DNA from: Chloroflexota bacterium
Lineage (GTDB): Bacteria; Chloroflexota; Dehalococcoidia; Lucifugimonadales; JADFKI01
DNA length: 46,866 nt
Assembly (NCBI GenBank): GCA_027623195.1
Contig: JAQBUT010000024.1
Location: 1-46,866 of the forward strand
Reading direction: 5' to 3'
This document shows, in pieces, positions 1 through 46,866 of this stretch. The notes beneath the pieces are model-generated. The model was not told the DNA's origin and did not search any database. It was given only the letters and a program-made list of their open reading frames with translations. The position numbers and the translations under genes are program-made. Numbering within the stretch: the first letter of the stretch is position 1; every line of letters starts with the position of its first letter.

Positions 1-78
1 GCCCCCAAGTAGCGGAAGACTCTCTTAATTTGGCCTCATTGTTGTTTGAATAAGTAGATCCACCTTATAACCATAGTA

Positions 79-498
79 ATGGCAGACGATGACGAAGACG
101 ACCGAATGTTTGCGCAGGACGCGCTGGAAGAAGCCCGTCTGTCCAACAAAATAGACTTCGTCGAAGACGGCGAAGAGCTCATGGACTATCTCCAACACAA
201 AGGCAAGTACGAGAACGGCAACAATCCCGGCCGGCCAGGACTCATTCTCTTGGACCTCAACATGCCTCGCAAGGACGGACGAGAGGCATTGAAGGAAATA
301 AAGGCAGATCCAAACCTGCGACAGATTCCTGTTGTCGTATTAACGACTTCAAAGGCTCAGGAGGATATTTTTCGGACTTACGACCTGGGTGTGAGCTCTT
401 TCATAACGAAGCCCGTCTCTTTCGAGGGGCTGGTGGACATAATGAAGACTCTCAGCAAGTATTGGTTCGAAATTGTTAGTTTGCCCACCGAAAAATAA
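79..498 (+). CDS. Single-domain response regulator (Rcp1/CheY-like receiver)
   Basis: ADDDEDD acidic pocket, LILLDLNMPRKDG (phospho-Asp), VVVLTTS, FITKP and a C-terminal KYWF typical of Rcp1-like receivers. The start is uncertain: the beta-1 strand (ITIV) is encoded upstream of the ATG. Confidence 0.88.
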   Translation: MADDDEDDRMFAQDALEEARLSNKIDFVEDGEELMDYLQHKGKYENGNNPGRPGLILLDLNMPRKDGREALKEIKADPNLRQIPVVVLTTSKAQEDIFRTYDLGVSSFITKPVSFEGLVDIMKTLSKYWFEIVSLPTEK

Positions 499-500
499 AG

Positions 501-1168
501 ATGTACACAGAGAGTTTGAAGGTGCTCCTCGTGGATGATGATGAAGATGACTATATCATCACTCGAGACTTGCTCTCAGATCTTCCTAGCTACAATGTGA
601 AGTTGGATTGGACGGTCGACTTTACTGAGGCAATGGAACACATATCAGGTCGCGTACACGATATATACCTGGTTGACTACCGATTGGGAGAACACACCGG
701 CCTGGAACTGGTTGATGAAGCTATTAGAGATGGATGCCGCGCCCCAATTATCCTGCTAACCGGGCAAGGCGACCGCGATGTCGATCTCGAGGCGATGAAG
801 GCCGGAGCGGCTGACTACATAGTCAAAGGCCGCCTGAATGCCGACATCCTGGACCGGGCCATTCGATATTCCATGGAGCGAAGGCGCGCAGAAACGATAA
901 GGGACAAGCTTATCAGCGACCTCCAGGACGCGTTGGCGGAAATCAAGACTTTGAATGGAATGCTACCCATCTGCTCGGCCTGCAAAAGAATTCGGGACGA
1001 CGGCGGGTACTGGAATCAGCTGGAAAATTACATTAAGGAACACTCTCACGCCGAGTTAAGTCATAGCATTTGCCCCACATGCGCGAAGCAGCTATACCCA
1101 AAACACGCTAGGGCAATGACAGGCAACAGTGACGAATTGGAAGCGAACTCATTGGAAGATGTGGATGC

Positions 1169-1172
<4 letters not shown>
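501..1172 (+). CDS. Response regulator with C-terminal Cys/His-rich (LPICxxCK...SHxICPxC) domain
   Basis: N-terminal receiver (VLLVDDDEDD, YLVDYRLG, ILLTGQG, DYIVK), a coiled-coil linker, then LPICSACKRIRDDGGYW...SHSICPTC. Confidence 0.88.
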
Positions 1173-2794
<1,622 letters not shown>

Positions 2795-3117
2795 TTAGCC
2801 GCCTGAATGCAGACCTGTCTTACGAATTGTCTTCGCCAATGCTAAAATTCAAATCTTCCATGCGGGCCAATCGGGTTGATAATTTTACTTAAATCCCGTG
2901 CATTTCTTAAATATCACTTTTTCTTGCCAATGGCTTCCTTCACGAAACACCTTTACCCACCTTCTAAAACATTTGCCCAACTCCCCCGATAGGGGCTCAA
3001 GAGGACTTATTCGTAATGAATAACTGATTCAGGTTGGGGAATAAAGCCCTCAAAAGGTGTTTACCGCAGAAGGACCAGCAGCATAGATTAACAATACTTA
3101 TCTCTTTTGGAGGGAAC

Positions 3118-5223
3118 GTGGGGGTACCAGCGACCAAATTACTCCCGCCTATCTTGGCGGTTATTCTTCTGTTGGCGACCGTGGCCTGCAATGGAGAACA
3201 ACCCGCCGAAGATATCGAATCGACCGCAAACCCCGCTAATTTAGAATCTTCCCGCCAACTCATATTTAACCCTACGGCCACGCCTACGCTTCCGGTGCCC
3301 GCAAAAGTAAGTCCGAATACGTCCCCTCCGCCCGCAGGTGATACAGAACCAACATCGACTCCCCCCGCTACGGACATTACGCCTGAAGCGGAACTTTTCC
3401 AGGATACACCCTGCCCGAATTTCGGCGTACCGGCTGGACCAGATTTCCGATGCGGCTTCTTCTCGGTGGCGGAGAACCGGCAGAAGCCGAAATCCGACCA
3501 CATCCGCCTTGCGGTCATGGTGGCCCGGGGAATCGGAGACGAAGTAAAACCTGATCCAGTAGTGTACCTCTCCGGCGGGCCGGGCGAGAACGCCATTGAA
3601 TCAATGCGATTTCTTTTCAAAAGGCATTTCATCGCCTTCACCGGGAATCGAGACCTGATTGTATTAGACCAACGAGGTACCGGCCTATCTGAACCCGCTT
3701 TAGACTGCCCAGAACTCCTGGAACTGCGCGATGAGACTGCAGGCCAGGACCTTGGAAACGAAGAGTCTGTGGCTATGGCAGCAGAAGCCATTGCCGGCTG
3801 CCGAAAACGCCTGCTGGACGAGGGGGTGGACCTCGGGGCGTACACCAGCGCAGCCAGCGCGGCGGACGTTACTGAGCTTATGAACGACCTGGGCTACGAT
3901 AGGTGGAATCTCTACGGCATATCTTATGGCACCAAGTTGGCCCTCACGATTATGCGAGACTACCCCGAAGGCGTTCGAAGCGCGATACTGGACTCAGCCT
4001 ACCCTCTACAGGAAGACCTTTACGGCAGCGCGCCGGCAAACCTGGATCGTGCGCTCACCGTCCTGTTTGAAGGGTGCAGAGCTTCCGAGGAGTGTGAAGC
4101 CAACTATCCGGCATTGGAAAATGTGCTGATGGGATCAGTTTCAGCCTTAAACGCTGAGCCTGTGTCGCTGCGATTATCAAACCCCCTGACTGGACGGGGC
4201 CTTGAGCCGCTATTCGATGGCAATGGTCTTCTGCACTTCCTTTTCCAATCCCTTTACGACACCGACGTCATTCCCTCTCTGCCCAAAATCATATTCGACA
4301 TTGAAGATGGCCGCATGGGCACCGTCGAACTGATCTTGAGCAGCCGACTAATTGCAGACCAACTTTTCAGCCCGGGAATGCAGCTTTCGGTGCAGTGCGG
4401 CGAAGAGGTGCCATTCACGTCTGTCCAGACAATCAGGTCGGCTTCCGAAAAGTTCCCAAAGTTGGCAGGCATGTTCGAAGGACTTCCCGCTTTAGGCCCC
4501 GCCGTAGTACAAATATGCGACGACTGGGGGGTTCCTGCTGCGGGTCTCAAAGAGAATGAGCAGGTATCATCGGACATCCCTACCTTAGTAATGTCCGGTG
4601 AATTCGACCCGGTGACGCCACCCTCTTGGGGTATGCGCGTACGCGACGACCTGCCCAATAGCACATTTATAGAATTCCCTGGCACTGGTCATGGTGCCAG
4701 CGTCGACAACACATGTGCTCTGGACATCATGATGCAGTTTCTGGGCGACCCCGATGCTTCATTAGACGAGTCTTGCCTGGCGGATTTGACAGGTCCTGCC
4801 TTCGAGGTGCCTGCGTCGGAAATTAGCCTCGTGCCTGTTTTCGACCCCACGTTCGGCAGTTCGGCCATGGCCCCGGAAGGATGGCAAATCATCGCCCCTG
4901 GCATGTACGGTCAGACGGCCCTGGGTGAAACCGCCCTGATAATGCAGTCCGTGCCAGGTCTGGACGAGAACGGGTTTCTCGCTCTGATGGCAGGACAGCT
5001 AAACCTCACGGAGCCTCCACAATCTCGGGGCACTTTCGAGGGAGTAGCTTTCACATGGTCACTATACGGCACTACGGCCCAGGGCCTTACCGTAGATGTG
5101 GCCCTTTCCGAATCCGCAGACGCCGTTTATATTGTGATACTTCAGACTACCCCAGACCAGCGAGACTTCCTGTTACAAGAGGTGTTCGAACCCGTAGTAA
5201 TGGCACTTACTCCCAGTCCCTGA
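3118..5223 (+). CDS. Lipoprotein alpha/beta hydrolase (TAP-like peptidase) with extra C-terminal domain
   Basis: GGAGG RBS before GTG at 3118; lipobox-like LATVA-C; Pro/Thr-rich linker; GGPG oxyanion motif, GISYG nucleophile, GEFDPVTP Asp and GTGHG His. Confidence 0.85.
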   Translation: MGVPATKLLPPILAVILLLATVACNGEQPAEDIESTANPANLESSRQLIFNPTATPTLPVPAKVSPNTSPPPAGDTEPTSTPPATDITPEAELFQDTPCPNFGVPAGPDFRCGFFSVAENRQKPKSDHIRLAVMVARGIGDEVKPDPVVYLSGGPGENAIESMRFLFKRHFIAFTGNRDLIVLDQRGTGLSEPALDCPELLELRDETAGQDLGNEESVAMAAEAIAGCRKRLLDEGVDLGAYTSAASAADVTELMNDLGYDRWNLYGISYGTKLALTIMRDYPEGVRSAILDSAYPLQEDLYGSAPANLDRALTVLFEGCRASEECEANYPALENVLMGSVSALNAEPVSLRLSNPLTGRGLEPLFDGNGLLHFLFQSLYDTDVIPSLPKIIFDIEDGRMGTVELILSSRLIADQLFSPGMQLSVQCGEEVPFTSVQTIRSASEKFPKLAGMFEGLPALGPAVVQICDDWGVPAAGLKENEQVSSDIPTLVMSGEFDPVTPPSWGMRVRDDLPNSTFIEFPGTGHGASVDNTCALDIMMQFLGDPDASLDESCLADLTGPAFEVPASEISLVPVFDPTFGSSAMAPEGWQIIAPGMYGQTALGETALIMQSVPGLDENGFLALMAGQLNLTEPPQSRGTFEGVAFTWSLYGTTAQGLTVDVALSESADAVYIVILQTTPDQRDFLLQEVFEPVVMALTPSP

Positions 5224-5380
5224 GCACCAGACCTAACAAGACTTCCCACGTCCCCCAGCGTCATCCATTTCGCCATGCCACTTTCACAGACAACCCGTGC
5301 CCCTTCTCGTATAATAAGCGTCGGATTTCCCTTAAAAAACGTCGCAAAGATACTTAAGTGGATTGTCATGAGGAGGATTA

Positions 5381-6403
5381 ATGCCTAAGAGAGTTGCATA
5401 CATAGGCCGTTCGGAACCAGAAATTGCGTTAATAGAACAGGGTCTGGAGGGCCTGGACTACGAGTTGGATATTAACATTGTCGATACACCGGGAGAGATC
5501 ATCGAGGCCATCAAGGGGGCTGATGTAATCCTGAACGGTGGCGTTGAAATGACGAAAGAGATTATCGACGAAATCGATACCGCCCAGGCTATCATCGTCG
5601 GCAGCCACGGATTCAACCACATCGATCATAACGCAGCGACCGCAAAGAACGTGATGGTCGTTAACTGTGCCGGTTTCTGCACAGAGGAGGTATCCAACCA
5701 CGCCATCCTCATGATCATGGCATGCGCGAAGAAGCTTACTATTCTCAACAGCCTGGTCAAGCAAGGGAAATGGGGCGTGGAAACCAGGAACGCCATCATG
5801 CCTATGGCGCCTATCGACGGCCAAACACTTGGACTCGTCGCCTTCGGGAACATAGCCAGAGCCGTCTCTCGCAAGGCGCAGGCACTGGGCATGAACGTGG
5901 TTACATACGACCCTTACTGCCCGCCCTGGATAACCAAAGAGTACAGGACCAGGCAGGTGGCGACGCTACAGGAGCTTGCCACTGACTCTGACTTTATCTC
6001 CGTTCATACGCCTTTGAACGAGGAGACTCGAAAGCTAATCGGAGAGCCGTTCTTCAAGGCCATGAAGCCAACGGCATACTTCGTGAATACCTGCAGAGGG
6101 CCAACTGTCGACGAGGCTGCTTTAATTCGAGCGCTACAAAGTGGCGGAATCGCGGGGGCGGGCCTTGACGTATTCGAAGAGGAGCCTACATCTCCAGACA
6201 ATCCTCTGCTGAAGATGGACAACGTAATCGTTACGCCTCATTCAGCCGGCTCGTCCAACAACTCCAGAGTGCGCTCACCGCTTCGGGTGGGCCAGGAGAC
6301 AGCCCGGCTGTTGAACGGCAAATGGCCGATGTCCGTGGTTAATCCGGAGGTCCGCGCCAATCTTCCGATGCGCCCATTAGCGGAAAACGTCTACGGCGAA
6401 TAA
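5381..6403 (+). CDS. D-isomer-specific 2-hydroxyacid dehydrogenase (SerA/CtBP-like)
   Basis: GLVAFGNIA Rossmann motif, VNTCRG, LDVFEEEP, TPHSAG catalytic His; RBS AGGAGG. Confidence 0.92.
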   Translation: MPKRVAYIGRSEPEIALIEQGLEGLDYELDINIVDTPGEIIEAIKGADVILNGGVEMTKEIIDEIDTAQAIIVGSHGFNHIDHNAATAKNVMVVNCAGFCTEEVSNHAILMIMACAKKLTILNSLVKQGKWGVETRNAIMPMAPIDGQTLGLVAFGNIARAVSRKAQALGMNVVTYDPYCPPWITKEYRTRQVATLQELATDSDFISVHTPLNEETRKLIGEPFFKAMKPTAYFVNTCRGPTVDEAALIRALQSGGIAGAGLDVFEEEPTSPDNPLLKMDNVIVTPHSAGSSNNSRVRSPLRVGQETARLLNGKWPMSVVNPEVRANLPMRPLAENVYGE

Positions 6404-6441
6404 CCTGAAAACTGAGCCAGCACCCTCATCTAGAGGGAAAT

Positions 6442-6466
6442 CAGGGGTGGCCTTTGGCCGCCCCTG
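6442..6466. terminator. GC-rich hairpin between convergent genes (probable terminator)
   Basis: CAGGGGTGGCC-TTT-GGCCGCCCCTG, an 11-bp stem with one G-U pair; weak U tails. Confidence 0.5.
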
Positions 6467-6475
6467 TTGGCTTCA

Positions 6476-6670
6476 TTAGGCGGCGGTATTGCTGCGCAAG
6501 TCTCCAGCAACGGCTGCCAAGACCTCGCTGCTGGACTGCAACCGAATCGTCCTGATCTCAGGCTTAGCAAAGGCAAAATTCAATAGCAACCCACCATCAA
6601 ATGACGGCCTTGCCTGAAAGCTTCCGCCAGATTGGGAGTACAGGACTTTCTTCCCTGACTGAATTGACAT
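6476..6670 (-). CDS. Small hypothetical protein (64 aa)
   Basis: Strong SD GGAGGT 6 nt before the ATG on the minus strand. It fills an otherwise empty intergenic gap and ends just before the hairpin at 6442-6466. Confidence 0.6.
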   Translation of the reverse strand: MSIQSGKKVLYSQSGGSFQARPSFDGGLLLNFAFAKPEIRTIRLQSSSEVLAAVAGDLRSNTAA

Positions 6671-6785
6671 CTAAATACCTCCGACCCTTCGAACCCGTGG
6701 TTATAGATTTCAAGACGCTGTTGACGCAGAGCTTTATCACCGCCCGCGCAAGAATTATTTTTCTGTAATCTCATTCAATCTTGCC

Positions 6786-6831
6786 ACCTGACACCAAGTT
6801 TTACCTGACTTTATCCTCAAAACTACCTGAC
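6786..6831. promoter_or_regulatory. Three direct repeats ACCTGAC in divergent promoter region
   Basis: Exact 7-mers at 6786-6792, 6803-6809 and 6825-6831. Confidence 0.45.
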
Positions 6832-7030
6832 ATATCTGGCCTGCGTCCAAATCGCTGGATGCAAGACGGACCAGCGCCTTATGTACCTCGATTGAGTATT
6901 CCACATCGGTGTGGATGCCTAGCCGAAATCCGTGGTCGTTTGCATGGAATACACAAAGGGATAGCTAAAAATGGTATTAGGGTTCTAACACCGGTTACAG
7001 ATACTTCATTTTCCAAGGAGACGTGCGGTT

Positions 7031-7948
7031 TTGACAACGTTGTCCGCAGACAGGTCCCAGGCCGAAAGACAACTGGTCGTATTTTCTTTGCATAACGAAC
7101 TTTACGGAGTAGACATCAATGTCGTCCGCGAAATCATTCGGATGCAAGATCTCACCAAGATACCTGAGACCCCTTCTTATGTAGAGGGCGTAATAAACCT
7201 GCGAGGATCGGTAACGCCGGTTATCGACCTACGAAAGCGACTGGACCTTTACGTGGGTGAGGCCACCAACGACTCCAGAATCCTAGTTGTGGATGTCAGG
7301 AGCCAAAACATTGGCGTCATCGTGGACGCAGTTACCGAGGTATTGCGGGTAGCGTCGGATGCCATCGAGCCCACATCATCTATCGTCACTGCTGCCGATT
7401 CTGATTACCTTCTGGGGATCGCGAAGCTAGAGGACCGACTGATCATACTGCTGGACCTGGAGAGCGCGCTGTCCGAACATGCGCTTGAACTTGGCCGACA
7501 GGCTTATCGCGAAGAGAAGCGCCTGGAGGCAACGAATCCCATAGAGGCGGTTCTCGAAGAGGCGATCGCTAAAGAAGACCACGAAGAGGACCTCGGACAT
7601 CTTGAGGGTAGGGATACGCTATCCAAATTCTACTATCGCCTGTTGGAGGCCTTTCCTGAGATCAAGCCCTTCTTCGCTGAAATGGACAAAAATGAGGCCG
7701 GTGCAGACCTCATGGGCTTTTTGCATCCTATCCTTGATAACCTTGCCAGGCCCGTGGCCTTGCACAATGCCATGGAGGGCCTGGTGGAATATCACGGGGA
7801 CCTGGGCATTAGGCCAGAGCACCATTCGCTGATCGGCGACACCCTGAAGCAGATGGTGTCCGAATACCTGGATATCGGATGGAACGAGGAGTTTGAGGCC
7901 TCGTGGAACGAGCAGTATAACGCGGTCATCGGGGCTCTCGGAGTTTAG
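7031..7948 (+). CDS. CheW-globin fusion protein
   Basis: N-terminal CheW (LVVFSL..ELYGVDI..VREII...TKIPETPSYVEGVINLRG..TPVIDLR...GVIVDAVTEV...LIILLDL). C-terminal globin (FYYRLLEAFPEIKPFF...YHGDLGIRPEHH..IG..L...W...Y). SD AAGGAG before TTG. Confidence 0.85.
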   Translation: MTTLSADRSQAERQLVVFSLHNELYGVDINVVREIIRMQDLTKIPETPSYVEGVINLRGSVTPVIDLRKRLDLYVGEATNDSRILVVDVRSQNIGVIVDAVTEVLRVASDAIEPTSSIVTAADSDYLLGIAKLEDRLIILLDLESALSEHALELGRQAYREEKRLEATNPIEAVLEEAIAKEDHEEDLGHLEGRDTLSKFYYRLLEAFPEIKPFFAEMDKNEAGADLMGFLHPILDNLARPVALHNAMEGLVEYHGDLGIRPEHHSLIGDTLKQMVSEYLDIGWNEEFEASWNEQYNAVIGALGV

Positions 7949-7971
7949 CTTCTAGAAACTGACATTGATGA

Positions 7972-8013
7972 AATAGGGCCGGCAGCGGAAAAGCTGCCGG
8001 CCCTATTCTTTTT
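7972..8013. terminator. Intrinsic (likely bidirectional) terminator
   Basis: 15-bp perfect stem AATAGGGCCGGCAGC / GCTGCCGGCCCTATT with loop GGAAAA, followed by a T run; lies between convergent genes. Confidence 0.85.
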
Positions 8014-8033
8014 ATTAAGTTTTGTACCCCGCC

Positions 8034-9074
8034 TTAATCTACGGTTAATACTAGTTTGCCAAAGAAATTAACTGCCTCCATCGCCTCGTGCGCCTTGGCA
8101 GCGTCCTGCAACGGAAAGGTCTCGTGTATGACACCCTGGATCGTTCCCCTGCCCGCCAACTCAACTATCTGGCGAAGGTCTTCCTTGCGCCCCATGAACA
8201 CCCCGAACACGGTCTGGTAGCGCAGGAACATTAGGCCCATCTGTAACTCGGCTTTGTAACCGCTGGTAACCCCGCATATACCGTATCGGCCACCCATGGC
8301 CAGCGATGCCGTGGCGGCAGGCCAGAAATCGGAGCCAACGTGGTCTAACACGACGTTGACGCCCTGTCCTCCTGTGATCTCCTTCACCCGCTTCGCGATA
8401 TCTTCTGTGTTGTAGTTGATAACATGGTCGGCGCCCAGTTCCCTGGCCTTCTGAGCCTTTTCCTCGGTGCTGGTTGTCGTTATGACCGTGGAGCCGATCA
8501 CCTTCTTGGCCACCTGAATGGCGGCAGTGCCAACGCCGCTGGACGCCGAAGGTATCAGGACCGTCTCCCAGGGCTTAAGCTGGGCTTTGCGCATCAGAAT
8601 GGTCCAGCAGGGCATGAATACCGTGGGCAGGGATGCCGCCTGCTCAAAAGACAGTGAGTCAGGTATGGGAAACGCGTTTACTGCTGGCACGCTGACGTAC
8701 TCGGCGTAACCGCCATTGACGCTGGCGCCCAACATGCCCGCGCTGGAGCAGAACTCCTCCTCCCCCGCCACGCAGAACCGGCACTGGTTGCAGGTTATCC
8801 TCGGGTTCACAACAACACGGTCCCCCACGGCAACACGAGTTACCTGGCTTCCGATTTCCGCGATTTCCCCCGAAACGTCGCCGCCCAGTACGTGAGGGCC
8901 ATTAAATCGGATACGAGTGCCCCTGGCGCCCGCCCTGGTATACAGGTCCAAGCGGTTGAGGGCACATGCCCTCACCCTTATTTTCACCTCGTTGGGGCCT
9001 ATCTGTGGCTCAGGGAGGTCCCCGTAGGTGAGGACATCGACTCCACCGTGCTCCGTCAGGTAAACGGCTTTCAT
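8034..9074 (-). CDS. Zinc-binding MDR-family alcohol dehydrogenase/oxidoreductase
   Basis: ACALNRLD, HVLGGDVSG, structural Zn motif CNQCRFC...C, ASSGVGTAAIQ, C-terminal GKLVL. Confidence 0.92.
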   Translation of the reverse strand: MKAVYLTEHGGVDVLTYGDLPEPQIGPNEVKIRVRACALNRLDLYTRAGARGTRIRFNGPHVLGGDVSGEIAEIGSQVTRVAVGDRVVVNPRITCNQCRFCVAGEEEFCSSAGMLGASVNGGYAEYVSVPAVNAFPIPDSLSFEQAASLPTVFMPCWTILMRKAQLKPWETVLIPSASSGVGTAAIQVAKKVIGSTVITTTSTEEKAQKARELGADHVINYNTEDIAKRVKEITGGQGVNVVLDHVGSDFWPAATASLAMGGRYGICGVTSGYKAELQMGLMFLRYQTVFGVFMGRKEDLRQIVELAGRGTIQGVIHETFPLQDAAKAHEAMEAVNFFGKLVLTVD

Positions 9075-9129
9075 TAGTACTCCATGTGGGAAATTTGCAT
9101 TGGTTTGTTGGCGTTATGCCATGTCAAAA

Positions 9130-9858
9130 CTAGAACACCTCGAAGGACACAGCGTAATCGCAGTCAAAATTGGCTCCGATGGCTGCCCCGATAAATGTCA
9201 GATAGCTTTCGGGGTCGAAGTCCTGGGCGAGATTATCGATGTACGCCCTGTGCTTCTCCAGCGAGGCCACACCCTTATCAATAAAGTCGGTAACATCCAC
9301 GGCATGGGTGGCATCCGGCGACCCTCCGACCAGTATGCTTTTCACACCGTTCCAGGGCTCGTGCCCTTCTTCCAGCAGCTCCGGGAAAATCCAGCGGTTT
9401 CCTGCGTCGCGAGCGGCATCCAGCGTGGCGTGGCCTACGGCGCGATGGTCGGCCATATTGAAACCACCACCAGCCCACCTGACCTGAAAGTTGCCTGTGA
9501 TAATCACGTCTGGCTTGTGCCGCCGAATAGCTCTTGCGATATCACGCCGGAGATCGAGGCCATATTCAATGACGCCGTCTGTGTATCCCAGGAACTCCAC
9601 TGTTTCTACGCCCACCTCCGCCGCGCTCTGACGCTCCTCCTCCTCACGCAAGGGACCGGCCTCGGCAGGCGACATGGCGTCTATACCGGCTTCGCCTCGT
9701 GTCACCATGAGGTAGCTCACCTTCTTGCCCTGCGATGTCCATCGTGCCACCGCGCTGGCAGTGCCATACTCCAGATCGTCGGGGTGAGCGGCTATGGCAA
9801 GAGCCGTGTTCCAGTCCTCCGGCAGGGGTTGGAGCTTGGTATCAGGCATTTTTGTCAA
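9130..9858 (-). CDS. PIG-L/LmbE family deacetylase
   Basis: AIAAHPDDLE, TRGEAG, R..E...SA..VG and ADHR motifs. Confidence 0.92.
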   Translation of the reverse strand: MTKMPDTKLQPLPEDWNTALAIAAHPDDLEYGTASAVARWTSQGKKVSYLMVTRGEAGIDAMSPAEAGPLREEEERQSAAEVGVETVEFLGYTDGVIEYGLDLRRDIARAIRRHKPDVIITGNFQVRWAGGGFNMADHRAVGHATLDAARDAGNRWIFPELLEEGHEPWNGVKSILVGGSPDATHAVDVTDFIDKGVASLEKHRAYIDNLAQDFDPESYLTFIGAAIGANFDCDYAVSFEVF

Positions 9859-9878
9859 CTTTCAAAGAATGGCTTATG

Positions 9879-10829
9879 TTACGTCAGCGGGCGCACTTTG
9901 GAGGCAAACCCATCCATGCGGGCCAAGGTAGCATCCAGGTTCTCAGCCTGTAGGTTAACCAGCAGATGGTTCACGCCCAATTCCTCAAGGCGCTTCACAT
10001 CATCGGCCACCTGCTCTGGCGTGCCTGTGAGAATCCTTCTTTCGCCGTCCACCATCTCGGCTTCGCGCTCGTTATTCCAGCTAACGCTATAGGCAAAGTC
10101 CAGCGTCTCAGGGTCTCGACCTACCTTCCGAGCATTTTCGCGTACCCGGTCCCGATATTCGGCGTACTGCTCCAATGTGCCTACCGGGAACTTGGGATTG
10201 CTCCCAATGGGGTACCAGGCGTCGCCTAACTGGGCCGCGCGACGCAACGCCGGGGGACTCTCGCCGCCAATCCATAGCGGCGGATGGGGCTTCTGCACCG
10301 GCTTTGGCGCGAACGTGATGTTGGAAAAGTCTGCATACTTACCGTGGAACTCTGGTGCGTCGCTGGTCCACAGCTCTTTGAAGATACTGATATATTCGTT
10401 GGTGACCTGCCCGCGTTCCTCATAAGGCGGAGCGTCTATGGCCTCAAACTCCTCCTTCATCCATCCCACGCCACAGCCTACTGTTAAACGTCCTCTGGAC
10501 AACACGTCGATGGTGGAGAGAATCTTGGCCGTTAGGACAGGGCTACGATGCGGCACCACCATAACGGACGTGAGAAGCCGAATCGAGGTTGTGATGCCAG
10601 CCAGGTAACTAATGGTCGCCAGCTGTTCCATATACTCCCCGGTGGCACTGCTGGTGAACCTGCCGCTTTCGTTGTACGGGTACACGGAGTCGATGGTGTT
10701 GGGCACGACTATATGGTCGCTCACGCTTACGATGTCGTATCCCATCTCCTCACCCTTTTGAGTCATGGTGGCGAGATTATCCAACGTGGCCAGCGGCCCT
10801 CTGTTGGGTATACCGAATCCAATTTCCAT
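9879..10829 (-). CDS. LLM-class (probably F420-dependent) oxidoreductase
   Basis: VSDHIVVP, TTSIRLLTSVMVVPHRSP, DVLSRGRLTVGCGVGW..EEF, PKPVQKPHPPLWIGG. Confidence 0.9.
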   Translation of the reverse strand: MEIGFGIPNRGPLATLDNLATMTQKGEEMGYDIVSVSDHIVVPNTIDSVYPYNESGRFTSSATGEYMEQLATISYLAGITTSIRLLTSVMVVPHRSPVLTAKILSTIDVLSRGRLTVGCGVGWMKEEFEAIDAPPYEERGQVTNEYISIFKELWTSDAPEFHGKYADFSNITFAPKPVQKPHPPLWIGGESPPALRRAAQLGDAWYPIGSNPKFPVGTLEQYAEYRDRVRENARKVGRDPETLDFAYSVSWNNEREAEMVDGERRILTGTPEQVADDVKRLEELGVNHLLVNLQAENLDATLARMDGFASKVRPLT

Positions 10830-11051
10830 TTTTTAGCCTTTCAAATTCTGTGGTCCATATTTCGGGACCACCCTCAACGCCTGTCGAAGCGCCCATCGAT
10901 GAGTTGTCGGAACGAGTCAGTCCGGGCAACTGCAGGCCTAAGCACCCGCATGAACATGGTGTAGGTCACACTAATTTGCAGGCGATGGTTTGTCAATAGA
11001 ATGGCCCCGCCTGCTGCATCCCACAAGGTACGGTTACGACCGCAACACGGC

Positions 11052-11918
11052 TTACTCTCTCTGATCACCAATAAACGACTTGAGAGATTCGAAATAGTCG
11101 TTCCCACCCGCTATGTAAGTGTCGTTGTGGTGCGCGCCCTCGATCATGTACAGACGCTTGGGCTCATTGGCCTCATCAAAAAGCTCCACGCCCATTTCAG
11201 GGGGTACAGTCTGGTCTACTTCGCCATGAATCACCATGAAGGGGCTGGTCACGAGGGGAATTTTGGCCAAGGATTCATACCTGCTATTCAGCAACAACGA
11301 AACCGGCACTAACCTGGAAAGGACGGGGTGAGACCACCGGGCCATATCTTTTAACGACGTAAACGGCGACTCAAGTATTATCCCTCGAAAGTCCCGCCTT
11401 GTGCCCATCTCCACGGCCACCGCAGCGCCTATCGACCGGCCGAACAGGATCAGATCCTCTTCCACATTCACGTCCGGCCGCGTCTTCAGGTAGGCGATGG
11501 CTGCTTCAGCATCCAGGTACATGCCGTTCTCGGAGGGGCTGCCCTCGCTGAGCCCGTATCCCCTGTAATCAAAAATGAATACGTTTACGCCAACCGTGTT
11601 ATTCAGCAGCAGTATGTTATCGACTCGGTCCCCTACGTTTCCTGCGTTGCCATGAAACCACAGAAGCGTTGTATTGCCGTCTCCCGGCACAAACCAGCCG
11701 TTTAGCATTACGCCATCGGAGGTCCGAAAGCTGACGTCCTCAAATGGCAATCCAACATCACTAGGACTCGCGAGGACATGTTTAGATGGGAAAAAGACCA
11801 GTTGCCTATCTAGCAATTTCACTTGCCTCACCATTACGGCCACCAGAGCCAGCCCGACCAGCGCTACCAGCAAAGCCCTCAGCACACGTATCAGTCCCAC
11901 GAAAGTTAGAAGAGGCAA
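11052..11918 (-). CDS. Membrane-anchored alpha/beta hydrolase (ABHD13/BEM46-like)
   Basis: N-terminal TM segment; FHGNAGN, DYRGYG, GRSIG nucleophile, HGEVD, GAHHND. Confidence 0.9.
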   Translation of the reverse strand: MPLLTFVGLIRVLRALLVALVGLALVAVMVRQVKLLDRQLVFFPSKHVLASPSDVGLPFEDVSFRTSDGVMLNGWFVPGDGNTTLLWFHGNAGNVGDRVDNILLLNNTVGVNVFIFDYRGYGLSEGSPSENGMYLDAEAAIAYLKTRPDVNVEEDLILFGRSIGAAVAVEMGTRRDFRGIILESPFTSLKDMARWSHPVLSRLVPVSLLLNSRYESLAKIPLVTSPFMVIHGEVDQTVPPEMGVELFDEANEPKRLYMIEGAHHNDTYIAGGNDYFESLKSFIGDQRE

Positions 11919-12254
11919 CGATGTAGCTCCGCATCAGTAGGGTCTTTCACTTTCGAATCGAGCCTCCAGAAAAGCCGAAAGAATATATCTCCCACATTTA
12001 AGCAAGTCTGCCGCGGGCCTGCCCCAGAAAATACTCATGAAATGCTCACATTTTCTTCCACCCGCTCACGCCATCCTCATGCGCTATTAGCGATATTAGT
12101 ATGGCCGGAGAGACTTTGGTTCTACAAGCCATTTGGGGGGTAGCCCCTGACGCGGAGGGCAGGCAACATAAGTTCGCGTCGGGACTGGGCCATTGTCTTC
12201 CCCGGCGCTCGTTACGGCTAAGGCACGCGCACGATAAGAGTGGGAGGCGCAATC

Positions 12255-13274
12255 TTGTTTAACAAAATCCTGGTTCCCTTGGATGGAAGCGAAATGACGG
12301 AGGGCATTCTGCCATTCGTTTCTCACCTCGCCCAACAACTGGGTTCCCAAATCACCCTCCTGACGGTGATCAACCCGGAGAGGGTGCAGGTTCCGCCTGT
12401 GGAAGAAGGTAGGCACCACTCCGCAGAGGACTACCGCCTAGGCATGACCCCGACCGACCCCAAGCTGGGCGGCGCTACTAAAACTGCTACGCGTATAGGG
12501 CCATATGTCTCGCAACTCCTTGAGCAGGGAGAAAGAATGGCCGCTGACCGGCTGGGCTCGCTTGCCGAGGGTTTGAAGGATGACAAGACACCTGACCTCA
12601 AGGTCACTACGAAGATACTGCTGGGCAACAGTGCCGAAGAGATAGTCCGGTTCGCTAATAACGAAGGCTTCGGCTTGATAGCCATGGCCACACACGGCAG
12701 GACTACGCTTGGCCGAGGAATATTAGGAAGCGTTTCAGACACTGTATTACGCATGAGCAGGGTCCCGGTAATGGCCCTGCGACCGGACGAGGCGGAGAAG
12801 TATTGGAGCAAGTCGATCAAGGTAGAAAACGTCATCGTGCCGCTGGATGGCACAAAGCTATCCGAAAGTGTTTTGCCCTACGCCGAGGTTATAGGCAGAC
12901 GGCTGGGGGCAACCCTGCTCCTAACCAGGGTCGTGGATATCGGGGCGTTTTCCATGCCAATGGACGGCTACCGATATATCAGCCCAATTCCTCTGGGCGA
13001 TGAGTTGGGCGAAGAGTCCAACGAATACCTTGAAACATTGGCCCAAGGGCTGCGTTCCGACGGTCTGAAAGTGGAGTGGAAAACGACCTGGGGCACGGCC
13101 GCAAGAGCGATAAACAATCTTGCTCATGAAACGCCCAACAACCTGGTGCTTATGGCAACTCACGGCCGGTCTGGTATGGGCAGATGGCTCATGGGAAGTG
13201 TCACGGACAAGGTCGTAAGGTCCTCCGGGGACCCTGTGCTGATAGTGCCACTGCCACAGGCCCATGAAAACTAA
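12255..13274 (+). CDS. Tandem universal stress protein (2x USP)
   Basis: Two copies of ILVPLDGS/T...MATHGR.G..R..GSV...V.R; GGAGG SD before TTG at 12255. Confidence 0.92.
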   Translation: MFNKILVPLDGSEMTEGILPFVSHLAQQLGSQITLLTVINPERVQVPPVEEGRHHSAEDYRLGMTPTDPKLGGATKTATRIGPYVSQLLEQGERMAADRLGSLAEGLKDDKTPDLKVTTKILLGNSAEEIVRFANNEGFGLIAMATHGRTTLGRGILGSVSDTVLRMSRVPVMALRPDEAEKYWSKSIKVENVIVPLDGTKLSESVLPYAEVIGRRLGATLLLTRVVDIGAFSMPMDGYRYISPIPLGDELGEESNEYLETLAQGLRSDGLKVEWKTTWGTAARAINNLAHETPNNLVLMATHGRSGMGRWLMGSVTDKVVRSSGDPVLIVPLPQAHEN

Positions 13275-13305
13275 TCCGGGGTGAACTGGCTAAGAGGAGG
13301 TAACC

Positions 13306-13785
13306 ATGAAAGCTAAAGATATTATGACAACGCCGTTAATCACGATTAGTGATGATTCCACCATTGGCGAGGCGGCGGACGTAATGATTGAGCGAAAACT
13401 CAGTTGTCTGCCAGTGCTAGGCAAGAATGGCACTCTGGTCGGCATAATTACGCATTCCGACTTCGGGCTGCGACGGGAGAGGCTACCTCACGGGGAATCG
13501 CTGTTCACGATGATGGGGCATTGGGCTGAGCCTGCGGCCATGGAACGCGTCACTACAGAGCTGAAATCCAAGCTGGTAAAAGAGGTCGTGCACGAGCCCG
13601 TCACTACCGTAGAAGAGGAGACGCCCATCGAAGACCTGCTCAAGCTTATGGTCGACGAAAGGATTAACCGCCTACCGGTGATGAGGGGAGACAGGATGGT
13701 GGGCATAATCACGCGGCACGATCTGCTCAAGCTCCTCATTAGCCACCCCATGACGTCCAAGCTCTGGACTCCGGCCCGGACTTGA
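13306..13785 (+). CDS. CBS-domain pair protein
   Basis: AKDIMT..., LPV...LVGIIT..D and LPV...MVGIITRHDLL; SD AGGAGG. Confidence 0.92.
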   Translation: MKAKDIMTTPLITISDDSTIGEAADVMIERKLSCLPVLGKNGTLVGIITHSDFGLRRERLPHGESLFTMMGHWAEPAAMERVTTELKSKLVKEVVHEPVTTVEEETPIEDLLKLMVDERINRLPVMRGDRMVGIITRHDLLKLLISHPMTSKLWTPART

Positions 13786-13816
13786 CCCTTAAAACTAAAT
13801 GCCCCTCAGACATCCC

Positions 13817-13852
13817 AAGGGACGGCCAACAAAGCCGTCCCTTCGTCTTTTT
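13817..13852 (+). terminator. Intrinsic terminator of USP-CBS operon
   Basis: AAGGGACGGC / GCCGTCCCTT 10-bp stem followed by CGTCTTTTT. Confidence 0.7.
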
Positions 13853-13952
13853 CCGAACCGCTGGTATAATCGCTGCCAAAATCTCACGAATCCACATATG
13901 ACGCGGAGCGACATCTGCCCGCCTGCGTTACAGCGCCTATTTTGGATCCGCG

Positions 13953-14624
13953 TTAAGGGGTGTCTCCTGGCGACATAGAGACAAGCCCTTTTCTCAGGGC
14001 ATACAGGATGGCCTGGGTCCTATCATTCACCTGGAGCTTGGAGAAGATGTTGGCTATGTGATTCTTCACCGTCTTCTCGCTGATGATCAGCTTACCCGCG
14101 ATCTCCCTATTGCTAAGGCCATCGGCGGCCAATTGAAGCACCTGAAGCTCCCGTCCTGTAAGCTCCTGGTAGGGCAGCCCCGTTTGCTGTCGTCGAGGAT
14201 CTCTTCCGAAGTACTCCATCACCTTTTTGGCGATGATTGGGCATAAGATGACTTCACCTCGATGGGCCGCCTCTATGGCCCTTCGCAACTCTTCCGGCTC
14301 TGCCTCTTTGAGCACATATCCCCGGGCGCCTGCCCGCATCCCGGAGAAGACCGACTCATAGTCGTCGAAAATGGTGACCAGAACGACGCCAATGTGGGGA
14401 TTTTCCTGGAGGATCTGACCCGTAGCCTCAATGCCGTTTAATACCGGCATTTTAATGTCCATCAGTATGACGTCTGGGACCAACTCGCGGGCCTGATTCA
14501 CCGCCTCCTCACCGCTGGCCGCCTCTCCCACCACCACAAAGCCCTGCATCTGCTCCAAAAGGTTAGAAATGCCCTTGCGGAAGAGGGTGTGGTCATCCGC
14601 TAAGAGAACTTGGATAGGCTCCAA
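13953..14624 (-). CDS. NarL/LuxR-family response regulator
   Basis: Receiver (LLADDH, ILMDIKMP, GYVLK) plus LuxR HTH (LTGRELQVL..G.SNREIA..L.ISEKTVKNHI.NIFSKL). Confidence 0.95.
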   Translation of the reverse strand: MEPIQVLLADDHTLFRKGISNLLEQMQGFVVVGEAASGEEAVNQARELVPDVILMDIKMPVLNGIEATGQILQENPHIGVVLVTIFDDYESVFSGMRAGARGYVLKEAEPEELRRAIEAAHRGEVILCPIIAKKVMEYFGRDPRRQQTGLPYQELTGRELQVLQLAADGLSNREIAGKLIISEKTVKNHIANIFSKLQVNDRTQAILYALRKGLVSMSPGDTP

Positions 14625-15930
14625 CTTCCACCCCCATTGAAGGAATGTACATGTTTACCTGGCAACCTCTTCCGGGGCTGGTTTGTACCGAGAAGCTCCC
14701 ACCCAGTAGTTCCGCCCTCTCCTGCATGTTCAGGAGACCGTGGCCACTCTCTACGGTTCCATAGACTACTCTATTTTTGTCAAAGCCCCGTCCATCGTCC
14801 TTGATCCTTAGCTCCATGCCTGCATCCATAACCTGTAGGCTTACGCCCACATGGCTCGCCTTCGCGTGTTTCTGGATGTTGTTCAGACACTCTTGGACTA
14901 CTCGAAATACGGTGACCTCGGTGACGGGAGCAAGTGTTAGTTCTTGGGGCGACTCAAACGTCGCCTCTATAGCCGCCTGTTGGCCAAACCGTTCCACCTG
15001 TTGCTTGACGGCGCCTGTAAGGCCCAACTGGTCCAATGCTAGTGGTCTCAGATCGTATATGAGCTCTCGAATACCCTGTATATGCCCTTTCAGGCCTTGG
15101 GCGATCTCTTCCAACTGCCCCTCACATCGCTCTGGATCAGTACGAATGATGTACTGACACGCCCTGATGTTGTTGCCGATCGATGCGAGAGAGGGACCAA
15201 GACCATCGTGTAGCTCTCTGGAAATGCGGCGGCGCTCCTCCTCCTGGGCCAGAGTCACATGGGTGAATCGTTCTTGTATCGCACGGGCTCGCTCCTCAGC
15301 CAGGATTGCCTCTTGGAGCTTGAACAGGTCTCCTGCCGTCTCGTTGATGCTATCGGCCAGCTCTCCCAGCTCATCCTCATTTTCTACATTCACACTCTCC
15401 GAGAAATCCCCCGAGGCCATTCTTTGCATGCCCCGTCTCATCACATGCACCGGGTCGATCACCGACCACGCCATCGCCGCGCCGACGGTCGCAGCGGTAA
15501 GAACGCCGAGCACATCCAGATAGGGTATCAATTTGAAAAAGAAGGTATGATTGGTGTCTTCCAGTTCATTTACAGCTTGATAGACCTCTTGAAACTGGGA
15601 TGGCCCCAGGTCCTGGATTGTGTGAAGCTCGTCGTGCATAAAATTCATCGCCTGCACGTGGATAAAGGTAACCATAAGGAAAAGACCGGCTATTACGGTG
15701 ATTGCGACCTCTTGCTTCCATCGTATGCTGTAGCCAAGGCGGGCGATAAACCGAGAGAGGGGCCTGATGGAGTACCGTAGGACCAGGTAAATGAGCCCCA
15801 GCAGGAGGATTATTGGTATTAGCCCAAAACCAGACAAACTTAGGGTCCCCATCGCCACACCCAGGCCGGAAACGAAAATCAGGTGTTTTAGGCCGATGGA
15901 AATCGAGCGATTCTTGAATACAAACACCAT
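14593..15930 (-). CDS. Membrane sensor histidine kinase, HAMP-HisKA_3-HATPase
   Basis: Multiple TM helices, HAMP (DELGELA), EERRRISRELHDGLG H-box, QECLNNIQKHA, DDGRGF, GHGLLNMQER. Confidence 0.93.
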   Translation of the reverse strand: MVFVFKNRSISIGLKHLIFVSGLGVAMGTLSLSGFGLIPIILLLGLIYLVLRYSIRPLSRFIARLGYSIRWKQEVAITVIAGLFLMVTFIHVQAMNFMHDELHTIQDLGPSQFQEVYQAVNELEDTNHTFFFKLIPYLDVLGVLTAATVGAAMAWSVIDPVHVMRRGMQRMASGDFSESVNVENEDELGELADSINETAGDLFKLQEAILAEERARAIQERFTHVTLAQEEERRRISRELHDGLGPSLASIGNNIRACQYIIRTDPERCEGQLEEIAQGLKGHIQGIRELIYDLRPLALDQLGLTGAVKQQVERFGQQAAIEATFESPQELTLAPVTEVTVFRVVQECLNNIQKHAKASHVGVSLQVMDAGMELRIKDDGRGFDKNRVVYGTVESGHGLLNMQERAELLGGSFSVQTSPGRGCQVNMYIPSMGVEVGAYPSSLSG

Positions 15931-16125
15931 ATTCTTATCCTGCTCCTCTCAACCTTGTAGAGACGACCGTGGGCATACGTGTAGCACCCTTTGCCACTAG
16001 GGCAATGAACAAAAACGGTCGCCCATGCTTAGCCATACTCTCCTGATCCATGGTACGCAGAGTATAACAATTATTTTTCTCATAATAATCTTGCAATACT
16101 CTTTGTCAGACAGCCTCTAACCGAC

Positions 16126-16551
16126 CTACTCAACTACAGTTATGGTGATCGTGTCGGTAATCGCCGGGGCGTAGGAGACGTGATTACCTTGAGCAAACAG
16201 CAACGTAATTTTGTGCTCCCCTGGAGGTAGATCCTGGGTAGTCTCCATCTGGCCTCCACCAAAATGGAGGTGCCGTTCGTCTGAAGGGATCGGCTGGTCA
16301 AGAGGTGGTAGATCCGCATCGACAATCAGGTGATGGTGTCCGTAGCCGTCACGGACTCCCTGGCTTGCCGGCTCCACTGTCACCTCTTCAGTACCCATTC
16401 TCACGGTGAAGGGGCTGACCACCTCAGCTCCGTCCTGCGGTTCTATGAAGTTGACTTTGCTCGCGGGTTCTTCGTTATCACAAGCCGCCAGCGATACGAT
16501 TGATATGCCCAGAACAACAGCAATCCACAAACTAGACAAAAACTTCATCAT
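16126..16551 (-). CDS. DUF4399-like His-rich lipoprotein
   Basis: Lipobox LAA-C; V.FIEP.DGAEV.SPF.V, GHHHLIVD, HFGGGQ, LPPGEH..TL..A.G.H; strong SD. Confidence 0.8.
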   Translation of the reverse strand: MMKFLSSLWIAVVLGISIVSLAACDNEEPASKVNFIEPQDGAEVVSPFTVRMGTEEVTVEPASQGVRDGYGHHHLIVDADLPPLDQPIPSDERHLHFGGGQMETTQDLPPGEHKITLLFAQGNHVSYAPAITDTITITVVE

Positions 16552-16723
16552 TGAAGACCCTCCTCCCTAATAATGCCTATATTTTAGTGGTGTGAGCCTT
16601 GATTGAAATGAGTCCCTGGCCCCATTACGGCTAGGCCATAATGCCCAGGGAGAGGACAAGCCGCTCGGCTCAATTTCCAGCGATGCTGGCCCTAACGGTT
16701 TGCTCACAAAAAAGTCACCGATG

Positions 16724-16767
16724 TCACCTGATTATCTCCGTCTGTTGACCTGTTATTCACCTGATAA
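16724..16767. promoter_or_regulatory. 11-bp-phased direct repeats T(C/G)ACCTG(A/T)T
   Basis: TCACCTGAT at 16724, TGACCTGTT at 16746 and TCACCTGAT at 16757 (offsets 22 and 11 nt). Confidence 0.45.
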
Positions 16768-16817
16768 TTCCCCTAAAGATGGTTCTATGGAGTTACCCTA
16801 AATTCGGAGGTAGCTCG

Positions 16818-16964
16818 GTGAGAGCATCCATAGTGGCCGTTAAACATACCGGCATTAGCTTCGGTGCACTGGTGTTCAGCTTCTTTACGCTCTTGATGAT
16901 CAACGCCATAATCATCCTTCCGGTGGGCCTGATGGTGCAGGACTTCCTTCGCGCCCTTATATAG
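16818..16964 (+). CDS. Small hydrophobic membrane peptide (48 aa)
   Basis: SD GGAGGT 6 nt before GTG at 16818; long hydrophobic stretch ISFGALVFSFFTLLMINAIIILPVGLMV. Confidence 0.55.
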   Translation: MRASIVAVKHTGISFGALVFSFFTLLMINAIIILPVGLMVQDFLRALI

Positions 16965-17167
16965 TTCTGAAGGTCCGCCGCCCTAAGGCGATTTTCCAAC
17001 CTGATAATTAGAAAACAGGTTGTTTTCGTCGGAGCATGCCGCAGCATCGCTCACGTCGAATGCCGACGATTCACGCCCCTGGCTGCTGTTTCCACCTTCT
17101 TCGCCTCCGCATTATGAGTGGTGATTCCCCCTTGCCTCTCGCGCTGCTATCATCTAGCCACAAGACT

Positions 17168-18016
17168 ATGTTGATCGATTTTCACACGCACATCTTCCCA
17201 CCTGAGTTCAGCGCCAACAGGACTCGCTACATCGATGCCGACAGCACCTTTGGCGCACTATACGCCGATCCCAAGGCACGCATAGCTACGGCCGAAGACC
17301 TGATTGCGGCTATGGACGAAGACGGGGTGGACACTGTGGTGGTGATGGGAATCGGATGGGCCGACATGGGCGTCGCAAGCGAGGCCAACGACTACATCAT
17401 TGACGCCATAGGACGCTTCCCCAACAGACTTGTGGGCTTTGCAGGCATCAACCCCGCCTGGAGCGCCGGTGCCGTGCGAGAGTTGGTCCGATGCGCTGAT
17501 GCCGGATTACGCGGGGTTGGCGAGTTGCACCCCGATTCCCAGAGATTCGACCTGGGCGACGCACAGGCCATGGCCTCCGTCATGGAGGTAGTTCAAGCCA
17601 ATAACCTGATATTGACCACCCATTCGTCGGAGCCTGTGGGCCATAACTACCAGGGCAAGGGCAACACGAGACCGGATGTCCTCTGGCGATTCATCCAGAA
17701 TTTCCCGGATGCAACGGTCGTGTGCGCGCACTGGGGTGGCGGACTGCCCTTCTACGCACTAATGCCCGAGGTGAAGGAATCTCTGGCCAACGTTTACTTC
17801 GACACCGCTGCATCGCCATTTCTATACGCACCAAACGTATTCGAGACGGTGGTCCGGCTTGTCGGAGGGGGGAAGATACTGATGGGTAGCGACTACGCTC
17901 TTTTGCGGCCCGCAAGGCTCATCAAGCAGATCGAGGAGTCCTCATTAACTGCGGAAGACAAAGCGGCTATTTTGGGCGGCAACGCCGAAAGGCTGCTGGG
18001 GCTTTCTGGCGGATAA
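17168..18016 (+). CDS. Amidohydrolase_2 family metal-dependent hydrolase
   Basis: IDFHTH, GVGELHP, CAHWGGG, YFDTA, MGSDY, ILGGNA. The likely start is ATG 17168. Confidence 0.9.
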   Translation: MLIDFHTHIFPPEFSANRTRYIDADSTFGALYADPKARIATAEDLIAAMDEDGVDTVVVMGIGWADMGVASEANDYIIDAIGRFPNRLVGFAGINPAWSAGAVRELVRCADAGLRGVGELHPDSQRFDLGDAQAMASVMEVVQANNLILTTHSSEPVGHNYQGKGNTRPDVLWRFIQNFPDATVVCAHWGGGLPFYALMPEVKESLANVYFDTAASPFLYAPNVFETVVRLVGGGKILMGSDYALLRPARLIKQIEESSLTAEDKAAILGGNAERLLGLSGG

Positions 18017-18142
18017 TAGGCCGCTGGCCCATGCACGACAAGGCGATACAGGCTTGCCACGAACGTAGGCAATGACGTTCGTCCTTAGCCTGACAAAGGG
18101 TAACCCGCGCGAGTTTGGCACTTCTTTCGTGAGTCTCTGCTC

Positions 18143-19330
18143 CTAGCCCTCTTTCGGTCGGAATATGCCGAATGAGCTTGTGTAGCCGTGCAGGAAGGTC
18201 GAACCTCCCACAGGCCCAATCTCACCGTTGCAGAAGAATCCGGTCAGAGGCAGATCGCCCACGATTTCCTTGAACATATCGGTGTCATGATCGGCCCGGC
18301 CATAGAGGTATGCGCCGCGACCCAGGCACGAGAAAAGAAGCGCTCCGGAATCGGCGTGCGGGGTATGATTGGCCATGTACTGCTCCAGCATGGCATCCAG
18401 GTCCTGCGATGAGGTCTTTGCATCCCGTAGGTGAAACTGGACAGTCTGCCCCTCTTTGAGCCGTTCGCCCACCGCCAGGACACCCTTCTGAGCATCCACA
18501 CCGATGATATTTCTAATGAGAAAGTCTCCCTGTTGAGGGGAGTCATTGAACTCGTCCATAACGACGCCCATGAACAGCGAGTTCTGGGCTAGCTCCCTAT
18601 CCCTCTCCTCCAGGCCCGCGAATATCTCTCGCAGGACTTCAAATGGCGTTCGCCCATCTACCTCGGTAAGCAGGTTCTTCTCGCAACCGGTCACCTGCAT
18701 CGGCTCACCGATGGGCCGGCACCCCTGGGCGACGACCGTATCCACCACGATATTGCCGCTCAGAGAAATACCTACAGCGCCGGAATTATGCACGGCGTCA
18801 CCCAGATATAGGGCGTTGCCGCCATCCTGACGGGCTCCGCTGGCCAGGCCTCCGATCTTTGCCCTGTTAGGGAAGGCATAGTCCAGCCCCATTAACAGCT
18901 TTTCACCATCCACGCTGAAGGGGTCGGCAAGAATCAGAAAATCGGCCTCCTGCCCCCAGGGTGTGCTCACCAGGCCTCCCCACTCCTCGGGAGGGGCGTC
19001 GCCATCAGGGAACGCGTCGCTTTCGATGTGGAAAGGGTTTAGCTGAACGCCAGGCAATAGAGCTGCGGTTATGGCGAAGCCCGGCCTCTGCTCAATCTCG
19101 GTGCCGGACCCTATGACGCCTCCGCCGGAGCAACCTAAAAGAAGCGTTGGCCCGAAATGATCACCGATCAACTGTGGCAAAGCGTCGTACTCAGGTGAGT
19201 GGTGTGCCGACACGAATGCCACAACCAGGTCTGGAATGCCCTCGCCCAGTTCGTTGTGGATGCTGTAGGCCGTTTCCGCAACGGCTTCCGTGAGCGAATA
19301 CTTATCTGATACCGCTGAGCTCCACTTCAT
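18143..19330 (-). CDS. FIST N/C domain sensory protein (NosP-like)
   Basis: LLGCSGGGVIG, IGGLASG, VAQGCRPIG, FLIRN, FSCLGRG, GFFCNGEIGP, LHGYT. Confidence 0.9.
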   Translation of the reverse strand: MKWSSAVSDKYSLTEAVAETAYSIHNELGEGIPDLVVAFVSAHHSPEYDALPQLIGDHFGPTLLLGCSGGGVIGSGTEIEQRPGFAITAALLPGVQLNPFHIESDAFPDGDAPPEEWGGLVSTPWGQEADFLILADPFSVDGEKLLMGLDYAFPNRAKIGGLASGARQDGGNALYLGDAVHNSGAVGISLSGNIVVDTVVAQGCRPIGEPMQVTGCEKNLLTEVDGRTPFEVLREIFAGLEERDRELAQNSLFMGVVMDEFNDSPQQGDFLIRNIIGVDAQKGVLAVGERLKEGQTVQFHLRDAKTSSQDLDAMLEQYMANHTPHADSGALLFSCLGRGAYLYGRADHDTDMFKEIVGDLPLTGFFCNGEIGPVGGSTFLHGYTSSFGIFRPKEG

Positions 19331-19494
19331 TAAGCGCCCCCTGTTCCCAGTATTAAGCCGGAACTCGCAAATTCGAATGCCACAAGTTCCGCTATTTTAT
19401 CAGACGCCAGAATTTCGAGTTATATGCCTAGCCTTTCGTACCGAGTGCCTAAAGGCTAAAATGGCATCCAATAAGAACTTTGGGGGTCGCGGTG

Positions 19495-20328
19495 ATGCAG
19501 AGACTGAAAGACCAAGTGGCCATTGTCACAGGCGGGGCGTCAGGCATTGGTGGGGCTACTTGTCGAAGACTGGCCGAGGACGGAGCTAAAGTACTAATTG
19601 CGGATATCGATGTTCCTGCGGCCGAGGCTAACGCAGCAAAGATAAGGGACGCCGGCGGCACCGCCGAGGTCCTGAAAGCCGACGTAGGCAGTCACGACGA
19701 CATACGCAACATGGTGCGGACGGCTGTGGACCGATGGGGCCGACTGGATATCTTAGTGAACAACGCCTACAGCCCGGCGCATGGCGCTGGGGGCTCAGCC
19801 CTGGATGTGACTGAGGAGGCGTGGGACATTGGCATGAGCCTGCTGGTGAAGTCCATATTCCTGGGGACCAAGTACGCGGTGCCGGAGATGCAGAAAATCG
19901 GAGGCGGCAACATCGTGAACATAGCCTCGGTACATGGCCTGCTCATGGCGCCCGAAAGGCTGGTTTACGAGGCGGGCAAATCTGCGGTGATAGGAATGAC
20001 TAAGCAGATGGCCACGGACTTCGGCCCCATGGGTATTAGGGTGAACGCCATATGCCCCGGTCACATCGTCACAGAACGCCTGGAGGAGCAGTGGGCGGGC
20101 AACCCCACGGGACTCCAATTCTTCGAAGACCAGTACCCGTTGCGCAAGGTGGGCCGCCCGGTAGACATAGGCAACTCGATAGCGTTCCTGTGCTCGGACG
20201 AGGCATCGTTTATAACCGGCCACGCGCTGGTGGTGGATGGCGGGCTCACGGTACAGTTGCAAGAGGACTTTGGGGTAAGGCAAGCCCACTACCTTACGCA
20301 AAATCCTGATACCCAGATGCCTTTTTAG
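19495..20328 (+). CDS. Short-chain dehydrogenase/reductase
   Basis: TGGASGIG, LVNNA, YEAGK (YxxxK), RVNAICPG, VDGG. Confidence 0.95.
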   Translation: MQRLKDQVAIVTGGASGIGGATCRRLAEDGAKVLIADIDVPAAEANAAKIRDAGGTAEVLKADVGSHDDIRNMVRTAVDRWGRLDILVNNAYSPAHGAGGSALDVTEEAWDIGMSLLVKSIFLGTKYAVPEMQKIGGGNIVNIASVHGLLMAPERLVYEAGKSAVIGMTKQMATDFGPMGIRVNAICPGHIVTERLEEQWAGNPTGLQFFEDQYPLRKVGRPVDIGNSIAFLCSDEASFITGHALVVDGGLTVQLQEDFGVRQAHYLTQNPDTQMPF

Positions 20329-20334
20329 GCCCTC

Positions 20335-20874
20335 ATGAACACCCTGCCCGACTACCTCCAACACGGCCTGGACATCGTGCTGATAGGGCTAAACCCCGGC
20401 CTTAATTCGGTAAAGGTCGGCCACTACTTTGCGTTCGCTAGGAATCGCTTCTGGCCTGCTGTAAATCGGTCTGGGCTGGTGCCTGAGGAGTTGGACGCAC
20501 AGGCCGACTTCAGGATGCTAGAGTTCGGCATAGGCTTTACGGATGTGGTGAAGCGGTCCACCTCCGGTTCATCCGACTTGAGGGCTGCGGACTTCAGGGA
20601 GTGGGCCCCGGTCCTCAAGGCAAAGCTGGAGAAGTATCAGCCAGCCATTGCGGCATTCCACGGGATAACGGCCTACGGCAACTACCTCAAGCACACGGAG
20701 GGCGTGACCGAAAAGCCAGCTTTAGGCCTCCAGGATCGGACCATTGGAACTTCCAAGGTGTTCCTGCTACCCAATCCCAGCCCGGCCAACGCCGTGTATT
20801 CGCTGGATGACCTGATTGGCTGGTACGTGGCTCTGCGTGAACTCAGAGACCACGCGAAGTCACCGGCTCGCTGA
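20335..20874 (+). CDS. mug: G/U mismatch-specific uracil-DNA glycosylase
   Basis: LPDYL, GLNPG, GHYFA..RNRFW, GIGFTDVV.R, LPNPSPAN. Confidence 0.88.
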   Translation: MNTLPDYLQHGLDIVLIGLNPGLNSVKVGHYFAFARNRFWPAVNRSGLVPEELDAQADFRMLEFGIGFTDVVKRSTSGSSDLRAADFREWAPVLKAKLEKYQPAIAAFHGITAYGNYLKHTEGVTEKPALGLQDRTIGTSKVFLLPNPSPANAVYSLDDLIGWYVALRELRDHAKSPAR

Positions 20875-20934
20875 TGTCAAAAGCCAACGTTGACACCAAA
20901 TTGCGGCAGGTCCTAAGCCGGAAAAGCCAATACG

Positions 20935-21537
20935 ATGGTTGAGAAGATACGTTCGTTCGTGGCCATTGAGCTACCTGACTCGGCGAAACGCGAGCTTGGC
21001 AAAATCATCGATGCCCTGTATGCCGCTGATATTCGCGGCATCAGACCGGTGCGCTCGAATGGCGTGCACCTGACGCTGAAGTTTTTAGGCGACATAGACG
21101 CGGACCGTGTGGACGCCATATCAGAGGCGCTTTCCCATGCTGCTTCACCACACTCGCCATTCGGACTGAAACTGGGTGAAGCCGGGGCCTTCCCCAATCT
21201 CGGTAAGCCTCAGGTGCTGTGGGTCGGCGTCCAAGGCGACCTGGAGGCGTTGGCCCGGCTGCAAACGGACGTGGAGGGTGCGCTGGCAACTGTGGGATTT
21301 GCCAAAGACAATCGCGGATACAATCCCCACCTCACGTTGGCGCGCGTTCGTAACGAGTCCCCGCCCTCCTCCAGCAAGCGGGCCACCGATGTTATGGCGA
21401 AAACACCCATACAAGAAGCAGTAGCTTTCCCGGTGAAGCATATAAGCCTTATGCGAACCACACTTCATCCCGATGGCGCAATCCACCAACGCCTGGTTTC
21501 CATTGCTCTAGAAGGCGGTTATCCTAGCCTTATATAG
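20935..21537 (+). CDS. thpR: RNA 2',3'-cyclic phosphodiesterase (2H phosphoesterase, LigT-like)
   Basis: R.FVAI, HLTLKFLGD, GAFP...P.VLWVG, PHLTLAR. Confidence 0.92.
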   Translation: MVEKIRSFVAIELPDSAKRELGKIIDALYAADIRGIRPVRSNGVHLTLKFLGDIDADRVDAISEALSHAASPHSPFGLKLGEAGAFPNLGKPQVLWVGVQGDLEALARLQTDVEGALATVGFAKDNRGYNPHLTLARVRNESPPSSSKRATDVMAKTPIQEAVAFPVKHISLMRTTLHPDGAIHQRLVSIALEGGYPSLI

Positions 21538-21619
21538 CCGGGGGTTGTTAAGGCTTTCGTGGGGATGCTATACTTGCGGCGCTTTTACCCCCAGGGTGGT
21601 GGAAAACGAGGAGGGATCC

Positions 21620-21832
21620 GTGGAACTGCAAGGTTGGCCGGAATGCCGCTCATGTTCAGAGGGAAGTTTGCTCCCGTTGTCTGACTTCGGAAGTCAAGGC
21701 GCGCCTATCCATTACAAAGCCTGGGTATGTAGCAGCCCTGAGTGTGGATTCAACATAAAGATCCGCAATGGCGATGTGTATTTGAACGAGCCCATTGCAA
21801 ATGGGGCTATGCACACACCTAGAGTCAGGTAG
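21620..21832 (+). CDS. Small Zn-ribbon hypothetical protein (70 aa)
   Basis: SD GAGGAGG before GTG 21620; CRSC...YKAWVCSSPECGF; extended -10 TGCTATACT upstream. Confidence 0.75.
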   Translation: MELQGWPECRSCSEGSLLPLSDFGSQGAPIHYKAWVCSSPECGFNIKIRNGDVYLNEPIANGAMHTPRVR

Positions 21833-22023
21833 TCTGCCTGGGAACATCGCGCAGGCACCTAGCCGCGTAAGATGAATCTACAGCGCCGCTATCTTCATCC
21901 AACATTTGGCATCCAATCAGGATGTACGGCCCAACAGGCTATTGATTCCATGGCGAGTCTCTGCCCATAATAAATGGGCGGTTGTCAGGAGGATGTTGAG
22001 TGAACCAGAAGGGCGCGAATACT

Positions 22024-22977
22024 ATGAAGCGGGGCTTGGGGCGTTTCACCGGGGCTGCGGGCATCGCAATGATCCTGGTGGGCCTTGTGCTTATGGGAGC
22101 GGTGGGCGCGTACTACGGCTATGGTAGTTACGCCCGTGACCAGCTGGATTCCCTCAACTACGCACCGGATGTAACGACACCACTCGTCCCCGTATCCACA
22201 GCGCCGCTGCCGAACTCTCCCGCGCCTTCTGCCGGAATGGCAAGTCAAGCCTCCATTCGCTCCACGACGCTCTTGCCATCAACCTCGGAATCGCTGGTAG
22301 ATCAGACACCAAACAGCTCAAGCAGCCCTAACCAGGCATCTTTCCCGGTATCCAGCTACGCATCAGTTTATCCAGGCACCGAGATTCACCCCAAGTTTTG
22401 GAACCAACCTATGTGGTCTGGCGGCGAACCATATTCCTACAACCCCAAAGTGACCGGGATCCAATTACCCGAAGGCTATCGCCCCATATCTGCGGCAAAC
22501 GACGTGCTAGTGCCCGGCAATGGTTCCAACACGACACGTATTTCAGTACCCAGCATTGGCATAGACTCCGATATAACTGAACTGCAAATCCTGGACCTTG
22601 GCAGCAGCAGGGAGTATGAGACTCCTAAAAACACCGTCGGTCACATACCCCAGTCCTCCAACCCAGGCGAGGCAGGCAATGCCTGGTTCTTTGGCCACCT
22701 GGAAAGCCCAATTAAAGGGGAAGGCAACGTGTTTCAGCGACTGCCGGATATCCCGGAGAAGCTACGAAACGGGGACGAGGTGCTGGTGGAGTTGGAGAAT
22801 GAGGAAGGCCACGTGTTCCTGTATCGCGTGACCCGCACCGACGTGGTGCATCAGGACGACATCTGGATTTACGAAAACCCTGGGGCTACACTAACGCTGG
22901 TGGCATGCGTTCCAAGGTTTGTGTACGACCACCGTATTCTTGTAACGGCAGAACTCATCGGAGTAGACGAGGGCTAA
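22024..22977 (+). CDS. Sortase-family transpeptidase
   Basis: N-terminal TM anchor, Ser/Pro linker, RISVPSIGID, GH.P.SSNPG..GN..FFGH (His), LTLVAC (Cys), HRILV (Arg). Confidence 0.88.
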   Translation: MKRGLGRFTGAAGIAMILVGLVLMGAVGAYYGYGSYARDQLDSLNYAPDVTTPLVPVSTAPLPNSPAPSAGMASQASIRSTTLLPSTSESLVDQTPNSSSSPNQASFPVSSYASVYPGTEIHPKFWNQPMWSGGEPYSYNPKVTGIQLPEGYRPISAANDVLVPGNGSNTTRISVPSIGIDSDITELQILDLGSSREYETPKNTVGHIPQSSNPGEAGNAWFFGHLESPIKGEGNVFQRLPDIPEKLRNGDEVLVELENEEGHVFLYRVTRTDVVHQDDIWIYENPGATLTLVACVPRFVYDHRILVTAELIGVDEG

Positions 22978-22997
22978 GGCCCATAATCCTTGGGCTA

Positions 22998-23894
22998 CTA
23001 TCCCCGCTTCGGGCCCGCAGGGGCCAGCACATCCCGCATCACCGACATGAAGTTCTGAGTCGGACTGGAAATGGTCTTGCCTCGCAAGGTAACGATGCCA
23101 GCCTGCTCCACAGGAAGCAGATTCGCCAGGCTAATGACACCCACCGTCTTTCGGTCCTCGGGCTCTATAGCCAGCCTTGGCCCTACTGAGATTCCCATTC
23201 CCAGGCCTACGTAGCGCTTGATCATATCCATGCTGTCCAGCTCTACGATGATGTCGTACTCCAGGCCCTTGCGACGGAACTCTTCCTCCAAGATGGCCCG
23301 GGTATACGTTCCCCTGCCCATTAGTATCAAGGGATACCGAGCGATCTGGTCAATGGAGCTTAGAGGTTCGCTAAGCAGGGGATGGTCCAGCGGCGTTATC
23401 AACACGCGCTCGTAAAGGAACAATCCTTGAAAGTCCAGACCCTCGCTCTTTTCGGGATGCTGCACCACACCAAGATCCACCTCACCATCCTGCACCATGT
23501 GAAGCACCTCTTCCCGTGTGCCCGAGCGAATCTTGAGGTGCACCTGCGGAAAGCGCGCCAGGAAGACGCGAACTACGCGAATGAGGGTATGGGGAATGAT
23601 GTCTGGTGTAGAGGCAATCCGGACCGGCCCTCGCTCCTCGGCCACCGTCGTCATTGCGGCCAACGAGTCTATGCCCTCTACCAGGGGCGTGGCTATGGCA
23701 GCCAGTCGATCCCCCGCCAGCGTTAGCTGGATGGGCCGCTTGACCCGGTCGAAAAGCACCATACCCAGCTCTTCTTCCAGTTTCTTTATATGGGTTGTCA
23801 CTGTTGGCTGGCCAAGCCCTAGCTCTTGCGCGGCTTTGGAAATGCTATGAATACGAGCCGCTGTGCAGAAGCTCCGAAGCTCTCTGAGTTCCAT
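22998..23894 (-). CDS. LysR-type transcriptional regulator
   Basis: HTH SISKAAQEL.LGQPTVT.HIKKLEEELG..LFDR...LT.AG; substrate domain IKRYVGLGMGIS. Confidence 0.95.
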   Translation of the reverse strand: MELRELRSFCTAARIHSISKAAQELGLGQPTVTTHIKKLEEELGMVLFDRVKRPIQLTLAGDRLAAIATPLVEGIDSLAAMTTVAEERGPVRIASTPDIIPHTLIRVVRVFLARFPQVHLKIRSGTREEVLHMVQDGEVDLGVVQHPEKSEGLDFQGLFLYERVLITPLDHPLLSEPLSSIDQIARYPLILMGRGTYTRAILEEEFRRKGLEYDIIVELDSMDMIKRYVGLGMGISVGPRLAIEPEDRKTVGVISLANLLPVEQAGIVTLRGKTISSPTQNFMSVMRDVLAPAGPKRG

Positions 23895-23917
23895 GTTAAT
23901 TTACCCAAAAGTGTTAC

Positions 23918-23983
23918 ATCACAAATACTAATACATTCTATCACACGATATATGTTTACATGATGCAAGACCGGATTAATAAT
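23918..23983 (+). promoter_or_regulatory. LTTR box(es) and sigma70-like promoter for the divergent small gene
   Basis: ATCACAAATACTAAT (T-N11-A) at 23918; a second ATCACA 22 nt later; -35 TTTACA (23955) and -10-like AATAAT (23978) spaced by 17 nt. Confidence 0.55.
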
Positions 23984-24061
23984 AAATATGTACCTGAAAT
24001 ACTGAAAGACATATCAGGAATCTTATCGGATAGTTATTAGTAAAAAGAAGAGAGGACGGGC

Positions 24062-24244
24062 ATGTTCCACAGGGTTTTTTCCACACTCAGGCACCTGAAC
24101 TATCGCAATCATCCTAGTTCAGGATTCGATTCCTACCTTGCCAACATCCAGCGTTACAACATGGTCGGCGGTCCTAGGATTGAAGAGGCTCGCAAGGATT
24201 TTAAACACACTGTCCACAACGAGACCACTGGCCTCCTAGGCTAA
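24062..24244 (+). CDS. Small hypothetical protein (60 aa) divergent from LysR
   Basis: Purine-rich SD (AGAGGA) before the ATG; the only ORF between the predicted promoter and terminator. Confidence 0.6.
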   Translation: MFHRVFSTLRHLNYRNHPSSGFDSYLANIQRYNMVGGPRIEEARKDFKHTVHNETTGLLG

Positions 24245-24343
24245 GCAGGTAAGCGAAAACTAAAGAACTGAAGCCGGCTCCACGTGGGCCGGTTTCGGCC
24301 ACAGGAAAATACGTTGGCCTTATGGCCGACGTGAGATGACGAC

Positions 24344-24380
24344 GAGGCACACCTTGCCCACAAAGGTGTGCCTCTTTTTT
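24344..24380 (+). terminator. Intrinsic terminator
   Basis: 12-bp perfect stem GAGGCACACCTT / AAGGTGTGCCTC, loop GCCCACA, followed by T6. Confidence 0.88.
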
Positions 24381-24551
24381 GTGCCTTCAGGTCAGAAACG
24401 GAACCTCAACTCTACCTTGTAGGCTTAATTCCAAGCGTGTTAATGTTAAATTGCCCGGCAATTTTAAAGAGTTATACCGACTAGACGTGGTTCATCCCAT
24501 CCACATGCAAAACGATTTAGTCATAACAATAGTCTAAATATAAGGGGCTTC

Positions 24552-25505
24552 ATGCTTAAATTCTTCCGCAGAAACGAAGAAAAAGATAGTGAGAAGACTG
24601 CGCAGGCGGTACAGAAGTCCCGCCAAACCTGGTTTGGCAAAATGGCAACGCTATTCAGTCGGACGGAACTGGACGCCGCCGCCTGGGACGAGCTAGAGGA
24701 GTTGCTGATCTCCGCAGACGTGGGAGTGGCAACGACGTTCAAGCTGCTGGAAACACTTCGGACCCGCATCGCCGAGGAGCGCCTAACCGACCCCACAGAG
24801 GTCATGGAAGCCCTCAAGGACGAGATGATCTACCTGGTAGACTTCGAGGACGCCGCCGAGACGCTGGAGGCACAGGAAAAGCCGCTGGTTATCCTCATGG
24901 TAGGCGTGAACGGAGTAGGCAAGACCACCAGCATCGCCAAGCTGACCCAGCTATACAAGGAATCCGGCAAAAGCGTCATACTTGGCGCAGCCGACACCTT
25001 CCGGGCAGCCGCCATTGAACAACTTCAGGTCTGGGCGGACCGCCTTGGCGTAGATTTGATAGCCCACCAGTCGGGAGCAGACCCCGGCGCGGTGGCCTTC
25101 GACACCATAAATGCTGCCATGGCCCGAGGCACCGACGTGGTCATAATCGACACAGCGGGCAGGCTTCACACCAAGTTCAACCTCATGGAAGAGCTAAAGA
25201 AGATCCAGCGAATCATGGAGCGTCAGGGCGTCGGCTCCCATCGGGTGCTGGTAACAATCGACGCCACCACGGGGCAGAACGGGCTAATCCAGGCCAAGGC
25301 CTTTACCGAGGCAGTGGAGTGCGAGGGCGTTTTCCTGGCCAAAGTGGACAGTTCCTCTAAAGGCGGTATCGTCTTCGGCATTGCCGACGAGCTTAATCTG
25401 CCCATCCTGTTCATCGGCACCGGCGAGCAGGCCGACGATGTGGCCCCCTTCCAGCCCCACGAATTCGTGGAAGGCCTGTTTTCGGATGTAATCAAAGGGC
25501 AGTAG
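24552..25505 (+). CDS. ftsY: SRP receptor FtsY
   Basis: LEELLISADVG, GVNGVGKTT, AADTFRAAA, DTAGR, DATTGQNG, KGG, FIGTGE. Confidence 0.97.
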   Translation: MLKFFRRNEEKDSEKTAQAVQKSRQTWFGKMATLFSRTELDAAAWDELEELLISADVGVATTFKLLETLRTRIAEERLTDPTEVMEALKDEMIYLVDFEDAAETLEAQEKPLVILMVGVNGVGKTTSIAKLTQLYKESGKSVILGAADTFRAAAIEQLQVWADRLGVDLIAHQSGADPGAVAFDTINAAMARGTDVVIIDTAGRLHTKFNLMEELKKIQRIMERQGVGSHRVLVTIDATTGQNGLIQAKAFTEAVECEGVFLAKVDSSSKGGIVFGIADELNLPILFIGTGEQADDVAPFQPHEFVEGLFSDVIKGQ

Positions 25506-25642
25506 CCCGCCGCAACCCTGATCGACTGACGCTGACGTACGGCGGCGGCTCTAGCACAGCCAGCCTTATCCGCCCCAAATAGCGGACAACGGGAACTAAT
25601 AAAGCATCCCGCTAGGCAGGGGAATACGTATATAATTTACGT

Positions 25643-27952
25643 ATGCTTGACGCGTTGTGGTGGCTTATCGCAGCCGAGGCCATGGGGCTTATTGCCTTTC
25701 CACTGGCCTACTTCCTGCTTCCCCGTCTCGCTGACAGGGGCTATACCCTCAGCAAGCCTTTAGGCATTCTGATTATCGGCTACCTGTCGTGGGTGCTTAG
25801 CGTCCTGCACATTCTCCCCAGTGTAAGAATTTCCCTTATAGGTCTGCTGATTGCCTTTGGCGCACTGTCAGGTTGGTACGCCTGGAACCACCGCCAGGAG
25901 CTAATCCAATTTGCCAAGAAGGAACGTCGCGCCATCATCATCGGCGAGGCCATTTTTCTCGCATTTCTAATAGGCTGGACAATCTACCGCAGCGTTGACC
26001 CTTACATTAACCATACCGAGCAGCCCATGGACTTCGCCCTCCTGAATGCGTCGATTCAGTCCACGTTCGGGCAGCCGGAGGACCCCTGGCTCCGGGGCGA
26101 GGCCATCAGCTACTACTACTTCGGTTACTGGATGATGGGCTCCCTCAGTCAGATCACAGGCCTGGCCTCGGCGGTCTCCTACAATCTGTCGTTAGCCCTG
26201 ATCCCCGCCATGGCTGCCATGGGAGTTTTCGGCCTGGGCTACAACATGATCAAGGCAGAGCGCATCCACTGGGGCTACGCAATTGCAGGAGGCGTCGGAG
26301 GGGCCGTTATGGTGGGGCTGGTGGCCAACCTGGAGGGCGTGCTTGAGTTCATGCGCTTCAATGCCATCGGGTCTCAGGGCTTTTGGGACTGGCTGGCCAT
26401 CGATGGTCTGGCGGGGCCAGCGACGGAGACCGCGACCAGTTGGATGCCCCAGGATTTCTGGTGGTGGTTCCGCGCAACCAGGGTGATAAACACCTTTCAG
26501 GATGGCGTGGGCATCGACTACACCATTCAAGAGTTCCCCATGTTCAGCTATGTGCTGGGGGATATGCATCCGCACGTTATGTCGATACCCTTTGCCGTCA
26601 TGTTCTTGGGCATCTGCCTGAACTTCCTCAGAACGCCCATTGTGGAGCGGGCATGGACGGAGCTACGAAGCTACGCTTTCATTCTCGTCACCGCGCTGGT
26701 CCTGGGCGGTCTGGCCTTCACCAACATGTGGGATTTGCCGACCTACGGGGGGCTGTTCATTGCTGCGGCTGCCTTCAGGATCTTTCGTGAAAAGAACGGA
26801 AGCTTCAAAAGCATGGCAGTATACGCCGGACCTACCGTTCTGGCGGTCTTCATATTAGTTTACGTCTTGTATGCACCTTACTTCCTGAACTTCCAGGCCG
26901 GAGTTAATGGCCTCGGCGCAGTCGAAACCACCACCAGAGGCGTTCATCTTTTCGTCATATGGGGCCTGTTCCTGGTAGCGGTGGTTCCGTTTATGCTGGC
27001 TACCCTCTGGCAAACAACCGTGCGGGAGGACTGGCGCAGGCTGTCGGCCATAGCCCTGAGCATCGCCTTCGTACCCTGGCTGCTTTGGGCGGCCCTCTTT
27101 ACGCAGGGCGAGGGTGGAATGGGCGACCTTATAGGCCGCTTCTTCCACGTTCTTCCCTTCTCAGTGCTTATCACCATAGGCGTATACAACACCATCTGGT
27201 TGGCCCGCGACAACACCCAAACAGGGAAGCTTTTCGCCATGGCGCTGGCCACCACTGGGCTACTGCTTATCATGGGGCCGGAACTACTGTTCATCAGAGA
27301 CTTCTTCGAATCCCGCATGAACAGTATTTTCAAGCTCTACTACCAGGCATGGCTGCTACTAGCCGTGGCCTCCGGCTTCGCAATTTACCAGTGGCAATAC
27401 CTTAGAATATCCTTAATGGGCTGGCGCCGCTCCCTGACAACGCTCTGGGCCGTAGCGTTCATAGCGCTGTTGGCCGGCTCGCTGTATTACTCGCCGGCAG
27501 CGATAGCTTCCAAGAGCGAGCTTAGCCTTCAAAACGCCACTTTGGACGGCCTCAAGTTCACCAGCAGCGCAGAGTACGAGGCCATCGCGTATCTGCGGAC
27601 CAATGCCGAGTCCGGCTCAGGAATCGTGGAGGGCGTTGGCGAGTGGTTCGACTGGGCCCTGATATCACGCAGCACCGGCTTGCCCACCGTGTTCAACTGG
27701 CCGGGTCACCAGATTCAGTGGCGGGGCACCGACGAGAAGTTCGCAGGCCGCGAAGCCGACGTAGCCCGCATCTACGAGAGCCTCGACGCTTCGGAGACGC
27801 AGAACCTTCTGAACCGGTACGACGTAGATTACGTGTACGTGAGCCTCCGCGAGCGTGACAAGTATGGAACGGAAGGCCTTGAGAAGTTTTCTTCTTTTAT
27901 GGACACAGTCTTCCAGCAGGACGACGTAATAATTTACCGAATGAGGGAATAG
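25643..27952 (+). CDS. DUF2298 / Chlor_Arch_YYY polytopic membrane protein (GT-C-like glycosyltransferase candidate)
   Basis: TEQPMD, DPW..G..ISYYYFG (YYY motif), IQEFP.FS..LGDMHPH, TNMWD, RMNSIFKLYYQAW, TGLPTV.NWPGH..QWRG; many TM helices. Confidence 0.88.
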   Translation: MLDALWWLIAAEAMGLIAFPLAYFLLPRLADRGYTLSKPLGILIIGYLSWVLSVLHILPSVRISLIGLLIAFGALSGWYAWNHRQELIQFAKKERRAIIIGEAIFLAFLIGWTIYRSVDPYINHTEQPMDFALLNASIQSTFGQPEDPWLRGEAISYYYFGYWMMGSLSQITGLASAVSYNLSLALIPAMAAMGVFGLGYNMIKAERIHWGYAIAGGVGGAVMVGLVANLEGVLEFMRFNAIGSQGFWDWLAIDGLAGPATETATSWMPQDFWWWFRATRVINTFQDGVGIDYTIQEFPMFSYVLGDMHPHVMSIPFAVMFLGICLNFLRTPIVERAWTELRSYAFILVTALVLGGLAFTNMWDLPTYGGLFIAAAAFRIFREKNGSFKSMAVYAGPTVLAVFILVYVLYAPYFLNFQAGVNGLGAVETTTRGVHLFVIWGLFLVAVVPFMLATLWQTTVREDWRRLSAIALSIAFVPWLLWAALFTQGEGGMGDLIGRFFHVLPFSVLITIGVYNTIWLARDNTQTGKLFAMALATTGLLLIMGPELLFIRDFFESRMNSIFKLYYQAWLLLAVASGFAIYQWQYLRISLMGWRRSLTTLWAVAFIALLAGSLYYSPAAIASKSELSLQNATLDGLKFTSSAEYEAIAYLRTNAESGSGIVEGVGEWFDWALISRSTGLPTVFNWPGHQIQWRGTDEKFAGREADVARIYESLDASETQNLLNRYDVDYVYVSLRERDKYGTEGLEKFSSFMDTVFQQDDVIIYRMRE

Positions 27953-28024
27953 CCAAGGCGAATTTTCATATGCAGCGTTTAATGCAACGCTCATGAAATC
28001 CAGAATCGCATTGGCTTTTATGAA

Positions 28025-30286
28025 ATGGCGACAGAACAGCAAACAGAGATGATCGAGTCACCACCCGCCCTTTCGGGAGGCGTAGTTGGCTGGCTACGAG
28101 ACCTATTCTGGGTCCGCGCGGCCGGGACCGACGCTGACGAATCCAGCGAAGGCATAAGTCCAGGCGAATGGGTCTCGTATGGGCTACTGATTCTGGTGGC
28201 CGCCGTCATGCGCCTGTGGGACCTGGGTTCCCGCGCTCTACACCACGACGAAAGCCTGCATTCCTATTTTTCGTGGGAGCTTTTCGACGGCAGAGGCTTC
28301 GTACATAACCCGATGATGCACGGGCCGCTTCAGTTCGAGGCCAACGCAGCCATTTTCTTTGCCCTCGGCGACAGCGATTACACCTCAAGACTTCTATACG
28401 CGGTAATGGGAACCATCCTGGTGGTCATACCAATACTTTTCCGAAAGCGCCTGGGAAAGCTTGGGGCGCTGCTGGTATCCGCGATGCTGGTATTCTCTCC
28501 GGCAATGTTGTATTTCAGCCGCTTCGCCCGCAACGACATTCTCATGGCGGTGTGGACACTGGGCCTGGTTGTGTGCATGTGGCGCTACATAGACGAGGGC
28601 AAAAATCGGTACGTATATGCTGCGGCTGGCCTACTGGCGTTGGCCTTTACTACCAAGGAAACGTCCTATCTGATCACCGTCATTCTTGGCATGTTCCTCT
28701 TCGTAATAGCCACCCCGGAACACTGGCGAAAAGTAAGGGACGCGCTGGAAGTTACAGTTGGGGAGACATCGCCGCCCTCGGCGCTTTGGCAGCTCGGCAC
28801 GGGTATCTGGGGATACATTTCACATGGGATGCGACTGTCTGAGTTCGGCAGAGCTGCGTCCTTCCTACTAGTTCTCATTACTTTGACGCTGCCCCAATGG
28901 TCTGCGGCGGTCAGCATATTTCAGAACACGCCCCTACTCAGCTGGTCCAACCTGACGCTGGCAAATCCAGATACCGCCAATCCTATCGGAGCGGCGTCCG
29001 GAGGCGGACTGGTGATAGCCTTTGGCGTAGTCGTTGCCATGCTCGCCATCTCCGTGTTCATAGGATTTCAATGGCGATGGGGAGTTTGGTGGCGCAGCGC
29101 CGTTATCTTCTACGCAATTTGGGCGCTCCTCTACAGCACATTCTTCACCAATCTCGACGGCATAGGGTCCGGCGTCTGGCAGGGGTTAGGTTACTGGATA
29201 GCCCAGCAAGATGTCGCCCGCGGAAATCAGCCGTGGTACTACTACCTGGTCATTACACCCGTTTACGAGTTCTTGCCACTCCTGTTCGGGCTCATAGCTG
29301 CCGTTTACTACACCAGACGCAAAGATGTCTTCGGGCGATTCCTGGCGTACTGGGTGGTGGCAACGTTAATTCTGTACACAATAGCCAGCGAAAAAATGCC
29401 GTGGCTACTTGTAAACATTAGCCTGCCGCTCATCGTTATCTCCGGGAAGTTCCTTGGAGAGACGATTCCACGCATTCAATGGCGAAAAACAATTCCCGCG
29501 TTATGGATTTCCCTATTAATCGGAGTCCCTCTGACCTTCGTCTTGCTTTGGCGTCTGGCCCTCTTCGGAGTAGGTGATAACGCCGATTCCGGCCTACCAC
29601 TGCTGGCCGGGTTATCGACGGTCATATTGCTACTGCTAGGTGGCGGCGTATTCATGGCCTATCGTGTCGGCAGAGCCAACTTTTTGGCGTTCTCAACTAT
29701 TCCTGTTTTCCTTCTCCTAATGGCCTTCTCCATCAGGACCGGTTGGACGGCCAGTTTTAAGAACGGTGACACTCCATTGGAGATGATCGTTTACACGCAG
29801 ACATCGCCGGACGTTACCCAGCTTATGCGTGAAATTCAGGCAGCTGGCGCGGCATCCGGAGAGCAGCTAGACATGTCGATAACGATAGACCAGACCAGCG
29901 GATTCACATGGCCGTGGGCCTGGTATCTCCGCGACTACACGCAGGTCAATTACCCATCGTACGAAAGTGGGGAGCTGGAAGAAGCCCCGGATTCGCCCGT
30001 GGTAGTAGTTCACTCCAACAATCAGGCGGGCGTCCACGACACACTAACGCCTATGTACGAGAATGCCGAGTTAATCAAGCACAGGTGGTGGTTCCCCGAA
30101 AGCACCTACAGGGACGTTACGGTGAAGAAGTTCTTCAAAGCCGTGGTCGATCGGGAGTCCTGGAGAAGGGTCATGGACTACTGGCTGTACAGGAAAGGCG
30201 TGAGCGACCGAATCGGCAGCGAAGATGCCTATCTGTACGTGCAACCCGATTTCCCCAGGACGCCCAGCCCAAACGATGGCTCGTAA
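28025..30286 (+). CDS. TIGR03663 / Agl23-like GT-C (PMT_2-like) membrane glycosyltransferase
   Basis: LWDLGSRALHHDES.H, P.MHGP, SP..LYFSRFARND, TKE, EKMPWL, VYTQTS, WPWAWYLRDY. Confidence 0.85.
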   Translation: MATEQQTEMIESPPALSGGVVGWLRDLFWVRAAGTDADESSEGISPGEWVSYGLLILVAAVMRLWDLGSRALHHDESLHSYFSWELFDGRGFVHNPMMHGPLQFEANAAIFFALGDSDYTSRLLYAVMGTILVVIPILFRKRLGKLGALLVSAMLVFSPAMLYFSRFARNDILMAVWTLGLVVCMWRYIDEGKNRYVYAAAGLLALAFTTKETSYLITVILGMFLFVIATPEHWRKVRDALEVTVGETSPPSALWQLGTGIWGYISHGMRLSEFGRAASFLLVLITLTLPQWSAAVSIFQNTPLLSWSNLTLANPDTANPIGAASGGGLVIAFGVVVAMLAISVFIGFQWRWGVWWRSAVIFYAIWALLYSTFFTNLDGIGSGVWQGLGYWIAQQDVARGNQPWYYYLVITPVYEFLPLLFGLIAAVYYTRRKDVFGRFLAYWVVATLILYTIASEKMPWLLVNISLPLIVISGKFLGETIPRIQWRKTIPALWISLLIGVPLTFVLLWRLALFGVGDNADSGLPLLAGLSTVILLLLGGGVFMAYRVGRANFLAFSTIPVFLLLMAFSIRTGWTASFKNGDTPLEMIVYTQTSPDVTQLMREIQAAGAASGEQLDMSITIDQTSGFTWPWAWYLRDYTQVNYPSYESGELEEAPDSPVVVVHSNNQAGVHDTLTPMYENAELIKHRWWFPESTYRDVTVKKFFKAVVDRESWRRVMDYWLYRKGVSDRIGSEDAYLYVQPDFPRTPSPNDGS

Positions 30287-30414
30287 GCACGATATCCGGC
30301 TCTAAATCACCAGTGAAGTCCAACGGCGATGACTCCCTTAACACCGCCAATGAAGACCGTTTTTACATTTGACGATCCAATGCGGTGTGCTAAGGTTTTC
30401 AACGGGGGTTAAAT

Positions 30415-31545
30415 TTGATTTCTTCGGGGAAGTTCTGGATAGGTATGGGGCTCAGTGCAGCCCTGTTGGCACTGTTCTTCTGGACAGTCGATGTAAGCGA
30501 GATGCTGGACTCTCTGGCTGGGGCCAATTACGTATTCCTTGCGCCGGCGGTGATGGCCTATTTCGTGTCAGTGCTTTTTCGTACTTGGCGATGGCGCGTG
30601 CTGCTGAAACACATGAAGCCCGTCAGTACCCGTAGGCTCTACCCGGTCGTAACCATAGGCTACATGGCCAATAACCTACTGCCTATGCGCTTGGGAGAAA
30701 TCGTGCGCAGCTACTACATTGGAGAGCGCGAAGGAATCAGCAAAACGGCGGCCCTCGTCACCATATTTATAGAACGCATTCTGGATGCGTTGACCTTGCT
30801 GTTTTTCATAGCCGCTATCGCGATATTCGTGCCCCTGTCCGGGCTGGCCGAAGCCTTTGGAGACAAGGCCGGGCTGGCGTGGCCCCTCCTTGTGATAGCG
30901 TTCAGCGCGCCGTTTGTCCTGGCCTTCGGGACGCTACTTCTGTTTGCAGCCTTTCCGACCCAGACCAGATCGCTCTCCATGACTTTCGTCCGCCCCTTTC
31001 CGGAACGCTTCGAAGCGCCCATGCGCAATATGATTGATTATTTCCTGCATGGCCTGATACCCCTGCGCAATCCTAAGACCATCACCCAGCTATTCTTGCT
31101 CTCAATACCCATATGGCTGCTGGAAGCACTTTTGTTCTTTCTGGTCGCATTCTCTTTCGATATCCAATACGCCTTTCTGGGCATTGGACAGATGGCGGTA
31201 GGGATGGTGCTGGTAACGGCCATCGTCAACATAGGCAGCTCAATTCCCGCAGCTCCGGGAGGCATAGGCCTCTTCGAATTGATTACCCGAGAGACCCTGG
31301 TATTGCTGCCGCTGGCATCCGTGGACAGGTCGGTGGCGGCAGGATTCGCTACGTTGGCACACGCAGCCCTGTTATTGCCGATGATACTGCTGGGGCAGGT
31401 GTTTCTGTGGACGGGCCACATCTCCCTTCGAAAGCTGGCGAGGGCCGGGCAGTCAGAGGAGATAGCCCATTCTGAGCCGCCTCCGCCGTCGAGTCCATCC
31501 GGCCTACCGTCGACGCAGGTGGCCGATGATGGGGGAACGCCTTGA
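30415..31545 (+). CDS. Lysylphosphatidylglycerol synthase TM-domain / flippase-like membrane protein (UPF0104)
   Basis: R.WRW..LL, GYMANNLLP.RLGE.VR, ERILD, P.APGGIG.FE. Confidence 0.88.
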   Translation: MISSGKFWIGMGLSAALLALFFWTVDVSEMLDSLAGANYVFLAPAVMAYFVSVLFRTWRWRVLLKHMKPVSTRRLYPVVTIGYMANNLLPMRLGEIVRSYYIGEREGISKTAALVTIFIERILDALTLLFFIAAIAIFVPLSGLAEAFGDKAGLAWPLLVIAFSAPFVLAFGTLLLFAAFPTQTRSLSMTFVRPFPERFEAPMRNMIDYFLHGLIPLRNPKTITQLFLLSIPIWLLEALLFFLVAFSFDIQYAFLGIGQMAVGMVLVTAIVNIGSSIPAAPGGIGLFELITRETLVLLPLASVDRSVAAGFATLAHAALLLPMILLGQVFLWTGHISLRKLARAGQSEEIAHSEPPPPSSPSGLPSTQVADDGGTP

Positions 31546-32864
31546 AGATCGGAATCATAGGAGCAGGCGCGGCCGGCCTAGCGGCTGCCTATCGTCTGGG
31601 CAAGCAGGGCCATAAGGTTGTGGTCTACGAACAGGCGCCTTTTGTTGGGGGGCAGGCCTCCACCTTCGACGTGGGCGGCGCAAGGCTGGAGAGGGGCTAC
31701 CACCACTGGTTCACCAGCGATACCGACATCATAGAGCTCACGGAGGAGGTAGGCCTGGGGCATCAAATCCAATGGATTGACTCCACCGTTGGCACACTTT
31801 ACGACGGGAAAATCTACGACTTTGTTACGCCCCTGGACCTGCTGAAGTTCAAGCCTCTAAGCCTGGTGGACCGCTTCCGACTGGGACTTATGACACTGTA
31901 TCTACAGAGGCAGAAGAACTACCGCAAGTACGAGGGCATCACGGCGCACGAATGGCTGAGCGGCCACGTAGGTCGTGGAGGATACGAGGCGTTCTGGGAG
32001 CCCATGCTAAGGGGCAAGTTCGGCGAAGAGTTTTACAAGCAGATCGGTATGGTCTGGGTCTGGGGCAAGGTGCAGACGCGGGTGAAGTCCCGGGGCAAGA
32101 GCATGATCAAGGAAAAGCTGGGCTATCCAATAGGTAGCTTCGGTGAAATCTTCGAGGTGCTGGCGGACAAGATACGCGGACAAGGCGGCGAGGTACACCT
32201 TTCCGCATCGGTGGAGCAGGTGCTAACGGCAGATGGACGCGCCACTGGCCTGCGCGTGGCCATCGCGGGAGGGCCGGCAATGGACCAGGACTTTGACGCC
32301 ATCATATCCACAACGCCTTCTTATCTCTTTCCCAAGCTTGTGCCGGACCTCCCCGTTGATTACCTGGCAAAGCTTACAAACGCCCGTTACATGGGAGCGG
32401 TGCTACTTGTCCTCGTCATGGACCGCCCTCTCTCCCGTGTCTACTGGCTCAATGTAGCGGACCGCTCCATACCTTTCGTGGCAGTCATAGAGCACACCAA
32501 TCTAATCAGCCCGGCGCGCTACGGCGGCAAGCACGTCGTATACCTGTCCAATTACCTGAGCACGGACAGTCCCATGTACAAGATGGACCGCCAGGAACTA
32601 TTGGATGCCTACGTGCCGCACCTGAAGAAGATCAACCCAGGGTTCGACACGTCATGGATAGAGGAGAGTTACCACCACCGCATCGGAGCCGCGCAGCCCA
32701 TTGTAGGGGTCAACTATTCTTCACAGATCCCTGACCATCGAACGCCTATAAGAAATCTGTACCTCGCCAACACCACGCAGATATACCCCGAAGACCGAGG
32801 CACCAACTACAGCGTTCGCATGGGAAACCAGGTGGCAGACATGGTGTCGCAGGATTTGGCGTAA
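31542..32864 (+). CDS. FAD-dependent oxidoreductase (protoporphyrinogen oxidase/amine oxidase-like, often in glycosylation loci)
   Basis: IIGAGAAGL, GG.AST, LERGYHH.F.SD, IEHTN, YLSNY, IYPEDRGTNY; TTGA overlap with the upstream gene. Confidence 0.88.
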   Translation: MKIGIIGAGAAGLAAAYRLGKQGHKVVVYEQAPFVGGQASTFDVGGARLERGYHHWFTSDTDIIELTEEVGLGHQIQWIDSTVGTLYDGKIYDFVTPLDLLKFKPLSLVDRFRLGLMTLYLQRQKNYRKYEGITAHEWLSGHVGRGGYEAFWEPMLRGKFGEEFYKQIGMVWVWGKVQTRVKSRGKSMIKEKLGYPIGSFGEIFEVLADKIRGQGGEVHLSASVEQVLTADGRATGLRVAIAGGPAMDQDFDAIISTTPSYLFPKLVPDLPVDYLAKLTNARYMGAVLLVLVMDRPLSRVYWLNVADRSIPFVAVIEHTNLISPARYGGKHVVYLSNYLSTDSPMYKMDRQELLDAYVPHLKKINPGFDTSWIEESYHHRIGAAQPIVGVNYSSQIPDHRTPIRNLYLANTTQIYPEDRGTNYSVRMGNQVADMVSQDLA

Positions 32865-32890
32865 GAGTCGATAAGGGCTAGAATCAACTT

Positions 32891-33181
32891 ATGAGCATGG
32901 AAAAGCTTCTAAGGCCCCATCGCAACGAAATTCTGGCGTTGGCAAAAAAGCGCGGCGCACGAAATATTCGTGTGTTCGGCTCGGTCGCTGGCAATGAAGC
33001 CACTACGGACAGTGACGTTGACATACTTGTGGAAATGGAGCCCGGCCGCAGCCTTCTTGATCTTACCGGATTGCAGTTGGACCTTGAGGAACTGCTGGGG
33101 CGTGACGTAGACGTGGTCACGGAAAAAGGACTTAGCCCATACCTTAGAGACCGTATCCTGGCTGAGGCAACCCCTTTATGA
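32891..33181 (+). CDS. mntA: Minimal nucleotidyltransferase antitoxin (MntA-like)
   Basis: VFGSVA.......SDVDILV (GS-x10-DxD), LEELLGRDVDVV; 96 aa. Confidence 0.88.
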   Translation: MSMEKLLRPHRNEILALAKKRGARNIRVFGSVAGNEATTDSDVDILVEMEPGRSLLDLTGLQLDLEELLGRDVDVVTEKGLSPYLRDRILAEATPL

Positions 33182-33537
33182 AGGACAAGGACGATAGGGT
33201 ATACCTCCGGCATATCCTGGACGCCATCCCGGAAATTGAGACCTATACATTGGAAGGTCGATCCGATTTCCTGGCTTCTCACCTGCAACAACACGCCGTG
33301 ATTTGGAATGTGGGAATTGTTGGATAACCCTCCTGCCAGATGTCACAGCATTTTAGAGACGCTCATCCCGATGTTCCTTGGAGGGAGATTGTGGGAATGA
33401 GAAATCGACTGGTACACGAATACTTCAATGTTGATCCGGAGCTGATTTGGGATGTAGTCTCAGGGGATATTCCTGAATTGAGGTCGCGGGTGGAAGCAAT
33501 GTTAGAGGAACTGCAGGGCTCTTCGGGCCCGGGATGA
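33178..33537 (+). pseudogene. hepT: HepT/DUF86 HEPN RNase toxin interrupted by an in-frame TAA
   Basis: ATGA coupling with mntA. It reads MKDKDDRVYLRHILDAI...IVG*PSCQMS...PW..I.GMRNRLVHEYF; the stop at 33325-33327 is at the conserved IGE position. Confidence 0.85.
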
Positions 33538-33607
33538 GGTTGCGTTCACAGGGGCATGCCTTTATCCTATATCGTGATAAATTTATCAAGTTCTGGAGAC
33601 GCCGCTT

Positions 33608-34090
33608 TTGACCTCCCAAAGCGAGGACCTCAGGCTCCGCATTCGCGAGGCTATCCGCGCGCAAACCAAGACTAACGTCAACGTTCTTTCCTCGTTGCAT
33701 GCCGTCCTCGACGACCTGGGCTATATACCAGCAGAAGCCGTGGAAGAGGTCGCAAATTCCCAACACGTCACTATAAATGAGGTCTGGGGCGTCGCGTCCT
33801 TCTACACCAACTTCCGCTTCACACCTCCCGGCGCCAATTCAGTGGAAATATGCTGGGGGCCAACTTGCCACCTCCTGGGAGCACAGCAGATAGTCAGAGC
33901 CGTATTCGACGATCTGGGGCTGGAGGACGAAGGCGAGACGGACGATAACAAGGTGTCGGTCAAACTCAACACGTGCCTGGGCGCCTGTTCGCAGGCTCCA
34001 GTATTGATGATTAACCACAAACTTGTGGGTCGGGCCTCGGTGGAATCAGCCCGGTCACAAATCTCCGAACTGCCTTCGGGCGGACATTAA
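33608..34090 (+). CDS. nuoE: NuoE/HydC-like [2Fe-2S] subunit
   Basis: LH..D.LGYIP, GVASFY..F, ICWGPTCH.LG...CLGAC..AP (4 Cys). Confidence 0.85.
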   Translation: MTSQSEDLRLRIREAIRAQTKTNVNVLSSLHAVLDDLGYIPAEAVEEVANSQHVTINEVWGVASFYTNFRFTPPGANSVEICWGPTCHLLGAQQIVRAVFDDLGLEDEGETDDNKVSVKLNTCLGACSQAPVLMINHKLVGRASVESARSQISELPSGGH

Positions 34091-34136
34091 CTTCGACGCC
34101 GCGATGATAACCCTGAAAGGCCTAACGCAACCCCTC

Positions 34137-35888
34137 ATGCCGTCTTACCAAGAACTAAATTCGCAGGCTGACGAGCGTTGGCAGGAGCTGACTAACGGCG
34201 ATACCCCGTGGATACGGGTGGGCACCGCCATGTGTGGTCACGCGGCTGGCGGCTATCAGGTGCTGGACGCGATCCGGTCGGAACTAGACAAGCGAGGCAT
34301 CGCGGCCAACGTTGATGAGGTTGGTTGCCTGGGCATCTGTTACGCAGAGCCTCTCGTGGATATCCAGAAGCCGGGACGCTCTAGACTATTCTTTGGCAAC
34401 GTCAGCCCCGAGAATGTACCAGCTATTTTAGAAGCCTACCTGGTGAACGACAAACTACCCGAGAGCAACGTGCTAGGTTACCTCGGAGAGTCCGCTGAAT
34501 TGGGTGCGGCAAACCTGGCAGAGTTCTCAGGTATCAAGCGCCAGCATCGCATAGCCCTGCGGAACGGCGGCAACACCGCCCCAAATGACATTCTCCAATA
34601 CATAGCAAACGGCGGCTACGCAGGCCTCAACAAGGCCCTGTTCGACCTGCAGCCCGCTGAGGTAATAAAGGAAGTGACCGACTCCGGCCTGCGCGGGAGA
34701 GGCGGGGCAGCCTTCCCCACCGGCGTCAAGTGGAGCTTCATGGTCCGGGCAGAACCTCCCAAGTACATCCTCTGCAACTGCGAGGAGGGCGACCCCGGTG
34801 CCTACAACGACAAGGGCATCCTGGAAAGCGACCCTTACACCCTGCTGGAAGGCATGTGTATCGCTGGATACGCGACGGGCTCGACCAATGGCTTCGTGTT
34901 CATTCGCCACGGCCACGAAGGCCCCATTAGCCGAACAGAGAAGGCCATTGAGCAGGCCTACGAAAAAGGTCTTCTTGGCAAGAACATAATGGGCTCCGAT
35001 TTCAGCTTCGAAATCGAGGTTGCGCTCACTGGGGAGTCATACGTGGCTGGTGAAGAGACGGCGCTAATGGAGGCCATCGAGGGACACCGCTCAATGCCAC
35101 GTTCCAGACCTCCCTTCCCTGCCGCATTTGGCGTGTGGGGCAGGCCCAGCACAATCAACAATGTGAAAAGTCTCTCTTACGCGCCGGAGATCATCTCCAA
35201 GGGGGCCGCGTGGTTCTCTGGCATAGGCGTGAACCGCAGCACCGGAACGGCCATCGTTTGCCTGAATGGAAAGGTGAACTACCCCGGCCTTTACGAGGTG
35301 CCTATGGGGCTGACCCTGGACGAGATCGTTAACGATATCGGCGGAGGCGTTCCCAACGGCAAGAGCCTGAAGATGCTTCAGACCGGCGGCCCTTTGGGCG
35401 GAGTGTTGGGGGCCGACAGCATGGGCGTGCATATCGACTTTGACGAAATGCGCGAGGCTGGCGCCATATTTGGCTCCGGCGGCATCATAGTCATCGACGA
35501 GGACACTTGTGCCGTCGACATCACCCGTAATCTGGTCGCATTTACCCAGTACGAGTCCTGCGGCAAATGCTTCCCCTGTCGACTAGGTATGGAGCAACTC
35601 CTGGAAGTAGTCGAGCGCATCGCCATATTTAAGAGCAAGCCTGAGGATCTGGCGCTATTGCGAAGCATCGGCAAGACTATGGAGGGCAGTTCGCTTTGCG
35701 GCCACGGCCAGCTAGGCTTCGGTCCCATTCGCTCTGCCATACAACACTTCGAAGCCGACTTTATGGCGCACATAGAGGAGAAGCGCTGCCCTACCGGCAG
35801 TTGCCTTACCCCCATGATCGCCCCCAAGAACACGCGACCGTACGCTGCGGAATTTGTGCCGCAGCAGCCTCAACGAGCAGGATCATAG
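34137..35888 (+). CDS. nuoF: NuoF/HydB-like FMN/NADH-binding subunit with N-terminal thioredoxin-like domain
   Basis: VGCLGICYAEP, SGLRGRGGAAFPTGVKW, NCEEGDPG, GEETAL, GGPLGG, ESCGKCFPCR...LCGHG. The likely start is ATG 34137. Confidence 0.88.
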   Translation: MPSYQELNSQADERWQELTNGDTPWIRVGTAMCGHAAGGYQVLDAIRSELDKRGIAANVDEVGCLGICYAEPLVDIQKPGRSRLFFGNVSPENVPAILEAYLVNDKLPESNVLGYLGESAELGAANLAEFSGIKRQHRIALRNGGNTAPNDILQYIANGGYAGLNKALFDLQPAEVIKEVTDSGLRGRGGAAFPTGVKWSFMVRAEPPKYILCNCEEGDPGAYNDKGILESDPYTLLEGMCIAGYATGSTNGFVFIRHGHEGPISRTEKAIEQAYEKGLLGKNIMGSDFSFEIEVALTGESYVAGEETALMEAIEGHRSMPRSRPPFPAAFGVWGRPSTINNVKSLSYAPEIISKGAAWFSGIGVNRSTGTAIVCLNGKVNYPGLYEVPMGLTLDEIVNDIGGGVPNGKSLKMLQTGGPLGGVLGADSMGVHIDFDEMREAGAIFGSGGIIVIDEDTCAVDITRNLVAFTQYESCGKCFPCRLGMEQLLEVVERIAIFKSKPEDLALLRSIGKTMEGSSLCGHGQLGFGPIRSAIQHFEADFMAHIEEKRCPTGSCLTPMIAPKNTRPYAAEFVPQQPQRAGS

Positions 35889-35940
35889 GCGGAACTTCCC
35901 ATAGCTATGTAGGGATGGATCACGCTAATCGGAGACCAAC

Positions 35941-38736
35941 ATGCCAGACGACATAACAATAAGTATCGACGGCGTTGAGGTTAAAACTCAGCCCGGTAAG
36001 ATGATTATTCAGGCTGCCATGGACGCCGGCATGTACATACCGTACCTGTGTTACTACCCCGGCATGAAGCCCTACGGCGCCTGCCGCATGTGCGTGGTGA
36101 AAGCCGAGTCGCCCGGTCCCGACGGCACGTACAGGTCGCTGCCCGGAAGCCCAGCCTCATGCACCACGCCAGTGGCCGACGGCATGCGTGTGACCTCCAA
36201 TTCAGATGAGATCATAGACCTGCGACGCGGAATCATGGACCTGCTGATTTCAGAGCATCCCCACGGGTGCCTGACGTGCCACCGCATTGAGCTTTGCGGC
36301 CCCTCGGACATCTGCCTGCGCCACGTGACCGTAAACGACCGCTGCGTTACCTGTCCCAAAAACGAACGCTGCGAACTGAAGGACACGGTGCGTTTCCTGG
36401 ATATGGACATGGACTCGTCCCTGTCCTACAACAACCGTCATTTGCCTCTGGCAGTAAGCGACCCCTACTGGGAAATGGACATGAACCTCTGCATTGTGTG
36501 CGCCCGCTGCGTTCGCGTATGCGACGAAGTCCGAGGGGACAGCGCCATAACGCTCCTGGAGCGGTCCGACAAGGTGCTTATCGGCACATCGCAGGGCACA
36601 TCTCTGCTGGAATCAGGGTGCGAGTTCTGCGGAGCGTGCATCGACGTCTGCCCCACCGGAGCGCTGGTAGAGCGCAAGTACAAGTGGGACAAGCCAGTCG
36701 AAACGGTCAACACCATCTGTCCTCACTGCCCGGTGGGCTGCGAGATAAGGCTGGAAGTGGACAAGCGCAACCGCGTCATCAGGTCCACGCCGGACATAAG
36801 CTCTGCTGCAAATCGAGGTCAGTTCTGTTTCAAAGGCAAGTTCGGGCTGGATTTTGTAAACAACACCAAGGAACGGTTGAAGAAGCCTCTGATTCGCCGC
36901 GATGGTGAGCTGCAAGAGGTAAGCTGGCCCGACGCACTGGACGCTGTTGCCCAGAAGCTGGGGCAACACAAGGGCGGAGGATACGCCCTGCTGGCGTCGC
37001 CCAGAGGCACCAACGAAGACAACTACGTGGCCCAGAAGTTCGCCAGGGCCGTTATGAACAGCAACAACGTGGACGTCTCTTCTAACGTCCGACCCGAGCT
37101 TACCAGGCCGCTGGCCGACCTGCTGGGGAGACAGGCCGCCACCAACCCTATATGGGACCTGGAGAATGCCTCCAGCATCATGGTGGTCTCCAGCAACATG
37201 ACCGAGGAGCAGAACGTCGTCGCCGTGCCCATCAAGAGGGCTGTCAAGGCGGGCGCGTCCCTCATCGTCATAGACCAGCGCGAGACTGAACTGGCGCGGC
37301 ATGCCTCTCTTTGGCTGCGACCTGCTCCCGGCACAGAGTCCAGCGTCATTGGCGGTATGCTCCGGGTGATCGTGGACGAGTCCCTGGACGACCATGAGTT
37401 CCTGGCAGCCAACTGCGAAGGCGTGGACACTCTTAGGAACAACCTGTGGTCCTTCGATCTGCTCAAGGTGGAGCGCATATCCGGCGTGCCCCACGGCCAG
37501 ATACAGGCAGCGGCCAGGGCGTTCGCCGGCAGCCCCACCGGGGCCATTCTCTACGCCCTGGAGACGTTGCCCCGCGAGATGAGAGAGGGCTGTGTTCAGG
37601 CGCTGGTTAATCTGGCGCTGGCAACCGGCAACATCGGCAAGCCATCGACCGGCCTTTACCCCATGTTCCTGGGGGCCAACGAGCAGGGCTCCAAGGACGT
37701 TGGTTGCTCGCCGGACTTCCTGCCCGGCTACCGTCCCGTGGGCGACGATCAGCGGCGAGGGCGATTCGAGACGGCTTGGGGCGTTACCCTACCCGCCGAA
37801 CCAGGACTAAGCGTCCACGGCATCGCGGATGCTGTGCGGGAAGGCAACATCAAGGCCCTGCACCTCATTGGCGATAGTCCCAACTACACTAATGGCGAGT
37901 TGGGCGAACTTCTGGAGGCGGCCAAGAACCTGGACTTCCTGGTTGTGCATAACGAGTTCCCCAGTGAGCTAACCGAGTTGGCGGACGTGGTGCTGCCGTC
38001 CATGGCCTTCGCGAACAAGGAAGGCACGTACACCAACCTGGAGCGCCGCGTGCAGCTCCTGCGGCCCGCTGTGGGGGCAAAGGGAGACGAGGACGCCGAC
38101 TGGCGTATCATCTGCCAGATTGCCAAGCGAATGGGCGCAGAAGGCTTCGATTACGATTCGCCCGAAGGCATTCTGGACGAGTTCAACAACCTGTGGCAGG
38201 CCTACGGAGGCATTACATACGAACGCCTGCAGTCCGCAGGCCTACAGTGGCCCTGCGCTGCCATAGACATGGTGGACACGCCGGTGCTGTACTCCAGCGG
38301 GTTCGTGAATCGCAAGGCCAAGCTCACGCCTATGCAGCTCTCCGAGGTCCGGCCGCACCAGAACGATGCCTACCCGTTCATTCTGGCGAGAGGCCGTGTG
38401 CTGAACCAGGCCGAACGCGAAATGGTCATTGAAAGCGTGGCCGACCGAAACCAGATCCGCCGCGACGATGTCATCGAGATGACGGCAGAGGACGCCGCAT
38501 CCGCCAACGTGGCAGACGGCGACTGGGTGGACGTGAACTTCGACGGCGGCTCCGTTCAGGGCGTCGTCAAGACCACGGGCGTACAGAAGGGCGTGCTCTC
38601 GGTAACAACCCTGTTCGGCCAGCTAATCCTCGACGTTGAGGCCAGCGATAGCCCGGACCCCATGCTGAAGGTGCCGGGGCTGCCCCTGGTGGCCGCCAGC
38701 ATCGCAAAAGTGCCCGCAGAGGTAGCCGCCGATTGA
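35941..38736 (+). CDS. NuoG/FdhF-alpha-like Fe-S molybdopterin-oxidoreductase-fold protein
   Basis: [2Fe-2S] IPYLC..GACRMCVV..C; HPHGCLTC; two [4Fe-4S] motifs CIVCARCVRVC and CEFCGACIDVCP; CPHCPVGC..CFKG; ADVVLP, EGTYTNLERRVQ. Confidence 0.88.
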   Translation: MPDDITISIDGVEVKTQPGKMIIQAAMDAGMYIPYLCYYPGMKPYGACRMCVVKAESPGPDGTYRSLPGSPASCTTPVADGMRVTSNSDEIIDLRRGIMDLLISEHPHGCLTCHRIELCGPSDICLRHVTVNDRCVTCPKNERCELKDTVRFLDMDMDSSLSYNNRHLPLAVSDPYWEMDMNLCIVCARCVRVCDEVRGDSAITLLERSDKVLIGTSQGTSLLESGCEFCGACIDVCPTGALVERKYKWDKPVETVNTICPHCPVGCEIRLEVDKRNRVIRSTPDISSAANRGQFCFKGKFGLDFVNNTKERLKKPLIRRDGELQEVSWPDALDAVAQKLGQHKGGGYALLASPRGTNEDNYVAQKFARAVMNSNNVDVSSNVRPELTRPLADLLGRQAATNPIWDLENASSIMVVSSNMTEEQNVVAVPIKRAVKAGASLIVIDQRETELARHASLWLRPAPGTESSVIGGMLRVIVDESLDDHEFLAANCEGVDTLRNNLWSFDLLKVERISGVPHGQIQAAARAFAGSPTGAILYALETLPREMREGCVQALVNLALATGNIGKPSTGLYPMFLGANEQGSKDVGCSPDFLPGYRPVGDDQRRGRFETAWGVTLPAEPGLSVHGIADAVREGNIKALHLIGDSPNYTNGELGELLEAAKNLDFLVVHNEFPSELTELADVVLPSMAFANKEGTYTNLERRVQLLRPAVGAKGDEDADWRIICQIAKRMGAEGFDYDSPEGILDEFNNLWQAYGGITYERLQSAGLQWPCAAIDMVDTPVLYSSGFVNRKAKLTPMQLSEVRPHQNDAYPFILARGRVLNQAEREMVIESVADRNQIRRDDVIEMTAEDAASANVADGDWVDVNFDGGSVQGVVKTTGVQKGVLSVTTLFGQLILDVEASDSPDPMLKVPGLPLVAASIAKVPAEVAAD

Positions 38737-38842
38737 TTTTTGAATGTCCGGCGCAACATTTACCATCGACGCGGGACGGGACGTTGGGCTCTCGCACACT
38801 GGCGAAACTTAGGCTTGGCTGGAAGCATTGGTATGATCGAGA

Positions 38843-38971
38843 CCTGCCAAAACGTTGGCATTCGTTTACTAGTGAATCTAAGGCTTTGCCGGTAGCATCG
38901 AGTACATATAAGCAATAGACGAATACGAGGAAAGTGCCTATACCCACAGGCGTAGGTGCTTTCCTCGTTTC
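38843..38971 (+). ncRNA. Candidate structured sRNA/leader with terminator-like hairpin
   Basis: Extended -10 TGGTATGAT (38829-38837); stems TGCCAA/TTGGCA, TTCGTTTA/TAGACGAA and ACGAGGAAAG..CCTA/TAGG..CTTTCCTCGT. Confidence 0.4.
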
Positions 38972-39017
38972 ACGCCACCGAGGGGCCGTGGCATTATAAA
39001 AAGACGATGGGAGGATT

Positions 39018-39767
39018 GTGAATTTGGCCACACTTAGAGAACAACAGCAAGCAAAACTCGGCTCCACCAAGGTTGTGAAGCGCCGAGAGTTAACAGCGGA
39101 CCACTGGATCATGTGGTTGGAGAAGCCCGAGGGCTACAGCTACAAGCCAGGGCAATACTGCACCATAGGCCTGGAGGGCATCGAGCGGGCATACTCCATA
39201 TCGTCCGCGCCACACGAGGACGCGCTGGAGCTGTTCATCGAGCTGGTGCCTTACGAGGACGGCGGCCACCTGACGCCGCTGCTTTACGACCTAAAGCCCG
39301 GTGACAAGGTGTCCATACGCCCACGCGCCAAGGGTATCTTCGTCTTCAAGCCCGAGTACAAGAACCACCTGCTGGTGGCGACGGTGACGGGCGTGGTACC
39401 GTACATAAGCTACATACGCGACTACCTACACTCAGGCCAGAGCGGTCACCACTTCTACGTGCTGGAGGGCGCTAGCTTCCACGACGAGTTTGGCTACGAC
39501 GACGAGCTGATACGCTTATCCGAGAAGCACCCGGACGTTGTGACGTTCATACCGACGGTGAGCCGTCCTGCCGAGCCCCGCAACAGCGGCTGGGAGGGCG
39601 AGACGGGCCGGGCCAACGCCGTGGTAGAGGCGTGCGCAGAGAAGTACGGCCTAAAGGCGGAGGACACGCTAGTCTACGCCTGCGGCCACCCCGGCATGAT
39701 CGAGGACGTCAAGGCCCGCATGACCGCCAAAGGCTACGCCTTCGAGGAAGAGCGCTTCTGGAAGTAG
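39018..39767 (+). CDS. fpr: Ferredoxin/flavodoxin-NADP+ reductase (bacterial FPR type)
   Basis: PGQY, RAYSISS, GG.LTP.L, VATVTGVVPY.S, PTVSRP, YACGHPGMI, terminal EERFW. Confidence 0.85.
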   Translation: MNLATLREQQQAKLGSTKVVKRRELTADHWIMWLEKPEGYSYKPGQYCTIGLEGIERAYSISSAPHEDALELFIELVPYEDGGHLTPLLYDLKPGDKVSIRPRAKGIFVFKPEYKNHLLVATVTGVVPYISYIRDYLHSGQSGHHFYVLEGASFHDEFGYDDELIRLSEKHPDVVTFIPTVSRPAEPRNSGWEGETGRANAVVEACAEKYGLKAEDTLVYACGHPGMIEDVKARMTAKGYAFEEERFWK

Positions 39768-39830
39768 TTTTGGGTTGCAGGCAGCCCACACGGAGATAAT
39801 TGGACGCCCGCTTTGACGCGGGCCTTTCCT

Positions 39831-42804
39831 TTATGACTTCGTTACTTTGCCGCCATGGATGGAAGGTTCTAGCGCTAGTTTCTGTCGCAGCAGCCAAAGA
39901 GGACCGCCGTCCTCGGTCAGATCTTCCGGAGCGCCTAGCACTTCCACAAGGAAACGCCTATCGATCTCATGGCGGTTTGCGTCCCGATCGATTTCGTTGA
40001 TCGGCTTTAGCTCGCGGTGCTTCATGTCCTCGAATATGGCGACCGCGGATGACTTCGCTCTCTCGGAGAGCTTGGACACATTCAATACGGGCAGTCGTCT
40101 CAGGGCGGAAACGCCGATGCCTCCACGACCAGCCTGTTGCTTGTTCGCGTGCCACCAGTGAAGCAACAAACCGAGCGTTGAATTCGCCCACAGCGTTAAC
40201 ACCTTCTCGTCGTCAGAGCTATGCATCTTTATTGATGGCCAGGCGCGACCACCAATCGTGCTTCTGGACGTGAACTGCATTGCAGTGGATTGGCTGTTGA
40301 ATCGAAAATCTGTGTTGAAATGACAGTTTGATGCAGAAGCCCAGACTCTTCCGGCCTTATCCATCACAGACTTATCCTCCGCAGGATCATCGGCTTTGCG
40401 TATTATTCCTTCGCTATCCGCTTCGAACTGCATGGCAGGCTCCCGGTTGGCTTGGTGAGCCCACATTACGGGATACGTCGGTGCTGTGGCGGTTTTCAAA
40501 CGTTCAATTTGGAATGGTCCTCGGATACCCCCAGTATTCGTATTCCCGCTGATGTCCAAGTGATATGGTCCTACCTGGGCGATGCCCTCCACATCTGCTA
40601 TTGCCAGCTGAATTGCATCGGATATTGCCATGCCAGGCAGCCATACGATTCCCTTAGACGTCAACTGGTAGGCTACCTGTCCCAAAGAAACATCCTTCAT
40701 CCTAACTAGATTCCACGGCCCTGAATCAGGTATCGGCGCATCCACGGCGTGTCCAATGACATCGTCGCCGAATCGAATTGAAGTTCCTCCTACTGGCCCG
40801 TCCTCCAGCTTTCTCAGTTTCATGGAAATCGACTCGTGGATTTGATCGGCAATAGAAGAGCCTACGATCTGAGACCGCGGTCGTTCATCTAACACAACGA
40901 ATGTCGCCCGATCGCTGTCGCTCGACACTTTACGAGCTACCACCAAGCACTCTCCCATACCCGTATCGGCGGAGAAGGAAAGCTCGTCGTCGCGTGCACC
41001 TGCTATTGACACGAATACAACATCACAATACGACTTTCGTAGCAACTGTCTAGACGCTTCCCATGCATCACCAATGGCCAGACTTAGAGGCATCACTAAA
41101 GCCAATGTTCCACCGTCTCTTAGCTTACGATCTGCCAAGACCAGGAACCCGCTGGCTTCACCCGCATTTCCGTGGGCGCTTGTTCCCTTGAGCAGAGCAT
41201 TAGCGGCCTTCGCCATCTCTCGTTGGCGCTCAGCAGTGGAGCCGAAAGCAGCGAACATCGGATTTGGAAAGTCGATTCTTCCGCCGGGACGGCCCGTGGT
41301 GTCCCTCGTGAACGGCGGATTCATAATCACCACGTCGAAAGAAGCGTGGGGAAGTTTTGCCCAGAGCTCCTGTTCCCTTTCGCCCATCCCCTCCATCGCA
41401 GTCGCGGTAATGTGGAGCATATCGAAAGCAGTCTGAGCATCCAGCAAGTCCAGCGAGCCTAGGGCTACTCCAACATCAGGACGACGGCCATACGGTACGG
41501 TAAGCACGGAGCTTCTGTCATATTTGATTCTGGGATGAGCGCCAGCCAACATGGAAGCAGTCAAATGGGCCGCTGCAGGCAATACGTCGCATCCTGTGAG
41601 CGCGCTGGCCATCATCGCGGGATGCAGTGTCTCGGAGTCGCCACCGGCCGCTTCATGAAGCTGCCCAATCCGCTTGTAAGCCGTTGAAAGCAAGGTGCCC
41701 GTCCCACAGGCGAAGTCGGCCACCCGGATTCGCGAAAGCTCCACAGGGTCCGACCATGGACCTCCGGCCGGAGTCTCGTCAGGACGAATTGCCAGCCCGA
41801 CTAACAGGGCTGCCGAGGACGGCATCGTATAGAAAGCCGCGAGAAACTTACGGTCTGCAATGAGCCGCTGAAATACTTCCCCATTCAGATCATGCGACCG
41901 CATGAGATTGCTTTCGGTGAGGCTCAGTGCAGTGTACACCAGGCGCTCCATCAGGGGGCCAACCCGATCAGAGGGTATGACCTGCAATATCCGTCTAGCT
42001 ATGTCGAAGATTGGCCAGTAGTTTACCTCCAATATCTTGCGCCATTCATGGAGCACATCCGACTTGCGCAACCCTCCGGCCATGCCCTTGAGCTCGTCGA
42101 GGGTCCGAACATTGGCAAGTTCGCCTGGCCCCCTGGCAAGGCTTTCATGGAAAACGAGCGCATTGGCTAGAATGGCCATCGCCATCCTTCGGGTCTGGTC
42201 CCCGTCCTGCTGCTTTAGTGCCTCAGAAATACTCTCCGCAGCGCCAGGATGTGCGTTGGCTATCCCAGTCAAGAGAGTTGCGGCATCGCTCACGCCGTCG
42301 GCCAGTTGCTCCGAAGCCTGTTCAACAACGATTGGTGGAACGGACGCCGACTGCACGAAAATAGACAGATCAACTACATCTCCGCGAATCCAACCGGACT
42401 GTGGCCACCTGACGTAATCCCCCGGGTTCCCCCCCGGTGTAAAGGGCCATTTCGAGATCCGAAGCGCCAGAAATTTGTCCCTGAAGGCTGGCGCCAGAAT
42501 AGTCCCGGAACCGCACAGGCATTCGGACGGCCAGCGACGATAGGATCGCAGCTCCGGAGGTAGAAAGACGCTCCCCCAGGCGGGATAGCGCATCTTGCTC
42601 CACTGTGAGCGCCGGCATTACCTCTGTTTCCACTACAACCGGAGAAACGCCTGGCTCGACAACCAATACGTCGGGCCGTTTGCTGTTTCCTCGCGGGGCA
42701 CCCAATTTCTCCGACTCTACGACCCCGTTCGGTCTCCATAAGCTACGTGTTCCCTTTAGAACCTCGGCCAAGGCATCATTGATCGTGTGTTCGGTTGTGG
42801 TCAT
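39831..42804 (-). pseudogene. Type IIG-like restriction-modification fusion (PD-ExE nuclease + N6-adenine MTase + TRD), frameshifted at poly-G tract
   Basis: 5' frame from ATG 42804 has RPDVLV...VVVETE. The 3' frame has FYT, ADFACGTGTLL (motif I), GCDV and VIMNPPF (motif IV). The frames join by removing one G from G7 (42429-42435) or G5 (42419-42423). Confidence 0.75.
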
Positions 42805-43034
42805 ATCCGTACCTAGTCGCCCAGTAATATCGCATGTCAAAAGGAAAGATAGCTGAAGCTTCCATACAACCCATGCAACCTTAATATACCATAGGCTTTT
42901 TCTCATTTCGTCGATTCCAGATAGGCCCCAGCGGTGATACCGCTATCATGCGGCAAGCAAGAGACGGTCGCGTAGTATCCGCCACCCGCATCCGTTAAAA
43001 TAGGCAAACGCCAGCCTGAACCCATCTGAGAAGC

Positions 43035-45608
43035 ATGACAACGCCTGCCCGCAAACAGTACCTGGACATCAAAAAGGAGCATCAGGACGAGATTCTGATG
43101 TTTCGCATGGGGGACTTTTACGAGACCTTCGATGACGACGCGCGGGTGATTTCCAGGGAGCTGGAGATCACGCTGACGTCGCGCAGCGCCGGGCAGGGCG
43201 AGGAGCGCATACCGCTGGCGGGCATCCCCTACCACTCGCTGGAGCCGTACCTGGCCCGGCTCATCAAGAAGGGCTTCAAGGTGGCCATCTGCGAGCAGAC
43301 CAGCGACCCGGCGGAGTCCAAGGGCATCGTGGATCGAGAGGTGGTCCGGGTGGTCACGCCGGGCACCATCATCGAGGACTCGCTGCTAGACGGGAAGGTC
43401 AATAATTTCCTTGCGGCTGCAATAGTTGACGGGGAAACTGCCGGTCTGGCGTACGTGGACATCACCACTAGCGAGTTCGCGACCTGTCAGCTGCCGCTTT
43501 CGGAGCTAATCGTAGAGCTAGCCCGCCTGTCGCCTTCCGAGCTTCTTGTCCCCGAATCGTCCGAGCCGCCCTTAGTTGAGCAAACAACTACTGTCACAGA
43601 AATCCTGCCTGATGCCTTCCAAGCAGCGTGGGCGCGGGAGTCGCTGTTGGAGCATTTCGGCGTTGCCTCGTTAGAAGGGTTCGGCTGCGAGAGCCTGCCG
43701 CTAGCCGTTCGGGCAGCCGGGGCCGTTGTGGACTACCTTACGCGAACGCAGAAGGGCTCGGTGGCGCAGATCACGACGCTGTCCACCTACTCAACGTCCG
43801 ACCACATGGTGCTGGACCCGCAGACCCGCCGCAACCTGGAGCTGTTCGAGGGCGGACGCTGGGCGGCGGTCAACGCATCGCTGTTCTCCGTTCTGGACAA
43901 GACGAAGACTCCCATGGGGGGACGCCTGCTGCGCCGCTGGGTAGGTCAGCCCCTACTCAACGTCGAAGAGCTAGTCGGGCGACAAGAAGCCGTGTCCTGG
44001 TTCCACCGCAGCGCGCTACGCCGGGAGCGAGTCGTCATGCTGCTGGAGGACGTCTCGGACATCGAGCGGCTCATCAACAAGGTGCGGGGCTTCAGCGCGA
44101 CACCGCGCGACCTGGTGGGTCTGGCCTCTAGCCTGGAAATTGCGCCACGGATTAGGGACTTGCTTACCGAGGACGAAGATGTCGATAAGGTGGAGTGGAT
44201 CGCCCAAAACTTAAAAGACATGCCTGAGGTGGTGGAGCTGGTGCGCAGGGCCATCAACGACGACCCGCCGCCCTCGGTAGGCGATGGCAAGGTGATTCGC
44301 GAGGGCTTCTCGCCGGACCTGGACGAGGTTCGTGGCGCGTCCCGCAACGCCCAGGGCTTCATCGCCGAGATGGAGCGCAAGGAGCGGGAGCGCACGGGCA
44401 TCAAGTCGCTAAAAGTAGGCTACAACAGGGTCTTCGGCTACTACATCGAGATCAGCAAGGCCAACGTGGACCAGGCCCCCGCAGACTACATACGTAGGCA
44501 GACGCTGGTGGGCGGCGAGCGCTTCATCACGCCGGAGATGAAGGAGTACGAGTCGCTGATCCTTAACGCGCAGGACCGCATCAGCGAACTGGAAAGCGCC
44601 TTGTTCAGGCAGGTATGCTCCCAAGTTGCTGCCGCTGCGGCGCAGGTCCTGGAGACGGCCCGGGCCATTGCCCTGGTGGACGCCTTCGCATCGCTGGCGG
44701 AGGTCGCCTCGCAACAGGGTTACGTTTGCCCCGAGCTAAATAGCGGCGATGCGATAGCTATTAAGGGGGGCCGTCACCCTGTGGTGGAGCGCATGCTGCA
44801 GTCCGGCGAGTTCGTGCCTAATGATACCGATATGTCGGCCAGCGAAACGCAGCTAATCATGCTCACGGGCCCCAACATGGCGGGTAAGTCCACATATATC
44901 CGGCAGGTGGCCGTCATAGTGCTCATGGCGCAGATTGGCAGCTACGTCCCGGCGGACTCGGCGGCCATAGGCGTGGTGGACCGCATATTCACCCGTGTTG
45001 GCCTACAGGACGACCTGGCCATGGGCCAGTCCACGTTCATGGTAGAGATGGTGGAGACTGCCGCCATTCTGAATCACGCCACGCCGCGCTCGTTGATAAT
45101 CCTGGACGAGATTGGCCGGGGCACCAGCACGTACGACGGCCTGGCCATCGCGCGGGCGGTGGCGGAACACATCCACAACCATCCGAGGCTGGGCTGCAAG
45201 ACGCTGTTCGCCACGCACTACCACGAGCTGACGCAATTGGCAGAGACGTTGCCGAGGGTGCGCAATTACAACATTGCGGTATCCGAAGACAACGGGCATG
45301 TCGTTTTCCTGCGACGCATAATCCCTGGCGGCGCCGACAAGAGCTATGGTATTCACGTGGCTCGACTGGCGGGTATTCCTGGCAGCGTGGTTAATCGGGC
45401 GTGGGAGTACTTGAGTTTTTTGGAGGATGGAGCTGGGGGTGTTTCAAAGAGCAAAGGGGAACCGCATCAGCAGTTGCCCTTAATGCAGATGGCCCCCGCG
45501 GTGATCGAAGATCTACTGGGTGTAGATGTGTCTTCGATTACGCCGCTGGAGGCCATCAATAGACTTTACGAATTGCAGGAAAAGGCCAGGGCCGATTCCC
45601 AACTTTAG
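43035..45608 (+). CDS. mutS: DNA mismatch repair protein MutS
   Basis: FRMGDFYE, AGIPYH, REVVRVVTPGT, GRHPVVE, TGPNMAGKST, STFMVEM, DEIGRGTS, FATHYHEL, SYGIHVA.LAG. Confidence 0.98.
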   Translation: MTTPARKQYLDIKKEHQDEILMFRMGDFYETFDDDARVISRELEITLTSRSAGQGEERIPLAGIPYHSLEPYLARLIKKGFKVAICEQTSDPAESKGIVDREVVRVVTPGTIIEDSLLDGKVNNFLAAAIVDGETAGLAYVDITTSEFATCQLPLSELIVELARLSPSELLVPESSEPPLVEQTTTVTEILPDAFQAAWARESLLEHFGVASLEGFGCESLPLAVRAAGAVVDYLTRTQKGSVAQITTLSTYSTSDHMVLDPQTRRNLELFEGGRWAAVNASLFSVLDKTKTPMGGRLLRRWVGQPLLNVEELVGRQEAVSWFHRSALRRERVVMLLEDVSDIERLINKVRGFSATPRDLVGLASSLEIAPRIRDLLTEDEDVDKVEWIAQNLKDMPEVVELVRRAINDDPPPSVGDGKVIREGFSPDLDEVRGASRNAQGFIAEMERKERERTGIKSLKVGYNRVFGYYIEISKANVDQAPADYIRRQTLVGGERFITPEMKEYESLILNAQDRISELESALFRQVCSQVAAAAAQVLETARAIALVDAFASLAEVASQQGYVCPELNSGDAIAIKGGRHPVVERMLQSGEFVPNDTDMSASETQLIMLTGPNMAGKSTYIRQVAVIVLMAQIGSYVPADSAAIGVVDRIFTRVGLQDDLAMGQSTFMVEMVETAAILNHATPRSLIILDEIGRGTSTYDGLAIARAVAEHIHNHPRLGCKTLFATHYHELTQLAETLPRVRNYNIAVSEDNGHVVFLRRIIPGGADKSYGIHVARLAGIPGSVVNRAWEYLSFLEDGAGGVSKSKGEPHQQLPLMQMAPAVIEDLLGVDVSSITPLEAINRLYELQEKARADSQL

Positions 45609-45614
45609 GTATTA

Positions 45615-45782
45615 CTAGGCCGTCTTTTCTTCCAACTCCACGTTGAAGAGGCCTTCCTGTTCTTCCTTCATCGTCGGGTAGCTGACATACCCGCAGGCAA
45701 GGCAAAGGATGTAATAACCGTAGAGGTCCTCCTCCATTGTTCGGTCTCCCAAACACCTGGGACATGATTTAAAGAGCACCAT
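45615..45782 (-). CDS. Small Zn-ribbon protein (55 aa)
   Basis: SD AGGAG before ATG 45782; KSCPRCLGD...DLYG...CLACGY; acidic tail. Confidence 0.75.
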   Translation of the reverse strand: MVLFKSCPRCLGDRTMEEDLYGYYILCLACGYVSYPTMKEEQEGLFNVELEEKTA

Positions 45783-45900
45783 GTTAACTCCTGATACAGC
45801 TCCCATGTCGTAGCTTTCGCACTAGGCGGGCTAGCGACGGGAGACAATTAGACGGTCTGCCTACGGGAAACACCCGCGACATCCGTGTTGTTTATCCAAA

Positions 45901-45937
45901 TGGGGTGCGCCCTCACCAATGGCAAAGACGCACCCCA
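45901..45937. repeat. Inverted repeat (hairpin) downstream of coiled-coil gene
   Basis: TGGGGTGCG ... CGCACCCCA 9-bp perfect arms; followed by TTT on the minus strand. Confidence 0.45.
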
Positions 45938-45964
45938 CCGAATTAAGTTCTCAGGTTTTGTTGC

Positions 45965-46864
45965 TTACCTGCGGGCGGTCGAGCGGCTGGCGGGCTTGCT
46001 AGGGCTCTTCTTCGCCACAGACGCAGACGCCTTTGGTCGGCTTGACGCAGATACCTTAGGCCGACTGGACGCAGATGCCTTGGGCCGGCTGGAAGCTGCG
46101 GCCTTAGGTCGTCGGCTGGCGGCCGCCTTAGGTCGGCTGCTGCTAGCAGACTGCTGAACGGGGGCCACTGGCGTCTGATCGCCGGCGTACACCTCATCGG
46201 GATGCCTGCCCCAGTAGTTCTGCAATCCTGTCTTGCTGCCAAGATGATCAACAACCTGTTCTGCCGGTGCGTTAAGCAACCAGCGGGACGTAGCCTTGAT
46301 CTTTGATATATTGGACAGAATCTTCTGGGTCTCGACTTCCTCGTCGGCCAGGGATCGCATACTCTCGACGCGACCCAACACGCCCTTTATCTCTTTCAAT
46401 GCGTGACGGCGAAGCTCGGTGGACTCGCGCTTGGCGATGTCATGGGAGCCTTCGATGATCGACTGAGCCTTCTTCTGGGCCTCGGCGATAATCTGGAGAC
46501 GCTCGGTATCCGCCTGGTCTCGGCGCTCCTTGGCCTTTCGAAGCTCTTCCTCGGCATACTGCCGATTCTTTTCAGCTTCCATCTTGGCCTTCTTGGTCTC
46601 CTGAAGCTCCAGCTCAGCTTCGGTACGCATTCGAGCGCACAGTAGCTGCGTGGTCCGAATAGCTTCCATCTGCGCCTGCTCTCGGGCCGACTCGGCCTGA
46701 GCTCTGCGCGACTTGGCATCCGTCAGATCGCTGTCACCAAAGGACTTGTACACCATCAGCTGACGCCACAGAGCATCTACCTTGTCCTGCTCTGTATCGT
46801 CATCCAGGCGTATGGACTGCAACACCTCAAGGTTATCCTTGAAGTTAACCTGTTCCTCGGGCAT
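45965..46864 (-). CDS. Coiled-coil protein (DivIVA-like repeat signature) with basic low-complexity tail; possibly 5'-truncated by window end
   Basis: Long E/K/R/A/Q-rich helix (IIAEAQKKAQSII) and a C-terminal S/R/K/A/P repeat tail. Confidence 0.75.
   Translation of the reverse strand: MPEEQVNFKDNLEVLQSIRLDDDTEQDKVDALWRQLMVYKSFGDSDLTDAKSRRAQAESAREQAQMEAIRTTQLLCARMRTEAELELQETKKAKMEAEKNRQYAEEELRKAKERRDQADTERLQIIAEAQKKAQSIIEGSHDIAKRESTELRRHALKEIKGVLGRVESMRSLADEEVETQKILSNISKIKATSRWLLNAPAEQVVDHLGSKTGLQNYWGRHPDEVYAGDQTPVAPVQQSASSSRPKAAASRRPKAAASSRPKASASSRPKVSASSRPKASASVAKKSPSKPASRSTARR
46022..46141 (-). repeat. Five 24-nt tandem coding repeats (S-S/R-R-P-K-A/V-A/S-A)
   Basis: SSRPKAAA SRRPKAAA SSRPKASA SSRPKVSA SSRPKASA with synonymous divergence. 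Confidence 0.85.
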
Positions 46865-46866
46865 AA

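Follow-up and report, generated by a model that had tools for sequence, protein, structure and literature searches.

Textbook accounts of the chemosensory array let every stimulus enter through the receptors and give CheW a passive coupling role; CheV, the one coupler known to be regulated, is controlled by phosphorylation from within the pathway. Here, we ask whether a coupling protein may carry a stimulus sensor of its own, a question raised by an open reading frame that joins a CheW-like domain to a globin. The frame lies in a 46,866-nucleotide stretch of DNA (hereafter the window) from a Chloroflexota bacterium of the class Dehalococcoidia (assembly GCA_027623195.1, contig JAQBUT010000024.1).

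A CheW domain and a globin in one reading frame

The CheW-globin frame (7031..7948, plus strand) is intact, encodes 305 amino acids followed by a TAG stop, and opens with a TTG codon at the point where its homologues begin (MTT...); full-length homologues are 73-79% identical to it. A Shine-Dalgarno-like AAGGAG (7015..7020, plus strand), read from the sequence, stands 10 nt 5' of the start, and a hairpin terminator (7972..8007; 15-pair stem with 10 GC pairs, loop of 6, T run) separates the gene from a convergent Zn-ADH gene. The terminator scan of the region returned 7 such sites against 2.0 expected. When positions 6300-8200 were compared with Rfam nothing exceeded the gathering score, and the weak Thr_leader matches found there were discarded, as they correspond to the terminator hairpin.

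In two of four runs, contigs from a second study cover the whole stretch without a break (the other two break at 7933), differing from it by three substitutions each and no indels; an assembly chimera was rejected, since in those two runs the same fused frame runs unbroken. Based on three orthologues, the gene as a whole is under purifying selection (dN/dS 0.09-0.13), with values of 0.04-0.10 for the CheW part, 0.11-0.16 for the globin and 0.12-0.29 for the linker. We consider the fusion confirmed as a real, conserved gene.

The N-terminal part (residues 14-149; 7070..7477, plus strand) is a CheW-like domain, matched by Pfam PF01584 with an E-value of 5.7e-38 (130.1 bits against a curated cut-off of 23.5) over profile positions 1-136 of 138, and by the sequence of PDB 2qdl (E 2.5e-34). 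In the AF2 model residues 10-150 reach pLDDT values of 85-97, and Foldseek superposes them on solved CheWs (2qdl_B, TMt 0.84; 8c5v_E, TMt 0.87) with their two-subdomain beta-barrel fold. The model was computed from a 104-row alignment; with 19 fusion sequences only, mean pLDDT was 48.7 and that of CheW below 50. Of 45 positions with at least 90% conservation across 35 stand-alone CheWs from Chloroflexota, 43 are retained (the departures being Phe71Leu and Gly91Ser), and the domain shares 63% identity with the plain CheW of the same genome. The main fusion clade differs systematically from the stand-alone CheWs at six positions, among them position 71 (Leu in 16/18 main-clade fusions versus Phe in 34/35 stand-alone proteins). 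The Pfam search of the frame gave no Response_reg match, hence no receiver domain was detected in it.

The C-terminal part (residues 196-305; 7616..7945, plus strand) is a globin, recognised by sequence profile and fold alike. Pfam PF00042 (E 1e-10) matches residues 199-302 (7625-7936), scoring 42.6 bits where the cut-off is 22, over profile positions 2-116 of 117, and the N-terminal part of the NCBIfam flavohaemoprotein model finds the same region (E 1.6e-8). The closest solved sequence relatives are HGbRL (3wfw, E 9e-10) and the flavohaemoglobin FHP (E 9.1e-9), with HGbI also among the nearest. The model contains helices B, C, E, F, G and H with pLDDT values of 77-89, E (220-236) and F (241-257) being separate, with an invariant Pro241 between them, and Foldseek aligns 111 columns to the 131 residues of HGbI (3s1i; E 1.2e-4, TMt 0.64). 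Neither Protoglobin (PF11563) nor Bac_globin matched the frame at E<=10. Membership of the HemAT/globin-coupled-sensor (S) family was rejected, considering that PF11563 is not matched, that the globin is C-terminal and that the sole other domain is an N-terminal CheW.

Haem-pocket residues were assigned by alignment to FHP, HGbRL and HGbI together with family alignments, their codons were checked, and conservation was counted over 22 fusion proteins and 47 single-domain relatives. The proximal haem ligand, His255 (F8; codon 7793..7795, plus strand), is His in all 22 fusions and in 46/47 single-domain relatives; the distal Tyr201 (B10; codon 7631..7633, plus strand), which follows Phe200 (B9), is Tyr in 21/22 and 44/47, respectively. 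Phe215 occupies CD1 (Phe in 21/22 fusions) and Leu227 occupies E11 (Leu in 22/22). The E7 position is Ala223 (codon 7697..7699, plus strand), a residue found in 7/22 fusions, while Gln is present in the other 15 and in 44/47 single-domain globins; thus, the distal Tyr B10/Gln E7 pair of the flavohaemoglobin (F) family is incomplete, with Tyr201 in place and Ala at E7. The combination of Ala E7 with Asp at E10 (Asp226) is, among the fusions, restricted to the window's subclade, which has lost the helix-A consensus along with Gln E7 and Lys E10 and sits on long internal branches of the globin tree (0.45 and 0.58). Compared with its relatives, the subclade may have a different or a weaker ligand chemistry.

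Between the two domains lies an acidic linker (residues 151-195; 7481..7615, plus strand), delimited by composition (14 D/E versus 6 K/R among 45 residues) and by pLDDT values below 55, which includes a degenerate remnant of globin helix A. Its length varies from 33 to 135 amino acids across the 22 family members. Helix A is clear in relatives (of the LNIELLEQSFAKL type), but in the family alignment acidic residues take its place in the window's subclade, and no confident helix is modelled there. Such a long, variable and low-confidence tether makes direct allostery through CheW unlikely; it speaks instead for a sensor on a tether that would act in trans inside the array.

The preliminary description of this locus, made from the sequence alone, had proposed a complete CheW domain (about 7064-7475), an acidic linker replacing helix A, a flavohemoglobin-type globin (about 7610-7945) and a terminator of the gene's own. 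Both domains are supported by profiles and folds, their boundaries lying within a few codons of those proposed, and the linker, the loss of helix A and the terminator hairpin were recovered as well. The same applies to the pocket residues it had read (Tyr B10, Phe CD1, proximal His F8, and a helix-H Trp and Tyr, here Trp292 and Tyr296), including the apparent Ala instead of Gln or His at E7.

Relatives, neighbours and chemosensory partners

The fusion is rare. A CheW-like domain occurs in 4 of 41 close relatives, all four of which carry the fusion, and the fusion is absent from the 37 close relatives that have no Che system; in a class-wide sample of 401 genomes it was found in two, with CheW matches in 76. 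The fusions form one clade inside the Chloroflexota CheWs, and the same main clade emerges from the trees of both domains (18/22 and 19/22 sequences). Eight locus pieces were left out, L037 for an in-frame stop and L044, L050, L055, L072, L074, L076 and L078 as a precaution.

Signalling partners recur more widely among the globin's sequence relatives: within 83 scanned proteins, eight carry MCPsignal, five CheW, two PAS alone and one PilZ. Tandem globins are frequent, with CheW joined to two or three globins and up to 14 matched globin stretches per protein; P0143 (CheW with two globins) belongs to a 90%-identity cluster, some members of which are named from Gammaproteobacteria MAGs, and P0125 combines CheW with three globins. 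A separate Atlas cluster pairs CheW with a truncated haemoglobin in Pseudomonadota (score 0.85), and is given here as a lead only.

As the preliminary description had noted, no cheA, mcp or cheY gene adjoins the fusion, and whole-genome family searches agree: within the window there is no che gene besides it, and the genome's only other CheW-like domains, including one plain CheW (C16 4585-5061), and the sole MCP found (C16 64681-66708) all lie on contig C16. The same contig carries the single che operon (CheA-C-D-Y-B-R-HD-GYP-X-CheX; CheA at 29190-31325), in which no cheW gene is present, so that one would expect it to work with the orphan CheWs. The genome encodes CheA, CheY, CheB and CheR in addition to CheW and a receptor, and the partners that the preliminary description had asked for do exist. 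The sensor part of the MCP is of the 4HB-HAMP type, with neither PAS nor haem as an input.

The same description had also asked about motility genes. Flagellin, FlhA, FliG and FliM/N were not found in this genome (87% complete), nor FlhA and FliM/N in three fusion-carrying relatives (86-90% complete), from which we reason that the output of the pathway is probably not flagellar aerotaxis. A pilus system is not claimed, since the one T2SSE-like match in the genome (a 293-aa frame) is too little to build upon.

In the five contexts read (the window, L011, L012, L013 and L057) che genes never adjoin the CheW-globin gene, which is surrounded by dehydrogenase genes. No reductase for the globin was found, either as a partner domain in the frame or as a neighbouring gene. 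The two-component genes upstream (79-2794) were rejected as part of the same unit, as they are syntenic in L011 and not in L012, and two metabolic genes intervene.

Proposed role and alternative readings

We propose that the protein, tethered to the array, senses a gas or redox state through haem and serves as a second, sensory coupling protein of the organism's single chemosensory pathway, and we place the probability of this reading slightly above one half (roughly 0.55). The N-terminal domain would stand where a CheW stands in the array of receptors and kinase, touching CheA P5 and the tips of the receptors, and the C-terminal globin would bind b-type haem through His255, held at the baseplate by the flexible acidic tether. 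The trigger would be either the binding of a diatomic gas, with O2 as the likeliest candidate and NO or CO as possible ones, or an altered redox state of the haem; either event would rearrange the CE loop and the E helix as in the related HGbRL and FHP. The contacts of the globin within the array (with its own CheW domain, with CheA or with another globin) would then change and bias the kinase output of CheA. The two domains and their folds, the conservation of haem-pocket and CheW residues, the purifying selection and the co-occurrence with a Che system are observed; haem binding, incorporation into the array, the identity of the ligand and any influence on CheA are inferred. The preliminary description had suggested that such a CheW could modulate CheA independently of receptors, a point on which our observations speak neither for nor against.

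Other roles have to be weighed against this one. The globin might be an oligomerising or scaffolding module whose pairing with another globin renders CheW bivalent, so that it would cross-link or stabilise arrays in the manner suggested for proteins with two or three CheW domains, gas dependence being secondary or absent. We regard this as rather unlikely, though as the least unlikely of the alternatives: a flexible tether suits bridging, the globin's relatives are often tandem (CheW with two or three globins, up to 14 stretches), the nearest solved relative, HGbRL, is reported as an obligate site-swapped dimer (PMC4476040), and a role in special arrays has been suggested for multi-CheW proteins (bioRxiv 10.1101/2022.05.07.491037). 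A mere dimeriser, however, needs no strict conservation of a proximal His and a distal Tyr, and Pro241, standing at the E-F corner as in FHP, would favour a normal, unswapped fold. The F-family globins known from flavohaemoglobin, Vitreoscilla and Campylobacter are enzymes or carriers. Such proteins are among the fold and sequence matches of the window's globin, and the tandem multi-globin relatives resemble storage proteins, so that the globin might scavenge or buffer O2 locally or detoxify NO in the manner of single-domain F-family globins, with CheW providing localisation only. What renders this improbable is the lack of a reductase in the frame or nearby, the presence of MCPsignal, CheW, PAS or PilZ in 16 of the 83 scanned relatives, and the loss by the subclade of Gln E7, a residue typical of O2- and NO-handling members; besides, a detoxifying globin would bring no evident benefit to a signalling array.

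The remaining doubts concern the CheW part and the gene itself. The position of the gene among dehydrogenase genes and never with che genes, together with the six systematic differences from stand-alone CheWs (e.g., Phe71 replaced by Leu in 16/18), could be taken to indicate that the CheW-like domain works outside the CheA/MCP array, either as a generic adaptor for another partner or by competing for CheA or receptors and so drawing them away from arrays. Yet 43 of 45 conserved CheW positions are present, the fusion occurs in close relatives only together with a Che system (4/4, versus 0/37 without one), and the operon's want of a cheW makes the orphan CheWs its natural complement; we see little chance for this alternative, about as little as for the scavenging one. 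A decaying or artefactual fusion without function, which the degenerate helix A and the changed E7 and E10 might suggest, is already disfavoured and strikes us as highly improbable, given the intact frame with its ribosome-binding site and terminator, the low dN/dS of the whole gene (0.09-0.13), the recovery of the same main fusion clade in both domain trees (18 and 19 of 22) and the identical, indel-free architecture in the contigs of the second study.

If the protein is a sensory coupler, a broader proposition follows, which we put forward tentatively and with clearly less confidence: gas sensing would be built into the baseplate, with the globin acting on CheA from the coupler position, and the 'sensory CheW' would be a recurrent, hitherto undescribed point of signal entry. 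Since redox input is lacking in the one receptor found in this estuarine, non-flagellate lineage of Dehalococcoidia, the haem globin would be the only O2/NO/redox input of its pathway; and as globins of different branches (possibly truncated haemoglobin too) are fused to CheW elsewhere, the arrangement might be recurrent. It would provide a first hint of the stimulus perceived by the Che systems that occur sporadically, and without flagella, in marine and estuarine Dehalococcoidia, and would enlarge the small set of flavohaemoglobin-family globins that are apparently sensors and not enzymes or carriers. The protein would moreover be a simple test object (soluble, small, with two domains, and with one CheA and one MCP in the genome), suited to asking how events at the CheW position alter kinase activity.

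Comparison with known systems

The architecture had been described as unfamiliar, and our literature search found no paper on a CheW-globin fusion. The word globin does not occur in the main text of two preprints (bioRxiv 10.1101/2022.05.07.491035 and 10.1101/2022.05.07.491037), whose supplements may list CheW+Globin among 111 Pfam architectures; in a globin review (PMC7475203) 'Chew' occurs only as an author name, and the portions of a 2026 aerotaxis review (PMC13401364) considered here treat CheW as a simple coupling protein and nothing more. The rare Pfam architectures in the portions of the literature considered include fusions of CheW-like domains to PAS and to further domains, and the idea of a sensory CheW has thus already been raised.

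The best fold matches of residues 196-304 are single-domain F globins (HGbI, 3s1i/3ubc; thermoglobin, 7dih; Vitreoscilla haemoglobin) and FHP (1cqx/3ozu), which have in common with the window's globin the pattern of Phe B9-Tyr B10, Phe CD1, Leu E11 and His F8. The latter differs from them in having no helix-A consensus, Ala at E7, no reductase domain and a CheW as fusion partner. In HemAT-type sensors, a protoglobin or sensor-family globin stands N-terminal to an MCP signalling domain, and input enters via the receptor. In both cases a haem globin would feed a chemotaxis-type pathway and a distal Tyr B10 is present; however, the globin described here is of the PF00042 type without a Protoglobin match, and sits C-terminally on an adaptor CheW.

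Another parallel is HGbRL of Methylacidiphilum infernorum (3wfw/3wfx), an F-family globin joined to a Roadblock/LC7 domain and proposed to be a sensor (PMC4476040). Here too a flavohaemoglobin-family globin is fused to a signalling-type domain, and HGbRL is its best solved relative (E 9e-10). The order of domains is reversed (the globin being N-terminal in HGbRL and C-terminal in the window's protein), the partner is Roadblock instead of CheW, the hexacoordinating Lys E10 of HGbRL corresponds to Asp226, and Gln E7 is replaced by Ala; the proline that the window's protein shares with FHP at the E-F corner is absent from HGbRL, and its E and F helices, modelled as separate, contrast with the fused E-F helix of the site-swapped HGbRL dimer.

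The layout of the protein is that of CheV, in which a CheW-like domain is followed by a receiver domain (bioRxiv 10.1101/2022.05.07.491035). Both begin with a CheW-like domain, continue with a linker and end in a C-terminal regulatory domain, so that a coupling protein and not a receptor bears the input. The window's protein ends in a haem globin instead of a phospho-accepting receiver, and its input would be gas or redox state instead of phosphorylation by CheA; its topology would be that of a CheV in which a haem sensor has replaced the receiver domain. If the proposed role is true, a CheW with its own haem sensor would constitute a new route of signal entry, unlike that of receptors or of CheV.

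Frame, domains and predicted structure

The CheW-globin gene (7031-7948, forward strand) is a frame of 305 codons with a TTG start, preceded at ten bases by AAGGAG (7015-7020, forward strand), and the homologues begin (MTT...) at the same position in the family alignment. A terminator of its own, as the preliminary description had it, was recovered as a 15-pair hairpin stem, 10 of its pairs GC, followed by a T run (7972-8007), placed between the gene and the convergent Zn-dependent dehydrogenase gene. On the 5' side, 627 bp without a convincing ORF (6404-7030) hold one promoter-like site (6788-6817), and Rfam returned nothing above threshold there. Assembly error does not account for the fused frame: in two of the four runs of a second study a single contig spans all 1151 bases of the stretch, with 3 substitutions and 0 indels, while the contigs of the other two runs break at 7933. 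In one of four estuary runs (X6), a single contig of depth 16 carries G>A at 7206, which turns Gly59, a family-invariant residue of the CheW NLRG motif, into Glu.

A Pfam scan, the check proposed in the preliminary description, placed CheW at residues 14-149 (E 5.7e-38) and Globin (PF00042) at residues 199-302 (E 1e-10), both above the curated cut-offs, while the Protoglobin and truncated-globin families gave no match even at E<=10. NCBIfam agreed (CheW and the N-terminal part of flavohaemoprotein), and by sequence the two parts matched solved structures of the corresponding kinds: TtCheW (2qdl, 2.5e-34) for the former, and HGbRL (3wfw, 9e-10), the Ralstonia flavohaemoglobin FHP (9.1e-9) and HGbI (~4e-7) for the latter. 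The AlphaFold2 model was computed from a 104-row alignment with checked row placement (22 fusions, 35 stand-alone Chloroflexota CheW pieces and 47 single-domain globins) and reached a mean pLDDT of 80.6; an earlier attempt with 19 fusion sequences had stayed at a mean pLDDT of 48.7, too poor for use, and was set aside. The CheW part (residues 10-150) is predicted at pLDDT 85-97, the linker (151-190) below 55, and the globin helices B (196-207), C (209-215), E (220-236), F (241-257), G (262-279) and H (286-304) at 77-89. Foldseek against the PDB ranked CheW structures at the top (2qdl_B, TMt 0.84; the E. coli core-signalling-unit CheW 8c5v_E, TMt 0.87), followed by HGbI (3s1i, E 1.2e-4, TMt 0.64, 111 columns), thermoglobin and flavohaemoglobin. 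All these approaches converge on the architecture first read from the sequence, a CheW joined to a flavohaemoglobin-type globin.

Haem pocket, selection and family

The alignments place Phe200-Tyr201 at B9-B10, Phe215 at CD1, Ala223 at E7, Leu227 at E11 and His255 at F8, together with Trp292 and Tyr296, and bear out every residue named in the preliminary description (Tyr B10, Phe CD1, His F8, Ala E7 and the H-helix Trp/Tyr). Across the 22 fusions the proximal His and Leu E11 are invariant (22/22 each), and Tyr B10 and Phe CD1 are each kept in 21/22. Gln E7 is found in 15/22 fusions and 44/47 single-domain relatives; Ala takes its place in seven sequences, precisely those of the window's subclade, whose remodelled distal site retains Tyr B10 and has Asp instead of Lys at E10. 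The earlier impression that the linker replaces helix A also held, as the helix-A consensus (LNIELLEQSFAKL type) gives way to acidic residues in this subclade and no confident helix A was modelled. In a quick globin tree two long internal branches (0.45 and 0.58) lead to the subclade. For the three genomic orthologues in it, dN/dS was 0.04-0.10 for CheW, 0.11-0.16 for the globin and 0.12-0.29 for the linker (with dS near saturation in some pairs), and the CheW domain and the globin are under purifying selection, the linker less strongly so.

A search of 5.8 billion proteins recovered ~25 clusters annotated with both Pfam domains, six of them sharing 73-79% full-length identity and the others 40-50%; the sole name given to them was 'chemotaxis protein CheW'. 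The present gene belongs to a clade specific to Chloroflexota. Most of the fusions form one clade in the quick trees of both the CheW domain (18/22, SH-aLRT 95, nested among stand-alone CheWs of Chloroflexota/Dehalococcoidia MAGs) and the globin (19/22, SH-aLRT 95). The remaining fusions (P0179, P0211 and P0194), along with P0143/P0125 (CheW with two or three globins), fall elsewhere with weak support, near globins fused to MCP signalling domains, and such branches do not, on the sequence trees, force more than one fusion origin. Some members of the P0143 cluster are named from Gammaproteobacteria MAGs. In the ESM Atlas the nearest cluster (55 members, Pseudomonadota) joins CheW to a truncated haemoglobin (PF01152), and its score of 0.85 is taken as a lead only.

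An exhaustive HMMER search with residues 175-305 gave 696 cluster representatives (E<=0.001), and 83 of the best 150, chosen as multi-domain or longer and <=1000 residues, were scanned with Pfam. Their partner domains were MCP signalling (8), CheW (5; three with one globin, one with two, one with three), PAS alone (2), PilZ (1), pentapeptide repeats (6), LRR (3) and, once each, CMD, cytochrome b5, dCache and the methane-monooxygenase gamma chain, the remainder being single or tandem globins. Signalling domains are thus often coupled to this F-family branch. The gamma-chain case (P0252, 330 aa) pairs a methane-monooxygenase hydroxylase gamma-chain domain (PF02964, E 1.3e-26) with a globin related to that of the fusion, and the very long relatives P0121/P0127/P0134 bear tandem globin-matched stretches (14 in 2461 aa, and 7 each in 2352 and 1967 aa).

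Distribution, genomic partners and neighbourhood

The CheW family model, run on 41 genomes of the same genus, family or order, matched in four, three from the window's genus (G000, G001 and G002) and one from a second genus (G004), and all four carry the fusion. The remaining 37, including 20 sister-genus genomes (mostly near-complete, many closed) and 16 other families, gave no CheW-like domain; it follows that just two genera of the order acquired or retained the complete Che system together with the fusion. Frames of CheA length were identified in G000, G002 and G004 and a plain CheW in G000, G001 and G004; searches of G001, G002 and G004 (86-90% complete) gave neither FlhA nor FliM/N. In an even class sample, 76 of 401 genomes had a CheW match, and both domains were matched only in the window's genome and in genome G360, where one TAG, which could be a real break or an error, interrupts the frame and the downstream ORF encodes the globin part (Pfam E 2.1e-8). 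At this site (L092, G360:C98 1308-3103) a second, divergent cheW lies beside the broken gene, the sole family fusion seen adjoining a che gene. Species-representative genomes yielded 311 CheW relatives, and 5/79 kept loci matched both domains, all labelled Chloroflexota/Dehalococcoidia MAGs; in one of them (L079) the open frame is limited to a 214-aa CheW ORF.

The assembly in which the window is contig C17 (3.0 Mb, 65 contigs, 87% complete) supplies the partners for which a genome check had been suggested: a CheA operon, a plain CheW and one MCP, all on contig C16. The operon (L008, 23390-31325) reads CheA-CheC-CheD-CheY-CheB-CheR-HD-GYP-type protein-215-aa protein-CheX and has no cheW gene; its CheA (711 aa) has P1, P2, dimerisation, ATPase and P5 domains. 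The plain CheW (158 aa, 63% identical to the fusion's CheW domain) adjoins a LuxR-type response regulator, and the MCP, the sole one found, combines 4HB, HAMP and signalling domains and lacks any PAS or haem input. The HD-GYP-type protein best matched in NCBIfam the phosphodiesterase part of the NosR family (E 7.3e-30). The 215-aa protein gave no family match, and we take its N-terminus (VLSQEEIDAMLAG) to recall the CheY-binding peptide of FliM/FliY. The same check had covered motility, and here the outcome was divided, che genes being present and flagellin, FlhA, FliG and FliM/N not found in this 87% complete genome. The lone pilus-type hint is a 293-aa T2SSE-like ORF, and the output of the Che pathway may be c-di-GMP or something else. 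Contig C10 bears a second, single-domain globin gene (L010, ~3235-3672), split by a frameshift near the E helix, with the N-terminal half (VEPQQITLVQESWDKV...EEQGKS) in one frame and the rest, including His F8, in another (Pfam Globin 43-117, E 9.2e-11); it is either an assembly error or a pseudogene.

The orphan position was confirmed, with no che gene beside the fusion in any of the five readable contexts, the window among them. Here the gene is flanked by a D-2-hydroxyacid dehydrogenase gene and, on the opposite strand, by genes for the Zn-dependent dehydrogenase, a PIG-L deacetylase and a luciferase-like oxidoreductase, an order kept in loci L011 and L012; at more distant loci it adjoins a short-chain dehydrogenase (L013) or enoyl-CoA hydratases (L057). 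Two receiver-domain proteins and a 541-aa hybrid histidine kinase (REC-HisKA-HATPase-REC) are encoded 4 kb upstream (79-2794), and the kinase is syntenic in L011 and not in L012. Further along, a tandem universal-stress-protein gene (two Usp domains) and a CBS-pair protein gene (12240-13785) are followed on the other strand by a HAMP histidine kinase/LuxR response-regulator pair (13953-15930).

Proposed function and known systems

The most economical reading is that the CheW-globin is a sensory coupling protein. It would most likely enter the CheA/MCP array, because its CheW domain is intact in each test applied (43/45 phylum-conserved positions, predicted fold, selection), the operon has no cheW and the fusion occurs only alongside a Che system; a CheW-like adaptor at work outside arrays is quite improbable. 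The globin most likely binds haem b, as it retains the residues required for this and is under selection; haem binding and all later steps are inferred. That it is merely tethered, with no sensory role, seems about as improbable as work outside arrays, and a decaying fusion, the sole rival clearly disfavoured by the data (dN/dS and the intact second-study contigs), is very improbable indeed.

How a sensory coupling protein of this kind might act is suggested by its tether, since across the family 33 to 135 residues separate the CheW domain from helix B: a spacer so long, variable and disordered would let the globin act in trans, on an array component close by or on a second globin, instead of exerting force on its own CheW domain. 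A globin serving as a ligand-independent cross-linker we hold to be unlikely. HemAT-type sensors likewise depend on Tyr B10 and have no polar residue at E7, so that the remodelled distal site would be compatible with O2 sensing; the ligand could also be a different one. In the available sections of PMC4476040, Lys E10 is the haem-coordinating residue of HGbRL, and in both HGbRL and FHP the CE loop and helix E shift strongly with the ligand state; by analogy, such a movement would be a plausible switch. The gas- or redox-sensing CheW envisaged in the preliminary description is plausible, and none of the findings contradicts it.

That description knew of no characterised protein of this architecture, and full-text literature searches likewise found no paper on one. 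Two preprints on CheW-like domain architectures (bioRxiv 10.1101/2022.05.07.491035 and 10.1101/2022.05.07.491037), in their available portions, mention rare fusions to PAS and other domains, leave out architectures with <40 sequences and have no globin in the main text, and a 2026 aerotaxis review (PMC13401364) treats CheW, in the passages where it is mentioned, solely as a coupler. Public databases hold the architecture uncommented, as 'chemotaxis protein CheW' or 'globin domain-containing protein'. The known kinds nearest to it are regulated coupling proteins such as CheV, in which a CheW-like domain is joined to a receiver domain, and globin-based sensors.
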